Below the pieces are notes generated by a model. The model was given only the letters and a program-made list of their open reading frames with translations, did no database searches and was not told the DNA's origin. Both the position numbers and the translations under genes were made by a program. Positions 1-64,000 of a DNA stretch of 64,000 nucleotides are shown piece after piece. This DNA comes from Desulfatiglandales bacterium (GTDB lineage: Bacteria > Desulfobacterota > DSM-4660 > Desulfatiglandales > Desulfatiglandaceae): the NCBI GenBank assembly GCA_963662465.1, contig OY759599.1:2432001-2496000 (forward strand), in the 5' to 3' direction. Numbering within the stretch: position 1 is the stretch's first letter; each line of letters begins with the position of its first letter.

Positions 1-2
1 GG

Positions 3-221
3 AAAAGTTTCAGCGAAAAATTCGGTGAAAGGGCCATTCGGCTCGGCTATTTAAGCCGTTTTGAACTTATGGCGCTTTTGGGCAAACAACGACGCCTTCG
101 ATATCCCATCGGAGAATATTTTGTGCGACAAGGAATACTCCACCCAAAAGACATAGAAATCATTGTCGAAAAACATCGCACCCATAACCATAACATGGCC
201 CCGGGAAAAAAAGGGCATTGA
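3..221 (+). CDS. 3' end of a protein with tandem MshEN-like (c-di-GMP-binding-type) motifs; 5'-truncated by the window edge
   Basis: Manual translation from nt 3 gives KSFSEKFGERAIRLGYLSRFELMALLGKQRRLRYPIGEYFVRQGILHPKDIEIIVEKHR...GH*. Two units resemble the RLGxxLxxxGLxxxxxLxxxLxxQ pattern. Not in the ORF track. Confidence 0.6.
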   Translation, partial: KSFSEKFGERAIRLGYLSRFELMALLGKQRRLRYPIGEYFVRQGILHPKDIEIIVEKHRTHNHNMAPGKKGH

Positions 222-258
222 TAGAAGAACTTAAAACCTAAAACTGCGGCTTGCCGCT

Positions 259-1206
259 TTATTTACCCCCTACAAGGCTTTTTGCAAAAATAATAAACGA
301 CTTCTCATGCAGTTTTTTCTGTAAAACTTCTTTTTTTATAATAGCCAGAGCCTTTAACGGTGGAACGGGTGCTTTATAGGGCCGCCAATTGGATAAGGCC
401 TCATAGACATCCGCAATGGCCAAGGCCCTCGATACCGGAGATATGGCGCTTTCTTTCAACCCATTTGGATAACCTGAACCATCCGATCTCTCATGATGCT
501 CCAGAGCGGCAATTTGAATTTTCGGGTTCAGCTTGCTTTGCCTCAAAATCTCATAACCGTAACGGGAATGATTTTTGACCTCCTCAAATTCCTCTTCGGT
601 CAATTTACGCGGCGCTTTCAGAATTCCACTGGGCAGTCGAACCTTCCCCACATCATGGAGCAACCCCATGAGACCAAATAATTTCAAATCTTTATAGGCG
701 AAGTTGCATTGGCGCGCATACCGGAGACAATACAGCATGACATTTACCGAGTGAACGGAGGTCGAAAAATCCTTTGCCGTGACCTCGATCAATCTTTTCA
801 CCACGTTTGCATCCGCAAGATATTCCTCCAAAACCAGGTCGATAGTCTCTTTCATATTGTCAAAAACTTCAGGTTCCGGAGTCGAAGCAGCGATATCCAG
901 GACTCTGGCCATAAGCTTTTTCGATTCAAGCGGATTGGTTTTCAGAATATGTTTCAGTTTTTTGTTGTATTTTATCTGCTGAGAGGTAATGTAATGGATC
1001 TGATCCGATACCGAAATATATAGTGATTCAGGCAGGGTTTCGTTTCTCAGGCGAAGAGCGTCGATGACTCGCCCTCTGGGTTTGTAAAGGACAAAATTTT
1101 GAGATCTGGCATCAAAGGTATAGGCATTATAATCGCTATAATTTCCAATATCCTTGGATATCTCCACCATTTTTTTTCTTTTGATTTCTTTTAGAATGTC
1201 CTTCAT
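259..1206 (-). CDS. HD-GYP domain cyclic-dinucleotide phosphodiesterase
   Basis: HSVNV, LHDVGK, HHERSDGSGYPNGL, IADVYEAL and RPYK motifs are all present. Confidence 0.92.
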   Translation of the reverse strand: MKDILKEIKRKKMVEISKDIGNYSDYNAYTFDARSQNFVLYKPRGRVIDALRLRNETLPESLYISVSDQIHYITSQQIKYNKKLKHILKTNPLESKKLMARVLDIAASTPEPEVFDNMKETIDLVLEEYLADANVVKRLIEVTAKDFSTSVHSVNVMLYCLRYARQCNFAYKDLKLFGLMGLLHDVGKVRLPSGILKAPRKLTEEEFEEVKNHSRYGYEILRQSKLNPKIQIAALEHHERSDGSGYPNGLKESAISPVSRALAIADVYEALSNWRPYKAPVPPLKALAIIKKEVLQKKLHEKSFIIFAKSLVGGK

Positions 1207-1253
1207 GTTATATGTTTACACAAATTCTCGATTAAAAAACAACGGAATAAGGG

Positions 1254-2180
1254 CTATCGCGGCAAACAATTTTCCCCTCTTTCTTTCACAAAAATTTTCA
1301 TATCGCGCTTAACCAGTACGGACGCCTGCTCCAACAAGTTAAAAAATATTTCTCCAAATCCCCTGGTTTGCATCCCTGCCCGTGATTCTTCCTGGTATCG
1401 CTTGCGTCCTTCCTTGACGGTCCCCTCAAGTCTATCAAGAATTTCCCGAGCATTCATTCCGTCCGGCAACGAAAAATCCGCAACAATCTTGAATGCCCGC
1501 CTCGATATGAAGACCAGTTGAAAGTTGGATCTGTCGGAAACAACCGGTTCTTCCATATCATGTAATCTGATGGCTTCACAGATATCTTCCGGAATCTTGA
1601 ACTTCTTCAAAATAAATGCGCCCACCTCACCATGAGTAGCCCCCAAAACCCGCTGCTCGGCATCTCTGGTAGATAGGTGCTCAAACATCTTCAAATCATT
1701 TATTTCATTGAACTTATCCTCAAAATATACGGCTGTCAGGAATTTCCCAATATTTTGCAGCATGGCAACGGTAAAGAGGTCTTCCGGCCTTTCAAAGCCA
1801 AGGATTTCACCCAGGACCTTTGCCACGGCCGCACAAAAATGGGCCTGGGCCTGAAATTTCTTAAAACTGAAGTTCAATAAACCCAAGTGCCGAACAAGGT
1901 GATTCATGAGAACAGCCGACTTAAGGGTCTTTTTCATCCGGCTGTAGCCGAGCACTCTGACAGCATAGCTAATGGATCTGACTTCCCTGCCGGGATAGAC
2001 CGAATTGGCCATTTGGAGAAAACTCGCGGCAATATCCGGCGACAACTTTTCAGCAATCTGCTCAAAGTTGCTGTCAGGATCATCCAGCAGGGATATGACC
2101 TCGGACACGGCAACATCAACCAATGGTAAATTTTCAATTTTTTTGTCGATCCCGGCCAGTGCCGCATTGCTGTTTTTCAT
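1254..2180 (-). CDS. HDOD domain protein
   Basis: N-terminal LP..., LQMANS, AVRVLG, LQNIGK (HD replaced by QN), and E..LGATHGEVG..IL..FKIP..ICEAIRLHD. Confidence 0.88.
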   Translation of the reverse strand: MKNSNAALAGIDKKIENLPLVDVAVSEVISLLDDPDSNFEQIAEKLSPDIAASFLQMANSVYPGREVRSISYAVRVLGYSRMKKTLKSAVLMNHLVRHLGLLNFSFKKFQAQAHFCAAVAKVLGEILGFERPEDLFTVAMLQNIGKFLTAVYFEDKFNEINDLKMFEHLSTRDAEQRVLGATHGEVGAFILKKFKIPEDICEAIRLHDMEEPVVSDRSNFQLVFISRRAFKIVADFSLPDGMNAREILDRLEGTVKEGRKRYQEESRAGMQTRGFGEIFFNLLEQASVLVKRDMKIFVKERGENCLPR

Positions 2181-2431
2181 AGACGATTTCTCGGTTCAAA
2201 GCAATCAGGGAATCACCACTCTACAATATGTTTCAATTCTTTTCAAGCAACGGCTCGTTCGAATTTTTCAAAAAAAACAGACCGTCACGCAGAAAGCATC
2301 CCCTTTAACGTTTTTAAGGTTCAAAAAACCGGAGCATCATGATAATCATGGCAAACAACTTCCAAGTTATGAAAAAATAACCGTTTAGCAGAATTGGGTT
2401 TTATTCAATCGAGGCATTTTAAAAATTCAAA

Positions 2432-3610
2432 ATGAATATTTTCTCCAACCTAAGATTACACCTAGATACCAAATTTGAGGCGCTAAAGACCGGGCAGGAC
2501 AAGCTTCGCCTGGGAGACCAACTTACGGGTCGGGTACTTGAAGTTAAAGGCCAGGGACTCGCCCTGTTTGACTTCACCAGAATGAAAGCTTGGGCGCAAG
2601 TCGCATTCCCCGTCAAAAAAGGGGAAGTGATAGAGGTTTCAGTGGTCGAAAAGGGGCCTCAACTAAAATTGAAATTGCTTGATCCAAGCCGGAAAGCTGC
2701 CTCTTATGCAAGCAGGGTGTTTGCCATTTCCGAGTTTCCCGCTGAAAAAACGTTAAAAAGCCTTCAATCCGAAATAAAAAAAATTATGGCCACCCAAGGG
2801 CGGATGCTTGAGTTACCGACCATGCCCCGCCACGTTCAAACAAGTATTGTAAGAATCGCCTCCCATTTTCAGCAACTGAATATGGGTGAAAAAGTTTCGG
2901 AGCTAAGTTCACAACTAAGATCATATATAGAGAATTCCGGCGCTTTTTTTGAAAAAAAGATCGAAAACGCAATTGGAAAGCTACAGCCGGCAGACAGAGA
3001 GATATCTTCAAAAGATCTGCATCAATCTTCCGAGATAAAGGATATTATCAAAAACGATTTAAAACCCAACCTATTTATTCTCAAGTATTTTTTTGATAAA
3101 AATGAAATGAAATCTGCGGGGGAAAACGAAAACCATCTAAAAAACCTCAAACCATTGATCAACCGGATACTGGAAGATCTTGGCCTTCAACAGGGAAAGG
3201 CAATTGACGCACAGCAGAAACAAAAAGCGGAGGGCAGTCAGATCATCACCTTTGCGCTCCCCCTGAGGGAGGAAAATCATAGCGGCAAACTGAGAATCTA
3301 TTATGCCGGGAAAAGTAAAAATGGACCCAAAGAAGGATTTAAAATGTCGCTGCTCCTCCAAATGGAAAAAATCGGCGACATCAGGACTGATTTTTTTCTA
3401 CTGAACAAAGATTTGAGAATAACATTTTACATAAATGATCATAAAATCAAAAAAATCATCACTGCTCATGCGGATTTGATAAAAAAGCCACTGACTGAGC
3501 ATTTCAGCCATCTAATGTTGGATGTGGTCGTTTCGGAAAGAAAAATCGAAGAATTCAAGATTGAACATCTTATGAGCGAAAATACAAGCCTGCTGGATTT
3601 AAGGGTTTGA
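2432..3610 (+). CDS. Flagellar hook-length control protein FliK-like (C-terminal domain family)
   Basis: 392 aa ORF; NSGAFFEKKI, NDLKPNL and C-terminal SLLLQMEKIGDIRTDF...SLLDLRV motifs; flagellar neighbourhood. Confidence 0.6.
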   Translation: MNIFSNLRLHLDTKFEALKTGQDKLRLGDQLTGRVLEVKGQGLALFDFTRMKAWAQVAFPVKKGEVIEVSVVEKGPQLKLKLLDPSRKAASYASRVFAISEFPAEKTLKSLQSEIKKIMATQGRMLELPTMPRHVQTSIVRIASHFQQLNMGEKVSELSSQLRSYIENSGAFFEKKIENAIGKLQPADREISSKDLHQSSEIKDIIKNDLKPNLFILKYFFDKNEMKSAGENENHLKNLKPLINRILEDLGLQQGKAIDAQQKQKAEGSQIITFALPLREENHSGKLRIYYAGKSKNGPKEGFKMSLLLQMEKIGDIRTDFFLLNKDLRITFYINDHKIKKIITAHADLIKKPLTEHFSHLMLDVVVSERKIEEFKIEHLMSENTSLLDLRV

Positions 3611-3647
3611 ATCGCACGCCTTTGGGTGAAAAGAAAGGACAAATGAC

Positions 3648-3661
3648 GTCAATAATTTGAC
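3648..3661. promoter_or_regulatory. GTCA-N6-TGAC palindrome (FleQ/FlrA-like box)
   Basis: GTCAATAATTTGAC; the same core occurs at 7553 and 51491. It lies between convergent genes, so its function is uncertain. Confidence 0.35.
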
Positions 3662-3747
3662 GCCGCAAAACCCCGCCCTTTTGTCTAATCTCGACGTCAG
3701 GCCCAAATTTCAAGCATCAAAACATCCGGGCGGATCGAAAAAGAATC

Positions 3748-4476
3748 TCAAGCGTTTATGTTAATCCGTTCCTTCAAAATTTTCCGTTGCAGTTCGTAAA
3801 CCAAGTCCACAAGAGCCGTTTCCTCGGACTTTTCCATTCCCGTAAATTCAAAGGCATACTGGTATTTTTTATCAGAAATTTCCTTATTGCACCTTCTCAC
3901 AGTGCCTTCCTCAATACGTATTCGAACAGGCGCCTGATCCAGCTCAGCTTCCAGCGTAAGACCTTTTACCGTATCACCAACGGCCCATGGGGGATCTTCC
4001 TGGGCCGACCCGGTGAAAACAGCAAGTTCACCATGAATTCCCCCAATACTAATGTCAATGGCCGTCATTTTGTAATGTCCCGCACCCACTGTCAGGACAA
4101 GTTTTGTTTGCAGCGGGAGTTCCAGCCTGAAATATTTTCGCCGCTGTCTTCGTTCGATAAGCTCCGGAAATTTATGCCAGATGCCGTCCCTGGCGATTTT
4201 CCAGCCGGACGTTCGAAAAACATATTGGATATTGTCTTTTCCAAAAAATTCAACCCTTATTCGCCATGTCTTCTTTCCATCAACCACTGCCTTAAACGAT
4301 TGGGAAGGCTCTGTTCGAAAATAGGGTTCTCCCCGTCGTGTTCGAATTCCGGTAACATGGGTCAGCCGCTCGTAATCCCCATCCAAAAGAACCATATGGA
4401 CAGGAGTTCGATAGCTCTTGAGTTCCTCAAAGACCTTAAACCGGGTTTTATCCTGTATAATTTCGGTTTCTGCCAT
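3748..4476 (-). CDS. PilZ-domain flagellar brake (YcgR-like) protein
   Basis: QRRKYFR (RxxxR) and DISIGG (DxSxxG) PilZ motifs after an N-terminal beta-domain. ATG at 4476 preferred over TTG at 4485. Confidence 0.88.
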   Translation of the reverse strand: MAETEIIQDKTRFKVFEELKSYRTPVHMVLLDGDYERLTHVTGIRTRRGEPYFRTEPSQSFKAVVDGKKTWRIRVEFFGKDNIQYVFRTSGWKIARDGIWHKFPELIERRQRRKYFRLELPLQTKLVLTVGAGHYKMTAIDISIGGIHGELAVFTGSAQEDPPWAVGDTVKGLTLEAELDQAPVRIRIEEGTVRRCNKEISDKKYQYAFEFTGMEKSEETALVDLVYELQRKILKERININA

Positions 4477-4744
4477 TAATGCCAAAGATTCCCTTTTCAG
4501 TTTACCCTGTTAACGGGCTATATTTTGAAATTCCGTCGTCATCATTGCAGCGCGACACCTGAACCCATCAAAGGGTCAGTTTTCTTTGTGAGGTATGATG
4601 ATCGGCCACAAAAATTAACCTCTATTATATGGTAGTTATGGACTATTTCATCCTGCATGTCAATGGGAATTGCAGTCTTCCAGAAATTCCGTGCCTGATG
4701 ACCCAAACACAAATGGATCTTCAAAATAATGCATCGCATAGGGA

Positions 4745-4760
4745 TGGCGTAAAATTTGCA
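4745..4760 (+). promoter_or_regulatory. sigma-54 (-24/-12) promoter
   Basis: TGGCGTAAAATTTGCA fits GG-N10-GC and lies ~60 bp upstream of CDS 4823. Confidence 0.7.
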
Positions 4761-4822
4761 TAGATTATGGCGACATCTAAAAAACAGTCACCTTCAAGGG
4801 TCAAAATTCCGGGGAAAGATTT

Positions 4823-6124
4823 ATGTATGCTAGTTCCATGGAAGCTGCGGGAGATACCGCCAAACAGGGCATTAAAACGCAAACCAAGGCGCACGAAGCC
4901 CTCTTCTCCAAAGTCCTCAGCCAACAAATGGAAGATTCACTTCCAAACGCCTATGAGAATACGCCAAAAACATCAGCAGATGAAAACGGGAGAAACACAG
5001 GCGCTGATCGGGTACTCGTGGGGACCCTATCAAAACAGAACCCCTCAGTTTCAAACCTCCTGATCAAACACCCTGTTTATGGAAAAGACTGTTGGAATAT
5101 CATTCACTCTCAAATAAATCGCAACAAAACTTATCGCAAAGTGCAGGAAGGCGCTGCAATATACGTGAATCCGAAGACCCGTGAAATTATATGGAACAGC
5201 GAAATCGTTGCTGGAAAGGAAATGCAGGCAACAAGGGAAAAACCAAAAGGGATACGACAGGTCTGTCTGGGAACCATCTCCAAAGCAACTCCAACGGTCT
5301 CTCATCTTCTCATTAACCATCCCGTATATGCAAAAGAATGCTGGAACATCCTTTCCTCCGACTTGAACAGCGCCAAGTCCTATACCACAATACCCAATAA
5401 CGTAACGGTTTACCTGGATGCTGAAACCCAAGAAATTACGTGGCAAGAAAAAAAGTCATCAGAAGTGAGCGCTCTGCCAAAAACGCCCTCCATTATCCCC
5501 ACCCAACAGAAACAAACGCTTGTATCCGATTTGTTTTCCGCGGGTCTGGCTAAAGCCGTTAAGCCCTACATCGGAAAATCTTACAACGAAATCAACTGTT
5601 TTGAATTACTGGCAAACGGGCTGGAAGCGGTGGGAATTCAATATCGCGGTCCCGGCGGTCTAGGCGGAAAACTTATGAAAATGGCATTGGAAAGAGGCTT
5701 ACCCGAAAACCACTATCTTTCAGGAGAGGGCCTCGTCGAAACATCCGGTTCACTGGTCTACATGAAATCCGTTCCAAAAATCCGAAACTCAAAGGCGGAA
5801 GCCAATGCTTTTTACAAAGAAATAGAACCCTTGCTTGATAAAGGCTTGATTCTTTCTTTTTCAACGCCCAGCCGAGGCCATACCGGCATTATTTCCAAAC
5901 GGGAAAACCTTTGGACCTATATCAATTCGGGAAACATGGACCATCGCATGGGCGGCAGGGGATCAAAAGGCGTGGGAGAAGAATTCCTGGCGCCGGAAAT
6001 CAGGAATTGGTTCACCCTCGCGGCAAGCAAGGGGGAAGCACTCCAGATCACCGTGGGCAGACTGCATGAAAACAAACTCAAAGACAATTTGAAACCGGTC
6101 GCCAAAAACATGCGAACATTGTAA
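4823..6124 (+). CDS. Hypothetical protein: two ~62-aa tandem repeats plus a C-terminal NlpC/P60-like (Cys-His) domain
   Basis: Repeats VLVGTLSK..HPVYGKDCWNII..IIWN and VCLGTISK..HPVYAKECWNIL..ITWQ, followed by YIGKSY..INCFEL and GHTGII. Confidence 0.7.
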   Translation: MYASSMEAAGDTAKQGIKTQTKAHEALFSKVLSQQMEDSLPNAYENTPKTSADENGRNTGADRVLVGTLSKQNPSVSNLLIKHPVYGKDCWNIIHSQINRNKTYRKVQEGAAIYVNPKTREIIWNSEIVAGKEMQATREKPKGIRQVCLGTISKATPTVSHLLINHPVYAKECWNILSSDLNSAKSYTTIPNNVTVYLDAETQEITWQEKKSSEVSALPKTPSIIPTQQKQTLVSDLFSAGLAKAVKPYIGKSYNEINCFELLANGLEAVGIQYRGPGGLGGKLMKMALERGLPENHYLSGEGLVETSGSLVYMKSVPKIRNSKAEANAFYKEIEPLLDKGLILSFSTPSRGHTGIISKRENLWTYINSGNMDHRMGGRGSKGVGEEFLAPEIRNWFTLAASKGEALQITVGRLHENKLKDNLKPVAKNMRTL

Positions 6125-6138
6125 ATGGGTGCCCCTCA

Positions 6139-6879
6139 TCAAAGCTCATGGGCGCCCTGATAGCGCTTCAGTACATTGAACACCTTAACGGCTTTTTCCA
6201 AAAAACGTTCTCCTCCCACCCGTTGAATCATCTTTTTCCCATTTTCAGGTTTCTTCAATTCAATCAGGTTGAGGTCTTCCATCAAAGAAAGTACTTCCGT
6301 GATTTCAGCCTTCTCTTTTGAAAGGGCTTCGGTTATGGCATCCACGGTATCATCATAGAAAATAGACAACCTATCGTGTATAAACAATAAATTCAGAATC
6401 TGAGAAACACCCACATAACTGTCGGGACTTTTGGATGCTTTAATCGTCGTATCCTGAAGACGCCCGGCAATGGTCAGTAAGCAGGTTGATATCAGTCTGG
6501 GCGAGGCATTTATGTATTTGTCAAAGGTATCTTTCGGAATTTTGACCACGTCGGAATCTTCAACCGCCGTTGCCGTTGCCGTTCGCTTATGCACCTTTAA
6601 AACAAGGGCCATCTCACCGAAAACGGTCTTATCCGTCAGCGTCGTCAGAACCACTTTCTTTCCTTCAACCTTCACCGAGATTTCAATACGTCCTTTTTTT
6701 AATAAATACGCTTCGTAAGCTCTGGCGCCTTCGGAAAAGACGACCTGATTTTTCTTAAACCTGTCGACCTGAAACTCGGAGTTTCTCAAATTCAATTCCG
6801 GGTCATATTTCTTTTTGATATGGTCCATCAAAGGGGTAAAGGGTTTGTTATTCAAGTTTACGATCCTTTCCTGAATCAT
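6139..6879 (-). CDS. Cyclic nucleotide-binding (Crp/Fnr-like) domain protein
   Basis: VFSEG..AYLLKKGRIEI..VFGEMALV..RTATATA; possible C-terminal winged helix. Confidence 0.85.
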   Translation of the reverse strand: MIQERIVNLNNKPFTPLMDHIKKKYDPELNLRNSEFQVDRFKKNQVVFSEGARAYEAYLLKKGRIEISVKVEGKKVVLTTLTDKTVFGEMALVLKVHKRTATATAVEDSDVVKIPKDTFDKYINASPRLISTCLLTIAGRLQDTTIKASKSPDSYVGVSQILNLLFIHDRLSIFYDDTVDAITEALSKEKAEITEVLSLMEDLNLIELKKPENGKKMIQRVGGERFLEKAVKVFNVLKRYQGAHEL

Positions 6880-6893
6880 TTTTTCGAGCCCTG

Positions 6894-7406
6894 TTAAATC
6901 GTTTTTTCAAGGGCTGAGAGTTCATCGGTATTCAGAACCTGATCAATATCGAGCAAAATCTTTACGCCGCCCTCCATCTTGGCCATACCAAGTATATACT
7001 GGGTATCCAATTTGGCCCCGAACGCAGGCGTATCCTCAATATCCTCGCCCTTTATGTTCAGCACCTCCGATACCGCATCAACAACGGCGCCGATCAGGAT
7101 CGTCCCGGTTTGCCCGTCAATCTCCACCACAATAATGCAAGTTCGTTCAGTGTATTCAAGTTTCTCCATTCCGAAGCGCAGTCTTAGATCGATAACCGGA
7201 ATCACCTTGCCTCTCAAGTTAATCACGCCTTTGACAAATTTCGGTGTTCGGGGTACGGAAGTGATCGGCATCATGCCAATAATCTCTTTAATTTTGAGAA
7301 TGCCGATACCGTATTCCTCTTCCGCCAGAATGAAAGTGAGATATTTCCCTTCCCTGTCCGTCATAACTTTAACTGCCTGATCCACTATTTCGGGTGATTT
7401 TCCCAT
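6894..7406 (-). CDS. cheW: Chemotaxis coupling protein CheW
   Basis: KYLTF, IKEII, VPRTP..VKGVINLRGKVIPVIDLR and VDAVSEV motifs; GGAGG RBS upstream. Confidence 0.97.
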   Translation of the reverse strand: MGKSPEIVDQAVKVMTDREGKYLTFILAEEEYGIGILKIKEIIGMMPITSVPRTPKFVKGVINLRGKVIPVIDLRLRFGMEKLEYTERTCIIVVEIDGQTGTILIGAVVDAVSEVLNIKGEDIEDTPAFGAKLDTQYILGMAKMEGGVKILLDIDQVLNTDELSALEKTI

Positions 7407-7552
7407 CTCTATAATATTACCTCCTTATATAGTTCCGCAAATTGGACTGACTCAAGCAGACAGCCTGAGTGCCATATATATATCATATCAACAGCATAAT
7501 TCAAGGGTTGTGCGACCGTATGCTCCTTAAACTGAACCTGAAAAGCAAACGA

Positions 7553-7566
7553 GTCAAATTTATGAC
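7553..7566. promoter_or_regulatory. GTCA-N6-TGAC enhancer-like box
   Basis: GTCAAATTTATGAC, ~110 bp upstream of the sigma-54-like site at 7677. Confidence 0.5.
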
Positions 7567-7641
7567 GCTTTTTGTGGTAAATGCTCATGAATCACATGAC
7601 CATTCACCCCCCAACATGAAAATAATACCCCCTGCTTTTAA

Positions 7642-7676
7642 GCTAACAGCTGATAGCTAACAGCTAATCGCTAACA
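7642..7676 (+). repeat. Heptamer tandem repeat, 5 copies
   Basis: GCTAACA GCTGATA GCTAACA GCTAATC GCTAACA. Confidence 0.85.
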
Positions 7677-7692
7677 CCGGCATGAAACTTGA
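7677..7692 (+). promoter_or_regulatory. sigma-54-like promoter with a variant -12 element
   Basis: CCGGCATGAAACTTGA (GG-N10-GA); its first 15 nt are identical to 41560-41574. Confidence 0.5.
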
Positions 7693-7751
7693 ATATCCTT
7701 TTGGGAAAAATTTAAAATTATTAAAAAGCATGAATTTTAGGGATAACCAAA

Positions 7752-8357
7752 ATGTTCGCCAAGATAATTTTCCATGACTTTGTTGTTTTAGCGGCCTTCT
7801 GCCTGATTCTCCCAGGGTGTTCCTATCAGCGAACGGTATCCCTTCCACCCGTGGGTTTGCCTGAAAGCATTTTTTCAATGCCTGAAACGAACCGTTACCA
7901 CGGCGCAAACGTCGCCGTATTCTCATTCAGCGAACCCTCATATGCCCCTGGACAAGGCAAAGCCGCAGCGCGTTTTCTCTGTCAGAAACTGGAACAAAAA
8001 GGCGTATTCGCATCGGTTATTCTACAGCCGGACATTTTGGACATGACCATGGAAAGCCTGATCGAGACGGCCCGTTCCAAACGATATGATCTCCTGATAA
8101 CAGGAGCGCTACTTTATTATTTTGACGGCAGCAATCTGGAACCCTCTGAAGTCACGGAGGAAATCCGAATTGTTAAAATAAGAGGCGGAAAACCGTCAAC
8201 ACTCTGGCACGCCAAGGCCACTGAGACGGCGATGCCCGCGCTTTTTAAAGATTACATATTCGCACGGGGAAAAGGCGCTCCTGCACCGTCAACTGCCGTT
8301 CTGATGAAAAGAAATGCCGAAAAATTCTGCAATATGATACTCGATTATCAGCAATAG
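7752..8357 (+). CDS. Putative lipoprotein (possibly CsgG/TolB-N-like fold)
   Basis: Hydrophobic leader with lipobox LPGC; VAVFSF and alternating alpha/beta pattern. Confidence 0.65.
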   Translation: MFAKIIFHDFVVLAAFCLILPGCSYQRTVSLPPVGLPESIFSMPETNRYHGANVAVFSFSEPSYAPGQGKAAARFLCQKLEQKGVFASVILQPDILDMTMESLIETARSKRYDLLITGALLYYFDGSNLEPSEVTEEIRIVKIRGGKPSTLWHAKATETAMPALFKDYIFARGKGAPAPSTAVLMKRNAEKFCNMILDYQQ

Positions 8358-8403
8358 GGGTTGGCCGTCAGCCATAACGAAATGAATCATTCACTTTTAA
8401 ACA

Positions 8404-9105
8404 GTGAAATCAAAACAGATGCCGTTTACCAGAAAAAAGGATCAAATAATCATGCTGGAACACCCCAAAAAAATAATGATGCAATTTTGCAAAAGGGCGT
8501 TGTTGGGCTTTAGCAAAACATCCCACACCTCTCACTGCTGTTCGGTCTGTACATTTCTAAGCATACTCCTGACCATGGGAATAGCAGGCTGCGCACAAAA
8601 CACATCTTCAGACTCAAAGACAACAAAAGAAATCTCTTTCACATTGCCGAATCCACAGCGCTACTCCAACATACTCGAAACAAGTTATGTGGCAGCCGAC
8701 AGCCTTGGCAAAGGATTGCGTTTTCGCGGGATAACGCCGGATATGCCGATATTGGCCGCAAGTTTTGTCGATATTGACGATTTAACCCAGTCCTCCACTC
8801 TGGGACGAATCGTCTCAGAACAAATTGCAAGCCGTCTGGCCCAGCATGGCTTCAAGGTTATAGAAACCAAATTACGCCAGGGATCCATCTTCATCAAAAA
8901 AGGGAAAGGTGAATTTCTACTGTCCCGTGAATTACTGGATCTCAGCGCCAATCAAGGGGCTCAAGCGGTTCTGGTGGGGACATATGCTGTTTCGGAATAC
9001 TTCATTTTTATTTCCGCCCGCGTTGTTCGAACAGAAAACAGCGCTGTTATTACCGGCTATGATTATGAACTACCCCAGGACAAAACCACCAAATCAATGC
9101 TCTGA
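8404..9105 (+). CDS. flgO: FlgO-family outer-membrane lipoprotein; start uncertain
   Basis: Lipobox IAGC; ASFVDIDDL..SSTLGR..SEQIASRL..G..GEFLLSRE..AQAVLVGTY. Confidence 0.85.
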   Translation: MKSKQMPFTRKKDQIIMLEHPKKIMMQFCKRALLGFSKTSHTSHCCSVCTFLSILLTMGIAGCAQNTSSDSKTTKEISFTLPNPQRYSNILETSYVAADSLGKGLRFRGITPDMPILAASFVDIDDLTQSSTLGRIVSEQIASRLAQHGFKVIETKLRQGSIFIKKGKGEFLLSRELLDLSANQGAQAVLVGTYAVSEYFIFISARVVRTENSAVITGYDYELPQDKTTKSML

Positions 9106-9179
9106 GAACGTACCATTTTGGTTTTTTGCCGCCGCATCCCCTGTTTCCTCGGGGACTAAAGGCCCAAGGGTGCATGCAT

Positions 9180-9899
9180 ATGAAAACACATCATAAATTT
9201 TACCACATTCCAACCCGAAGTGTTCTAAGAAAAATCCTCCTTCTTTTGACCCTGTCAATATTTGCTTGCCCGACAGGATGTTTTTCTTCGCCAAAAGAGT
9301 CAACGTTATTGATTCGACAATTGAACCCGCATGAAAACAAAGAAAACGCAGTTGATTTGAATTCACTTCTCATGGAAGTAAATGGCTTGGTTCAAACCCA
9401 TGATTATGAAAGGGCCAAGATTTTATTGTCGGAGGCTCATGCAAAAACACAGGCGGGTCCCGACAGGGTCATCATCATCAGGGCAATGGATCAGATTAAG
9501 GCCGAAGAAAAAACATTTTACATGCCTGAACAGATCAACATTGCAAATATTGAAAAAGATGTAAAAGGTTTGATCGAAGAAGAAAAATTCGAAGAGGCCA
9601 TCGCCCGGCTTGAAACAATTCAAAACCCATCACCTGAAAACTCCCGCGACACCGTCGGAGAATTAAAACAGAAAGCCATAAACAGCCTGATCAACCGGGA
9701 AAGAAATCGTGCGGCGGAGATTTTCTTGAAAGCCAAAAGAACCAATGATCCTTCTCGGAAACAAGAGATGCTTTATGCTTCCCGTGAAATCCTGACCACG
9801 CTTATCCTGAACTATCCGAATTCGTCCTTGATTCATACCCTGGAAAGGAACCTTGACGTTGTTGAGCAAACCTTGGGAAAAGTCCAAGAGGCGCAGTGA
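9180..9899 (+). CDS. Hypothetical alpha-helical (TPR-like) lipoprotein
   Basis: Leader ending ACPTGC; helical repeats (DYERAKILL, KFEEAIARL). ATG at 9180 chosen. Confidence 0.65.
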   Translation: MKTHHKFYHIPTRSVLRKILLLLTLSIFACPTGCFSSPKESTLLIRQLNPHENKENAVDLNSLLMEVNGLVQTHDYERAKILLSEAHAKTQAGPDRVIIIRAMDQIKAEEKTFYMPEQINIANIEKDVKGLIEEEKFEEAIARLETIQNPSPENSRDTVGELKQKAINSLINRERNRAAEIFLKAKRTNDPSRKQEMLYASREILTTLILNYPNSSLIHTLERNLDVVEQTLGKVQEAQ

Positions 9900-9953
9900 A
9901 GGGTCGTCGGCAAAATGACCTCAATTTGATAGTCTGTTTTGCGGAAAACCTCG

Positions 9954-10823
9954 TCACGGCTTAGGATTAAACAGCGCAAGCTGCGTCTCCAAATCCCATC
10001 GGGCCTCATTGGACAAATGGTTTTTCCGTTTAAACGCCACCAAAGCATTACGAGAACGCGTTTTCCATATGCCGTCAACCTTCCAGGTATAGAAACCGAG
10101 ACGCGACAATTGCGCCTGTACAATTTTTGCGGCCAGGGGATTAGAGAGTTTTAGCAGGACCGACCCACTCGAAATCGGATTGATCTTCCCCTTTGATGAA
10201 GCTGCTGAGGCAGCATCTTGATTTTCGTTAATATCGGAAACTTCCACTGACTGCATTGCGGTGACAACATCCGTTTTTTTTCCTGCCAGCCTTTTTAAGG
10301 TATCATCCATGCGGATCGTAAAATCATAGGAAGAGATGAGAGTGTTATCGAGAATGCTGACGAGCCTGACAGACACGAATGCACAGTTATCATCCAGGGA
10401 ATAAGTTCCCACAATGATTGCCTGGGCGTCATAGCAACCATCGAGCCTGGCGGTTTCCCTTGATAGAACGAACTCTCCCTTTTTTTCTTGAATGATCAAA
10501 CTTCCCTTTCCCAGTCTGAGTTCAACCACCCTGTAGCCATGTTGTGAGAACCTTGACGCAACCCTCACGCCCATAAGTCTACCGAATGCAGAGGTTTCCT
10601 TCAAATCATCCAGATTAACAAAGCTGGTGGATAGTATGGGTAAAGTTCTGTCCAAATAAAAAAGGCGGTTTCTTTCCAGCATGTCTCCGGCAACACGAGA
10701 AATGCCGTCTATGTCGGGGGGACAGCAGTATGAAAAGCCGAGCTTTGCGTCACCCACACAAAAAATGAAACATGCAACCAGAATGACAATCCGACAATCA
10801 AAATAGTCATATCGATATCTCAT
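9954..10823 (-). CDS. FlgO-family protein fused to a C-terminal peptidoglycan-binding-like domain
   Basis: TSFVNLDDL..TSAFGR..GEFVLSRE..AQAIIVGTY, then VQAQLSRLGFY..VDGIW..SRNALVAFKRKNHL. ATG at 10823 follows a GAGGAGG RBS. Confidence 0.8.
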   Translation of the reverse strand: MRYRYDYFDCRIVILVACFIFCVGDAKLGFSYCCPPDIDGISRVAGDMLERNRLFYLDRTLPILSTSFVNLDDLKETSAFGRLMGVRVASRFSQHGYRVVELRLGKGSLIIQEKKGEFVLSRETARLDGCYDAQAIIVGTYSLDDNCAFVSVRLVSILDNTLISSYDFTIRMDDTLKRLAGKKTDVVTAMQSVEVSDINENQDAASAASSKGKINPISSGSVLLKLSNPLAAKIVQAQLSRLGFYTWKVDGIWKTRSRNALVAFKRKNHLSNEARWDLETQLALFNPKP

Positions 10824-10833
10824 CTTAACCTCC

Positions 10834-11547
10834 TCATTTATCGACCAGTGTGTATCTGGCAACGGCAGGCTCCTGAACTTCCGCCTTCTGAGCGTAATGC
10901 CACCATTCAGGATCATTGATGTAATAGACCGAAGAATGCCTCATTACGTAAACGCCTTTGAACGTCAGCGACAACGTCACCATGACCTCCTTTTCCGGCA
11001 GCTCAATCGTGTACTCTCCCGCCTCCACATTCAATTCAGCTGAATTTACAAGAGACTGTGCTTTACGGCTTTGGTTTTCTAACCCGGATAGAGGTATATC
11101 GCGATGCACAAAGAATCCCGGGGCTAATGATTCGTAAACGCCTGCTTTCGTTCGGATAATCCTCCGCTTGTGAGTAACAACCTGTGTATCAAAGGAAAGC
11201 ACCAATGGGTCTTTGTAATTGTTGGATACAGGCAGTCCCCTTTCAACCAACCGCGTAATAAGCAGTTCGTGAAAACCCTTGTCAAAGGGCGTTATGCCGG
11301 CGGAAGCGATATATAAGGGGAATTGATTCTCAGAAAAACTTTCCATCAATTTAAGATAGACAATGCTTGCAACATCTTCCGCGAGAACGCTCCAATGATG
11401 AACAGCCTGCATCTTCTGTTGCGTACTCAGGCAATAGGCGTTCGGCACAGGCGCCTGCGACGTAATGGACGTCTGCATGGGATGACACCCTTGAGCCAAT
11501 ATTAAGATGGCGACTCCTAAGACCAATACCTGCATCCTTATGAACAT
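10834..11547 (-). CDS. Conserved hypothetical lipoprotein, apparently co-transcribed with the second flgO
   Basis: Lipobox AQGC; QQKMQAVHHW motif; GGAGG RBS before ATG 11547. Confidence 0.75.
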   Translation of the reverse strand: MFIRMQVLVLGVAILILAQGCHPMQTSITSQAPVPNAYCLSTQQKMQAVHHWSVLAEDVASIVYLKLMESFSENQFPLYIASAGITPFDKGFHELLITRLVERGLPVSNNYKDPLVLSFDTQVVTHKRRIIRTKAGVYESLAPGFFVHRDIPLSGLENQSRKAQSLVNSAELNVEAGEYTIELPEKEVMVTLSLTFKGVYVMRHSSVYYINDPEWWHYAQKAEVQEPAVARYTLVDK

Positions 11548-11687
11548 TATGACATCCTCCCTCACCGCAATGCTTTCCGAAAACCGATAATTCCCATACG
11601 CACCCCTTATTTATCATATCAGCAGGCGGGCCCGATTACTTTAGATGTTTTTTTCCAAAGCGAGAATTTCCGAGCTTCCCGCGATAG

Positions 11688-11716
11688 TTGACACGACAAC
11701 GGTCAGGCGATAGAAT
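11688..11716 (+). promoter_or_regulatory. sigma-70 promoter
   Basis: TTGACA-17 nt-TAGAAT, ~50 bp upstream of CDS 11768. Confidence 0.7.
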
Positions 11717-11767
11717 CGTGTTCAAAAGCATTAACTTTAAGAAATCCCTTATCATTAAACAGGAGGA

Positions 11768-12556
11768 ATGATGAAGCGCAACTTCCCCGTACCAGCGTTT
11801 TTTTTATTCATGGCATGTCTTTTTATCTGCACCGGCTGCGAAAAAAAAACCCCCGAGGCAAAAAAAGAAATCCTGATATACTGCGGCATTACCATGATAA
11901 AACCCATCTCGGAGATCGCGAAAATAATTGAAGGACAAGAGGATTGCAAAATCATCATCACCAAGGGCGGCTCCGGAAATTTGCTGAAGTCCATTAAAAT
12001 CAACAAGGTTGGGGACCTTTATCTGCCGGGGTCCGATTCATACATTAAAACATGCCTGAAAGAGGGTCTAGTTTCCGAAACAGCCCATGTGGGATACAAT
12101 AAAGCCGCCATGATGGTTCAAAAAGGGAATCCGAAAAACATCCGCCCGGATCTGGTCAGCCTTGAGAATAGCCACTACTATGTCGTGATCGGAAATCCCG
12201 ACAGCGGCAGCATCGGAAAAGAAACCAAAAAAATTCTCAATAAAAGAGGCATTTTCAATGAAGTGTTGAACAATGCCCTGAAATTGACAACCGACTCAAA
12301 AGACCTCATTGTCGTTATCAAAAACCAGGAGGCCGATCTGGTGGTGAACTGGTATGCCACAGCAACCTGGGCGGAAAATAAACCTTTCATTGACATCCTG
12401 CCCATCGATGAAAAGTTCGCCGAAAAGAAAAAACTCATTATGGGGTTGCTGGCGACTTCACGATACCCTGAAATAGCAAAAAAAATAATGGCATATGCCT
12501 CGTCCCCAAAGGGACGTGAAATTTTCAACAAATATGGCCTCTACGATGTTCAGTGA
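11768..12556 (+). CDS. ModA-like oxyanion solute-binding lipoprotein
   Basis: Lipobox [38 protein letters not shown] and GREIFNKYG motifs; AGGAGG RBS. Confidence 0.85.
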
Positions 12557-15500
12557 TCATGGTTCAATCACAACGCTCCTGAAGGAACCGATCAGGCGAA
12601 AACTCATCGTCATGATAATTGTATTTTTTTCGGCCCTGGCTGTGCTGATCGGGGCCGATGACTTTATGCAACGGTCAAATCGAAACTATGGCCTGGCCCA
12701 TGAAAACCAAAGCGCCAGGCGTCGGCTGGGTCGCGTGATTCTCAACAGACTCATGCGCATCGAACTCGACATGAAAGACATAACCTCCGCCAAGGACGAA
12801 AGAGCGGTTGAAATTAGTGAAAGGAACATTTTCAAGTCTATTCAAGACATCCGGGCCGTTCTGGACGTCCTGCAAACCGGCGGCGTCTTTGAGAATCTCT
12901 TGCCGGCCAATTTTAACGACGTGGATCTCATCCGGGAACGCATCTCATTTTCAATCCCCCCCGAATCAGGCTACGTTGTCGAAGTGATTGACTTGACACC
13001 CAAAATTATTGATATCGAACAAATTTCATCCCAACTTTCTCTTGCAGTGGGCAAAAAACTATCGGAACCCGGTCGTTATGACCGTACCGCCATGAACCAG
13101 CAGATTATGCTCCTGGAAAAACAGGCGGAAACGTTTCTGTTTCGATCCAGGGAAAGCGTAAACAAAATCTATTATGAAACCCACAAGGAAATTGAACGTC
13201 TTGAACAAAAAAAAGAGGCCACCTACCAGTGGTTTATTTTAATTCGATACGGTATTGCCGGCATCATCGCTTGCCTCTGCATCATCATGGGAATGCGCAC
13301 CATCAGCCAAATCGGGGCTATTCTGAGAGAAAGGGAAGAGGCAGCTTCGGACCTGCAAAGAACACATGAAAGCATGGCGCTGATCCTGGATGCACTCCCC
13401 GTCGGCGTTGTCACGGTGGGAGGAGATCATAGGGTTCTCAGCATCAACAAAGCGGGCGTCAACCTGCTGGAATCAGTATCCCCGGATGAGGTATTGGGAA
13501 AAAATTGTTCGGATCTTTTCTGCAAAGCCCAAAACACGGCGTGCCCCCTGACCAACAAAGGGGCGATTTCACATGAAATGGAAATTGAACTTCAGACCAT
13601 CACCGGCAAGAAACTGCCGGTGATCAAAAACGCCATCTCACTCCGATTGAAGGACGAACCCATCATCCTTGAAGCCTTCATGGACATTTCCCCACGTATT
13701 CAAGCCGAAAAAGAGCTGTTTGAAAAACAGCAATTCATCGATAATGTCATCAATTCAGCCCCCGTAGGAATCGTCGTAATTGATGCCGAAACCCACACCA
13801 TCATTGATATGAACCAGACCGCCCTAAAAATGATCGGCCATTCAAGAGAAAGGGCTGTCGGCGCCATCTGTCACCGATTCCTGTGTCCCAATGAGATCGG
13901 ACACTGCCCCATAACGGACAAGAATGAGACCGTGGATCATTCTGAAAGGATATTGCTGGATGCCGGCGGCAATACACTGAACATTTTGAAGAGCGTTGTG
14001 GGCACTACCGTTCAGGGACGGGCATGTTTGGTGGAAAGTTTTGTGGATATTACCGACCGCAAAAAAACGGAAAGGGAGCTGCTGCTGGCCAAGGAAAATA
14101 CCGAAGCCGCTAATTTGGCCCTGGCTCGGGCAAACAAGGAACTTGAAAAATCCATTCTCACAACCAGGGAGATGGCCCGGCAAGCTGAAAAAGCCAATTC
14201 AGCCAAAAGTGAATTCCTGGCCAACATGAGTCATGAAATTCGTACGCCCCTCAATGGCGTGGTCGGCATGCTGAACCTCCTCGAAGAAAGCAATCTGCCG
14301 GTAGAACCAAGGGAATACGTGGAAATGGCCTCAACTTCAGCGGAATCGCTGTTGCACGTCATTAACGATATCCTCGATATTTCCAAGATTGAAGCCGGCA
14401 GGCTTGACATCGAAGCAAGACCCTTTGATTTGCAGGAAGAAGTCTCCCGGTTAATGGCGGTGTTCGCCAAAAAAACTGAAAACCGGGATCTGGAACTGAT
14501 TACCAGGTTTGATGCCAAAGCCCCCCGTTTTGTGGTCGGCGATTGCACCAGAATCCGTCAAGTGCTCTTCAATCTTGTGGGCAATGCCTTAAAATTTACC
14601 CAGGAAGGATATGTCTGGCTCGACGTTCATTGCCAACAATCCGATGGAACATCCGTGACATTGGAAATCAGCGTCACGGATACGGGGATCGGCATACCAA
14701 AGGATAAAATTGATATGATCTTCGACCATTTCAGTCAGGCCGATGCGTCTACGACGCGAAAATTCGGCGGCACGGGGCTGGGGCTTGCCATTTGCAGGCA
14801 GTTGGTAAAGTTAATGGGCGGAGAGCTGAAAGCAACCAGTATCCCAGGTGAAAAAACAAGGTTCTATTTTACCCTGGATTTGCCCATTGATAAAGAGATT
14901 CATCCTGAAGTCGCCCATGCCCGGGAATTGAATATGGGGCGCCTCCTTCTGGTGGACGATAATGATATCAACCTGCGGATTTTCTCGGAATATCTCTCAA
15001 ACTGGAACGTCCGCCATGATATATGTTCCGACCCTTTAACCGTTTTGGATCTTTTGGGTAAAGCCAAACGGACGCATGATCCTTACACCCTTGTTTTAAC
15101 CGATTACCTGATGCCCAAGCTGGACGGCATGGCCCTTTGTCGCGCCATTAAATCCGATCTGAACCTAAAACAAACGCCCGTGATTGTCGCTACATCACAG
15201 GATGGTCCGGGCGAAAAAGAGCGAATCATGTCTGCCGGATTTTCCGCCCATCTGGTCAAACCCGTCAGCCCCAGCGACCTTTTCAATACGCTGCAAGACA
15301 TTCAGGACAAACCGTCCCAATGGGTTCCCCCCCATAACGGGACCACTGTTCAGAAAAAGCGCAAAACCGACCACCTTCAAGAAATCGAAGGGGCGTCCCG
15401 AATGCAGGTACTGCTGGTTGAAGACCATCCCATCAATCAAAAAGCGATTATCCCTATTCTGGGCAAACTCGGCTTTGGAAATGTAGCGATCGCCGATAAC

Positions 15501-16205
15501 GGCCTTATCGCACTCGACATGATCAACAATGTCAATTTTGATCTTGTCCTGATGGACATCCAGATGCCCTTCATGGACGGATACGAAACCACACGGGCAA
15601 TACGAAAACTCAAAAAAAAATCCGCCGACGTTCCCATTATCGCCATGACCGCCAATGCCATTGAGGGAGACCGGGAAAGATGCCTTGCCGCGGGCATGAA
15701 TGATTATCTGAGCAAGCCGATCCAGAAAAAAGCCCTTTTAACCGCACTGAAGCATTGGATAAAAAACCCGGAGAGAATCCTGCCAAATCGGAATACGAAA
15801 AACGAACCTTCGGGCGACGGGGATAAGACATCGGAATTGTTCATTTTCAACGCCGATGAAGCCATTGAAAGATACGACGGCGATCTCGAAGTTCTCAAAA
15901 TGATCATCCAAAGCTTTATTGAGGAAACGCCCGGGTCCATTGAAGCAATATCAGCTGCCCTGAATTCCGGAGACGGGGTTGCCGCCGGCGCAAAGTCCCA
16001 TGCCCTGAAGGGAGGCGCCTCCTACATCGGCGCCCAACGGATTCAGGCCATGGCCATGGACATGGAAACCGCCGGAAAAACCGGCGACTTGGCCGCCGCA
16101 GGCCAACTCTTGCTGAAACTGAAAACCGAATTTGAACGCTTCAGAAATAAAATAGCATCATTTCAATGGGAAAATGGAGGAAACCATGAAAGTTCTCGTG
16201 GTTGA
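12546..16205 (+). CDS. Hybrid sensor histidine kinase: TM-periplasmic-TM, 2xPAS, HisKA, HATPase, 2xREC, HPt
   Basis: [37 protein letters not shown], two receiver domains and HPt SHALKG. The start overlaps the upstream stop. Confidence 0.95.
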
Positions 16206-17196
16206 CGATGAACATGTAAGCCTGACCACCTTGAAGATATTTGTAACCAAACTGGGATATAACGTTTTGTCGGCATCGGATGGAAAAGAAGCCTACAAGC
16301 TATGGCGGGAAGAAAGTCCGGAGATTGTCATCACCGATTGGGAAATGCCTGAAATGAGCGGCATCGAACTTTGTTCTAAAATTCGGAACGAGATAGGAGA
16401 AACCTATACCTACATCATCGTCGTAACCGGTCGGGACAATACAAAGGATGTGGTCAAAGGGATGGAAGCCGGTGCAGACGATTACATCACAAAACCTTTC
16501 AATAAGGATGAGCTCAATGTTCGCATCAGAGCCGGAGAACGGATACTGCGCCTCCAAACCAAGGATATCGTCATCTGCTCCCTGGCAAAGCTGGCGGAAT
16601 CCCGGGATGAGGATACAGGCCAGCACCTGGACCGGGTTCGCTATTATTCAAAGGCACTGGCGGACGCCCTGTACCACGGTGTCAACCGACCGGCAGAGCT
16701 TAATCCGCAACTGATCGACAGCATCTTCATGACCGCCCCGCTCCACGACATCGGCAAAGTGGGCATCCCTGACTACATCCTTCTAAAACCGGGGCTATTA
16801 AACGATAAAGAGTTTAATATAATGAAATCACATACACTGATCGGCGCCAACACCCTTATGGATACCTATAAAAAAGCGCCACAGGCAAAATACCTGAAGG
16901 TTGCCGCTGAAATTGCGCGGCATCACCATGAAAAATACGACGGCAGCGGTTATCCAGACGGGCTCAAGGGAGATAACATTGATTTGTCCTGCCGAATTTT
17001 CGCACTGGTCGATGTCTATGATGCCCTCGTGAGCAAGAGACCTTATAAAGAACCTTTTGCCCATGATCGAGCCAAATCAATCATTATCGATGGAAAGGGG
17101 ACCCATTTTGATCCAATGGTTGTTGAAGCCTTTCTCTCATGCGAAGACCGGTTTCAAGAAATTCACGAACGATATGGGGACCACGAGATAGAATAG
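16186..17196 (+). CDS. REC + HD-GYP response regulator phosphodiesterase (RpfG-like)
   Basis: [44 protein letters not shown] and RPYK. Confidence 0.95.
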
Positions 17197-17235
17197 CCCG
17201 AATGCCGAGACGACAAACCGCGGTTTTTCCGTCAA

Positions 17236-18297
17236 TCAGCTCCCATTACACCCGCGGGGGCTATCCGCAAACACCTGCCCCCCGCCCGACCTGTCCGCAA
17301 TCTGCTTACGCCCGGCCGCCTTGGCCCGATAGAGCGACGCATCAGCCCGCTCCAGCCATTGCTCCAACGTTAACGCCTTTTCCCACCGGGCAAGACCGAT
17401 ACTGATGCCCAGCCTTTCTCCATGAGCCGATTTCACATCCAGGTCACTGACGGCCTTCCGCAGTCTCACAGCGAGTTTTCGTGCGTCCTGTAAGGTTGTA
17501 TCGGGCAAAACCAGCATAAATTCGTCTCCGCCCATGCGAACCAGAAGGTCGCACCCCCTGATCAACAACCCGAGTGTCCCGGCCACACGCCGCAATACGG
17601 CATCCCCTTCCGCATGGCCCAGGGTATCGTTAATCTGTTTGAAACCATCCAGATCCATACTAGCCAGGCTCAAGGGATACCCATGCCGAAGCGCACTATC
17701 CATCAGAGGGTGGATACGATCTTCAAACACCCTGCGATTGGACAAACCGGTCAAGGCATCCTTCCTTGCCTGGTCAAATAAATCCTCGTAGTCCAGGGCA
17801 CGTCGCAAAGGCTCGTGAAGCACCGACAGCGCCTCATCCATCAACTGTGCTTCACCGGGATCAATCTTTTCCTTTTGGTGCAAGAGAAGCAGGTTGCCAC
17901 TGCCGCCCGGCCCAGCCAATGGCCACAGGCTGATCTGATAATCACGATCCTCCCGAAATTTTTCGTGGTTTTCATGCGACAGGGAAGAAAAAACACTTTT
18001 GGCCAGCGCCGTCACGGCATTTCGTTTCGGGCCGTGGCAGGAACAAAACAAGTGGCTTCGCCCCCGGGCGGGGTTGTCGTAGGCCAGCAGGTTGTGCTCA
18101 AACAGGGGCATAAGCCAAACGGAAAATGCTTCAATCATGCTTGGCACATCAATGGCGCTTGCCAGACGCCCGTGCAATTGGTTGATCAGCGCCAGACGTT
18201 CCGAACGACGAATGTAATGATCCAATTTCACCACCAGAGTGTCCAAGTCGCGGTTTTGCGGTTTATCATGGCTGCGGGCAAGCGCTAAGTTCACCAA
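17236..18297 (-). CDS. Diguanylate cyclase (GGDEF) with an N-terminal GAF-like region
   Basis: DALTGLSNRR, DLDGFKQINDTLGH, RGCD I-site and RMGGDEF. Confidence 0.93.
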   Translation of the reverse strand: MVNLALARSHDKPQNRDLDTLVVKLDHYIRRSERLALINQLHGRLASAIDVPSMIEAFSVWLMPLFEHNLLAYDNPARGRSHLFCSCHGPKRNAVTALAKSVFSSLSHENHEKFREDRDYQISLWPLAGPGGSGNLLLLHQKEKIDPGEAQLMDEALSVLHEPLRRALDYEDLFDQARKDALTGLSNRRVFEDRIHPLMDSALRHGYPLSLASMDLDGFKQINDTLGHAEGDAVLRRVAGTLGLLIRGCDLLVRMGGDEFMLVLPDTTLQDARKLAVRLRKAVSDLDVKSAHGERLGISIGLARWEKALTLEQWLERADASLYRAKAAGRKQIADRSGGGQVFADSPRGCNGS

Positions 18298-18337
18298 TTA
18301 AGGCTCCTTTCTTGTAACATGAATTCAATCTCCAATA

Positions 18338-18353
18338 AGCAAATATCATACCA
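18338..18353 (-). promoter_or_regulatory. sigma-54 promoter of the diguanylate cyclase
   Basis: Minus strand reads TGGTATGATATTTGCT (GG-N10-GC); identical 16-mer at 51330-51345. Confidence 0.75.
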
Positions 18354-18714
18354 CATTTTCATAAGGCCATGAAAAAATCATTCAACCACCCGAAAGCAAT
18401 ATAATTTCAAAATTTCTATCAAACGGGGAACGCTCCGCCAAAAAGCCTTGACCGGCAAGGATTACCCATCCCGGGCAACAATTGCCTGACCCGTACATCA
18501 AAAATCGGTCATGGGAAAATTTTCCATCCCAAAACTTATTTTGCGGTAAAACTGCTGAAATCATAAACGACACCGACCTTCCTTGCTGATGTTGACCCTT
18601 TTCCCATACCTGGCGGCTAACCGTCCACTAACAAAATTTCTCTTGCCTTGCAGCATTTCCTGTGCCAAAATTGCATGCATTGGGGAGGCTCTAATACGAA
18701 AAGGCAAAAGAGAT

Positions 18715-20208
18715 ATGGACACTTGTTTTGAAGCAAAAGACGTTAAGGCGCACCTGTTGACGGGAAAGCCGCTGGTTTTCGAACAGGCTTCCCTTTCGGG
18801 AAAATCATTCGATGCGCTGATTTCAATTTTCAAGACGATCCTTCAAAACCTTGGACGAGCAGATCTCTCGGAACCGCTGACATACGTTATCAACGAAATG
18901 GTTACAAACGCCGACAAGGCAAATATCAAAAGGCTCTATTTCAAAGAAAAAGGTCTGAGCATTCATCATCCCGAGGAATATCAAAAAGGGATGAAACTCT
19001 TTTCACAGCTGGACGACACATCTCGCAAAAGTTTGAGAGATAAATTGGCCGACGACGGTTTTTATGCTCGGATTTCGCTTCAGGTGGAAGACCGTACGCT
19101 TGTCATCACCACAGTGAACAACAGCATGCCGAACGATGAAGAACTGGCGCGTATTAATTCACGTATTGCCCTTACGGAAACGTTGAAGGATATTGCGGAT
19201 GCCTATATGTCCATACTGGATGATTCCGAGGGCGCCGGATTTGGCATCGTCACCACCATTCTGATGCTTCGAAGTTTGGGCATTCATGAAAATCCCTATG
19301 GTTTTGTATCGCTTCCCGAGTCAGGCGAATCCTCAGCGGAAGTCAGAATACCCCTGAATGCGCTTTCCGACAGCCACGTTGAAACAATTTCCGAGGAGAT
19401 TGCCAAAGAAATCAAATCGATTCCCAAGCTTCCGGAAAATGTCATTGAAATTCAACGAATGCTGTCGAATCCCAAAAGAACGTTGTCGGATGTGGCCAAT
19501 CTTATCGCCAGAGATCCGGCGCTTACCGCTGAATTATTGAAACTGGTGAATTCCGCGCAGTATATGCTGCCCCTTAAAACAACGCGTATTCAAAAGGCAG
19601 TGGCACTCGTAGGCACTGCCGGGCTTAGAAATCTGATGTATATATACGGCGCTCAAAGGGTTTTTAATAAACGGTATAAAGGTCTTAATAAACTATGGGA
19701 TCATGCCTATCGTTGTGCGTTCTATTCCGCCGAACTGGCCCGGCGGTTCAAATACGCTGAAAGCGCCGATGACGTTTATGTGGAGGGCATACTTCACGAT
19801 ATCGGCAGAATTGTCTTGATGAGCCTGCACGGCGATTTGCTTGACAAAATCTCCCTTCACTGCCGCAACAACGGCATTCCCGGCGATTTCATGGAAACAC
19901 TGACCCTGGGCATCGGGCACGCAAAGACAGGCGCCATAATCGCCCGCAACTGGAATCTCCCGGAAGCCCTGATTTGCACCATTGAACATCATCATCAACC
20001 TTTTTTGGCCCCTGAAACATATCAGCATCATGCGTATGTGGTTCATTTGGCCGATTTGATAGCAACGGGTTATGATCACGGCGGCGCCGAATTCAAAGCA
20101 GTGGGACAGGATGTCGCGACATTCTTTAATATAAAGAACGAAGGGGAATTCGAAGCCCTCTCTCAAACCCTTGCGTCGAAACTGGCGGAAACGGAAATAA
20201 CGAGGTAA
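18715..20208 (+). CDS. HATPase-like N-terminal domain + HDOD protein
   Basis: INEMVTNADKAN and SEGAGFG (N- and G2-box-like), then IPKLP, DPALTAELLKLVNS, LHDIG and HHH. ATG at 18715 chosen. Confidence 0.85.
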   Translation: MDTCFEAKDVKAHLLTGKPLVFEQASLSGKSFDALISIFKTILQNLGRADLSEPLTYVINEMVTNADKANIKRLYFKEKGLSIHHPEEYQKGMKLFSQLDDTSRKSLRDKLADDGFYARISLQVEDRTLVITTVNNSMPNDEELARINSRIALTETLKDIADAYMSILDDSEGAGFGIVTTILMLRSLGIHENPYGFVSLPESGESSAEVRIPLNALSDSHVETISEEIAKEIKSIPKLPENVIEIQRMLSNPKRTLSDVANLIARDPALTAELLKLVNSAQYMLPLKTTRIQKAVALVGTAGLRNLMYIYGAQRVFNKRYKGLNKLWDHAYRCAFYSAELARRFKYAESADDVYVEGILHDIGRIVLMSLHGDLLDKISLHCRNNGIPGDFMETLTLGIGHAKTGAIIARNWNLPEALICTIEHHHQPFLAPETYQHHAYVVHLADLIATGYDHGGAEFKAVGQDVATFFNIKNEGEFEALSQTLASKLAETEITR

Positions 20209-20226
20209 AACGGTTAAAAATACTTT

Positions 20227-21051
20227 ATGGATATCGCAACAATCATAGGCTTGCTGGGTGGAACAGCGCTGGTTATATCTGCTATTGTTCTGGGCGGCAG
20301 CGCAATCATCTTCATAAATGTTCCCAGTGCATTAATCGTTGTCGGCGGAACCCTTGCCGCCTCCTTTATCAAATTCACCATGAATGATGTGATCAATTCC
20401 GTCAAAGTAGCGATCAAGGCATTTACCGTTCAGATCGATCCTCCGGATGAAAGCATCAAAAAAATGGTCTATTTTGCAAAGATTGCCCGAAAGGAAGGGT
20501 TGATCGCCCTTGAAAAGGCGAAGCAGGACATGAAGAAAAGCCAGAAAAGAAAAGGCGCGCAGGACGAATTCATTGCAAAGGCCCTTGACTACCTCTCCAC
20601 GGGGTATGACGAGGAACTGATTGAAAACATGCTCAACAAGGAAATACGCATGACGGCCAAGCGCCATACCATCGGTCAGAACGTTTTTAAAGGCATGGGC
20701 GACTCAGCCCCCGCATTCGGCATGATTGGGACCCTCATCGGGTTGGTCCAGATGCTGGCCAATATGTCGGATCCTGCAAGTATTGGCCCCTCCATGGCAG
20801 TTGCCCTGTTGACCACACTCTACGGCGCCCTGGTCGCCAACCTGGTCTGCCTCCCCCTCGCGGATAAGCTTGCCTTACGAAGCAAAGAAGAGCAGGAATC
20901 CCGGAATATCATTCTTGACGCTGTTATCGGCATCAGCTCGGGACTGGCGCCGATGGCGCTCGAAGAATCCTTGAAGATTTATCTAAAACCCAAAGATCGC
21001 CGCAAAGCAGGGTCTGCGGCGTCCAAGAAAAGCGGTAAAGCTAAAAAATGA
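20227..21051 (+). CDS. motA: Flagellar stator A subunit (MotA/PomA family; PomA-like)
   Basis: MDIATIIG, ARKEGLIALE, APAFGMIGTLIGLVQML and AVALLTTLYG. Confidence 0.95.
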   Translation: MDIATIIGLLGGTALVISAIVLGGSAIIFINVPSALIVVGGTLAASFIKFTMNDVINSVKVAIKAFTVQIDPPDESIKKMVYFAKIARKEGLIALEKAKQDMKKSQKRKGAQDEFIAKALDYLSTGYDEELIENMLNKEIRMTAKRHTIGQNVFKGMGDSAPAFGMIGTLIGLVQMLANMSDPASIGPSMAVALLTTLYGALVANLVCLPLADKLALRSKEEQESRNIILDAVIGISSGLAPMALEESLKIYLKPKDRRKAGSAASKKSGKAKK

Positions 21052-21779
21052 CTAACCCTGCTGATGAAACCGAAGTACCGGAAAAAGGCGCCCCCATGTG
21101 GGTGGTCACTTTCGGCGACTTGATGAGTCTCCTCCTCTGTTTTTTTGTTCTGTTGCTCTCATTTTCGAACATGGATGCCCAGAAGTACAAAGAAATGGCC
21201 GGCAGCATGGCAAAAGCCTTTGGCGTTCAGCGAAAGACAAAGGCATTTCAGATCCCCAAAGGTCAGAAAATCATTGCACGGGATTTCGAAAAAGCTCATA
21301 TTGCCAAACGGGAAAAAGAAGAATTCGGCAAGGAAGTGGAAAAGGCGATTGTTGAAGCCAAGCTGGGAGACATCAAAGATCTAATTCAGGTCATAATCAC
21401 TGAAAACGAGGTGGTGATCCGCATGATGGGCGAAACCACCTTTGATTCGGGAAAAGCGGAAATCCGCCCCCAAATGGCGCCGCTTCTGAAAATGATTGCC
21501 GCCGCACTGCAAACCACCAAGGGTCCAATCATCATATCCGGGCACACGGATAATGTGCCCGTTGGCGGTGGCCGGTTCAACTCAAACCTGGAGCTGTCCG
21601 CAGCCCGTGCGACCAGAGTTGCGCAAGAACTGCTGGAACAGGGAAATATAGACCCTCGAAGACTCTCAGTGGCCGGTTTCGGAGAACACCACCCCGTGGA
21701 ATCAAACGATTCTCAAGCCGGAAGAGAAAAAAACCGGCGGGTGGAAATCATACTGAAAGGGCTGGATCTTTCAAAATAA
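21048..21779 (+). CDS. motB: Flagellar stator B subunit (MotB/PomB family; PomB-like)
   Basis: WVVTFGDLMSLLLCFFVLL with the conserved Asp; OmpA-like GHTD, LSAARA and NRRVEI; ATGA overlap with motA. Confidence 0.95.
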   Translation: MTNPADETEVPEKGAPMWVVTFGDLMSLLLCFFVLLLSFSNMDAQKYKEMAGSMAKAFGVQRKTKAFQIPKGQKIIARDFEKAHIAKREKEEFGKEVEKAIVEAKLGDIKDLIQVIITENEVVIRMMGETTFDSGKAEIRPQMAPLLKMIAAALQTTKGPIIISGHTDNVPVGGGRFNSNLELSAARATRVAQELLEQGNIDPRRLSVAGFGEHHPVESNDSQAGREKNRRVEIILKGLDLSK

Positions 21780-21804
21780 CCCTCTCTCTGACAACCTCAA
21801 ACCC

Positions 21805-22863
21805 ATGCTTTTGAAAATGTTCAGATTCTCTCTCAATGGCCACCCTGCCCCGTTTCACAAAAATACGGTCTTGGCATTGATTTTAGCGGTCATCCTTTTA
21901 TGTGGTTCAGGAGATTTTTCCGAGACATTCGGCATCGACGTTTACCACTTCCTGGTAGAATACGAAAATGGAAGAATTGTTGAAAAGATTATTTCGGAAT
22001 CGCCCGTAGCGTACCAAAATTATCATGAAGGTTATGTCGCTAGAACAAGATTGCTCGAAAGAAGACAATATTCCGTGGATGGATTCATTCAAACCTTTGG
22101 TTATGAGGGTTATGAGCGTTTCATGGCCGGATATTTCGGATTCGGCCTCGAAGAACAAATCATCTTTAATAGGCAGACCCAAGGATTGGAAACCAATGCC
22201 ATGGCGTTGCCCCCTGCCGACGAAACGTCTGCCAAGCTTTTGGAAATATGGAAAGAATTAGAAAAAGAAAAGGAAGGCGTTTTTGATGCCGATCACGGTA
22301 AGACTTCTAAACCAAAAGCGGGAATCTCCGAGCAAAAGTCATCTCAGCCGCCCTTAAAAAAAACCACGCCCCAAATTGAGACTGAAAAAGTACCTGAAAT
22401 AGATGAAAAAAAAGTCATAACGTCTTCCCCTGGAAATGCGGAAAACGCGCCGCTCCAGGACAACGCTGAAAAAGCCATCAAAACAGATACCATTGATATA
22501 TACGTTTTCCTGGTACAGTACATAAACGGTGAAACCCTGGAAAAAACTTCCGGAATGACGCCTCGGCAATATGCAAACCATTATCGCGGATATGTCAGAA
22601 AAACCGCACTGCTTCAAAAAAAGACCTATACCGAAAACGAATTCAAGAAAGCCTTCGGCAAAAAGGGCCACAGCCTGTTGATCCAGGGTAATTTCGGCGT
22701 TAGCGATATTGAAATGGTCATGCAAAGCAGGATGGAACGAGGCATGCCGCCACACAAAAACATATTACCGGGAACGGGACCCGATGCCAAAAAGCTTGGG
22801 AAAAAGCTGGAACAACTTTTAGCACAAGATGAAGCGGAAAAAGCATCCCAAGCCTCCCCCTAA
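21805..22863 (+). CDS. Hypothetical exported protein with an internally duplicated ~110-aa domain
   Basis: Hydrophobic leader; IDVYHFLVEYENG..YHEGYV..LLERRQY..GYFG versus IDIYVFLVQYING..HYRGYV..LLQKKTY..GNFG, joined by a K/E/P-rich linker. Confidence 0.75.
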   Translation: MLLKMFRFSLNGHPAPFHKNTVLALILAVILLCGSGDFSETFGIDVYHFLVEYENGRIVEKIISESPVAYQNYHEGYVARTRLLERRQYSVDGFIQTFGYEGYERFMAGYFGFGLEEQIIFNRQTQGLETNAMALPPADETSAKLLEIWKELEKEKEGVFDADHGKTSKPKAGISEQKSSQPPLKKTTPQIETEKVPEIDEKKVITSSPGNAENAPLQDNAEKAIKTDTIDIYVFLVQYINGETLEKTSGMTPRQYANHYRGYVRKTALLQKKTYTENEFKKAFGKKGHSLLIQGNFGVSDIEMVMQSRMERGMPPHKNILPGTGPDAKKLGKKLEQLLAQDEAEKASQASP

Positions 22864-22877
22864 GGGGCCCTGATGTT

Positions 22878-24788
22878 CTAAGTGCCTGGATGGTCGAGGG
22901 TTTTCCGAATGGTTTGGGCCATCTCGACAGCCTTTACGGGTTTCATCATGAAAGCGCTGATACCGATTGCCATCGCTTCGCTTTCATCCACCAGATCGTT
23001 ATGCCCCGTAAACAGGATAATGGGCATATCCGGTCGAACCTTCAAAAGTGTTTCCGCCAGGATAAGCCCCGTCATTTTGGGCATACTCATATCCGTAATG
23101 ACCAGATCAAATTCGTCGGGATGAAGGCGAAACGCCGCCAAAGCCTCAATGGCGCCGGTTCTGCATTCAACTTCATAGCCAAGTCGTTTCAGTACCGATT
23201 TTCCCGCTTCCAGCACCATTTCATCATCGTCAACCAACAAAATTTTTTCTTCACCCCCCGGGAGGGAAACAAAGGGTTTCGATCCGGTCTTCTCAGTCCT
23301 CCGGGCCATGGGGAACCATAAGCTGAAGGTAGTTCCTTTTCCCGGCTCGCTATGGACTTCCACTGCGCCGCCGTGATTTTTGACGGCGCCGTGAACCACC
23401 GCCAAACCCATTCCCGTTCCGTCGCCGGTATCTCGAGTCGTGAAAAACGGGTCAAAAATTCGTCTTATGAATTCAGGTTGTATCCCCTTCCCCGTATCGC
23501 CGACACTCAATTTAACATATTCTCCAGGAACTAAATCCTGAGGACCGGTTGTTTCGTATTCATCCAGAACAACATTGGTGATACTCACTTCCAAAATACC
23601 GCCTGTTTCTCTCATGGCATGAGCGGAATTGGTATAGAGATTCATCAGCACTTGATGCATCAGGGACGGCTCAAAAATGATATTTCCCGATCGCCGGGGA
23701 ATATTCTGACGAATTTCAATGGTCGTGGGAATCGAGACTCGCAGTAGTTTCAACGATTCTTTAACGATGGGAACGATCTCCAGCGGTTTGGGCTCATACT
23801 CATTCTGACGACTGAAATTGAGGATCTGCGTCACGAGATCCGTTGCCCTTGAACAAGCCTTTTCTACCCGTTGCAGGTTTTTCATGGCCGGATTTTCCGG
23901 TGAAAGGTAACTGGCAGTCAGTTCCGTATTCGCCGTAATAATCCAAAGGATATTATTGAACTCATGGGCAATGCCGCCCGCAAGGGTCCCCAGGGCCTCC
24001 ATCTTCTGCATATTCACCAAATTTTCAGCATCCTGCTTTTCTTTTGTAAAATCATGCATCAGACTGAAAATTTGCGTGATCCAACCCTCCTCATCAACAA
24101 TGGCGTCAATCCTTTGCCAAAGTGGAAAACCACGCCCTTTGACATCAACGCTATCCAGCACACCTTCCCAGCCTTTGCCGCTTTTCAGGACCGGCAAGAT
24201 CTTTTGCGCCAGGATTTCATGCGATTTTTTGGTTAAAAAATTCCCGTAGGGAAACTCCAGGACTTCCGCCGGGGACCACCCAAAAAGCCTCTCATAAGCA
24301 GGATTGACATAGATAACCCGACCATTGGGTTCCCAAATGACAATCGCTTCATTTGAAAAATCAGCCACCGCCTTAAAAAGCTGGAGATCCTTTTTTTTCT
24401 GAGCAACCTTCCGCCTGAGCGCCGCTTTCTCCAAACATGAAGACACGCTGAAATATAGGTTCTCCAGCTCCACGGGCTTAAACAGGTAATCATCCGCATT
24501 GAGCCTCAGCGCCTTGACCGTAAGGGCGATATCATTATGCCCCGTAAGCATAATGACCGGGGTGTCGGGGTTTGCCTTTTTTGAGACTTCCAGAACTTTT
24601 AATCCATCAACGGGCGCCATGATCAAATCCGTGAGTACCAAATCAAAGCGCGTTTTGACCAGGGCATCAATAGCATCGTTACCACTACCAGCCGTTTCCA
24701 CACGATACCCCAATTTTTCCAGAGCGCGGCTGATCAATCGGAGGATTGCATCATCATCATCCACCAACAATATTTCATAAGTTTTCAC
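22878..24788 (-). CDS. Cytoplasmic hybrid kinase REC-PAS-HisKA-HATPase-REC
   Basis: ILLVDDD; LAGGIAHEFNNIL; NLYTNS; DTGKGI; PFFTT..GTGMGL; C-terminal receiver. GTG at 24788 chosen. Confidence 0.93.
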   Translation of the reverse strand: MKTYEILLVDDDDAILRLISRALEKLGYRVETAGSGNDAIDALVKTRFDLVLTDLIMAPVDGLKVLEVSKKANPDTPVIMLTGHNDIALTVKALRLNADDYLFKPVELENLYFSVSSCLEKAALRRKVAQKKKDLQLFKAVADFSNEAIVIWEPNGRVIYVNPAYERLFGWSPAEVLEFPYGNFLTKKSHEILAQKILPVLKSGKGWEGVLDSVDVKGRGFPLWQRIDAIVDEEGWITQIFSLMHDFTKEKQDAENLVNMQKMEALGTLAGGIAHEFNNILWIITANTELTASYLSPENPAMKNLQRVEKACSRATDLVTQILNFSRQNEYEPKPLEIVPIVKESLKLLRVSIPTTIEIRQNIPRRSGNIIFEPSLMHQVLMNLYTNSAHAMRETGGILEVSITNVVLDEYETTGPQDLVPGEYVKLSVGDTGKGIQPEFIRRIFDPFFTTRDTGDGTGMGLAVVHGAVKNHGGAVEVHSEPGKGTTFSLWFPMARRTEKTGSKPFVSLPGGEEKILLVDDDEMVLEAGKSVLKRLGYEVECRTGAIEALAAFRLHPDEFDLVITDMSMPKMTGLILAETLLKVRPDMPIILFTGHNDLVDESEAMAIGISAFMMKPVKAVEMAQTIRKTLDHPGT

Positions 24789-24983
24789 GACATTTTTTCT
24801 CCAATCAAGAAACACCAACTCAGTTCATTCATTCGGAATATCAAAGGGATGAAAGACCCTTGCATAAACGTAATACGTTCACGATCTTCCTTTTTTTTGC
24901 CACTTTCTATGGTATTAGACTATTTTTAGAAAAATGTCAAAAGCATAGAAGTGTTCCTTAAAAGCCTGTATTCATTTTATTGC

Positions 24984-25013
24984 TTGACACTCAAAGCCCA
25001 TTTTGCCTAAAGT
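24984..25013 (+). promoter_or_regulatory. Possible sigma-70 promoter
   Basis: TTGACA-18 nt-TAAAGT upstream of CDS 25041; a divergent TTGACA lies on the minus strand at 24935-24940. Confidence 0.4.
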
Positions 25014-25040
25014 TTTTTTAAAATATCAACGAGAGGCGTT

Positions 25041-26117
25041 ATGATTAAAGTAAAATGTCCCGGTTGCGGGACTGGCTATAAAATTCCTAAAGAACGGCTG
25101 ACCCTGGGCAAAAGTGTCGCTTTTTCCTGCCCAAAATGCGGGCGACGCATTGTTTTAAATTTGAAATCCCGACCCACCGTCGGCAACCCGCCTGCCGCCC
25201 AAACTGAAAACTCACTCCGGGCACAAGAACATCCCCCTGACTCGACCGCAACCCATGAGGCAACGTCACGGGATGCTCAGCAACTGAGAGATCGAATCAA
25301 ACGTTCCCTTAAGGACATTCCGTTTATGCCCCAAGCCGTGATTAAAGCGCAGAAAGCCATGGCTGATCCCAAAACCGGCGGAGAAGAACTGGCCCGAATT
25401 CTCAAAACAGACCAGGCCATCGTCTCCAGTATACTGAGAACCGCCAATTCAGCCTATTTCGGCATGAGCGGAAAAGTCTCTTCCATAGAAAAAGCATGCA
25501 TCATTCTCGGTCAACAGAACATAAGAGAACTCATCATGATGACCGGCGCCTCCAATCTGCTGGGAAAAACCATGAAGGGGTACGGTTTTAAATCCGGTGA
25601 ATTATGGATGCATTCCCTGGCTGCGAGCATTGGCGCCAAGATGATTGCCAACAAGAGAAATCCTGATTTGGCAAATAATGCCTATTTGAGCGGGCTGCTG
25701 CACGATGTGGGAAAGATCATACTGGACCCATATATCCTGGAAAGGAAGGCGGCATTTGATGAATTCTTGAAAAATGAGGACCATACAATCCTTGAGGCTG
25801 AAAAGCATATTCTGGGTTTTGACCATGCGGAAATCGCCTTTGAGATATGCAACAAATGGAACATCCCCGAGGAAGTCGCCATTGCCATAAAAAATCACCA
25901 CAGCCCGTCAGGCTCCAAAAATCACGAGCTTTCTTACATTGTTCATACAGGTGATTATCTGGCCAGATTGTGCGGTCTCGGATATGAAAGTGATGACATC
26001 CTGTATCAAATGGAAATGGGGACCGCCGAATTTCTTGGCCTCAACCAGGAAATTCTCGGCAATATGATGTTGCAGGTTCTTGAAGCAGTTCAGCAAATTG
26101 GTCGTTCCTTAAAATAA
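25041..26117 (+). CDS. Zinc-ribbon + HDOD domain protein
   Basis: CPGC...CPKC at the N-terminus; ILRTANSAYFG, LWMHSL, LLHDVGK and GFDHAEI. Confidence 0.9.
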   Translation: MIKVKCPGCGTGYKIPKERLTLGKSVAFSCPKCGRRIVLNLKSRPTVGNPPAAQTENSLRAQEHPPDSTATHEATSRDAQQLRDRIKRSLKDIPFMPQAVIKAQKAMADPKTGGEELARILKTDQAIVSSILRTANSAYFGMSGKVSSIEKACIILGQQNIRELIMMTGASNLLGKTMKGYGFKSGELWMHSLAASIGAKMIANKRNPDLANNAYLSGLLHDVGKIILDPYILERKAAFDEFLKNEDHTILEAEKHILGFDHAEIAFEICNKWNIPEEVAIAIKNHHSPSGSKNHELSYIVHTGDYLARLCGLGYESDDILYQMEMGTAEFLGLNQEILGNMMLQVLEAVQQIGRSLK

Positions 26118-26201
26118 CGATTTTTTATTCTCTACCCCATTGAAAGAGACCGTCTTTTAGGTCATCCGGGAATTGCAACTAAAATCAACTTGGATCAAAT
26201 T

Positions 26202-26585
26202 ATGCCTGAAAACAAAATCTGGGTGTTGTTGGTTGAAGACAATAAATTAATACGAAAATTGAAGGGCAAACAGCTACATAAAGCGGGGTTTCAAATGCTG
26301 CTCGCCGAAGATGGCGAAAAGGCAATGACCCTTCTGGAGTGCTGCACTCCGGACTGCATATTGCTGGACATCTTGATGCCGAAAATGCACGGGCACGCTT
26401 TTTTAGAAGGATTGCGCAAAAAGAACAAATATGTTCCGGTGATTATTTTCAGCGGCATTCATAAAGACCCCAAGCTCGTTGCAACCATGAAAGGCCTGGG
26501 AATTCAGGGATGGATCTCCAAGCAAACCCCTGACATGGAAATTGCGGAACACATCAAAAACGCAGTTGGGGCCAAAGAGCCGTAG
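26202..26585 (+). CDS. Single-domain response regulator
   Basis: VLLVEDN, LLDILMP, PVIIFS and K; receiver domain only. Confidence 0.88.
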   Translation: MPENKIWVLLVEDNKLIRKLKGKQLHKAGFQMLLAEDGEKAMTLLECCTPDCILLDILMPKMHGHAFLEGLRKKNKYVPVIIFSGIHKDPKLVATMKGLGIQGWISKQTPDMEIAEHIKNAVGAKEP

Positions 26586-26643
26586 GCGAATTTTTCCGAG
26601 ATTTTGACCACCGTGACATGACGCAAGGGAGACACCCTGCAAA

Positions 26644-27678
26644 ATGAATCAAAATCATTTATTTCAGATTGGGGCGCACCAGGCCGTGCTAAAAAATGAA
26701 GAAACGCTCTTCTATCCGGATGGTTCAAAATACGCGGGCAACCTGGAAAATGGCCGAAGACATGGACAGGGGATACTGTTCTATCCTGACGGCGCAATGG
26801 AATATCAGGGGGGTTGGGAAAACGATCTTCCTCACGGACAGGGAACCTTTGCCGATTCCGGAGGAACGGAATATGCGGGTGATTGGGAAATAGGCAAGCC
26901 GGAGGGACAGGGAACCCTTCGCTTTGCCAATGGCGCACAATATGCCGGAGAATGGAAAACCGGAAAATTTCACGGACAGGGCGTTTATCGGTCATCCGAC
27001 GGTGCCATTGTGTACAAAGGCCAATGGAAAGAAGGAAAAAAACACGGCCGGGGCGCCTACACCCGCAGCCATGGAACCTATATGGGGGAATGGAAAGAGG
27101 GTCGTTTTCATGGCCGGGGGGTACTCTCCTATTCCGACGGATCCTTGAAATATGAGGGCCAATGGCGGGATAACCTCCCCCACGGAAAGGGAATACTCAC
27201 CTACCCGGGCGATGTAACCTATGAAGGAGAATGGAAAGCGGGCATCCCTGACGGAAATGGCGCCATGGATTTTCCAGCCGGGACCTATGTGGGAGAATGG
27301 AAAGGCGGAAAATTTCACGGACAGGGGACCTATCGATCATCTCAAAATTCAATGATCTATAAAGGGGAATGGAAGGAGAATGTCCCCCATGGGCAGGGAA
27401 GCCTCACCTATCCGGACGGTACAAAATATGTCGGCCAATGGCGGCGGGACAAAATTAACGGACACGGGACCATCACCTTTCCCGATGGTGAACGATATAC
27501 CGGAGAATGGAAAAACGGGCAAAGACACGGTCAAGGCGTTTATGCCTTCCCTGACGGCGAAAAATACAGTGGCGAATGGAAAGACGATAAGCGCCATGGC
27601 AAGGGAATCTTCACCCACTCCGACGGGACAACCGATAAAGGAGAATGGCGGGATGGAGATTTTTTGAAAGCCTTTTGA
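26644..27678 (+). CDS. MORN-repeat protein (~14 repeats)
   Basis: Repeated YxGxWkxGxxHGxGxxxYxDG units across the whole ORF; no signal peptide. Confidence 0.95.
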   Translation: MNQNHLFQIGAHQAVLKNEETLFYPDGSKYAGNLENGRRHGQGILFYPDGAMEYQGGWENDLPHGQGTFADSGGTEYAGDWEIGKPEGQGTLRFANGAQYAGEWKTGKFHGQGVYRSSDGAIVYKGQWKEGKKHGRGAYTRSHGTYMGEWKEGRFHGRGVLSYSDGSLKYEGQWRDNLPHGKGILTYPGDVTYEGEWKAGIPDGNGAMDFPAGTYVGEWKGGKFHGQGTYRSSQNSMIYKGEWKENVPHGQGSLTYPDGTKYVGQWRRDKINGHGTITFPDGERYTGEWKNGQRHGQGVYAFPDGEKYSGEWKDDKRHGKGIFTHSDGTTDKGEWRDGDFLKAF

Positions 27679-27686
27679 AAATTATA

Positions 27687-29420
27687 TCAAAGGATATCGT
27701 CCACCGTTTCATCCTTCACGCCTCCGCTTCCCTCCACCAGAACCAGCAGTTCGTTCACAAAGGTTTTCATCTCTCGGGCCTGGGCATTCATCTCCCCGGC
27801 AGCGGCGGCGGACTGTTCGGCATGGGCCGCGTTTTGCTGAACCACTTTATCCATTTCACTGACCGCCCTGTTCACCTGATCGATGCCCTGCGCCTGTTCA
27901 GTGGAAGCGGAGGCGATCTCATCCACCAGTTGGTCCACCCGCCCCGTAATCGTGATATTTTCCTGAAAGGCCTCCCTGGTCGCCAGGGTTAAATCCTTTC
28001 CGACCTTGACGGCATTGGTGGTATCCCCAATCAGCACAGCGGTGTTCCTGGCGGATTCCGTGGCCCGCATGGCCAAGTTTCGGACTTCGTCGGCCACCAC
28101 GGCAAATCCCGCGCCCGCCTCCCCGGCCCTGGCCGCCTCGACTGCCGCGTTTAAGGCCAAAAGATTTGTCTGAAATGCAATCTCATCGATGGTCTTGATG
28201 ATTTTCCCGGTCTCTTCACTGGACCGGGTGATGTTTAAAATGGCCCCGTCCATGTCTGCCATGTGTTTTTCGACCCTGTTGACCACATCCTTCGCCTCCC
28301 CCATCATGATCTTGGCCTGGTTGGCGTTTGTTGCATTGTTTTGGGTCATGGCAGACATCTCTTCCAGGGAGGATGAGGTTTCCTCAAGGGAAGCCGCCTG
28401 CTCGGATGCTCCCTCGGCAAGGGAATGGCTGGCCGCGGCAACCTGCTCCGTGGCATGGGAAACCTGTTCGGCCCCTGAATTAATACCGTCGATCACGGCG
28501 TTGATTTTGCCGACAATCTTCCTAATAGAGATAACCGCGTAAAAAGAACCGAACAAAAGAGCGCCCAGGATGAATCCGAAGATCATCCGAAGTGAAAATC
28601 GGGACTGCGCTTTAAGGTTTTGAACGCTCATTTGACCCAATTCGCCGCATACCCCGTTGAGGTTATTCTTGTAAACGTTCATGCGGTCGGCATAATTGCG
28701 CTGATTCATCACCTGGTCTTTGAATTCTTGCAGCTTCGACTGGAAATACTGACGCTGGGCTTCAATCTCCTCGGCGACTGGTCTCAATTTATCGCTGGAT
28801 TCCACCTTTCCCTTCCACACCTTAAGGCTCTCGTTAAGGTTGCTGAGATTTTTCTCAACACTATCCCAGTTTTCATCCGTGCTTTTGTTCGTATAGGCGT
28901 TCACGAGGCCCCTCAAGAGCTTCAAGTTGAGGATCAATTCATCGATCCACAAACTTCCGGCTTCAATCTTTTTAAGCAAAGGTTCGTATAGGGAGTCGAT
29001 CTCCAAGGCCAATTGATGCTTCGTTTTTTCCGATTGCGCGTATTCCGCCATATTTTTTTTATACCGGCGCAAATCCTCTTCGGACCGGTCAAGTTTTTGC
29101 TTTCCCTCGGCATCAACGATCGAATGCTGTTTAATTTTCCCGACCATCTCCATGGCATGATCCAGTTGGACAACGGCCCCCGTAAAGCCCTGTTCAGCCT
29201 CCTCCTTCATGCCGCTGTACAACGCCAGGAGGTATTGATCCGTATCCCCTTTAATAGATGCCACGATACGCTGAAATTCGTTGATGTCACTATAGAACGC
29301 CGTTACCTTGGAAACCCGGTCGAGCCCTAAATATCCCGCCATTCCCACCACCACCATCAATGCCAGCATAATTGCAATGCCCAATGCAATCCTTTTTCCA
29401 AGCGTCATTGTCAGCGACAT
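27687..29420 (-). CDS. Methyl-accepting chemotaxis protein
   Basis: Two TM segments, a helical periplasmic domain, and [37 protein letters not shown]. Confidence 0.96.
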
Positions 29421-29654
29421 GCTTTTTTCCTCCCCGTATTGTAGGATTCTAAACGGATATCATTCCCTCAGCATTAACATCGACATAATCCTGGAAAACT
29501 GAAGTTAAATCGTGGATAATCCAGGCCCTGACATTTGCAGACCCGGAGTCAAACCGGGAAATACCGTTCCAGCTAAAACGCCTAAGGGCCAAGGACGCCG
29601 AATTTTTTACCACTTTCATTTAAGAATCGCTACACTTAAATGTGGTTGAGCTTC

Positions 29655-31175
29655 ATGATAATAGAGAAATCAGAAAATACCGGGAATACGGAAAAGAAAA
29701 CCAGAATCATCGTCATGAGCGGCATCCTGTTATGCGCAGTCCTCATGACATTCTGGTTTCACGGCGTTTTGGAGAGCGATACGGTCTTTACCCACCTCTT
29801 CTATATCCCCATTATCATGGCGTCCATCTGGTGGCAGCGAAAAGGCCTGCTTGTGGCCTTGTTTCTAGCGGCAATCCTGATAATAAGCCACATTGAGAAC
29901 AAGCTGTTTGTTGTTGCCTACAATGACTATCTCAGGGCAGCGGGGTTTATTCTGATCGCCGTTGTGGTTGCCGGTCTGAGCGAAAAAATTTCCAGGTCGG
30001 AGGCAGCGTTGCGAAAGAGCGAGGAAAAATATCGCACCCTTTTTGAAAACGCTCAGGTGGGAATCGTCAGGACGACAATCGAAGATGGCAGGGTTCTGGA
30101 AGCAAACCGCAGAGAAGCTGAAATCGTCGGATATGACAGCACGGAACACCTGAAGGGGCAGTTCATTTTTTCCAAACAATACGCGGACAAGGGTGAGCGT
30201 GAGGCCATGTTGTCCGAGATCTTGCGTACGGGAAAAATCGACAATTTCGAAACCCGCCTCATTCGTAAAGACGGAGAAATCATCTGGTTACGCTACTCAG
30301 CCCGGGCCTATCCGGAAAAAGGTCATATCGAAGGGATTATGGCGGACATTACAGCGGAAAAGGCGGCAATGGATGCGCTGCTTGAAAGTGAAAAAGCGCT
30401 GAGGAATAAGAACCTTGAACTGCTTCTGGAAGGAAGGAAAAGGCGATATTTATCAGAAAAGCTCATCAATTTGCTCGAAAGGGATCGAAAACGGATCTCG
30501 ATGGACCTTCACGACCAGGTGGGCCAGGACCTCACAACCCTCAAGATGGATCTGGAGATGCTGCTAAGCAAACTCGGCCCCAATGAAAAGGCGTGGGGCG
30601 GCAAGATAAATGCCATGCGGAACAAGGCCGTGAAGGCCATCAGGGATATCAAGGAAATTTCCTCGGGCCTCAGACCCAGCGTCCTTGACCATCTGGGTCT
30701 TGTGCCCGCCTTAAAGGAACTGTGCGACACCATGAATGAACAAGCCGATGTTCATATTGATTTCTTTTGCCCTTCCAAGACTTGCGATCTCGATTCCGCA
30801 ATAGAGGTTGCCATATACCGCATCGTTCAAGAGGGCCTCACCAACATGGTGAAACATTCCAGAGCCCGAAAAGGGTTTGTGACGCTTATCAGAAAAGGGG
30901 AAATGATTACGCTCAGTGTCGAAGACGACGGCATCGGTTTTCCAAAACAGGATAACGATAAATCTAACACATTCGGCAAAGGAATGGGACTTCTGATCAT
31001 GGAAGAGAGGGCAGTACATCTGGGAGGGAGTTTTCATGTGGATTCCAGTGAGGGGGGCGGTACGACCTTATTGGCGGAGATCCCCATAAAAAGAGATGCC
31101 CCATTGGGGCGAGAGGTTGGTTATAGTGGACAAAAAGAGAGTTTTTATCCTCGACGATCACCGGGTGGTCATTGA
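29655..31175 (+). CDS. Membrane-PAS sensor histidine kinase, HisKA_3 (NarX/UhpB type)
   Basis: Four TM segments with THLFYIPI; PAS; ERDRKRISMDLHDQVGQ, LRPSVLDHLGL, QEGLTNMVKHS, DDGIGF and GMGL. Confidence 0.93.
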   Translation: MIIEKSENTGNTEKKTRIIVMSGILLCAVLMTFWFHGVLESDTVFTHLFYIPIIMASIWWQRKGLLVALFLAAILIISHIENKLFVVAYNDYLRAAGFILIAVVVAGLSEKISRSEAALRKSEEKYRTLFENAQVGIVRTTIEDGRVLEANRREAEIVGYDSTEHLKGQFIFSKQYADKGEREAMLSEILRTGKIDNFETRLIRKDGEIIWLRYSARAYPEKGHIEGIMADITAEKAAMDALLESEKALRNKNLELLLEGRKRRYLSEKLINLLERDRKRISMDLHDQVGQDLTTLKMDLEMLLSKLGPNEKAWGGKINAMRNKAVKAIRDIKEISSGLRPSVLDHLGLVPALKELCDTMNEQADVHIDFFCPSKTCDLDSAIEVAIYRIVQEGLTNMVKHSRARKGFVTLIRKGEMITLSVEDDGIGFPKQDNDKSNTFGKGMGLLIMEERAVHLGGSFHVDSSEGGGTTLLAEIPIKRDAPLGREVGYSGQKESFYPRRSPGGH

Positions 31176-31773
31176 AGGGATCATCAGCGCACTCAAAGAT
31201 GAGAAAGGGATTGAAATCGTAGGAGAAGCCATCGATGCGGTTCAAGGCATAGCGGAGATTGAATCCCTGAAACCCCATATGGTAATCCTTGACATTGCCA
31301 TGCCGCAACTGAACGGCATTGACGCGACACTGAAAATAAAGGAAATAGACCCGCAAATCATCATCATCATCTTTACCATGTATTCCAACAAAGAATATGT
31401 TCTTGACCTTTTTAAGGCAGGGGTCTCCGCCTATGTCCTGAAAGAAGACCCCATACAAAACCTGATATCGGCGATCCATGCGGTGAAGAAAGGAGGAACC
31501 TATTTCAGCGAAAAGGTCCGGGAAGTTTTCTTAAACCACATCCGGGAACTGGAAAACGGCGGGAGCGGTGAGGTGAAAATTGAAAGGCTGAGCAACAGGG
31601 AACGGGAGGTCTTTCTCTTCCTGGCCGAAGGGCAATCCCTTCGGCAGATTGGCGACCGATTGAATATCAGTCCCAAAACCGTAGAGACACACAAATACAA
31701 CTTGATGGAAAAACTGAAGGTGAAAAACGTCGTTGAACTGACCAAAATCGCCATCCGGAAAAACCTTATTTGA
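31126..31773 (+). CDS. NarL/LuxR-family response regulator
   Basis: ILDDH, LDIAMP and LSNREREV..LNISPKTVETHKYNLMEKL. GTG at 31126 follows GAGG. Confidence 0.95.
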   Translation: MDKKRVFILDDHRVVIEGIISALKDEKGIEIVGEAIDAVQGIAEIESLKPHMVILDIAMPQLNGIDATLKIKEIDPQIIIIIFTMYSNKEYVLDLFKAGVSAYVLKEDPIQNLISAIHAVKKGGTYFSEKVREVFLNHIRELENGGSGEVKIERLSNREREVFLFLAEGQSLRQIGDRLNISPKTVETHKYNLMEKLKVKNVVELTKIAIRKNLI

Positions 31774-31858
31774 AGCTAAATGATCATCCGACCTTCCGGA
31801 ATTCAGGCAAAACCAAACATATCTTCATCCAGATTTGAAAAAGATTGTACGCCATCCC

Positions 31859-31898
31859 TAGGGATTTTCCCCAATGAAAAATCAGGGATCTCCTGATT
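31859..31898. promoter_or_regulatory. Two adjacent inverted repeats, candidate binding sites for the neighbouring NarL-type regulator
   Basis: TAGGGATTTTCCCCA (31859-31873) and AATCAGG-GATCT-CCTGATT (31880-31898), upstream of CDS 31955. Confidence 0.5.
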
Positions 31899-31954
31899 GA
31901 CTTTTCTTTGTTCTTAACCCCTAATAATGAACCAAGTTCAATAACCCACTGCCG

Positions 31955-33628
31955 ATGAAAGGGGTTTTAAAAATAATGGATTCACAGATCCGCCATGTCC
32001 AATCTCTCCATGGAATTGAAGCCACCGCCGAATTTGAGGGACTGTATGACGTCCTTTTTGAACAGTGCCTGGATGGGGTCATTATTTTGGTGGATGGCCT
32101 GCTCGTCAAGGCAAACAGAGCCTTTTGCGATCTTTTCGGACGCTCAGTTGAAAGCATGATCGGCAAAGATCCCGTTGACTTCTTACATCCGGATGACCGG
32201 ATGACGGCCACACGCCGGATAACGACCCTCATGAATGGAAAAGTATTTACCGTAACCCGAGAATATCGCGGAATTCGAGGAGACGGGTCTCAGTTCTGGG
32301 CGGAGTTGCGAAGCACCCTCATCAAAATGGGGGAAAAGCCCGCCATTCAATGCATCGTGCGCAATATCGACGAACAGAAAACAGCCAGAGCATCCCTCCG
32401 GAAAAGTGAAGTGCAGCATCGCCTCATGATAACCCGGCAAAAAGAGGCCAACAGGGCCTTGGCGGCACAGCTCTCCCAGGCCCAGAAGATGGAGGCCATC
32501 GGAACCCTTGCAGGGGGCATTGCCCACGATTTCAACAATATCCTGGCGGGAATTTTGGCATGTACGGAACTCTCCCTTCTCAAGATTGCCCCAGATCATC
32601 CCGCCAGACACCATCTGGAGCAGATCTTGAAAGCCGGAGAACGAGCCGGCAATCTGGTCAGGCAGATTCTCGAATTCAGCAGAAAGGGCGAACAACAGCG
32701 CATCGCGGTTCAGGTGGACGAGGTAACGAAAGAGGTCATCAACCTGCTTCGCGCATCCCTTCCCGCGAACATAGAGATTCAGCAAGCAACAAAAAACTTT
32801 GCCGGCGCCGTGATGGGAGATCCAACCCAGATCCACCAGATTCTGATCAATCTCTGCACCAATGCGGCCCATGCCATGCAGGTAAAGGGCGGCATCCTCA
32901 CCGTGGCCCTGGATGAGATCCATTTCGATGAGGAAGACGCTCGGGCCTGCGGGGAAATAGCCCCCGGCCCATATGTAAGACTGACGGTCGGCGACACAGG
33001 TCACGGCATGAATCCAAGAACCGTTGAGAGAATTTTCGAGCCCTATTTTACCACCAAGGAAAAGGGTGAAGGGACCGGTATGGGGCTTGCCGTGGTCCAT
33101 GGTATCGTCAAAGGCCTTGGCGGAATCATCGATGTCAAAAGCGAGGTCCATAAAGGAACCCGTTTCGAGGTTTTGATCCCGATGATTAATAATGGATATG
33201 AAGCAGAAAATAGACCCCCGAATAATATTCCGGGAGGTCATGAACGTATCCTTTTTGTTGACGATGAGAATATCCTTATTGAAACCATGAAAGCGATTCT
33301 GATGGCACTCGGATATGACGTGGATACCATGAAGAGCGGCGTGGAAGCCCTGGAACTCATCCGCATGAAACCGGAAACATATGACTTGATTATTACGGAC
33401 CAGAGCATGCCGAAAATGACGGGCGTGCAATTTGCCCGAGCTCTCAAAAAGCTTGGGCTCCAGATTCCGATGATCCTCTGCACCGGCTTTAGCGAGGTCA
33501 TCTCGCGGGAAGAGGCCCGATCTATCGGCATAAGGGATTTTATTATGAAACCCATTTTGATGGAAAATCTCGCTGAAATCATCCGGAATGTGCTTGATGA
33601 GGGCGAGCTTAAAACAGTGCGGGATTAG
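31955..33628 (+). CDS. Cytoplasmic hybrid kinase PAS-HisKA-HATPase-REC
   Basis: [37 protein letters not shown] and ILFVDDE. Confidence 0.95.
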
Positions 33629-33633
33629 AGACA

Positions 33634-34316
33634 ATGGCAAATGTTCTGATCGTAGACGACAACAGACTGTTATGCCAAGCCCTGTCCGATTCATATACGT
33701 GGGCTATGTGGTCGCCTTGTTAAGCGAGAATCTCGAATGATCGGAAAGAGCCGTTCAGACCTCCAGAAAGATATACCAGACCATATTCGAAAACACCGGA
33801 ACCGCAAACATGATGGTTGAGGAAGACTCAACCATATTTCTGGTGAACAGGCAATTCGCTGGTCTCTCCGGCTACACAAAAGAGGAGATTGAAGCGAAAA
33901 AAAGTGGTTGGAGTTTTTTTCAAAAGAGGGTGTCGAAAAGATGATAGTACCATCATATACGAAGACTTGATCCGGATGCGGTTCCCAGGAGCTATGATGC
34001 CCGATTCGTGAACCGGAAGGGCGTTGCCAAAGAGGTGCTTCTCAATGTTGCTGTCATAGCGGGGACGAAGAAGAGCGTGACCTCCATATCTGATATCAGT
34101 ACCATTAAAGACGCGGAGAGAGCGCGGAAGATTCTCCAAAAAAAACTTGAAGAAGCGTTGACCCATGCGCTCAGTGGATTTATCCCGATCTGCTCAAATT
34201 GCAAGAAAATTCGTAATGAGAAGGGTCGGTGGAACCAGGTAGAATCGTACATCAAAGACCGTTCAGGGGCTGAATTCAGCCACACCGTCTGCCCGGAATG
34301 CGGAAAAAAACTTTGA
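33634..34316 (+). pseudogene. Chimeric pseudogene: first ~20 codons of a receiver-domain gene fused to a decayed paralog of CDS 37653-38588
   Basis: MANVLIVDDNRLLCQALSD (cf. MANILIIDDDRMICESLID at 39980), then VGYVVALLSENLE* with TGG->TGA at 33738, frameshifts near 33890-33950, and an intact tail ICSNCKKIR..HTVCPEC. Confidence 0.85.
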
Positions 34317-34323
34317 TGAACCT

Positions 34324-34371
34324 GTGGGAGCGGCTTCCAGCCGCGAAAAGTCGCGGTGAGACGCCGCTCAC
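34324..34371. repeat. REP-like inverted palindrome pair
   Basis: GTGGGAGCGGCTTCCAGCCGCGA-AAAG-TCGCGGTGAGACGCCGCTCAC. Confidence 0.6.
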
Positions 34372-34518
34372 GAACATCCTGCGCTAAATCAGCGTCCATA
34401 ATGAGAATTGCTGTACGATATTATTGTCGGCTCAGGGAGGCCGAAACGATGATCAAGGCCTAAAGATCGGAAAGGAGGTAAAACAAAGAGCATCAATCAC
34501 AAAAGAAGATAATTGAAA

Positions 34519-34536
34519 CGTATCCAAACGGATACG
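34519..34536. promoter_or_regulatory. Perfect 7-bp inverted repeat upstream of the Cache gene
   Basis: CGTATCC-AAAC-GGATACG. Confidence 0.35.
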
Positions 34537-34587
34537 AATTCGCAACTACCCCACAAATTTCAATCTAACAATGGAAAGGAGTGAACA

Positions 34588-35097
34588 GTGAAAAAAAGAG
34601 TAATTTTAGCAGTTATATCGGCTTTATGGGTTTGTTGTTTTATCAACACTAATGTTTGGGCTGCTGATAAGGCAGCACCGGAGGAGGTCGTCGCCAAGGT
34701 TAAGGAGGCCGCGGCCTTTTTGAGCGTTGCAGGCGATGAGGGCCTAAAGGAATTCATGGACCCGAAAGGCAGATGGGTTTGGAAAAATACCTATGTGTGG
34801 GTTCTCCATTGCGACAAAATGACCGATGCCGCCCATCCCCTCAAACACAAACTGGTGGGGATGGATCTCGGAGGTTTGAAAGATATCAAGGGCAATTATT
34901 TTTTCATCGATTTTTGCGAAGTTTCCAAGAAAACAAATGGTGGATGGGTTGAGTATTGGTGGCCAAAAAAAGGGGAACGAAAGCCTTCGCGAAAAATCTC
35001 GTATGTCTTGAAGGTCCCCAATAGTCCATATCAGGTAGCCGCAGGCATATATGATGAAGCGGTTCCTATAAATGAGCTTAATCAATTTATAAAGTGA
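34588..35097 (+). CDS. Stand-alone exported single-Cache-domain protein
   Basis: Signal peptide (..NVWA-AD); [30 protein letters not shown] and AGIY. Confidence 0.88.
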
Positions 35098-35267
35098 TAT
35101 TTTTTTTTGGCGGAAGGACCGGATGTAAAAAAGCCTCTTTTCTCGCCCATTGCGAGGATGGAGGCGAACCCTACCAAAATGACTTCGGCAGAAACGTAAA
35201 GTCTTCTCTTTTTTCATTTCGCGTAGCCATCCCTTACGAGATTTATGGAATTCACGGAGTACTTAAA

Positions 35268-37025
35268 ATGAAAATATCCACAAAACTAATTCTTATAATC
35301 GTCTTAGGTATAACCATAGTGTTTGCACAATTTGTTTTTGATCGTTTCCTGGAAAACAAGCTGGAAGACTACGAAATGGCCGTTATTCAGCTGGGTAAGT
35401 TAAACAAAAACCTTCTCACAGCGATCATAGAGGAGAAGAATTTCTCCAAAGATCAGGGAGATGGGGCATATCAGAAGGCGAACCAATACCTCGCGAAGGC
35501 CCGGGAAGCTCTCTTTGCTTTGGAAAAAGGCGCTGTAAATTTAAAAGGGGAAAAAATCGCTTTTCTGAAGGAGCATCTGAAAAAATACCGTGTCACTTTC
35601 GAGGAGCTCCTTCAACAGGTGCAACGCCTTGGCGCGGAGGATAAGCGCCTCACCGATGGGCTTTTCAACATGAACAAAAAAGCCATGAACGTTCTCGAAA
35701 AGGTAAATGAAGAAATCGCTATCGCGCTGACAAATGTGGAAGAGGTGAGCGAAACGATCAGGCAGCTATCCGAAATCACCAAAAATACCCTGATATGGAC
35801 AAACAGGATTGTCTTTGTTCTCAGCGAAGATCTTTTCTTGCGAAGGGATGAAAAAACCTATCTGGAGCAAACAAAGAAAATCATTTTCAGGCTTAATAAG
35901 GAAAAAGAAAGCGCCGATATTCTTTCAAAAATACTCACCGACCAGAGCTACATGGATTTCATCGGAATGGCAACAAAAATTATCGATCAGCTTCCTGAAC
36001 AAACCGTTCAAATTTATGATGTCTGGAAAGTGACCCAAAAACTTGAAATAGACATGGATCAAACTCGAAAGAAGTTGTTGAATGAAGCAAACAAGCTTTC
36101 AGCCTCCATCGAAAAGCAGAGAGGCCATCTTAAAAAACAGTTGCTGTGGATCAATGTACTCGTTCTTGTGTGCATCACAGCATTTCTGACCATTGTAGGT
36201 CTACTCATCATTCGATCCATTAACCAGCCTCTTAAAGAAGCAATTTCAGGATTAACACAGTGTGGCGAACAGGTGATGGCTGCTTCCTCCCAGGTTTCTT
36301 TCGGAAGCCGGTCGGTGGCGGAAGGGGCATCTGAGCAGGCGGCTTCGATAGAGGAGACCTCTTCTTCACTGGAGGAGATGTCTTCAATGACAAAGCAAAA
36401 TGCAGAACATGGAGGTCATGCAAATAATTTCATGGAAGACGTCAAACAGATTGTGGCCGAAATGAACCATGTTATGAAGGAACTCAGCGTTTCCATGGAC
36501 GAGATTTCCGACGCAAGCCAAGAAACTTCAAAGATCATAAAGACCATTGATGAAATCGCCTTCCAGACCAATCTTCTGGCGTTGAATGCCGCGGTGGAAG
36601 CAGCAAGGGCCGGCGAGGCGGGATCGGGATTTGCGGTAGTGGCAGATGAGGTACGAAATCTGGCCATAAGGTCTGCGGATGCAGCCAGGAATACCTCGAA
36701 CCTGATTGAAAGCACCGTCATAAAAATTGAGAGGGGAACCGAAATCGTGAGCAAAACCAACGAGGACTTCACAAAGGTAAACAAAAGCGCCTCCAAAGTT
36801 GCTGAGCTGATAGGGGAAATAGCCGCCGCATCAACTGAGCAGGCTCAGGGGATTGACCAGATCAATAAGGCTGTGGCTGAAATGGATAAGGTAGTCCAAC
36901 AAAATGCCGCGAACGCAGAGGAATCTGCCGGCTCTTCAGCGGAAATGGATGCTCAGACCGAAAATATGCAGGAGATTATAAATGAATTGGCGGTCATGGT
37001 TGAAGGGGAAAAACGAGAGAAGTGA
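35268..37025 (+). CDS. Methyl-accepting chemotaxis protein
   Basis: MKISTKL leader, two TM segments, and the MCP hairpin tip [32 protein letters not shown]. Confidence 0.95.
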
Positions 37026-37140
37026 TGGTAAAAGTAATTCAAAACATATGCAACGAATATAGAATTCCTATAATGGCCCTATTGTTAATTTCGGTCTGTC
37101 TTTTAACTTACTGCTTTCACGGCGTGTCCTTAAGACCGGC

Positions 37141-37490
37141 ATGGAACTGTTGATCAACAAGGTTATGGAGGTTGAGCGGAAACCGCAGCCAACTGGTTGC
37201 CAAGGTATTTGGCGGCACCCATGTTCTCCCCCCATTTCTAAAGAAAACGGGGTCGGGAAAAAAACGCGGCCTTCGTTCTCGGGTTTCTGAAAAAAGAGCA
37301 GATCAGGATTATCAACAAGGATCTGGGAGGTCGTGAACCCCGAAGAATCTATTTGCATACCGATACGGGGGAAGTGTTCCTGAAACGCCTCCCCTCCGCG
37401 AAATTCACAAATATTGCCATGGCAGAAAAAAAACATTTTGGGAAAATCAAGAAGATTGCCGAAAAAGGAGGGGATATAACCCTTTTTTAG
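37141..37490 (+). pseudogene. cheD: 5'-truncated, frameshifted chemoreceptor glutamine deamidase CheD remnant
   Basis: Read across frameshifts: MELLINKVM../LVAKVFGGTHVL../NAAFVLGFLKKEQIRIINKDLGGREPRRIYLHTDTGEVFLKRL..GGDITLF*. The N-terminal LGSC motif is not found upstream. Confidence 0.85.
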
Positions 37491-37652
37491 GTTCACCGCC
37501 AATCCCCCTGACCTGTGCCATAAACAATTACAGGAGACCTAATTAGAGCGGCAGACTAATCTTGATCTTGGTGATCCCATTTTAATTGACATATCCCGCC
37601 AAATTTGATCCAAGATATCTCTCCCAATCAGTTTTTCATAAAAAGAGATGTG

Positions 37653-38588
37653 ATGACAAAAAAAAATCAAAGAACGGAAACCCGATTCAAGATTGCCGCA
37701 ATAGTCCTTCTATTAATAGCCGCCTGCTTTTTAACGTACTATTTTCATTGCGTGCTTAAAAGTGGTAAAATCTTTACCCATTTCTTCTACATCCCTATCT
37801 TTCTGTCATCCCTCTGGTGGAAAAAAAAGGGGCTGATCGTCGCCGTATTATTGGCGCTGTTGTTGATCCTCAGTCACGACCAGTTAAGGATGGATGTGGA
37901 TAATGCCAATGATTATGTGAGGGCCCTCATGTTTTTGTGCGTAGGCTATGTGGTCGCCTTGTTGAGTGAGAAGATCGAGTGGTCGGAAAGGATTGCTCGG
38001 ACCTCGATGGATATATACAAAACCATATTCGAAACCACCGGAACGGCCACCATCATCATTGAGGAGGACACCACCATATTTCTTGCGAACAAACAATTTG
38101 AAAGTCTTTCCGGCTACGCAAAAAAGGAAGTAGAGGGGAAAAAAAGGTGGTCGGAGTTCTTCGTAAAAAAGGATCTCGACAGAATGATGGAATATCATCA
38201 TATCCGAAGAATCGATCCGAATGCGGTCCCCGGGAACTATGAAGCCCGCTTCGTGGACAGGGAGGGCCTTGTCAAGGAAGTGGTCCTGAATGTGGCGGTC
38301 ATCCCCGGAACGAAGAAGAGTGTGGCGGCCATAGCCGATATCAGTCCCATTAAAGACGCTCTGAGAGAGCGGGAGCTTCTCCAAAAAAAGCTTGAGGAGG
38401 CCCTGGCCCAGGTACTCAGCGGGTTTATCCCCATCTGCGCCAACTGCAAAAAAATCCGCGATGAAAAGGGGCAATGGAGCCAGGTGGAATTGTATATCAA
38501 AAACCGTTCAAAGGCCGAGTTCAGTCATACCATCTGCCCTGAATGTGGAAAAAAGCTCTATGGCAATCTCTATCGGGACCCGAAGTGA
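37653..38588 (+). CDS. Membrane sensor + PAS + C-terminal Cys/His (putative Zn-binding) domain protein
   Basis: Four TM segments with THFFYIPI; PAS; IPICANCKKIRDEKGQW..FSHTICPEC. Confidence 0.88.
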   Translation: MTKKNQRTETRFKIAAIVLLLIAACFLTYYFHCVLKSGKIFTHFFYIPIFLSSLWWKKKGLIVAVLLALLLILSHDQLRMDVDNANDYVRALMFLCVGYVVALLSEKIEWSERIARTSMDIYKTIFETTGTATIIIEEDTTIFLANKQFESLSGYAKKEVEGKKRWSEFFVKKDLDRMMEYHHIRRIDPNAVPGNYEARFVDREGLVKEVVLNVAVIPGTKKSVAAIADISPIKDALRERELLQKKLEEALAQVLSGFIPICANCKKIRDEKGQWSQVELYIKNRSKAEFSHTICPECGKKLYGNLYRDPK

Positions 38589-38613
38589 ATGGCTAAGGCT
38601 CAGGTGAAAAATC

Positions 38614-40005
38614 ATGCTGTTTAAAAAAGCCCGCGACGGATTCGAAAGCCGAATCAGAAATCAAACGGCAGCGCTTGAAAAGACCCGACAAGCGCTGCAA
38701 AACGAGATGGCGGCGCATGGCCGTACCCAAAACGCTCTGGAGGAGAGTGAAAGAAAACATCAACTGCTTGAAACGGCATTGACCGAATGCCAAAACAAAT
38801 ACGGCGCCATGGCGGATTCGATAAATGAAATGGCATCCCGCCTTCAGCAGGCCCAAAGCATGGAAGCCATCGGGATACTGGCGGGGGGAATCGCCCATGA
38901 TTTCAAAAACATCCTCTCGCCCATCATGATGTATGCGGGCATGGCATCCATGGGAATTCCGGTTCAAGACCCCCTCCATTCCCACATGGATCAAATCATC
39001 AAGTCCGGAAACCGCGCCGACGCGCTGGTCCGTCAACTCCTTCTGTTCAGCCGGCAAAACAAGCCGGAACCGGGTCCCTTGATGATCCGTCCGATCCTGA
39101 AGGAAACCCTCAAATGGTTAAGGTTTTCCATTCCCGCCACCATCCGCATAAAACAAAACATTGAGGTGGAATCGGACACGATTTCAGCTGATCCGCTTCG
39201 GATGCACCGGCTCTTGACGAACCTGTTCACCCATGTGATAGAACGGATGGGTCATAAAGGCGGCATCATGACCGTAGGGTTGATGGATGCGGACATGGAT
39301 TCGGAAAATCTCAAGGGGCATCCCGATTTGATCCCGGAACGGTCCTACCTCAAACTGACGGTAAGCGATGCAGGCATTGGAATGGAATCTGAAGTGCCGG
39401 CGCAACTATTTGAACCCTATGCCCCACCAAAGAACGCCGCGGGGCTGAGGCTTGCCGCGGTCCATGATATCGTCGAACAGCTAAGTGGGGCGATTTTCGT
39501 CAGCAGTGCGCCTGAAAAGGGTGCGACCTTTGAAATATTTTTCCCGAAAATCGAAACCGATGGTGCAAAAGACACGGGTGGAAAAGAACCCCCACCCAAA
39601 GGCCATGAGAGGATATTGTTCATCGATGATGACGTGATGGTGGCGGATGCCGCAAAAATCATGTTTGAAAGTCTCGGCTATCGGGTTCATAAGGCCACCA
39701 GCAGCCTTGCGGCGCTGGCGGCATTCAAAGAAAGTCCCTGGAATTTCGACCTGGTGATAACCGACCGGGTGATGCCGGATATGACGGGAGAAGATCTGTG
39801 CCGCGCGATCCTGCGCATACGACCGGATATCCCCATCATCCTTTGTACCGGTGGTGATGAAATGATGAATGAGGAAATGGCAAAAGAAATCGGTATTAAA
39901 GCCTTTTTCACTAAACCCATCGCGATACGTAAAACAGCCGGGATGATCCGGCGATTGCTGGATCAGCAAAGGAATAAAAATGGCCAATATCCTCATCATC
40001 GATGA
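38614..40005 (+). CDS. Hybrid HisKA-HATPase-REC protein with degenerate ATP-binding boxes
   Basis: H box GIAHDFKNIL is intact; N box reads NLFTH; F/G2 region reads PYAPPKNAAGLRL; receiver ILFIDDD..TDRVMP..KP is intact. Confidence 0.88.
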   Translation: MLFKKARDGFESRIRNQTAALEKTRQALQNEMAAHGRTQNALEESERKHQLLETALTECQNKYGAMADSINEMASRLQQAQSMEAIGILAGGIAHDFKNILSPIMMYAGMASMGIPVQDPLHSHMDQIIKSGNRADALVRQLLLFSRQNKPEPGPLMIRPILKETLKWLRFSIPATIRIKQNIEVESDTISADPLRMHRLLTNLFTHVIERMGHKGGIMTVGLMDADMDSENLKGHPDLIPERSYLKLTVSDAGIGMESEVPAQLFEPYAPPKNAAGLRLAAVHDIVEQLSGAIFVSSAPEKGATFEIFFPKIETDGAKDTGGKEPPPKGHERILFIDDDVMVADAAKIMFESLGYRVHKATSSLAALAAFKESPWNFDLVITDRVMPDMTGEDLCRAILRIRPDIPIILCTGGDEMMNEEMAKEIGIKAFFTKPIAIRKTAGMIRRLLDQQRNKNGQYPHHR

Positions 40006-41377
40006 TGATCGGATGATTTGTGAGAGCCTGATCGATTTCATGAGACCCATGGGGCATCATGTTGCCTATGCCCTCAGGCTCAAAGACGGCCTGAAACAGA
40101 TTCGCACCGAATCCTTCGACATCGTGTTTCTCGATGTTTATCTACCCGACGGCAACGGCCTGGAACAAATCCCCACCATTCGAGAGGGGTCCATCCCGCC
40201 TGAAATCATCGTCATCACCGGAGAAGGCGATGCCGACGGCGCGGAACTTGCCGTCAAAAACGGTTGTTGGGATTACCTTCAAAAGCCCCTTTCTCCCAAA
40301 AAGACCGCCTTATCCCTCAACCGCGTCCTGCAATACATCGAGGAAAAAAGCAACCGAAAGCCGCCGATCCTCTTGAAGCGAGAGGGAATTATCGGAAAGA
40401 GCCCCCGGGTGGAAGAATGTCTCGCGCTGGTGGCAAAGGCGGGCGCTACCGACGTCAATGTCCTGATTACAGGCGCCACCGGCACCGGAAAGGAGCTTTT
40501 TGCCCAGGCAATCCATGACAACAGTCCCCGGGCCCATAACCCCTTTGTGGTGGTCGATTGCACCGCCCTGCCCCAAACCCTCATTGAAAGCATGCTCTTC
40601 GGCCATCAAAAGGGGGCCTTTACGGGCGCCATCCAGAGCCGGGAGGGTCTGATCAAACAGGCCCATGGCGGGACCCTCTTCCTCGATGAAGTGGCGGAGC
40701 TTCCCATGACCGCTCAGAGTACGTTTCTTCGGGTCCTCCAGGAACATCGTTTTCGTCCCGTGGGCAGCGAGAAAGAGCTGAAGAGCAACTTCAGGCTCAT
40801 TGCGGCGACCAATCGTAATCCGGCGCTCATGGCCCAAGCCGGAAAGTTCCGCAATGATCTGTTTTTTCGTCTCCAAACCATCGCCATCGAGTTGCCCCCC
40901 TTAAAGAACAGAACCGGCGATATCAAGGATATTGCATTTCATTACATTAATCTGTTCTGCGACCGTTTCGGGCTCAGAACCAAGGGAGTCTCCACGGAAT
41001 TTCTCGAAGCTTTAACTCAATACAGTTGGCCCGGAAACGTGCGCGAACTGATTAACGCCACCGAAAGCGCCCTGACGGAAGCCTTTGACGCCCCGACCCT
41101 CTTTCCCATTCACCTGCCGAATCTCATCCGAAGAGAATTGGTCCGTGCCTCTTTTGAACCCGGCGATTTCCATAAAGCCCCCACGAAATCGCTCCCTGAA
41201 CATCCCCGATCCTTCCCCAATTTTCAGGAATTAAGGGAAAGGACCGAGAAAAAATACTTTCAAGACCTGCTCTCCTTTACGGGGGGCCATATACAAGAGA
41301 TCTGCCGAACCTCAGGGCTGTCGCGGGCTCAGGTATACCGGCATCTGAAAAAATACAACCTCTCCCGAAACGGTTGA
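39980..41377 (+). CDS. sigma-54-dependent response regulator (NtrC/Fis family)
   Basis: Receiver domain; GATGTGKE, GAFTGA, LFLDEV, WPGNVREL and a C-terminal HTH. Confidence 0.96.
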   Translation: MANILIIDDDRMICESLIDFMRPMGHHVAYALRLKDGLKQIRTESFDIVFLDVYLPDGNGLEQIPTIREGSIPPEIIVITGEGDADGAELAVKNGCWDYLQKPLSPKKTALSLNRVLQYIEEKSNRKPPILLKREGIIGKSPRVEECLALVAKAGATDVNVLITGATGTGKELFAQAIHDNSPRAHNPFVVVDCTALPQTLIESMLFGHQKGAFTGAIQSREGLIKQAHGGTLFLDEVAELPMTAQSTFLRVLQEHRFRPVGSEKELKSNFRLIAATNRNPALMAQAGKFRNDLFFRLQTIAIELPPLKNRTGDIKDIAFHYINLFCDRFGLRTKGVSTEFLEALTQYSWPGNVRELINATESALTEAFDAPTLFPIHLPNLIRRELVRASFEPGDFHKAPTKSLPEHPRSFPNFQELRERTEKKYFQDLLSFTGGHIQEICRTSGLSRAQVYRHLKKYNLSRNG

Positions 41378-41425
41378 TGACGTCCCGGTTGTCTTCTCAC
41401 CGTCTCCGTTCTGGAAAGTTTTCCA

Positions 41426-41460
41426 TGTCTCACAAATGAGATTTTTCTCCGATCCGAGAC
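41426..41460. promoter_or_regulatory. Candidate tandem upstream activator sequences
   Basis: TGTCTCACAAATGAGAT and TTCTCCGATCCGAGAC, 100-135 bp upstream of the sigma-54-like site at 41560; a further IR TAATGGCA-N11-TGCCATTA lies at 41497-41523. Confidence 0.5.
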
Positions 41461-41559
41461 GTCTTTTCTAAACTCCATTATCCTTGCCGTTTTTGCTAAT
41501 GGCATCATAACGTATTGCCATTAAACAATAAACCCACAAATCCCCGTTTCAAAGAATAT

Positions 41560-41575
41560 CCGGCATGAAACTTGG
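41560..41575 (+). promoter_or_regulatory. sigma-54-like promoter with a variant -12 element
   Basis: CCGGCATGAAACTTGG (GG-N10-GG); 15-nt identity with 7677. Confidence 0.55.
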
Positions 41576-41630
41576 AATAGGCTTTTAGATAAAATGAAAC
41601 CTGAATGCTAAAAAGCAGGGGGAGGTTCAT

Positions 41631-42035
41631 ATGAGACTACTGTTTTTTTGTGATGACGAAAAGGGCGCCGGCAAAGCGATTCAAAAAATGATCGAGGCAC
41701 AGGTACGAAAAGAGGATATGGAGATTTACCGAACAATCGGCGATCTCTCCCGAAGGCTTCACCAGCCCAGAGGCACTATCAGCATCGTCGTTCTTTTGGC
41801 CGCCAATCGGGAAAACCTTGGGGAACTCCTTTTATTGGCAGATTTACTGAATGACATACCCATGATTCTTGTATTACCGGACAGGAAGGCGGATACCATT
41901 TCGAAAGGGCATAAATTTCACCCGCGCTTTACCTGTTATATGGACAACGGTTTTTCTGATGCAGCCCTGGTGTTGGAGAAGATGATAAAAATACAGCAGA
42001 AACAAAGGAGGAATTTAAAATGTGGAAGAATATGA
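41631..42035 (+). CDS. Small hypothetical protein, possibly a degenerate receiver-like fold
   Basis: 134 aa with a GGAGG RBS; alternating beta/alpha pattern; overlaps the MCP start. Confidence 0.7.
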
Positions 42036-43951
42036 AGATGGGAACCAAAATCGGCGCACTTTCGGGCGTCCTGATATTGTTGAGCGGACTGATTGCTTTT
42101 GTGGGCTACAATAGCCTATCAGGGGTGGCGAACCGGGTTTATAAAGCCGAGGATGTCAACCGCATCATTAAATCCATGCTGGCGGCACGTCAACAGGAAA
42201 AGAATTTCATGCTCCGTGGAGACAAACAATATATTGACGCGGTTCAAAAGAAAATTATCGAAGTCCAAAACCAGGCGAATATCACTCGGGATAAGTTCAA
42301 GGATCCCAAAAACAAAGGTCAAATGGGTGAGGTTCTAGCCAATGCGGCGGACTACCAGAAAGCATTTGCCCTTTATGTGGATCTCCACACCAAAATGCAG
42401 GCGGCGGATGGCACGATGGTCAAGACGGCCAGGGCGGCTGAAAAAATTGCCGCTGAAATTCAGCGGGAACAAAAGGAGCAATACCGGGAACTCCGTGACG
42501 GCAATGCTTCCAATGAGCAGCTCGACGACAAACTAACCAAGGCCGGGGAAGCCGACACCATTATCAAATGGATACTTCAATGTCGGCGGCAGGAAAAGAA
42601 CTTCTTATTGCGGGGCGACAAAAAATATGCGGACCGTGTCGCCGGGCATGTAAAAGATATCCTCGATCTAACCCGAGATTTGAAGTCCCGGTTTGCGCAA
42701 GACCGCAACAAGGAACAGGCCGATCACATCATTGCCGCTGTCCTGGCCTATCAGTCGGCCTTTGATAATGTGGTGGCATTTCGAGAAAAGCAATTGCAGG
42801 CCGATGCACAAATGGTGACCATCGCCCGTGCCGGCCAGAAAACCTGCGATACAGCCAGAGCCGATCAAAAGGCAAAAATGGAGAAACAAATATCTTCGGC
42901 CGATCACACCATGACCCTTATGGCCCTGGCGGCCATTGTGTTTGGCATACTCCTTTCATTTTTCATTATCCGGGGCATCACCAAAGTTCTCAACCACGCC
43001 ATTGACGGCCTGAACGAAGGCGCGGCGGAGGTGGCCTCCGCATCGGAACAGGTAGCCCAGTCAAGCCAATCTCTGGCGGAAGGCTCATGCCAGCAGGCTG
43101 CGGGCATCGAGGAAACATCGTCCTCATTGGAAGAGGTCTCCTCCATGACCAAACTGAATGCCGACAATGCCAGACAGGCCAACAGCCTCATGCAAGCCAC
43201 AACCGATGAAACGGGGAAGGCCAATGCCTCCATGGTGGAACTGACAAAATCCATGGCGGAAATTTCAAAGGCCAGCGAAGAAACCTCCAAAATCATTAAA
43301 ACCATTGACGAGATCGCCTTTCAAACGAACCTGCTGGCCCTGAATGCAGCGGTTGAGGCGGCAAGGGCCGGAGAAGCGGGAGCAGGCTTTGCCGTCGTGG
43401 CCGACGAGGTTCGAAATCTTGCCCTGCGGGCCGCCGAGGCCGCCAGAAACACAAGCGAGATGATCGAAGACACGGTCAAAAAGGTCATGGACGGCTCCGG
43501 GTTGGTCACCAGAACCCACGAAGCATTTACCCAGGTGGCAGGAAGCGCAAAAAAAGTGGCTGAATTAGTGGGCGAAATTACCGTAGCCTCCAATGAACAG
43601 GCCCAGGGGATTGAACAGGTCAACGTGGCGGTCAGCGAGATGGACAAGGTGGTTCAACACAATGCCGCCAGTTCCGAGGAATTCGCCAGCGCTTCCGAGG
43701 AGCTTAACGGCCAGGCCAGACAAATGAAAGGGATGGTCGGGGAATTAGCAGCCCTGGTGGGGGGAAGAAACGGCAAAGGCGCCGCCCATGCACAACGCTC
43801 AGAGACTGGAGAAAGTCTTATATCTCACAAATCTCTCGGCATGCCCAAAAGAAAATCAGCAGGTGGGGGCAACGGAAAACAAATCGCCATTCAAACCGCC
43901 AGGCCCCAGCGGGTGATGCCGTTAGAAGAGGATGCCTTTCAGGATTTCTGA
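42020..43951 (+). CDS. Methyl-accepting chemotaxis protein with a duplicated helical (HBM-like) sensor domain
   Basis: [15 protein letters not shown] / [15 protein letters not shown] repeat; MCP tip; C-terminus AFQDF. Confidence 0.96.
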
Positions 43952-43998
43952 TTTTTCCAGGATACACCCGGTATATTTTAATGGCAAAGAGGAAGAAT

Positions 43999-46701
43999 AT
44001 GAAACGTCCGTCCCCATGGCTCCATATCCTTATTGCGGCAAGCACCTTGATGGTCATCGCCGCGGCTTTCCTCCTCAGCGCCAGAACCCAACGCGCACTA
44101 CGGGACATGGCGGCAGAAGAGTTTAACCAACAACAGTTGATATTGGCCCACTCGGCCGCCAACAGCATCGAAATATATTTCAAGGCATTAATTGCTGATC
44201 TATCCGCCCTGGCAAACATGCCTGAAGTTTATGGACTAACGCCCGAGCATCAGAAAATTTTGGAACAGACATATTGGGGGTTCCCACGAAAAACCTCCAT
44301 AAGACTGCTAGACCATAAGGGCATTCTGCGGTATATTTATCCCCGTGGGGGGTGGCGAAAAGACCTGACAGGCAAGGACTACAGCCGAGAGGCATATTTT
44401 CAGCAGGCAATGGAAACGGGACGCATCACCCTTTCGCCGCTGATTTACAACGAGCAGGGGGAAGCACGCATCAGAATTGCAGTTCCCATCTCCCTTCCAG
44501 ACGGTACGGACCCTCTGGAGGAAAAAGATGGCCGAGATATTGCCGTCACGTCAACTGATCCGGCAAATCAAAAGGGCGTCAGGGTTAGGGGGGTTCTGGT
44601 GGGTTCAATAAATTCGGCAATCATTTCCCGCGATTTCATCTCCCCCATTGTTTCGGGAAAAACCGGTTATGCATGGTTGTTGGATTCGGAGGGAACCTTC
44701 CTTTCACATCATTTAAATGAGTTTGTGGGCCGGAACGCCTTTCGGATACGGCATGCCAGAAATCCCTTCTTTTCCTATGACGCCATTAACAACATCCAAC
44801 ATTTGATGATGGTCGGAGCGGAAGGAAAAGACCGCTATATTTCCGGCTGGCATCGGACGCGGGATGGCGAGGTTGAAAAACTCGTGGCCTACTCGCCCAT
44901 CCAGATCCTGAACAGCATCTGGTCGGTGGCGGTGTGCGCCCCCGTAAACGAGGTTGAAGGCATCGTCAACAGGGCCCGGCGCTCCGAACAACAATCATTG
45001 GCCCTGGTAACCGCCGTACTCCTGCTATCCGGGGCTTTTTTCTTCATAACCCGCTATCGCTGGTCCCGGTCTCTGGAGCGGGAGGTGGAAAGGCAGACAA
45101 GAGACCTTAAAGCCAATGAAAAGAGAATGCGGGCCATTCTCAATGCTTCTCCAATGGGGGTCAGTCTACTCATAAACCGTAAAATGATCTGGTTCAACAA
45201 AGCCATGCACGATATGCTCGGTTATGACGACGCCTTTCTGGGTGAAGATCTCATGGCCCTCTATCCAAACCAGGCGGAATACGAACGGGTGGGCCATGCG
45301 CTTTACGCCAATGTCGACGGGTCAGGAACCGGCAACATGGAAACAAAATTGGTCCGTAAAGACGGTACTTTTCTGGATTGCTACCTTCAGACCTGCGCCG
45401 TTGAGCCTTCGGACCCATCCCAGGGATATATCGTGGCCATCGTGGATATCAGCGAACAAAAAAAGCATGACCGGCAAAAAAAAGAACTGGAAAACAGGCT
45501 CCGTCAGGCGGAAAAAATGGAAAGCATCGGAAGCTTAGCGGGAGGGATTGCCCATGATTTCAACAATATCCTTTTCCCCATTGTCGGCTATACGGAAATT
45601 TTGCTGCACAAGGCCCCCGAAGGGAGCGATTCCCATGATCTGCTGGATCGGATTCTCAAAGCTGCGGATCGTGCAAAAGATCTGGTGCGCCAAATCCTGA
45701 CCTTCAGTCGCCAGGGCGACACGGGATTAAAGCCGATTCGGCTTCAACCCACGGTAAAGGAGGCCCTTAAACTGCTAAGGGCATCGATTCCCGCCACCAT
45801 AGAGATTCGTCAGCGGATCGAAAATGGGAATGCCGTGGCCATGGGAAACCCGACCCAGGTCCATCAGATCGTCATGAATCTGTGTACCAACGCCTATCAT
45901 GCCATGGAAGATCAGGAAGGGGGAAAACTTGAGGTCAGTCTGACGGAAGTTGAGCTGAACAATGGCGTTTGCGATCTGATGAATATGAGACCGGGGCTCT
46001 ATTTGGAACTGAAAATTTCCGATACCGGGCCGGGGATGGCGCCTGAAATCCTGAACCGAATTTTTGAACCCTATTTTACCACCAAGGAAATTGGCAAGGG
46101 AACCGGTATGGGATTGGCCGTGGTGTACGGTATTGTTCAGGATTTCAATGGGGATATACGGGTGAACAGTGAACAGGGAAAGGGAAGCGCCTTCCACATT
46201 TATCTGCCCGCCGTTCATACCAGCAAAAATGGCGGGGAAGAATCCGGTCCGGATCATTTTTCAGGAGGAAAAGAGCGGGTCATGCTGGTGGATGACGATG
46301 TAGATGCCATTTCCGTCCAGGAAGAAATGCTGAAGCAACTGGGCTACACGGTCATTCGCCAGACCAGCAGCCTGGCGGCCCTGGAGATGTTTCGCCGGGA
46401 CCCCAAGGCGGTGGATTTCGTCATCACCGATTTGACCATGCCAAATTTGACGGGTGACAAACTGTCGCGGGAACTCGCCGATATTCGGGCGGATATCCCC
46501 ATTATCCTCTGCACCGGAAGTAATGAAAAGATGTCCGAAGAAAAAGCAAAGCGTCTGGGGATCAAGGGTTTCTTTCGAAAACCGGTCAAAACGGGCGTTC
46601 TTGCCAGGATAGTGCGGAAAGCATTGGACAATTCAGAAAAACCGGGGGATCACCCCTTCATTCTTGATAATCATTTGAAAGGAAAACCGGGAAAAAAATG
46701 A
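43999..46701 (+). CDS. Hybrid sensor kinase dCache-PAS-HisKA-HATPase-REC, paralog 1
   Basis: TM, Cache motifs (REAYF, SGKTGYAWLLD, WSVAV), [21 protein letters not shown] and REC. Start 43999 chosen by alignment to paralog 2. Confidence 0.95.
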   Translation: MKRPSPWLHILIAASTLMVIAAAFLLSARTQRALRDMAAEEFNQQQLILAHSAANSIEIYFKALIADLSALANMPEVYGLTPEHQKILEQTYWGFPRKTSIRLLDHKGILRYIYPRGGWRKDLTGKDYSREAYFQQAMETGRITLSPLIYNEQGEARIRIAVPISLPDGTDPLEEKDGRDIAVTSTDPANQKGVRVRGVLVGSINSAIISRDFISPIVSGKTGYAWLLDSEGTFLSHHLNEFVGRNAFRIRHARNPFFSYDAINNIQHLMMVGAEGKDRYISGWHRTRDGEVEKLVAYSPIQILNSIWSVAVCAPVNEVEGIVNRARRSEQQSLALVTAVLLLSGAFFFITRYRWSRSLEREVERQTRDLKANEKRMRAILNASPMGVSLLINRKMIWFNKAMHDMLGYDDAFLGEDLMALYPNQAEYERVGHALYANVDGSGTGNMETKLVRKDGTFLDCYLQTCAVEPSDPSQGYIVAIVDISEQKKHDRQKKELENRLRQAEKMESIGSLAGGIAHDFNNILFPIVGYTEILLHKAPEGSDSHDLLDRILKAADRAKDLVRQILTFSRQGDTGLKPIRLQPTVKEALKLLRASIPATIEIRQRIENGNAVAMGNPTQVHQIVMNLCTNAYHAMEDQEGGKLEVSLTEVELNNGVCDLMNMRPGLYLELKISDTGPGMAPEILNRIFEPYFTTKEIGKGTGMGLAVVYGIVQDFNGDIRVNSEQGKGSAFHIYLPAVHTSKNGGEESGPDHFSGGKERVMLVDDDVDAISVQEEMLKQLGYTVIRQTSSLAALEMFRRDPKAVDFVITDLTMPNLTGDKLSRELADIRADIPIILCTGSNEKMSEEKAKRLGIKGFFRKPVKTGVLARIVRKALDNSEKPGDHPFILDNHLKGKPGKK

Positions 46702-49319
46702 GACGTCCGTCCCCATGGCTGCATACCCTGATTGCGGCCGGCACATTGATGGTCATCGCCGCGGCTTTCATCCTCAGCGCCGGAACCCAGCGAGAATTAA
46801 AAAAGATGGCGGTAGCAGAGTTTAACCGACAGCAGTTGATACTGGCCCGTTCGGCCGTCAACAGCATCGAAATCTATTTCAAAGCATTGATCGGTGAACT
46901 CTCCGCCCTGGCAGCCATGCCTGAAGTCCGTCGGATAACCTCCGAAAGCCGGAAACTCCTGGAACACGCCTATTGGGGTTTCCCACAAAGAACCTCCATC
47001 AGACTGCTGGATCATAAGGGCGTTTTGAGCTTCATCTATCCTTCCACGGGATGGCGAAAAGGACTGATCGGGAAGGCATATGGCGGAAACGAATATTTCC
47101 GGAAGGCAATGGAGACGGGCCGCGTCGCCCTCTCCCCGCTCGTTTACAACGAACGGGGTGAAGCGCGGATCAGGATTGCGGTTCCGATCTTTCCACCCGA
47201 CCGGGCGGATGCCGCGGATGGGAAAGATCATAATGCTCCGACGACCAAACCAGCCAATCCGGCAGTCGTCCTGGTGGGCTCACTGGATCCGGAAATCATT
47301 GCCGACAACCTGATATCCCCCATCCGATCAGGGACAACCGGCTATGCCTGGGCCCTGGATTCAGAGGGCGTCTTCCTTCATCATTATTTAAATGAGTTCG
47401 TAGGCCGGAACGCCTTTCAGATACGGCGTACCCGAAATTCCTCTTTTTCCTATGAAGCCATTGAGAACATCCAGCATCTGATGATGGCCGGAGCGGAAGG
47501 GAAAGGCCGCTACATTTCCGGCTGGCACCGGGATCAAGCAGGCCAGGTCGAAAAACTCGTGGCCTACGCACCCGTCCGGATCCTTGACAAAACCTGGTCC
47601 GTGGCGGTGTGCGCGCCCATGAGCGAGGTTGAAGAAATCGCCAACAAAGCCCAGCGCTCGGAACGACATTCATTAATTCTGGTAACCCTGGTACTCACCC
47701 TATGCGGCGCTTTCTTCTTCATCACCAGTTATCGCTGGTCTCGATCCCTGGAGCTGGAGGTCGAAAAGCAGACAAAGGATCTTGAGGCCAATGAGAAGAA
47801 AATGAGGGCCATTGTCAATGCTTCTCCCGTAGGGATAAGCCTGTTCATAAACCGTAAAGCCATCTGGTTCAACAAGGCAATGCACAGCATGATCGGCTAT
47901 GAGGAGACCGCTTTTTTGGGCAAGGACGTTAAGGCGCTCTATCCAAACCCGGAGGAATACGAACGGGTGGGCCGTGAGCTTTACGCCAACGTCGGCAAGT
48001 CAGAGACCAGCAGCATGGAAACAAGAATGATCCGAAAGAATGGTTCTTTTTTGGATTGTTACCTCCAGGCCTGTGCCGTTGATCCTTCCGACCCGTCCCA
48101 GGGATATATGGTGGTGGTGATGGATATCGGCGAGCAAAAAAAACATGCTCGGCAAAAAAAGGAATTGGAAGACCGACTCCGTCAGGCCGAGAAGATGGAA
48201 AGCCTCGGATCTTTGGCAGGAGGAATTGCCCATGATTTCAACAATATCCTTTTTCCCATCGTCGGCTACACCGAGGTATTGCTTCAAGAGACCCCAGAGG
48301 GGGACGATGCGCAGGACCTGCTTGAGAGAATCCTGAAGGCCACGGATCGTGCAACAGACTTGGTCAAACAGATCCTAACCTTTAGTCGCCGGGGCGAAAC
48401 AGGATTAAAACCCATTCGAATCCAACCGGTGGTAAAAGAAGCGCTTAAACTGGTCAGGGCATCAATTCCCACCACCATTGAGATCCATCAACACATTGAG
48501 AATGAGGGCGGCATCATTATGGGAAACCCAACCCGAATCCACCAAATCGTCATGAATCTATGCACCAATGCCTATCATGCCATGGAGGAGAAAGGCGGCA
48601 AACTTGAGGTAACGCTAACGGAAATTGATTCAAAGGATAACGCTCACGGTCTTATGGGGATGAAACCAGGACCATATTTAGCCCTGACCGTCTCCGATAC
48701 GGGAGACGGCATGCCACCTGAAGTCCTGAAGCGGATTTTTGAACCCTACTATACCACCAAGGAAATGGGCAAGGGAACCGGTATGGGGTTGGCCGTGGTG
48801 CATGGCATTGTCAAGGAGTTTGGCGGAGACATAAAGGTTGACAGCGAACTCGGAAAAGGGAGCGCCTTTAAGGTTTATCTGCCCGTTATCCATGCCCGGG
48901 AGAAGGCATCCGAGGCGCCCCGCCGGGACGACTTTTCCGGAGGCAATGAGCGAATACTGCTGGTCGATGATGATGAAGACGCTGTTTTTGTTCAGAAAGA
49001 GATGCTGAAACAGCTTGGATACACCGTCACCCACCGCACGGACAGCCTGGCGGCCCTGACGCTGTTTCAAGCCTATCCCAACGATTTTGACCTCGTCATC
49101 ACGGACCTGACCATGCCGCATATGACGGGAGACAACCTCGCACGGGAACTCGTAAATATCCGACCGAGCATCCCCATCATTCTTTGCACCGGAAGCAACA
49201 AAAAAATATCCGAAGAAGACACGGGCCTTCCTGGAATCAGGAATTTCTTTAGAAAGCCTATTAAAATGAGGGCCCTTGCCAAGGTCGTCCGACAGGCACT
49301 GGCCCCCATTCAACCCTAA
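46698..49319 (+). CDS. Hybrid sensor kinase dCache-PAS-HisKA-HATPase-REC, paralog 2
   Basis: Collinear with and highly similar to 43999-46701; ATGA overlap. Confidence 0.95.
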   Translation: MRRPSPWLHTLIAAGTLMVIAAAFILSAGTQRELKKMAVAEFNRQQLILARSAVNSIEIYFKALIGELSALAAMPEVRRITSESRKLLEHAYWGFPQRTSIRLLDHKGVLSFIYPSTGWRKGLIGKAYGGNEYFRKAMETGRVALSPLVYNERGEARIRIAVPIFPPDRADAADGKDHNAPTTKPANPAVVLVGSLDPEIIADNLISPIRSGTTGYAWALDSEGVFLHHYLNEFVGRNAFQIRRTRNSSFSYEAIENIQHLMMAGAEGKGRYISGWHRDQAGQVEKLVAYAPVRILDKTWSVAVCAPMSEVEEIANKAQRSERHSLILVTLVLTLCGAFFFITSYRWSRSLELEVEKQTKDLEANEKKMRAIVNASPVGISLFINRKAIWFNKAMHSMIGYEETAFLGKDVKALYPNPEEYERVGRELYANVGKSETSSMETRMIRKNGSFLDCYLQACAVDPSDPSQGYMVVVMDIGEQKKHARQKKELEDRLRQAEKMESLGSLAGGIAHDFNNILFPIVGYTEVLLQETPEGDDAQDLLERILKATDRATDLVKQILTFSRRGETGLKPIRIQPVVKEALKLVRASIPTTIEIHQHIENEGGIIMGNPTRIHQIVMNLCTNAYHAMEEKGGKLEVTLTEIDSKDNAHGLMGMKPGPYLALTVSDTGDGMPPEVLKRIFEPYYTTKEMGKGTGMGLAVVHGIVKEFGGDIKVDSELGKGSAFKVYLPVIHAREKASEAPRRDDFSGGNERILLVDDDEDAVFVQKEMLKQLGYTVTHRTDSLAALTLFQAYPNDFDLVITDLTMPHMTGDNLARELVNIRPSIPIILCTGSNKKISEEDTGLPGIRNFFRKPIKMRALAKVVRQALAPIQP

Positions 49320-49341
49320 CGGGGAATCATCAAACCCCCTC

Positions 49342-51267
49342 CTAAAACTTACCCCATTCGTCGTCGTCAAATGGAATAACCTGTTCAGGATCCAATTCAT
49401 TCCGGGAGCTTCCGGCATTGCCTTTAGCGGCGGTCTTGCTGAACGCTCGTTTGGGCGCCGGTAGTGCGCCGGTAGGACGCCGTCTTGCCGTTGTCGCATT
49501 TTTCGCCGTTGTCCGTCTGACAACAGGACGTGGTCCTACCTTTTCCTTTTCATCGGCGGAGCCACCGGTTATGGCCATCAATTCCCTTACGATGTTCTCA
49601 AGTTCTGCGGACTGTGCACTCATTTCTTCGGCAGCGGCGGCGGTTTCTTCGCCATTGGCGGCATTTTGCTGAACGACCTTGTCCATTTCGTTAACGGCTT
49701 TGTTGATCTGCTCGATCCCTTCGGCCTGCTCCTTAGTCGCGGCGCCGATTTCATCCACCAGTTCACCAATCTTCATGGCGATATCCGTATTCGCCGCAAA
49801 CCCCTCCTGTGTTTTCTGGGTCAGCTCATTGCCGTTCTTCACCGCCAGAATGGTGCCTTCAATCAGTTCCGAGGTATTCCTGGCCGCTTCCGCGGCCCGC
49901 ATGGCAAGATTTCTCACCTCATCGGCCACCACCGCGAACCCTGCCCCCGCCTCCCCGGCGCGAGCCGCTTCAACCGCCGCATTCAACGCCAGTAAATTGG
50001 TCTGAAAGGCGATTTCATCTATGGTTTTGATGATCTTGCCGGTTTCTTCGCTGGAGTGGGTAATCTTCGCGATGGCGTTAATCATGTCTTCAAGACTCTT
50101 ATTGGCATTTCCCACAATGACCCCGGCCTCTTTCATCATTTGCATGGCCTTGTTGGCATTGTCCGAATTCTGCCGGGTCATGGAGGACATTTCCTCCAGG
50201 GAAGAAGAGGTTTCCTCAATAGATGCCGCCTGCTCGGAAGACCCTTCGGCAAGAGACTGGCTGGCCGATGACACTTCCAGAGAACCGGAGGCCACCTGAT
50301 CACCAGCGTCCTTAAGATTTTTGATGGCCCGCTTAAGGGTTTTGAATACAGTTCCCGTGGTAAACCAGGTCATCAGCCCCACGAGCAGCACCGCCGCCAG
50401 TCCCAGAATGAAAGCGAACATCTTCATGTGGCTGATGGTTGAAAGCATTTCCGAGTCTTCAATGGCAGCGGCCATCACCCACCCCTTTTTGTCATAGGTG
50501 GCGATTTGGCCCGTTTTATCCTTACCTTCCCAGAGGTAATGGATAACGCCGGTTTTCTGTTGCAGCATTTTCCGACCAAAGTCAAAATCATTCATGTTGG
50601 TCTTCAAGATATGCTTTTTGTTTTGATGGGCGAGTACAACGCCTTTGCTATCCATAATGAAGATGTAACCCGTTTCTCCAATCTTGCTCCGGCTCAAGAA
50701 TTGATCTGAAAAATTAATGAGGTCCACTGGGCTGCCCATAATGCCCGCCAGCTTGTCCCCCACATAAATAGGCGCTGTAATCAGGGCGACAGGCCTTCCG
50801 CTGGCTGGAGATTTCATCACGTCGCCAACCCACACATTGCCCGCTTCGGCCTTTTGGACGTTAATGGCGTACCCGGGAATCTTGGCAATTTCAACGCCGA
50901 CCGATTTTCCCCCAACAGAATCCATGAAAATCTTCCCGTTTTTGTCAGCCAGAAATATGTTTTCGTTAAAGGGTGACTGCTTTTGATAGATATTCAGTCT
51001 GTTTTGCGCTTCATCCAACCGTTTGCCTTCGCAGGCAGCCCTGAAGACGCCGTTTTCACTGAAAAGGAGAACATCTCTTTCTCGATCGCCAATCCACATG
51101 CTGAGCTCATCAAGGCTTTTGGAAACAATTTGTTCCATCAAAATTCCCTGCTGCGTCAAAATCGCTTGCGAGGCAGTGTGATAGAAAAAAAAGGTCAGTG
51201 CCCCGATGGCAATGATCGAAACAGGAATGATTTGTAAAAGCAGTTTATTGCGAAAATTCATCTTCAT
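49342..51267 (-). CDS. Methyl-accepting chemotaxis protein with a dCache sensor
   Basis: KSPASGRPV..TAPI and KIGETGYIFIMD; MCP tip; C-terminus EWGKF. Confidence 0.96.
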   Translation of the reverse strand: MKMNFRNKLLLQIIPVSIIAIGALTFFFYHTASQAILTQQGILMEQIVSKSLDELSMWIGDRERDVLLFSENGVFRAACEGKRLDEAQNRLNIYQKQSPFNENIFLADKNGKIFMDSVGGKSVGVEIAKIPGYAINVQKAEAGNVWVGDVMKSPASGRPVALITAPIYVGDKLAGIMGSPVDLINFSDQFLSRSKIGETGYIFIMDSKGVVLAHQNKKHILKTNMNDFDFGRKMLQQKTGVIHYLWEGKDKTGQIATYDKKGWVMAAAIEDSEMLSTISHMKMFAFILGLAAVLLVGLMTWFTTGTVFKTLKRAIKNLKDAGDQVASGSLEVSSASQSLAEGSSEQAASIEETSSSLEEMSSMTRQNSDNANKAMQMMKEAGVIVGNANKSLEDMINAIAKITHSSEETGKIIKTIDEIAFQTNLLALNAAVEAARAGEAGAGFAVVADEVRNLAMRAAEAARNTSELIEGTILAVKNGNELTQKTQEGFAANTDIAMKIGELVDEIGAATKEQAEGIEQINKAVNEMDKVVQQNAANGEETAAAAEEMSAQSAELENIVRELMAITGGSADEKEKVGPRPVVRRTTAKNATTARRRPTGALPAPKRAFSKTAAKGNAGSSRNELDPEQVIPFDDDEWGKF

Positions 51268-51329
51268 AATTCTCTCTCCTCGATATTGATTTTTTCCCTT
51301 TCGAATTCAAAAAACGCTAATAAAATCAA

Positions 51330-51345
51330 AGCAAATATCATACCA
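51330..51345 (-). promoter_or_regulatory. sigma-54 promoter of the dCache MCP
   Basis: Minus strand reads TGGTATGATATTTGCT, identical to 18338-18353. Confidence 0.75.
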
Positions 51346-51490
51346 ACACGCTTGAGAAGACATGCATCCATGGAGAGAAAACAACATCGTCAAAACGATT
51401 GAACCGTATTCAGGGGGGTATTAAGGCGTTTGCGGAAAAGTGTTTTATTGCGAGATAGAAGCCGTACTACTCCCTGTTGACGAGAAAAGT

Positions 51491-51504
51491 GTCATTTTTT
51501 TGAC
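51491..51504. promoter_or_regulatory. GTCA-N6-TGAC enhancer-like box between divergent sigma-54 promoters
   Basis: GTCATTTTTTTGAC. Confidence 0.5.
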
Positions 51505-51584
51505 TCCCGAAACCAGACTGGATCTGGTGGCCCTCAATAGTCAAACCGGTGGTTACGTTATTTTCATGTTAGAAAATAATAACC

Positions 51585-51612
51585 TAAAGACTTGACGATA
51601 CTCCGCCGATAA
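51585..51612 (+). promoter_or_regulatory. sigma-28 (FliA)-type promoter
   Basis: TAAA-16 nt-GCCGATAA. Confidence 0.6.
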
Positions 51613-51738
51613 CATCAAAGGATTGACTATTCATCTATCTCGTTATAAAAAGTGGTTTTCATTTTAGGGAATTATAAATTAAGTCTCTAGAGGATCAAAA
51701 CCATTACTCCTTTTAAATCATGCAAGCATAAGTTTATT

Positions 51739-51754
51739 TGGCATATATTTTGCT
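51739..51754 (+). promoter_or_regulatory. sigma-54 promoter with no intact cognate gene directly downstream
   Basis: TGGCATATATTTTGCT (GG-N10-GC). Confidence 0.6.
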
Positions 51755-51955
51755 GTTGACTCTTTGAGTTTATTTGAAAATAAAGCTGGGAATTGCCCTC
51801 TTTCCATCTGTTTGGCCAAGAAATAAAGTTTTTTTGGTTTTTCTCAAAAATGCTATTTCAGTTTTACCCTGCACGCCTGTATCCACCCGAGCATGTAATT
51901 CAAGGGGCGGAGCTGTAATCTACGAGAGGTCATTTGACTTCATTTCGAAAAATGA

Positions 51956-52074
51956 CAAGAAAATACCATGAGAAATACTCAGAAAACGACGTCTATCTGA
52001 TCGGAATTGAATTTAGCATCGAAGATCGGAATATCGTCAATTTTGAATGGGAGCGGATACTTCCTGAGGGGTAA
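51956..52074 (+). pseudogene. 3'-terminal fragment of an AAA-ATPase/PD-(D/E)XK gene; duplicate of 56693-56810
   Basis: RKYHEKYSENDVYLIGIEFSIEDRNIVNFEWERILPEG*; DNA near-identical to the end of CDS 56146-56823. Confidence 0.85.
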
Positions 52075-52162
52075 AAAAAGCTATGAATAAATATGCAGCG
52101 TTGAGAGATATTGCCAATTTAAGCAGCAAAAGCAACAACATCCTGCAGAGGAAGATGAAATC

Positions 52163-53308
52163 ATGAATGCACTGCAACCATTCACTAAAGAACCGGCATT
52201 CGTTAACCGGAAGGATGAACTGGCCTATTTGCAGTCCTGGATCAGCGCCAAACCGGAGAACATCCTGTTTCTCTACGGTCCGAAGTCCAGCGGCAAAACC
52301 ACGTTGATCTATCGCTTCATTGAGGAGAATCTGACCAACGGTAAGTACGATATCAAGCACTTTAATTTGCGTGAGCTCCTTCTGGTCAACTACAAGAGCT
52401 TTTTACGGGCTTTTTTCGAGTTGAAAAGCAGCGAGCAGGTCAAGGAAACCCGTCAGTACGATTTAAAAGTCTTCAAGCTCAGCGTGGAGACCCTTAAAGG
52501 GCTGGAATCCAAAGAACTTGACCCGTTCATCGTCATGAAGCGGGAGTTAGAGAAGAGCAATAAAAAGGGCAAGCGTCCGGTAATCATCATTGACGAATTG
52601 CAGGCTCTGGACGAAATTTACTTCAATGGCGGACGCGAGTTGCTCAACGAAATATTCAATTTTTTCGTGGCCATGACCAAAGAATCGCACCTATGCCATG
52701 TGATCATTGCCAGCTCCGACGGATATTTCATCGACCGCGTTTATCAGGACAGCAAGCTGAAGAAAACCAGCCGGTTAATGGAAGTTGAATATATCGGGTA
52801 CGAAGATGTAATGGATTGGCTGAACAATCTGAACACGTTCAGCAAAATTGACCGGTTTATTTTGAATGATCAGCAGAAACAGGCGATATGGGATTTCTTC
52901 GGCGGTTCGTGCTGGGAAATATCCGATTTCTTGGGTGAGCTTTTAAATGTTTCAGATAACGGACGTATTGCAGATCAGGATTTTCAAGAATTACTTCAAA
53001 AGAAGTTAATCCTTTTTCGGTCCATGTTTGTGGAATATGCGACGATTATTCCCACGAAAAGGGCCTTGCTGCAAGAAATGGGACATGTTGTTGGGAATAA
53101 GCGAGCCTTTGTGGTCGAAGATCTTGCTGCCCTTGTAGAAGAGAAAGCATGGGAAGCAGAAGCGTTAATTGGTGAGCTGAATAACCTGGTCCGCAAAAAC
53201 TTTTTGAGCTACGCCCCTCCCCGGGCCGAGTACGCTTTGCAAGGCAGAAGCATGGAGCTGGGGCTTGAGGCATACGTGAAAATGATTGAGCAAGGCCAAA
53301 CAAGATAA
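52163..53308 (+). CDS. Archaeal-type (ATPase_2 / MJ-family-like) P-loop ATPase, copy A
   Basis: FVNRKDEL, Walker A YGPKSSGKT, Walker B IIIDELQ, FNFFVAMTKESHLCHVI and a C-terminal winged-helix-like region. Confidence 0.88.
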   Translation: MNALQPFTKEPAFVNRKDELAYLQSWISAKPENILFLYGPKSSGKTTLIYRFIEENLTNGKYDIKHFNLRELLLVNYKSFLRAFFELKSSEQVKETRQYDLKVFKLSVETLKGLESKELDPFIVMKRELEKSNKKGKRPVIIIDELQALDEIYFNGGRELLNEIFNFFVAMTKESHLCHVIIASSDGYFIDRVYQDSKLKKTSRLMEVEYIGYEDVMDWLNNLNTFSKIDRFILNDQQKQAIWDFFGGSCWEISDFLGELLNVSDNGRIADQDFQELLQKKLILFRSMFVEYATIIPTKRALLQEMGHVVGNKRAFVVEDLAALVEEKAWEAEALIGELNNLVRKNFLSYAPPRAEYALQGRSMELGLEAYVKMIEQGQTR

Positions 53309-53362
53309 TATGGGAAACAATGGGCGGCAGCGCTTGGGAAATCTACATAATCTACAACCCTC

Positions 53363-54029
53363 AATACATTTGAAGGCAAAACGGTCCTGGTGGTGGAGGT
53401 GTTTCTTATCGGTTTGAGACCTCATTACTTGACATCTGAGGGTCTTGAAAATGGGTCTTATGTTCGGCTCGGTTCAAGCAATCGGCAAGCGGATCGAGAA
53501 TTAGTAGCTGAACTGCGACGCAGTGCCGAGGGTGTTTCTTTTGATGAACTACCTATGGTGGGTTTGAGCATTGATGATCTCTTGATCTTGTGGTGGCTCA
53601 AACTATGTTTAAGGTGTATCCAAAATCCGGAATCCCGCTATTGCCCGGGTTTTTAGAGAATTGGATTTGATTGAACAATGGGGAAGAGGTATTCCACAAA
53701 TATTCACTGCTGCTCAAAGAATGAAGTTGCCTGAGCCTCAGATAATGGAAATTGGCATGCGGATAAGGTTTATCGTTCCACTGGCAGAAGCGCTTTCCGC
53801 ATTGCGATCACAACATGGAACCAGGTCAGGGGCCCAGTCAAAGGAACTGCTGGAAGCGTTGGTTGCGGGGCCTCTATCCTCCGCTGAGTTAATTGCCGTA
53901 TTGGGACTTAAATCAAAAACGGGTGCTTTTAAACGTAGCATCAGGGAGCTTTTGGAGCAGGAACTGATTGAATACACTATTCCGGATAAACCTAAAAATC
54001 GACGGCAAAAATATCGGTTAAAGAACTGA
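53363..54029 (+). pseudogene. Internally deleted AlbA_2(Schlafen-like)/HATPase_c_4/HTH protein remnant
   Basis: GKTVLVVEV..RPHY..YVRLGSSNRQAD..SFDE, then in another frame SKIRNPAIARVFRELDLIEQWGRGI, and a tail IEYTIPDKPKNRRQKYRL. The N-terminus and middle are missing. Confidence 0.75.
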
Positions 54030-54192
54030 GGTATGGCCGCCTAATAAAAACATCCGTGCTAATCCACGTCCAATAAAAAGAAGACCCATGTTGGATTTCA
54101 GGGTCTTAGACATGAGCCTATTCCAATTAGCTGCTGAGGTCCAACCCAATACCTTGCACGGCCACAACATTTTTTGCCAAGAAGGTGAAATC

Positions 54193-55368
54193 ATGAATGC
54201 ACCGCAACCTTTCACGAAGGAACCGGCGTTCGTTAACCGGAAGGATGAACTGGCCTATTTGCAGTCTTGGATCAGCGCCAAACCGGAGAACATCCTGTTC
54301 CTCTACGGCCCGAAGTCTAGCGGAAAGACCACGTTGATCTATCGCTTCATTGAGCAAAATCTGTCCAACGGAAAGTACGATATCAAGCACTTTAATTTGC
54401 GTGAACTCCTTCTGGTCAACTACGAGAGCTTTTTGCGGGCTTTTTTCGAGTTGAAAAGCAGCGAACAGGTCAAGGAAACCCGTCAGTATGATTTGAAAGT
54501 CTTCAAACTCAGCGTGGAGACCCTCAAAGGGCTTGAATCCAAAGAACTTGACCCGTTCATCGTCATAAAGCGGGAGTTGGAGAAGAGCAACAAGAAGGGA
54601 AAGCGCCCGGTGATTATCATTGATGAGTTGCAGGCGCTGGATGAGATTTACTTCAACGGCGGGCGTGAGCTGCTCAACGAGATGTTTAATTTCTTTGTGG
54701 CCATGACCAAGGAGTCGCACCTATGCCATGTGCTCATTGCCAGCTCCGACGGGTACTTCATCGAACGCATCTATCAGGACAGCAAGTTGAAGAAGACCAG
54801 CGAATTGATGGAGGTCAAGTATCTTCAGGAATCTGATGTAATGGATTGGCTGAGCGATCTGAAAACCTACAGCAAAATTTCGGATTACGTATTGAACAAT
54901 CGACAAAGACATGCCATTTGGGATTTCTTTGGTGGTTCGTGCTGGGAAATTTCAAATTTTCTCGGCAATCTATTAAATATTGCGCATAAGGGGCAGGTTT
55001 TAGACGATGAGTTTGATGAGATGCTGCAAAATAAGCTGGTTTTCTTTCGATCTATGTTTGTCGAGTATGCTACGATTATACCCCGGAAAAAAGCTCTGCT
55101 GCAAGAGATGGGACGCGCCGTTTGGGCTAGGCCGGCCTTTGTGATCGAAGACCTTGCCGGCCTTGTGGACAAGAACGTATGGCAAGCCGAAGAGTTAATT
55201 GGTGAACTGAATAACCTGGTCCGCAAGAACTTTCTGAGCTACGCTCCTCCCCGGGCTGAGTACGCTTTGCAAGGCAGAAGCATGGAGCTGGGACTTGAGG
55301 CATACGTGAAAATGATTGAGCGTAACATATTGACAACATCAGGTCGGAGCAAGTTAACCACCCAATAA
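54193..55368 (+). CDS. Archaeal-type P-loop ATPase, copy B
   Basis: Same motifs as copy A; start set by the shared leader GAAGGTGAAATCATGAATGCAC. Confidence 0.88.
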   Translation: MNAPQPFTKEPAFVNRKDELAYLQSWISAKPENILFLYGPKSSGKTTLIYRFIEQNLSNGKYDIKHFNLRELLLVNYESFLRAFFELKSSEQVKETRQYDLKVFKLSVETLKGLESKELDPFIVIKRELEKSNKKGKRPVIIIDELQALDEIYFNGGRELLNEMFNFFVAMTKESHLCHVLIASSDGYFIERIYQDSKLKKTSELMEVKYLQESDVMDWLSDLKTYSKISDYVLNNRQRHAIWDFFGGSCWEISNFLGNLLNIAHKGQVLDDEFDEMLQNKLVFFRSMFVEYATIIPRKKALLQEMGRAVWARPAFVIEDLAGLVDKNVWQAEELIGELNNLVRKNFLSYAPPRAEYALQGRSMELGLEAYVKMIERNILTTSGRSKLTTQ

Positions 55369-55416
55369 AATTACGAATATATCATTTTCCATAACGAAAG
55401 CACTCTTGCAATGCGC

Positions 55417-55650
55417 TTTTTAGAGCGAGGATGGCAGGTTAAAAAAAATAGACTGATATCAAAACGTACCAAAACCAGAGCTACATATGCCGGAAGCTGG
55501 AGGTCAAACCTGCCCAAAGCTTTTTAGACGCCCGGCATCGCGAAGCTCAGCCGATCCGGACGGGCTTGTGAGGCGAGCGTAAGCCGGGGATGCCAATCCC
55601 GACCGGTAATTTTCTTAAAAGCCCCATTTTACCCCAAAAAAGAGCTGTCT
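55417..55650. repeat. ~230-bp non-coding element, copy 1
   Basis: Alignable over its length with 55777-56012; shared blocks include ATGGCAGGTT, AATAGACTGATATCAA, GGAGGTCAAACCTGCCCA, CGGACGGGCTTGTGAGGCG and TTTTCTTAAAAGC. Confidence 0.9.
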
Positions 55651-55776
55651 TAATTTGTTACAGGTCCTTCGCTTTGCAAAAAAGTGATAAAGCAACAAAA
55701 ACACAAACGTTCCCCATTACTCCACTATTCACTATGCAAGATATGGCGCCAGCTTCTTTTCGATCTTACTGCGCCC

Positions 55777-56012
55777 TTTTTAAGGCGAGAATGGCAGGTT
55801 TAAGGAATAGACTGATATCAAGACATACCAAAACCATTGCTGCAGATGCGGGAAACCGGAGGTCAAACCTGCCCATAAAGCTCTCGACAGCCCGGCATGC
55901 CGAAACTCACCCGAGACGGACGGGCTTGTGAGGCGGGCGTTGGTCCGAGGATGCCAACCCCATCCGGTACTTTTCTTAAAAGCTCCATTTGCCCCCAAAA
56001 AAGGGGTTTCTA
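55777..56012. repeat. ~230-bp non-coding element, copy 2
   Basis: Diverged direct repeat of 55417-55650, at a period of about 360 bp. Confidence 0.9.
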
Positions 56013-56087
56013 AGCGTCAAAAACAGCCCGGTTTTGATATGGTCTTTTAATCATTGAAGTTAGTTGCTGAGGCCCGACCCCATTCCA

Positions 56088-56823
56088 TATAATCCTTTTG
56101 ATATCCTTCTCTATTTGAGGAACAAGGCATTTCGGAGTTACTGGTTTGAAACTGCTACATCTTTACAATCTGAGCGCGGGAGAGGAAATTATCGGCAGTT
56201 TCGATGTGGATAATATCAAAGTTGAAACACTCCTTTTTCAGACCGGATACCTGACGATCAAAAATTTGCAGCAAATCGGTGCTTTTCGCCGTTACGACCT
56301 TACGTATCCCAATCTCGAAGTGGAATCCAGCTTGAACAACTACATTTTGAGCGCCCTGGTTGAAGACAACCTTACAAAGACCCGGAATCAATCCGCAATT
56401 CTGGATGCATTGCAGGAAAATGATTTAAACAAGCTCAAAAACACCATACACGCCTTTTTTGCATCCATACCCAACCAATGGTATCGAAAGAACCTGATCT
56501 CCAATTATGAAGGCTATTATGCCTCAATCGTGTACTGTTACTTTGCCGCGCTGGGCTTGGACACAATCCCTGAAGATTCGACAAACCACGGAATGATTGA
56601 TCTAACCGTCCGATTTAACGGCAGGGTGTATATCATCGAATTCAAAGTGGTTGAACTGACTGCAAAAGGAAACGCTCTAAGTCAAATCAAGGCAAGAAAA
56701 TACCATGAGAAATACTCAGAAAACGACGTCTATTTGATCGGAATTGAATTTAGCAGCGAAGATCGGAATATTGTCAATTTTGAATGGGAGCGGATACTTT
56801 CTGAGAGGATTAGAAAGCCATAA
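56088..56823 (+). pseudogene. 5'-truncated AAA-ATPase-like + PD-(D/E)XK nuclease gene
   Basis: YNPFDILL..SYWFET at 56088 is out of frame with the rest; then LLFQTGYLTI, YPNLEV, YEGYYAS, GMIDL..IIEFK..ALSQI..KY. No Walker A region is present. Confidence 0.82.
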
Positions 56824-56903
56824 ATAAATGCAGAGATTTTAGTGATATAGCCAATTTATGCGACAAAAAAACACCAACCACCCCAACATAGGAAGGTGAA
56901 ATC

Positions 56904-58055
56904 ATGAATGCACTGCAACCATTCACTAAGGAACCGGCCTTCGTTAACCGGAGGGATGAACTGGCCTATTTGCAGTCATGGATCAGCGCCAAACCGGAAA
57001 ACATCCTGTTTCTCTACGGTCCGAAGTCCAGCGGCAAAACCACATTGATCTATCGCTTCATTGAGGAAAATCTCTCAAATGGCAGATACGATATCAAGCA
57101 TTTCAATCTTCGCAAATTGCTCCTCGTAAATTACGAAAGCTTTTTACGAGCTTTCTTCGAGATGAAAAGCAGCGAACAGATCAAGGAAACCAGGCAGTAC
57201 GATCTGAAAGTTTTCAAACTTAGTGTGGAAACACTCAAAGGCCTGGAGGCAAGAGAACTGGATCCCTTTGTTGTCATGGAAAGAGAGCTTGAGAAGTGCA
57301 ACAAAAAGGGAAAGCGCCCGGTGATCATCATTGATGAGCTGCAGGCACTGGATGAGATTTACTTCAACGGCGGGCGTGAATTGCTCAACGAAATATTCAA
57401 TTTTTTTGTGGCCATGACCAAAGAATCGCACCTATGCCATGTGATCATTGCCAGCTCCGACGGATATTTCATCGACCGCGTTTATCAGGACAGCAAGTTA
57501 AAGAAGACCAGTCGACTCCTGGAGATTGATTATATCGGGCACGAAGATGTAATGGATTGGTTGAACAATCTGAACACGTTCAGCAAAATTGACCGGTTTA
57601 TTTTGAATGATCAGCAGAAACAGGCAATATGGGATTTCTTCGGCGGTTCGTGCTGGGAAATATCCGATTTTTTGGGAGAGCTTCTAAATGTTTCAGATAA
57701 CGGGCGTATTGCAGATCAGGATTTTCAAGAATTACTTCAAAAGAAATTAATCCTTTTTCGTTCCATGTTTGTGGAATATGCCACCATTGAGCCGGAGAAG
57801 GAACAGCTATTGCTAAAGATAGCAGCGTTGATCACACACAACACGGCCAAGGGGTTTACGTTCAATGATTTTCGCTCACTCGTGGAGGACGATATCTGGT
57901 CGATTTCTGCATTAAGAGCAGAGTTGAACAGCCTGGTGCGAAAGAATTTTCTCAGCTACGCCCCGCCTCGGGCCGAATATGCCTTGCAGGGCCGAAGCAT
58001 GGAATTAGGGCTTCAGGCGTATGTGAAAATGATCCCGCCTGGAGAAGGAAGGTGA
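56904..58055 (+). CDS. Archaeal-type P-loop ATPase, copy C
   Basis: Same motifs with a distinct C-terminal variable block; its stop codon lies inside the leader of copy D. Confidence 0.88.
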   Translation: MNALQPFTKEPAFVNRRDELAYLQSWISAKPENILFLYGPKSSGKTTLIYRFIEENLSNGRYDIKHFNLRKLLLVNYESFLRAFFEMKSSEQIKETRQYDLKVFKLSVETLKGLEARELDPFVVMERELEKCNKKGKRPVIIIDELQALDEIYFNGGRELLNEIFNFFVAMTKESHLCHVIIASSDGYFIDRVYQDSKLKKTSRLLEIDYIGHEDVMDWLNNLNTFSKIDRFILNDQQKQAIWDFFGGSCWEISDFLGELLNVSDNGRIADQDFQELLQKKLILFRSMFVEYATIEPEKEQLLLKIAALITHNTAKGFTFNDFRSLVEDDIWSISALRAELNSLVRKNFLSYAPPRAEYALQGRSMELGLQAYVKMIPPGEGR

Positions 58056-58059
58056 AATC

Positions 58060-58780
58060 ATGAATGCACTGCAACCTTTCACGAAAGAACCGGCGTTCGT
58101 TAACCGGAAGGATGAACTGGCCTATTTGCAGTCCTGGATCAGCGCCAAACCGGAGAACATTCTGTTTCTCTACGGTCCGAAGTCCAGCGGCAAGACCACG
58201 TTGATCTATCGCTTCATTGAGGAAAATCTGACCAACGGTAAGTACGATATCAAGCACTTTAATTTGCGTGAGCTCCTTCTGGTCAACTACAAGAGCTTTT
58301 TACGGGCTTTTTTCGAGTTGAAAAGCAGCGAGCAGGTCAAGGAAACCCGTCAGTACGATTTAAAAGTCTTCAAGCTCAGTGTGGAGACCCTTAAAAGGCT
58401 GGAATCCAAAGAACTTGACCCGTTCATCGTCATGAAGCGAGAGTTGGAGAAGAGCAATAAAAAGGGCAAGCGTCCGGTAATCATCATTGACGAATTGCAA
58501 GCTCTGGACGAAATTTACTTCAATGGCGGGCGCGAGTTGCTCAACGAAATATTCAATTTTTTCGTGGCCATGACCAAAGAATCGCACCTATGCCATGTGA
58601 TCATTGCCAGCTCCGACGGATATTTCATCGACTGCGTTTATCAGGACAGCAAGCTGAAGAAAACCAGCCGGTTAATGGAGGTTGATTATATCAGTTACAA
58701 AGATGTAATGGATTGGTTGAACAATCTGAACACGTTCAGCAAAATTGACCGGTTTATTTTGAATAATCAGCAGAAACAGG
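58060..58780 (+). pseudogene. Archaeal-type P-loop ATPase, copy D, truncated by the IS66 insertion
   Basis: Near-identical to copy A up to CAGAAACAGG (58780), where similarity stops abruptly. Confidence 0.9.
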
Positions 58781-58901
58781 GTGTCCTTTCTGCAAGCCTG
58801 CATAGGGCAAATTTTTTCATTTTTTTTTGGGTGGCCGGAAGACGCTAGGTGGCGAGCTCCGTTATCCGGCGTCTTCTGTCGATCTGATTATCTGTGAGTT
58901 A

Positions 58902-59142
58902 CTAAGGCTGGGAATTTAGATTTTGCCTGTAATTCCAGGGAAGCCAGTTTTCGGGGTTTACCTTTACCAGCTCGGGATTTTTGTGAATGGCCAGGAGATA
59001 TTCGTACGGATTTTCTCCGTTCATGGCACAGGTCTGAATAAGGCTCATAAAGATGTCTCCAATGAGGGCGCCATGCTCTGTTTTGTAAAACAGGGAGTTT
59101 TTTCTGTGAAGAATGGCCTTTTTCAAAGCCCTTTCGCAGATG
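58902..59142 (-). pseudogene. tnpC: IS66 transposase TnpC, 3' part
   Basis: ICERALKKAILHRKNSLFYKTEHGA..MSLIQTCAMNGENPYEYL..WLPWNY. Confidence 0.9.
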
Positions 59143-59277
59143 TAATGCCGACTCCCGGATTATGCCGCATTACAAGAATTTTGTGGGATTATTCGTGCCT
59201 TGAAGTAGTTGCTGACGCGGCATAATTTTTGTGGGATCTTCGGTTTGGCAATCCCGCCAAACGAAAGGAGAGACCAC

Positions 59278-60522
59278 ATGAAAACATTCAGTAATTTCGT
59301 ATCGAAAAACAACCCGCATTCGAACCTATGTCAAACCCATGTCAACTCCTTCCTATCACACCTTCGCACTCTGGGGTATGCAGAACGGACGCTACGGAAA
59401 AAGCGTCCAGTTGCTGCCTCTTTTGCCCGATGGACAGTGGGGAAGCGGCTTACTGTAAACGATCTAAACGAATCCCATCTGACCGAATTCGTGGAGCGTT
59501 TGCACAAAAGGCAAAAAGCCCGGATAAAATTCGAAATGGCTGCCCTGCGGCTTTTTCTCAGCTATCTGCGCCAAGAAGGTGTGGTTCCAAATCCTCCAAT
59601 ACTTGATGCTTCACCCGTGGATGATTTTAAGCGGACCTACATAGAATACCTGCGAAAGGAGCGAGGACTCGCCGAAAACTCAATTCTTGTTTATTCGCCT
59701 TTCATCAGTGATTTTCTCAATGATCGGTTAGCCCAAACCGGTTGCATCTCTTTCCATGCATTGGATGCCCTGACAATCCAAAATTTCCTCCTCGATCGCA
59801 TTCAAAACCGGTCGAGAGAATACTCGAGGCTTCTGGCCGCCGCCCTCCGATCATTCTTGCGGTTTCTTTACCTTCGCAAAGAAATAACAATTGATTTTTC
59901 CCTATCGATTCCCAGAGTCCGTAAATGGCATCAGTCCGAGGTAATTGGCTTTCTAACCCCCGACCAGGTAGAAAGGATCCTTTCGTCAACCGATCTGTCG
60001 ACGCCACGTGGAAGACGCGATTATGCCATTTTGCTTCTTCTTGCACGACTCGGTCTGCGTGCGGGAGAGATAATCACGATAGAACTCGGTGACATCCTCT
60101 GGCGGATCGGGGAGATCGTTATTCGCGGCAAGGGCCAAGTACAGGACCGACTACCATTGGTCTCAGATGTCGGAGATGCTTTAGCGGTTTATCTACGTCA
60201 AGACAGAGGAGATAGCGTATCGCGACGGGTTTTTCTGCGAATGATTGCTCCACGCGTTGGCTTGGCCGGCCCAGGGGCGATTGGCCATATTGTACGCCTT
60301 GCATTTGCCCGAGCCGGCATATGTGCTCCGAGCCGTGGCGCAGCCCATCTCTTCCGCCACGGTCTGGCCACCAGAATGATCCGCCAGGGTGCCTCCATCG
60401 CTGAGATCTCTGAGGTTCTCCGTCATCAATCCCAGAGTTCCACAGCCATTTACGCGAAGGTCGATTTCGAGACACTCCGTGAGATTGCTCCGCCTTGGCC
60501 GGGTCAAGGAGGTGTGCGATGA
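59278..60522 (+). CDS. Tyrosine recombinase RitA
   Basis: RDYAILLLLARLGLRAGE, IRGKG, HLFRH and LRHQSQSSTAIY; AGGAG RBS. Confidence 0.92.
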   Translation: MKTFSNFVSKNNPHSNLCQTHVNSFLSHLRTLGYAERTLRKKRPVAASFARWTVGKRLTVNDLNESHLTEFVERLHKRQKARIKFEMAALRLFLSYLRQEGVVPNPPILDASPVDDFKRTYIEYLRKERGLAENSILVYSPFISDFLNDRLAQTGCISFHALDALTIQNFLLDRIQNRSREYSRLLAAALRSFLRFLYLRKEITIDFSLSIPRVRKWHQSEVIGFLTPDQVERILSSTDLSTPRGRRDYAILLLLARLGLRAGEIITIELGDILWRIGEIVIRGKGQVQDRLPLVSDVGDALAVYLRQDRGDSVSRRVFLRMIAPRVGLAGPGAIGHIVRLAFARAGICAPSRGAAHLFRHGLATRMIRQGASIAEISEVLRHQSQSSTAIYAKVDFETLREIAPPWPGQGGVR

Positions 60523-61459
60523 CTGCAATCCGTGACGCACTTGCACGGTATTTAACAGTCCGCCGTGCCCTCGGTACTGTCTACAAGAGCCAGCCACGAC
60601 ACTTGGCTATTTTGTAGATTTCCTTGACCTTCAGGGAGCAAAATTCATCACCACTGATCTCGCCCTTCGTTGGGCGTGCCAGCCAAAGCATGTGCAAAGA
60701 GCGACATGGGCACGCCGGCTTACTATGGTCAGGCAGTTTGGTGCTTGGCTGAGTGCATTCGACCCGCGAACGGAAGTACCGCCAAAACGGCTCCTCAATG
60801 CCCGTCATCGGCGCAGTAAGCCCTACATCTATACCGAACAGGAAATAGAACATCTCATGATCGAGGCCGCTTTGCTCCCGTCACCGATGGGATTGCGCGC
60901 ATTAACCTATGTGACGCTCATAGGTCTTCTTGCCGTTACGGGTATTCGGCCAGGTGAAGTGGTAGCTTTGAATCTGTCTGATGTGGATCTAAAGAACGGT
61001 ATTCTTGTAATTCGGCAGACGAAATTTGGAAAGTCCCGTTTTGTTCCGATTGACGATTCGACATGTTCCGCCCTTTTGGATTATGCAAATCGACGCAATA
61101 ACTTTTACACACGTTTTCAGACCAACAGTTTTTTTGTCTCCGAACGAGGCACAAGACTAAGTCTTGGATCCGCCCGACGTACATTCGCCAAAGTATCATG
61201 TGCTGTCGGTCTTCGAACTGCAAAAGATGGCTGCCGAATCGGTCGCGGACCAAGGCTTCAGGATTTTAGGCATACGTTTGCAACAAGAAGAATTATCAAA
61301 TGGTATCAGGCCGGATTGGACGTGAACAGAGAGTTGCCAAAGCTCACTTCCTATCTCGGCCACTCAAACGTCAGTCATACTTATTGGTATATTGAGGCGG
61401 TCCCGGAGCTCCTCCAGCTCGCTTCCGAGCACATGGGCCGGCAAGGAGGTGCACAATGA
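60519..61459 (+). pseudogene. Tyrosine recombinase RitB with an apparent 1-bp deletion near 60579
   Basis: ATG 60519 gives MTAIRDALARYLTVRRALGT, then runs to a stop. The protein continues in another frame as LQEPATTLGYFVDFL..ALRWA..TGIRPGE..TKFGKSR..QDFRHTFA..YLGH..TYWY. Confidence 0.88.
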
Positions 61460-62451
61460 AAGCCTCCAGCTTTTCATCACTTCTCCAGCGTTTCTTTACG
61501 GACAGATTGCTCGCACAGCTTGGCGCCAGTCCGCACACTGTTGCCGCATACCGGGATACCTTCCGTCTGTTGCTTCGCTTCGCCGCGAAACACTTCGGGC
61601 GTTCGCCTTCTGAACTGCGCATAGAAGAGCTCGATGTTTCTTTCCTGTGCAAGTTTATTCAACACCTTGAACTTGATCGCTGTAATTGCATCCGGACACG
61701 GAATAACCGCCTTTCCGCCCTGCAAGGTTTCTTTCGGTATGTGTCCTTCAGTGAACCCGCACTGTCATTGCACTGTCAGAGGGTTCTGGCGATCCCTGCC
61801 AAACGGTACGAGCGCCGTCCGGTTGAGTTCCTGTCGGATGAAGAAACTGCCGCTCTTGTTGCAGTTCCCGATTCAAAAAAATGGATCGGCAGGCGTGACC
61901 GAGCGCTCCTGTTGCTCGCCTTACAGACAGGATTGCGAAATAGCGAAATCACATCGCTTCAGTGCAAGGATGTGGAACTCGGCACCGGTGCTCACGTCCG
62001 TTGCCTCGGAAAGGGTCGAAAGATGCGATGTACCCCTTTGCGCCCTGATGTCGTCGCAGTGCTGAAGAAATGGTTAAAGGAGCAAGATGGCCATCCACAA
62101 GATCCTCTCTTCCCAAGCTCACGCGGTTTACGTCTCAGTGCAGATGCTCTCCAGCGACTCGTTGCCAAACATGCAGCCATGGCGAGTCATACATGTCCAT
62201 CCCTAAAAGGGAAAACAGTTACACCCCACACCTTGCGGCATTCGGCGGCCATGAGCCTGCTCCGACGTGGTGTTGATCTGACCGTGATTGCTCTCTGGCT
62301 CGGGCACGAATCAAATGAGACAACACAAATCTACTTGCATGCTGATATGGGAATTAAGGAGCAAGCCCTTGCCCATACCACTGCAAGTGGTTCCATACCT
62401 GATCGGTATCTTCCTGAAGACCCTTTGCTAACATTCCTTGAGAGCCTTTGA
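61456..62451 (+). CDS. Tyrosine recombinase RitC
   Basis: ASPHTVAAYRDTF, TRNNRL, TGLRNSE, GKGRK, PHTLRHS and WLGHE..TTQIY. Confidence 0.93.
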   Translation: MKASSFSSLLQRFFTDRLLAQLGASPHTVAAYRDTFRLLLRFAAKHFGRSPSELRIEELDVSFLCKFIQHLELDRCNCIRTRNNRLSALQGFFRYVSFSEPALSLHCQRVLAIPAKRYERRPVEFLSDEETAALVAVPDSKKWIGRRDRALLLLALQTGLRNSEITSLQCKDVELGTGAHVRCLGKGRKMRCTPLRPDVVAVLKKWLKEQDGHPQDPLFPSSRGLRLSADALQRLVAKHAAMASHTCPSLKGKTVTPHTLRHSAAMSLLRRGVDLTVIALWLGHESNETTQIYLHADMGIKEQALAHTTASGSIPDRYLPEDPLLTFLESL

Positions 62452-62560
62452 TTATGCCGATTGAAAGAGCCATGAGAATAAGGGGTCCAACGCAGTTTCG
62501 ACCAGTTAAAACGGATAAAATTGGCAATACGGCATAATCCGGGAGTCGGCATTACATCTG

Positions 62561-62580
62561 TTATGCCGCTCGCGGCATAA
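62561..62580. repeat. 20-bp palindrome made of two RIT arm motifs
   Basis: TTATGCCG-CTCG-CGGCATAA, bracketed by CATCTG and CAGATG. Confidence 0.95.
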
Positions 62581-63944
62581 CAGATGTTGTTGTCAAGGGG
62601 CGCTCCAGGAACTTCCAGGAACCGGGTTAACGCCTTCCAGTGATTCAGCATATACTGAATTGCCTTTCCCAAACCGGAATTCGGTTCCACGAGTTTTTCG
62701 TCCAATTGCTTGTTGAGCCAGCAATACAATTTATCCATCAAGGGTTTGCTTTCAGCCTGATGGAAGGCCAGACGCTCTTCGGGTGACATGTTTTCGTCCC
62801 TGGCAATCTGATCATTGTGATACACTTTGGCAAGGGTATCGATCACAAACCGGCACTCTTCTGGAAAGCTCGGGGCGACATCCACGAAGTATCGGCGGGC
62901 ATGGGTCAGGCAGTTTGCCATAATGACATCCAGATCCTCCGATGAATTTCGAGACAAGGCATCGCACATAAGCTGAGGTGGACTGAGACCGGTCAGGCGA
63001 TTTTCAAGAAGCGCCTTCAGATTTTCACCCGCGTGATTTCTGCCGGTAAAATAAAGAACCGCCTGGCGGTCATCCATTTTGGATATAACGCCGGTGGTAA
63101 AAATCCCTTTTCGACCGTTTTTGGTTTCACCTTCCTTCATGAGGCTCAGAACTTTTCCCGTCGTATCGTCAATGTGGAACAACTCCCCCTGTGCGGATTG
63201 TTTCAGTAGTTCGATATACGGCCCTTTGGCCTCCAAACCCAATGGCTCAACGATACCCCACTGGGTTGATGCGGGAACCGGAACACCCATCATGGCTTGA
63301 AACTGCTGCAACCGATAGAAAGGAACGCCGTTGGCGTATTTTAGAAGGGCAATGGAAACCGCAACCGTTTCATCATGTTTCTGAGTTCCCATATCTTCAG
63401 GAGGCGTTGCGGTAAAAATTTGGCCGCACAGGTTGCAGCGAAGCTTTTCCAGTTCATAAATCGTTCCCGTTAAAGGCGGCGAACCCTTAATCCGGATTAA
63501 CTTTTCGGGAACTTTTAACCGATACACTTTTCCCCTGGGACATTCCGGACAGGGGTCACCATGTTTGAGACTCTCGTGGCTTATGAACTTTCTTTCGGCG
63601 CCGGTAAAAGCCGAAGCACCGTTTCGACCATGGCCTTTCGGTGGGGGGTTGCCGCCTTTTGGACCGGGATCATCTTCCGGATTATCGCCGTCTTCGGAAT
63701 CGGCGTCATCTTCCGGATCATTAAACACTTTATCTTTCTTTTCGGATTTTTGCCCGAACAAGAGGTTTAGCAGCCGCTTGATGGATGCGGCCTTCTGGTC
63801 CAGTACCTGACTCAGGGCTTCAATGGTATCCGCCATGACCTTGATAATCTCGTAGTCGGATTCGGAAACCGCCGGTTTTATCCTTTCAAGAAGGGACTTG
63901 ACGTCTTCGGGGGTTAATTCGAGTTTTTGGGGTTTATCCGGCAT
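62581..63944 (-). pseudogene. tnpC: IS66 transposase TnpC, 5' part, interrupted by the RIT element
   Basis: LFGQKSEK, CPEC..CNLC Zn finger, PFYRL, HIDDT, MCDA, CLTHARRYF, GKAIQY..W and PLDNNIC at the break. Confidence 0.93.
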
Positions 63945-63999
63945 GACATAAATACTCCCGAAAGTCTTTACCCATGGGATACCCCCAGACGGCCTTTAT
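63934..63999 (-). CDS. C-terminal 21 aa of the IS gene upstream of tnpC; resembles the end of DUF4338/DruA-like proteins
   Basis: IKAVWGYPMGKDFREYLCHAG* overlaps the tnpC start; only a short fragment is visible. Confidence 0.45.
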   Translation of the reverse strand: MKAVWGYPMGKDFREYLCHAG

Positions 64000-64000
64000 G

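What the first reader, a model, noticed from the sequence alone, without database searches (positions are those of the whole stretch)
59137..62586. RIT element with three copies of its 6-bp target and an extra palindrome: geometry for both inversion and scarless excision
Seen: host-CAGATG-[TAATGCCG..IRL..ritABC..IRR..CGGCATTA]-CATCTG-[TTATGCCG CTCG CGGCATAA]-CAGATG-host. The host hexamer occurs as a direct repeat at the outer borders and again inverted inside, where it is the spacer of a complete arm-6bp-arm site. The 31-bp inverted repeat (59137-59167 / 62530-62560) therefore includes target-derived DNA. Symmetric inner arm motifs lie at 59218-59225 and 62452-62459. Established: tyrosine recombinases exchange strands across a 6-8 bp spacer; direct sites give excision and inverted sites give inversion. 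Inference: the gene trio can flip while the palindrome stays fixed, and the whole unit can excise precisely. Getting the target hexamer into the internal site needs a multi-step insertion with spacer conversion, which is a clue to a poorly understood RIT mechanism. RIT-adjacent palindromes have, as I recall, been noted before; I cannot judge how novel the triple-spacer layout is.
Basis: partly seen in the sequence, partly recalled or inferred. Interest (0 to 1): 0.8.

Follow-up and report, generated by a model that had tools for sequence, protein, structure and literature searches.

The report
Transposon palindrome records previous insertion sites
This three-recombinase (RIT) transposon carries a 20-base palindrome between two 6-base spacers that match earlier insertion sites rather than the present one, which suggests that the element likely moves as a circle, usually switching the palindrome to its other end, and makes a so far unresolved transposition mechanism testable.

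Summary
The palindrome is a general, published RIT feature; this scan also noted it on another genome (e1-4549129). What I add is an inheritance rule. The hexamer at the palindrome-free end (a) is the present target. The two beside the palindrome (b, c') usually repeat the a and b of a sister copy whose palindrome sits at the opposite end: new (a,b,c') = (target, old a, old b). This fits 10 of 27 informative copies in discovery groups and 11 of 23 in held-out rhizobial plasmids (shuffle p 0.007 to 0.00005); one further genome (0 of 4) fits a same-end route instead. In this genome, copy D's odd inner spacer is the target hexamer of another IS66. Loop orientation follows circular permutation (33 of 34 ends), not flipping in place. 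Most likely a one-strand circle carries the palindrome, folds into an attC-like site and integrates through the old inner junction (inferred). I did not find the rule in the papers I could search; Ricker 2013 was not available.

The parts
58781..59136 (-). Distal part of the interrupted IS66-family transposase gene and IS end (host side next to the palindrome-free end)
   Evidence: Identical flank at copies A-D and in the intact copy C1:7133218-7134993
59137..59142 (+). Spacer a: the present target's own hexamer (codons of the D-N-N-I-C-E motif)
   Evidence: Equals the hexamer of the empty IS66 copy
59143..59167 (+). Left terminal repeat: arm (59143-50), 9 nt, arm (59160-67); similarity extends to 59171
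59218..59225 (-). Inward-facing third arm, left end
   Evidence: such an arm lies 50-121 nt inside both ends in 94 of 95 full-size elements
59278..60522 (+). ritA, 414 aa tyrosine recombinase with two SAM-like domains
   Evidence: Pfam PF00589, PF02899, PF13495; catalytic motifs
60519..61459 (+). ritB, 313 aa in sister copies; one base short near 60578 in this assembly
61456..62451 (+). ritC, 331 aa tyrosine recombinase
62452..62459 (+). Inward-facing third arm, right end
62530..62554 (-). Right terminal repeat (arm, 9 nt, arm)
62555..62560 (+). Spacer b (inner): by the rule the target of the parent copy; here the same IS66 hexamer
62561..62580 (.). 20-bp palindrome cassette: two back-to-back arms with a 4-nt loop; travels with the element
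62581..62586 (+). Spacer c (outer): by the rule the parent's inner spacer, i.e. the target two hops back; here the same hexamer
62587..63944 (-). Proximal part of the interrupted IS66-family transposase gene
   Evidence: Pfam PF03050

Best explanation
This is a RIT transposon inserted in an IS66 transposase gene, and its palindrome is a travelling cassette whose two flanking hexamers match earlier insertion sites; the element likely copies itself out as a one-strand circle that is predicted to fold into a recombination site and to insert through the old inner junction, so that the palindrome ends up at the opposite end. Shown by sequence comparison: (1) spacer a is the present target; (2) in most traceable cases a daughter's (b, c') equal the (a, b) of a copy with the palindrome at the other end; (3) the loop turns with the end; (4) only the two spacer bases nearest the cut are conserved. 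Inferred: step 1, one strand is cut at host|a and at palindrome|c and joined, giving a circle element-b-palindrome-a-element, dropping c and leaving the donor in place; step 2, the joint folds back (repeat on repeat, b opposite a, palindrome stem), the palindrome supplying the second arm as in an integron attC site; step 3, a single exchange at element|b, where the two conserved bases come first, puts the strand into the target, and replication completes it. On that strand only the old junction offers this cut, which would explain the switch; the minority of same-end events would come from a replicated, double-stranded circle. The window copy shows one hexamer three times because its last hops were likely all into the same IS66. 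The inheritance rule itself I put at about 0.85; the one-strand fold-back detail at about 0.55.
For: Target slot: where an empty copy of the target was found and a differs from c', it matched a in 4 of 5, c' in 0 of 5, neither in 1; among 20 pairs of copies in the same target, a was equal in 18, c' in 5 (pairs not independent). Rule: best of 36 slot rules in both sets, 10 of 27 (discovery; end-shuffle p 0.007, hexamer-shuffle p 0.0001) and 11 of 23 (held-out; p 0.0017 and 0.00005); over all 72 copies in 22 groups, 17 switch-only, 4 both, 4 same-end-only, 29 no parent in the group, 18 uninformative. Multi-step chains: L163>L162>L161, L459>L460>L456, L480>L482>L481. L494 carries seven bases of the flank of the off-target copy L476. 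Copy D's inner spacer TAATGG is the hexamer at the homologous codons of a third IS66 family of this genome, the only hit of the motif search. Loop phase 33 of 34; palindrome at ritA end 45, ritC end 42, unassigned 11. First two spacer bases identical in 0.89-0.99 of pairs, the last four in 0.47-0.77, like IntDOT's need for two matching bases at the first exchange (PMC2817482, abstract). 21 daughters have a fitting parent still present in the same strain or assembly. Precedent for a one-strand circle carrying the left flank: SE elements (PMC10214605, passages and part of section 3).
Against: G496: all 5 copies have the palindrome at the ritA end, none has a switch-rule parent, 3 of 4 informative copies fit the same-end rule; siblings of an unassembled parent could explain only part. 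29 of 54 informative copies have no parent in their group. Copy D's loop is out of phase. c' equals a more often than b does (39 vs 26 of 97; discordant 23 vs 10, p 0.035), so spacer match helps or c' is sometimes converted to the target. The fold (95 of 97) follows trivially from an inverted repeat plus a palindrome and is not evidence of single strands in vivo. No circle was observed (contigs drop rare forms). Groups share ancestry and 6 of the 7 held-out strains were seen only as plasmids; the held-out set is one RIT family.
Confidence: 0.58

Rival explanations
1. Double-stranded circle with two complete att junctions (element-b-palindrome and palindrome-a-element). Either can integrate; the old junction is preferred because the new one is still mismatched or protein-bound. 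The palindrome is simply two back-to-back binding arms and never folds.
For: Gives the same switch products and also the same-end products: 4 same-end-only copies, among them three in G496, and L465 from L456 across strains. One metagenome contig end reads end-spacer-palindrome-spacer-end (L260; only 20 nt on one side).
Against: The two terminal repeats are near-identical and either end can be used, so nothing in the duplex sequence explains 17 switch-only against 4 same-end-only. Loops are self-complementary in 154 and one mismatch away in 94 of 257 ends, which fits a stem but also a 10-bp binding consensus.
Confidence: 0.22
2. No free circle: the inner site first recombines directly with the target (cointegrate or inversion), then the two outer sites resolve the product. 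The same spacer shift results.
For: Palindromes flanked on both sides by related target halves: L218, L267, the second palindrome of L245, and by eye L309, the predicted intermediate.
Against: Also predicts palindrome-less elements between two distal target halves: 0 of 26 two-ended rhizobial copies (24 direct, one with a 7-base spacer, one with an insertion at the site). Predicts an emptied donor holding c: parents persist and the IS66 at C1:7672788 keeps its own hexamer. The remnants can also arise by deletion from two-palindrome elements, or be assembly fold-backs.
Confidence: 0.13
3. One reading: the spacers are copies of the present target, and homology-dependent exchange flips the gene trio under a fixed palindrome or excises the unit precisely.
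For: True of the geometry of copies B and C; copy D has the genes reversed with the loop unchanged relative to the host; one IS66 whose hexamer D carries is now empty.
Against: All three spacers equal in only 16 of 97 elements; loop phase 33 of 34 against flipping in place; a flip of B or C cannot produce D's foreign inner spacer; no rejoined palindrome-only scar recognised.
Confidence: 0.05

Closest known systems
RIT elements (Van Houdt 2012, PMC3414803; Janssen 2010, PMC2864759; Ricker 2013, not available)
   Same: Three overlapping tyrosine recombinase genes, about 3.4 kb, 28-29 bp inverted repeat, insertion in an IS66 transposase gene; a flanking palindrome is mentioned (PMC3414803 section 11; 47 and 51 bp imperfect palindromes in PMC5737581, passage).
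   Different: Those texts give no role for the palindrome, no spacer inheritance and no end switching; PMC10214605 (2023, passage) says RIT transposition had not been reproduced in the laboratory.
Bifidobacterium mobile integrase cassettes (Lee 2008, PMC2430713)
   Same: Three integrases, inverted repeat and a conserved 20-bp palindrome (passages, supplement legend).
   Different: Other arm sequence; spacers and mechanism not analysed in the passages I saw; I did not test the rule on them.
SE elements and Tn554 (PMC10214605)
   Same: Tyrosine recombinases; 6-bp flank of the donor carried to the new site as a footprint; target hexamer kept at one end; proposed one-strand circle, donor not emptied.
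   Different: One footprint, fixed left and right ends, no palindrome cassette, other proteins. The RIT keeps two footprints and changes ends.
CTnDOT / Tn916 coupling sequences (PMC2817482, abstract; Tn916 recalled)
   Same: Exchange tolerates mismatched spacers, with one or two matching bases at the first cut.
   Different: Cut-and-paste through a duplex circle with one joint; single integrase plus accessory factors.
Integron attC and CTX-phage attP (recalled, no call)
   Same: A folded single strand as substrate for a tyrosine recombinase, one exchange, resolution by replication: what the best model works like.
   Different: Here the site would be built from the element's two ends plus a carried palindrome; single-strand use is not shown.

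Membership tests
RIT element | Three adjacent co-oriented tyrosine recombinase genes with short overlaps | tested here: met
   PF00589 in all three; 4-base ATGA overlaps at 60519-22 and 61456-59; 414/313/331 aa
RIT element | RitA with two core-binding domains (PMC8138268, passage) | tested here: met
   Two SAM-like Pfam hits, residues 23-93 and 121-201
RIT element | Terminal inverted repeat of about 28-34 bp, length about 3.5 kb | tested here: met
   25 perfect, 29 near-perfect bases without the spacer; 3412 bp
RIT element | Multiple near-identical copies in genes of other mobile elements | tested here: met
   5 copies, all at the same IS66 motif
RIT element | Assignment to a named RIT subfamily or to the CH34 archetype proteins | not tested
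   No direct comparison; closest plasmid RitC 69% identical
SE element | 6-bp footprint from the donor's flank; target hexamer kept at one end | tested here: met
SE element | Gene set intA, tfp, intB, srap | tested here: not met
   Only three recombinase genes of 313-414 aa between the repeats
SE element | Strand-biased circle, no empty site | not testable with these tools
   Only assembled contigs available
Cre/lox-type invertible or excisable cassette | Identical spacers at the recombining sites | tested here: not met
   All equal in 16 of 97; all different in 34 of 97
Cre/lox-type invertible or excisable cassette | Both orientations under a fixed outer frame | tested here: not met
   33 of 34 ends in permutation phase; one exception
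Integron attC-type substrate | Folded single strand is what is recombined | tested here: inconclusive
   Fold predicted in 95 of 97, but guaranteed by the repeats; no data in vivo

The most novel reading that the evidence does not exclude
RITs are a distinct kind of copy-out transposon in which a palindrome cassette leapfrogs from end to end: a one-strand circle folds into an attC-like site, each hop reverses the gene trio relative to its target, and every copy stores its last two insertion sites in order, a natural first-in-first-out record that lets the order of transposition between replicons and strains be read from genomes.
Probability: 0.45. Interest if true: 0.86.

Novelty: new variant of a known kind. 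Interest (0 to 1): 0.73.

Why it matters
RITs occur in many phyla, yet how three recombinases move them is described as unresolved in the papers I could read (PMC5737581, PMC10214605). The rule fixes the mobile unit (it must include the palindrome and the flank spacer), names the joint of the intermediate, says which junction is used and predicts every junction base of a daughter, so one marked element tests it. It also corrects annotation (the apparent 6-bp target duplication is often a footprint), lets copy genealogies be ordered, and points to an integration system that needs only about two matching spacer bases and targets conserved coding motifs.

Tried and rejected
Mis-assembly: rejected. 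Inner spacer always equals own target: rejected. Time-reversed reading (target in c', footprint in a): matches the same pairs backwards (9 of 26, 8 of 22) but fails on empty sites and shared hosts. Rule with the parent's c' carried: 9 of 27 in discovery but 5 of 23 held-out, and it cannot bring new hexamers in. Strict switch-only rule: too strong (G496). Search of 400 genomes of the own phylum: no match outside G000; 2 of 60 relatives have an arm-6-arm site, so no close comparison set. Empty-site search in G080 and G098 gave recombined or diverged targets only. Search for a circle joint in contigs: none listed, uninformative; the one skip joint (run X3) is the empty IS66 form that the genome holds anyway; no RNA holder listed. 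A Roseobacter-type element found no near relatives in plasmids. Nine of the 15 regions were short contig ends or already held and were not analysed. One search timed out and was redone. No protein structure or complex job was run; the division of labour among RitA, B and C is untested. Replication-strand bias was not tested.
Full report
OBSERVATION. The layout is in the sequence exactly as described. The element is 3412 bp, encodes three tyrosine recombinases and interrupts an IS66-family transposase at its D-N-N-I-C-E codons; an intact copy of that IS with one CAGATG is in the same genome. Read-derived contigs of one sample support the palindrome junction and its variants, and none of the four runs laid shows the ritB frameshift (depths fit four to five copies, and the sample may be the source of the assembly, so this is a check of the assembly and not independent biology).

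NOTATION. a = hexamer outside the palindrome-free end, b = hexamer between element and palindrome, c' = reverse complement of the hexamer between palindrome and host; all in one register, so the window copy is (CATCTG, CATCTG, CATCTG).

THE OWN GENOME. Five copies. B (window) and C: all three spacers equal, palindrome at the ritC end. A: a as in B, but b and c' are TATCTG, the hexamer beside copy E, which lies in a second, 70% identical IS66 and has the palindrome at the ritA end (E is truncated, so its a is not seen). D: palindrome at the ritA end, b = TAATGG. A motif search for that hexamer in IS66 context gave one hit, at the homologous codons (D-N-N-N-G-E) of a third, single-copy, empty IS66 at C1:7672788. 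So the inner spacer records where the lineage was before.

GENERALITY. A palindrome-only scan of metagenomes gave 122 distinct sites, 83 directly beside a recognisable element end; in viral contigs 15 of 48. These sets were chosen by the motif and say nothing about prevalence; among rhizobial copies chosen by similarity of the element body, 24 of 26 two-ended copies have the palindrome directly at one end, one after a 7-base spacer and one displaced by an insertion. In 97 complete single-palindrome elements: all spacers equal 16, a=c' only 23, a=b only 10, b=c' only 14, all different 34; the first two bases are conserved, the last four vary. Targets are conserved coding motifs of ArdC-like, IS66, IS256, IS1634, DUF3489, integrase, reverse-transcriptase and relaxase genes (70 of 94 assigned by rough motifs that I partly recalled).

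WHICH SLOT IS THE TARGET. Empty copies: L144's IS is empty at L181 with a, not c'; the miniature element L172 has a equal to its own intron type and c' equal to a second intron type of the same genome. Overall 4 for a, 0 for c', 1 neither, 4 uninformative, of 120 elements examined (the rest had no empty copy in hand); same-target pairs share a in 18 of 20 and c' in 5 of 20.

THE RULE. In multi-copy genomes a daughter's (b, c') equal (a, b) of a copy with the palindrome at the other end. I wrote this down, then fetched 18 rhizobial plasmid records and their further copies. Of 36 slot rules it ranks first in both sets: 10 of 27 informative copies in 14 discovery groups and 11 of 23 in 7 held-out strains, against shuffle means of 6.8 and 6.9 (ends shuffled; p 0.007, 0.0017) and 2.2 and 1.2 (hexamers shuffled; p 0.0001, 0.00005). 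Ten of 23 held-out copies are siblings with the same (b, c') and end, as the rule predicts. Caveats: the rule was chosen on the discovery set; L461 and L462 (one of the 11 hits) had been seen before; exact duplicates (L153, L157, L464, L502), strains with a single copy of a family, most one-ended loci and the diverged elements of G069 were left out; L456's b lacks one base at the record's join and was completed by assumption; two 7-base spacers were cut to six; kin are not independent. A second held-out genome, G496, went against it: five copies, all at the ritA end, 0 of 4 by the switch rule, 3 of 4 by the same-end rule (b kept, c' = parent's a). Total: 17 switch-only, 4 both, 4 same-end-only, 29 without a parent, 18 uninformative, of 72 copies in 22 groups. 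Both routes put the parent's a into a circle joint beside the palindrome; they differ in which junction integrates.

PERMUTATION, NOT FLIPPING. If the trio flipped under a fixed palindrome, an asymmetric loop would read the same from either end; if the unit is circularly permuted it reverses. It reverses in 33 of 34 ends in 10 groups. Ends are balanced, 45 to 42. Five two-palindrome elements were seen; in L060 and L160 the spacers are swapped between the ends, as expected from recombination between copies of opposite type (inference).

MECHANISM. From established tyrosine-recombinase chemistry (recalled: staggered cuts at the 5' side of the spacer on each strand), the two conserved bases come first only on one strand at each site. 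The products show the target spacer staying with its distal half and b staying with the palindrome, which is the outcome of that one exchange. On the donor strand that yields a circle holding a, this cut exists only at the old inner junction; this explains the switch without any asymmetry between the two repeats. Such a strand can form a complete arm-6-arm duplex only by folding, which the palindrome allows (-54 kcal/mol for the window joint; 95 of 97 elements; weak evidence, as it follows from the repeats). I therefore favour a one-strand, copy-out circle, with a duplex circle and a circle-free two-step route as rivals. None of these steps was observed.

COMPARISON AND NOVELTY. It is a RIT by every feature tested. 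The palindrome is in print (PMC3414803, section 11 read whole; PMC2430713 and PMC5737581, passages). Footprints and one-strand circles are known from SE elements and Tn554 (PMC10214605, passages and part 1 of section 3), mismatch-tolerant exchange from IntDOT (PMC2817482, abstract). PMC8138268 and PMC2864759 were seen as passages. I found no account of two ordered footprints or end switching in searches. Ricker 2013 is not held, Van Houdt 2009 was not read, no supplement file was opened, and I recall, without being able to check, thesis work on RIT mobility; any of these may anticipate part of the result.

VERDICT. Real feature; first interpretation partly right; a new variant-level mechanism for a known family, with a sharp laboratory test. 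Interest 0.73.

Noticed in passing
L400:1744-4390 (also L470, L474, L492; similar end in L316): An element of about 2.6 kb with a 689-aa large serine recombinase (PF00239, PF07508, PF13408) and a 105-aa partner is inserted precisely at an arm of the RIT inner site in four rhizobial loci: a possible parasite of the RIT attachment site.
   Followed up: partly
L171, L172, L052, L410, L303: Miniature RIT derivatives of 221-352 bp with both repeats, palindrome and foreign spacers but no genes; two copies in G074 suggest mobilisation in trans.
   Followed up: partly
L018, L060, L160, L200, L206; L179: Elements with a palindrome at both ends (spacers swapped in L060 and L160) and one with two palindromes in tandem.
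   Followed up: partly
G000:C1:4723182-4723201 (outside the window): Orphan palindrome with another loop, followed by an integrase C-terminal remnant; probably left by a different RIT family.
   Followed up: partly
L218, L267, L245, L309: Palindromes flanked on both sides by related target halves, without an element.
   Followed up: partly
L494, L176: Seven-base inner spacers; L494's equals seven bases of the flank of the off-target copy L476, so the host-side cut can shift by one base.
   Followed up: partly
window 52163-58848: Tandem array of closely related archaeal-type ATPases (PF01637 for the two tested); the fourth copy is cut by the IS66 that holds the RIT, and more paralogues follow beyond the window.
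   Followed up: no
G000:C1:4395596-4400320 (copy C): A 4.7-kb multi-copy insertion interrupts the end of ritA in copy C; copies C and D share the same truncation of the host IS.
   Followed up: no
L458, L463, L470: RIT copies of 5.7 kb that carry about 2.3 kb of extra DNA between ritA and the end and still fit the spacer rule across strains.
   Followed up: partly
L498, L500: Inner spacer that breaks the family's conserved dinucleotide and resembles an arm start; source not found.
   Followed up: no
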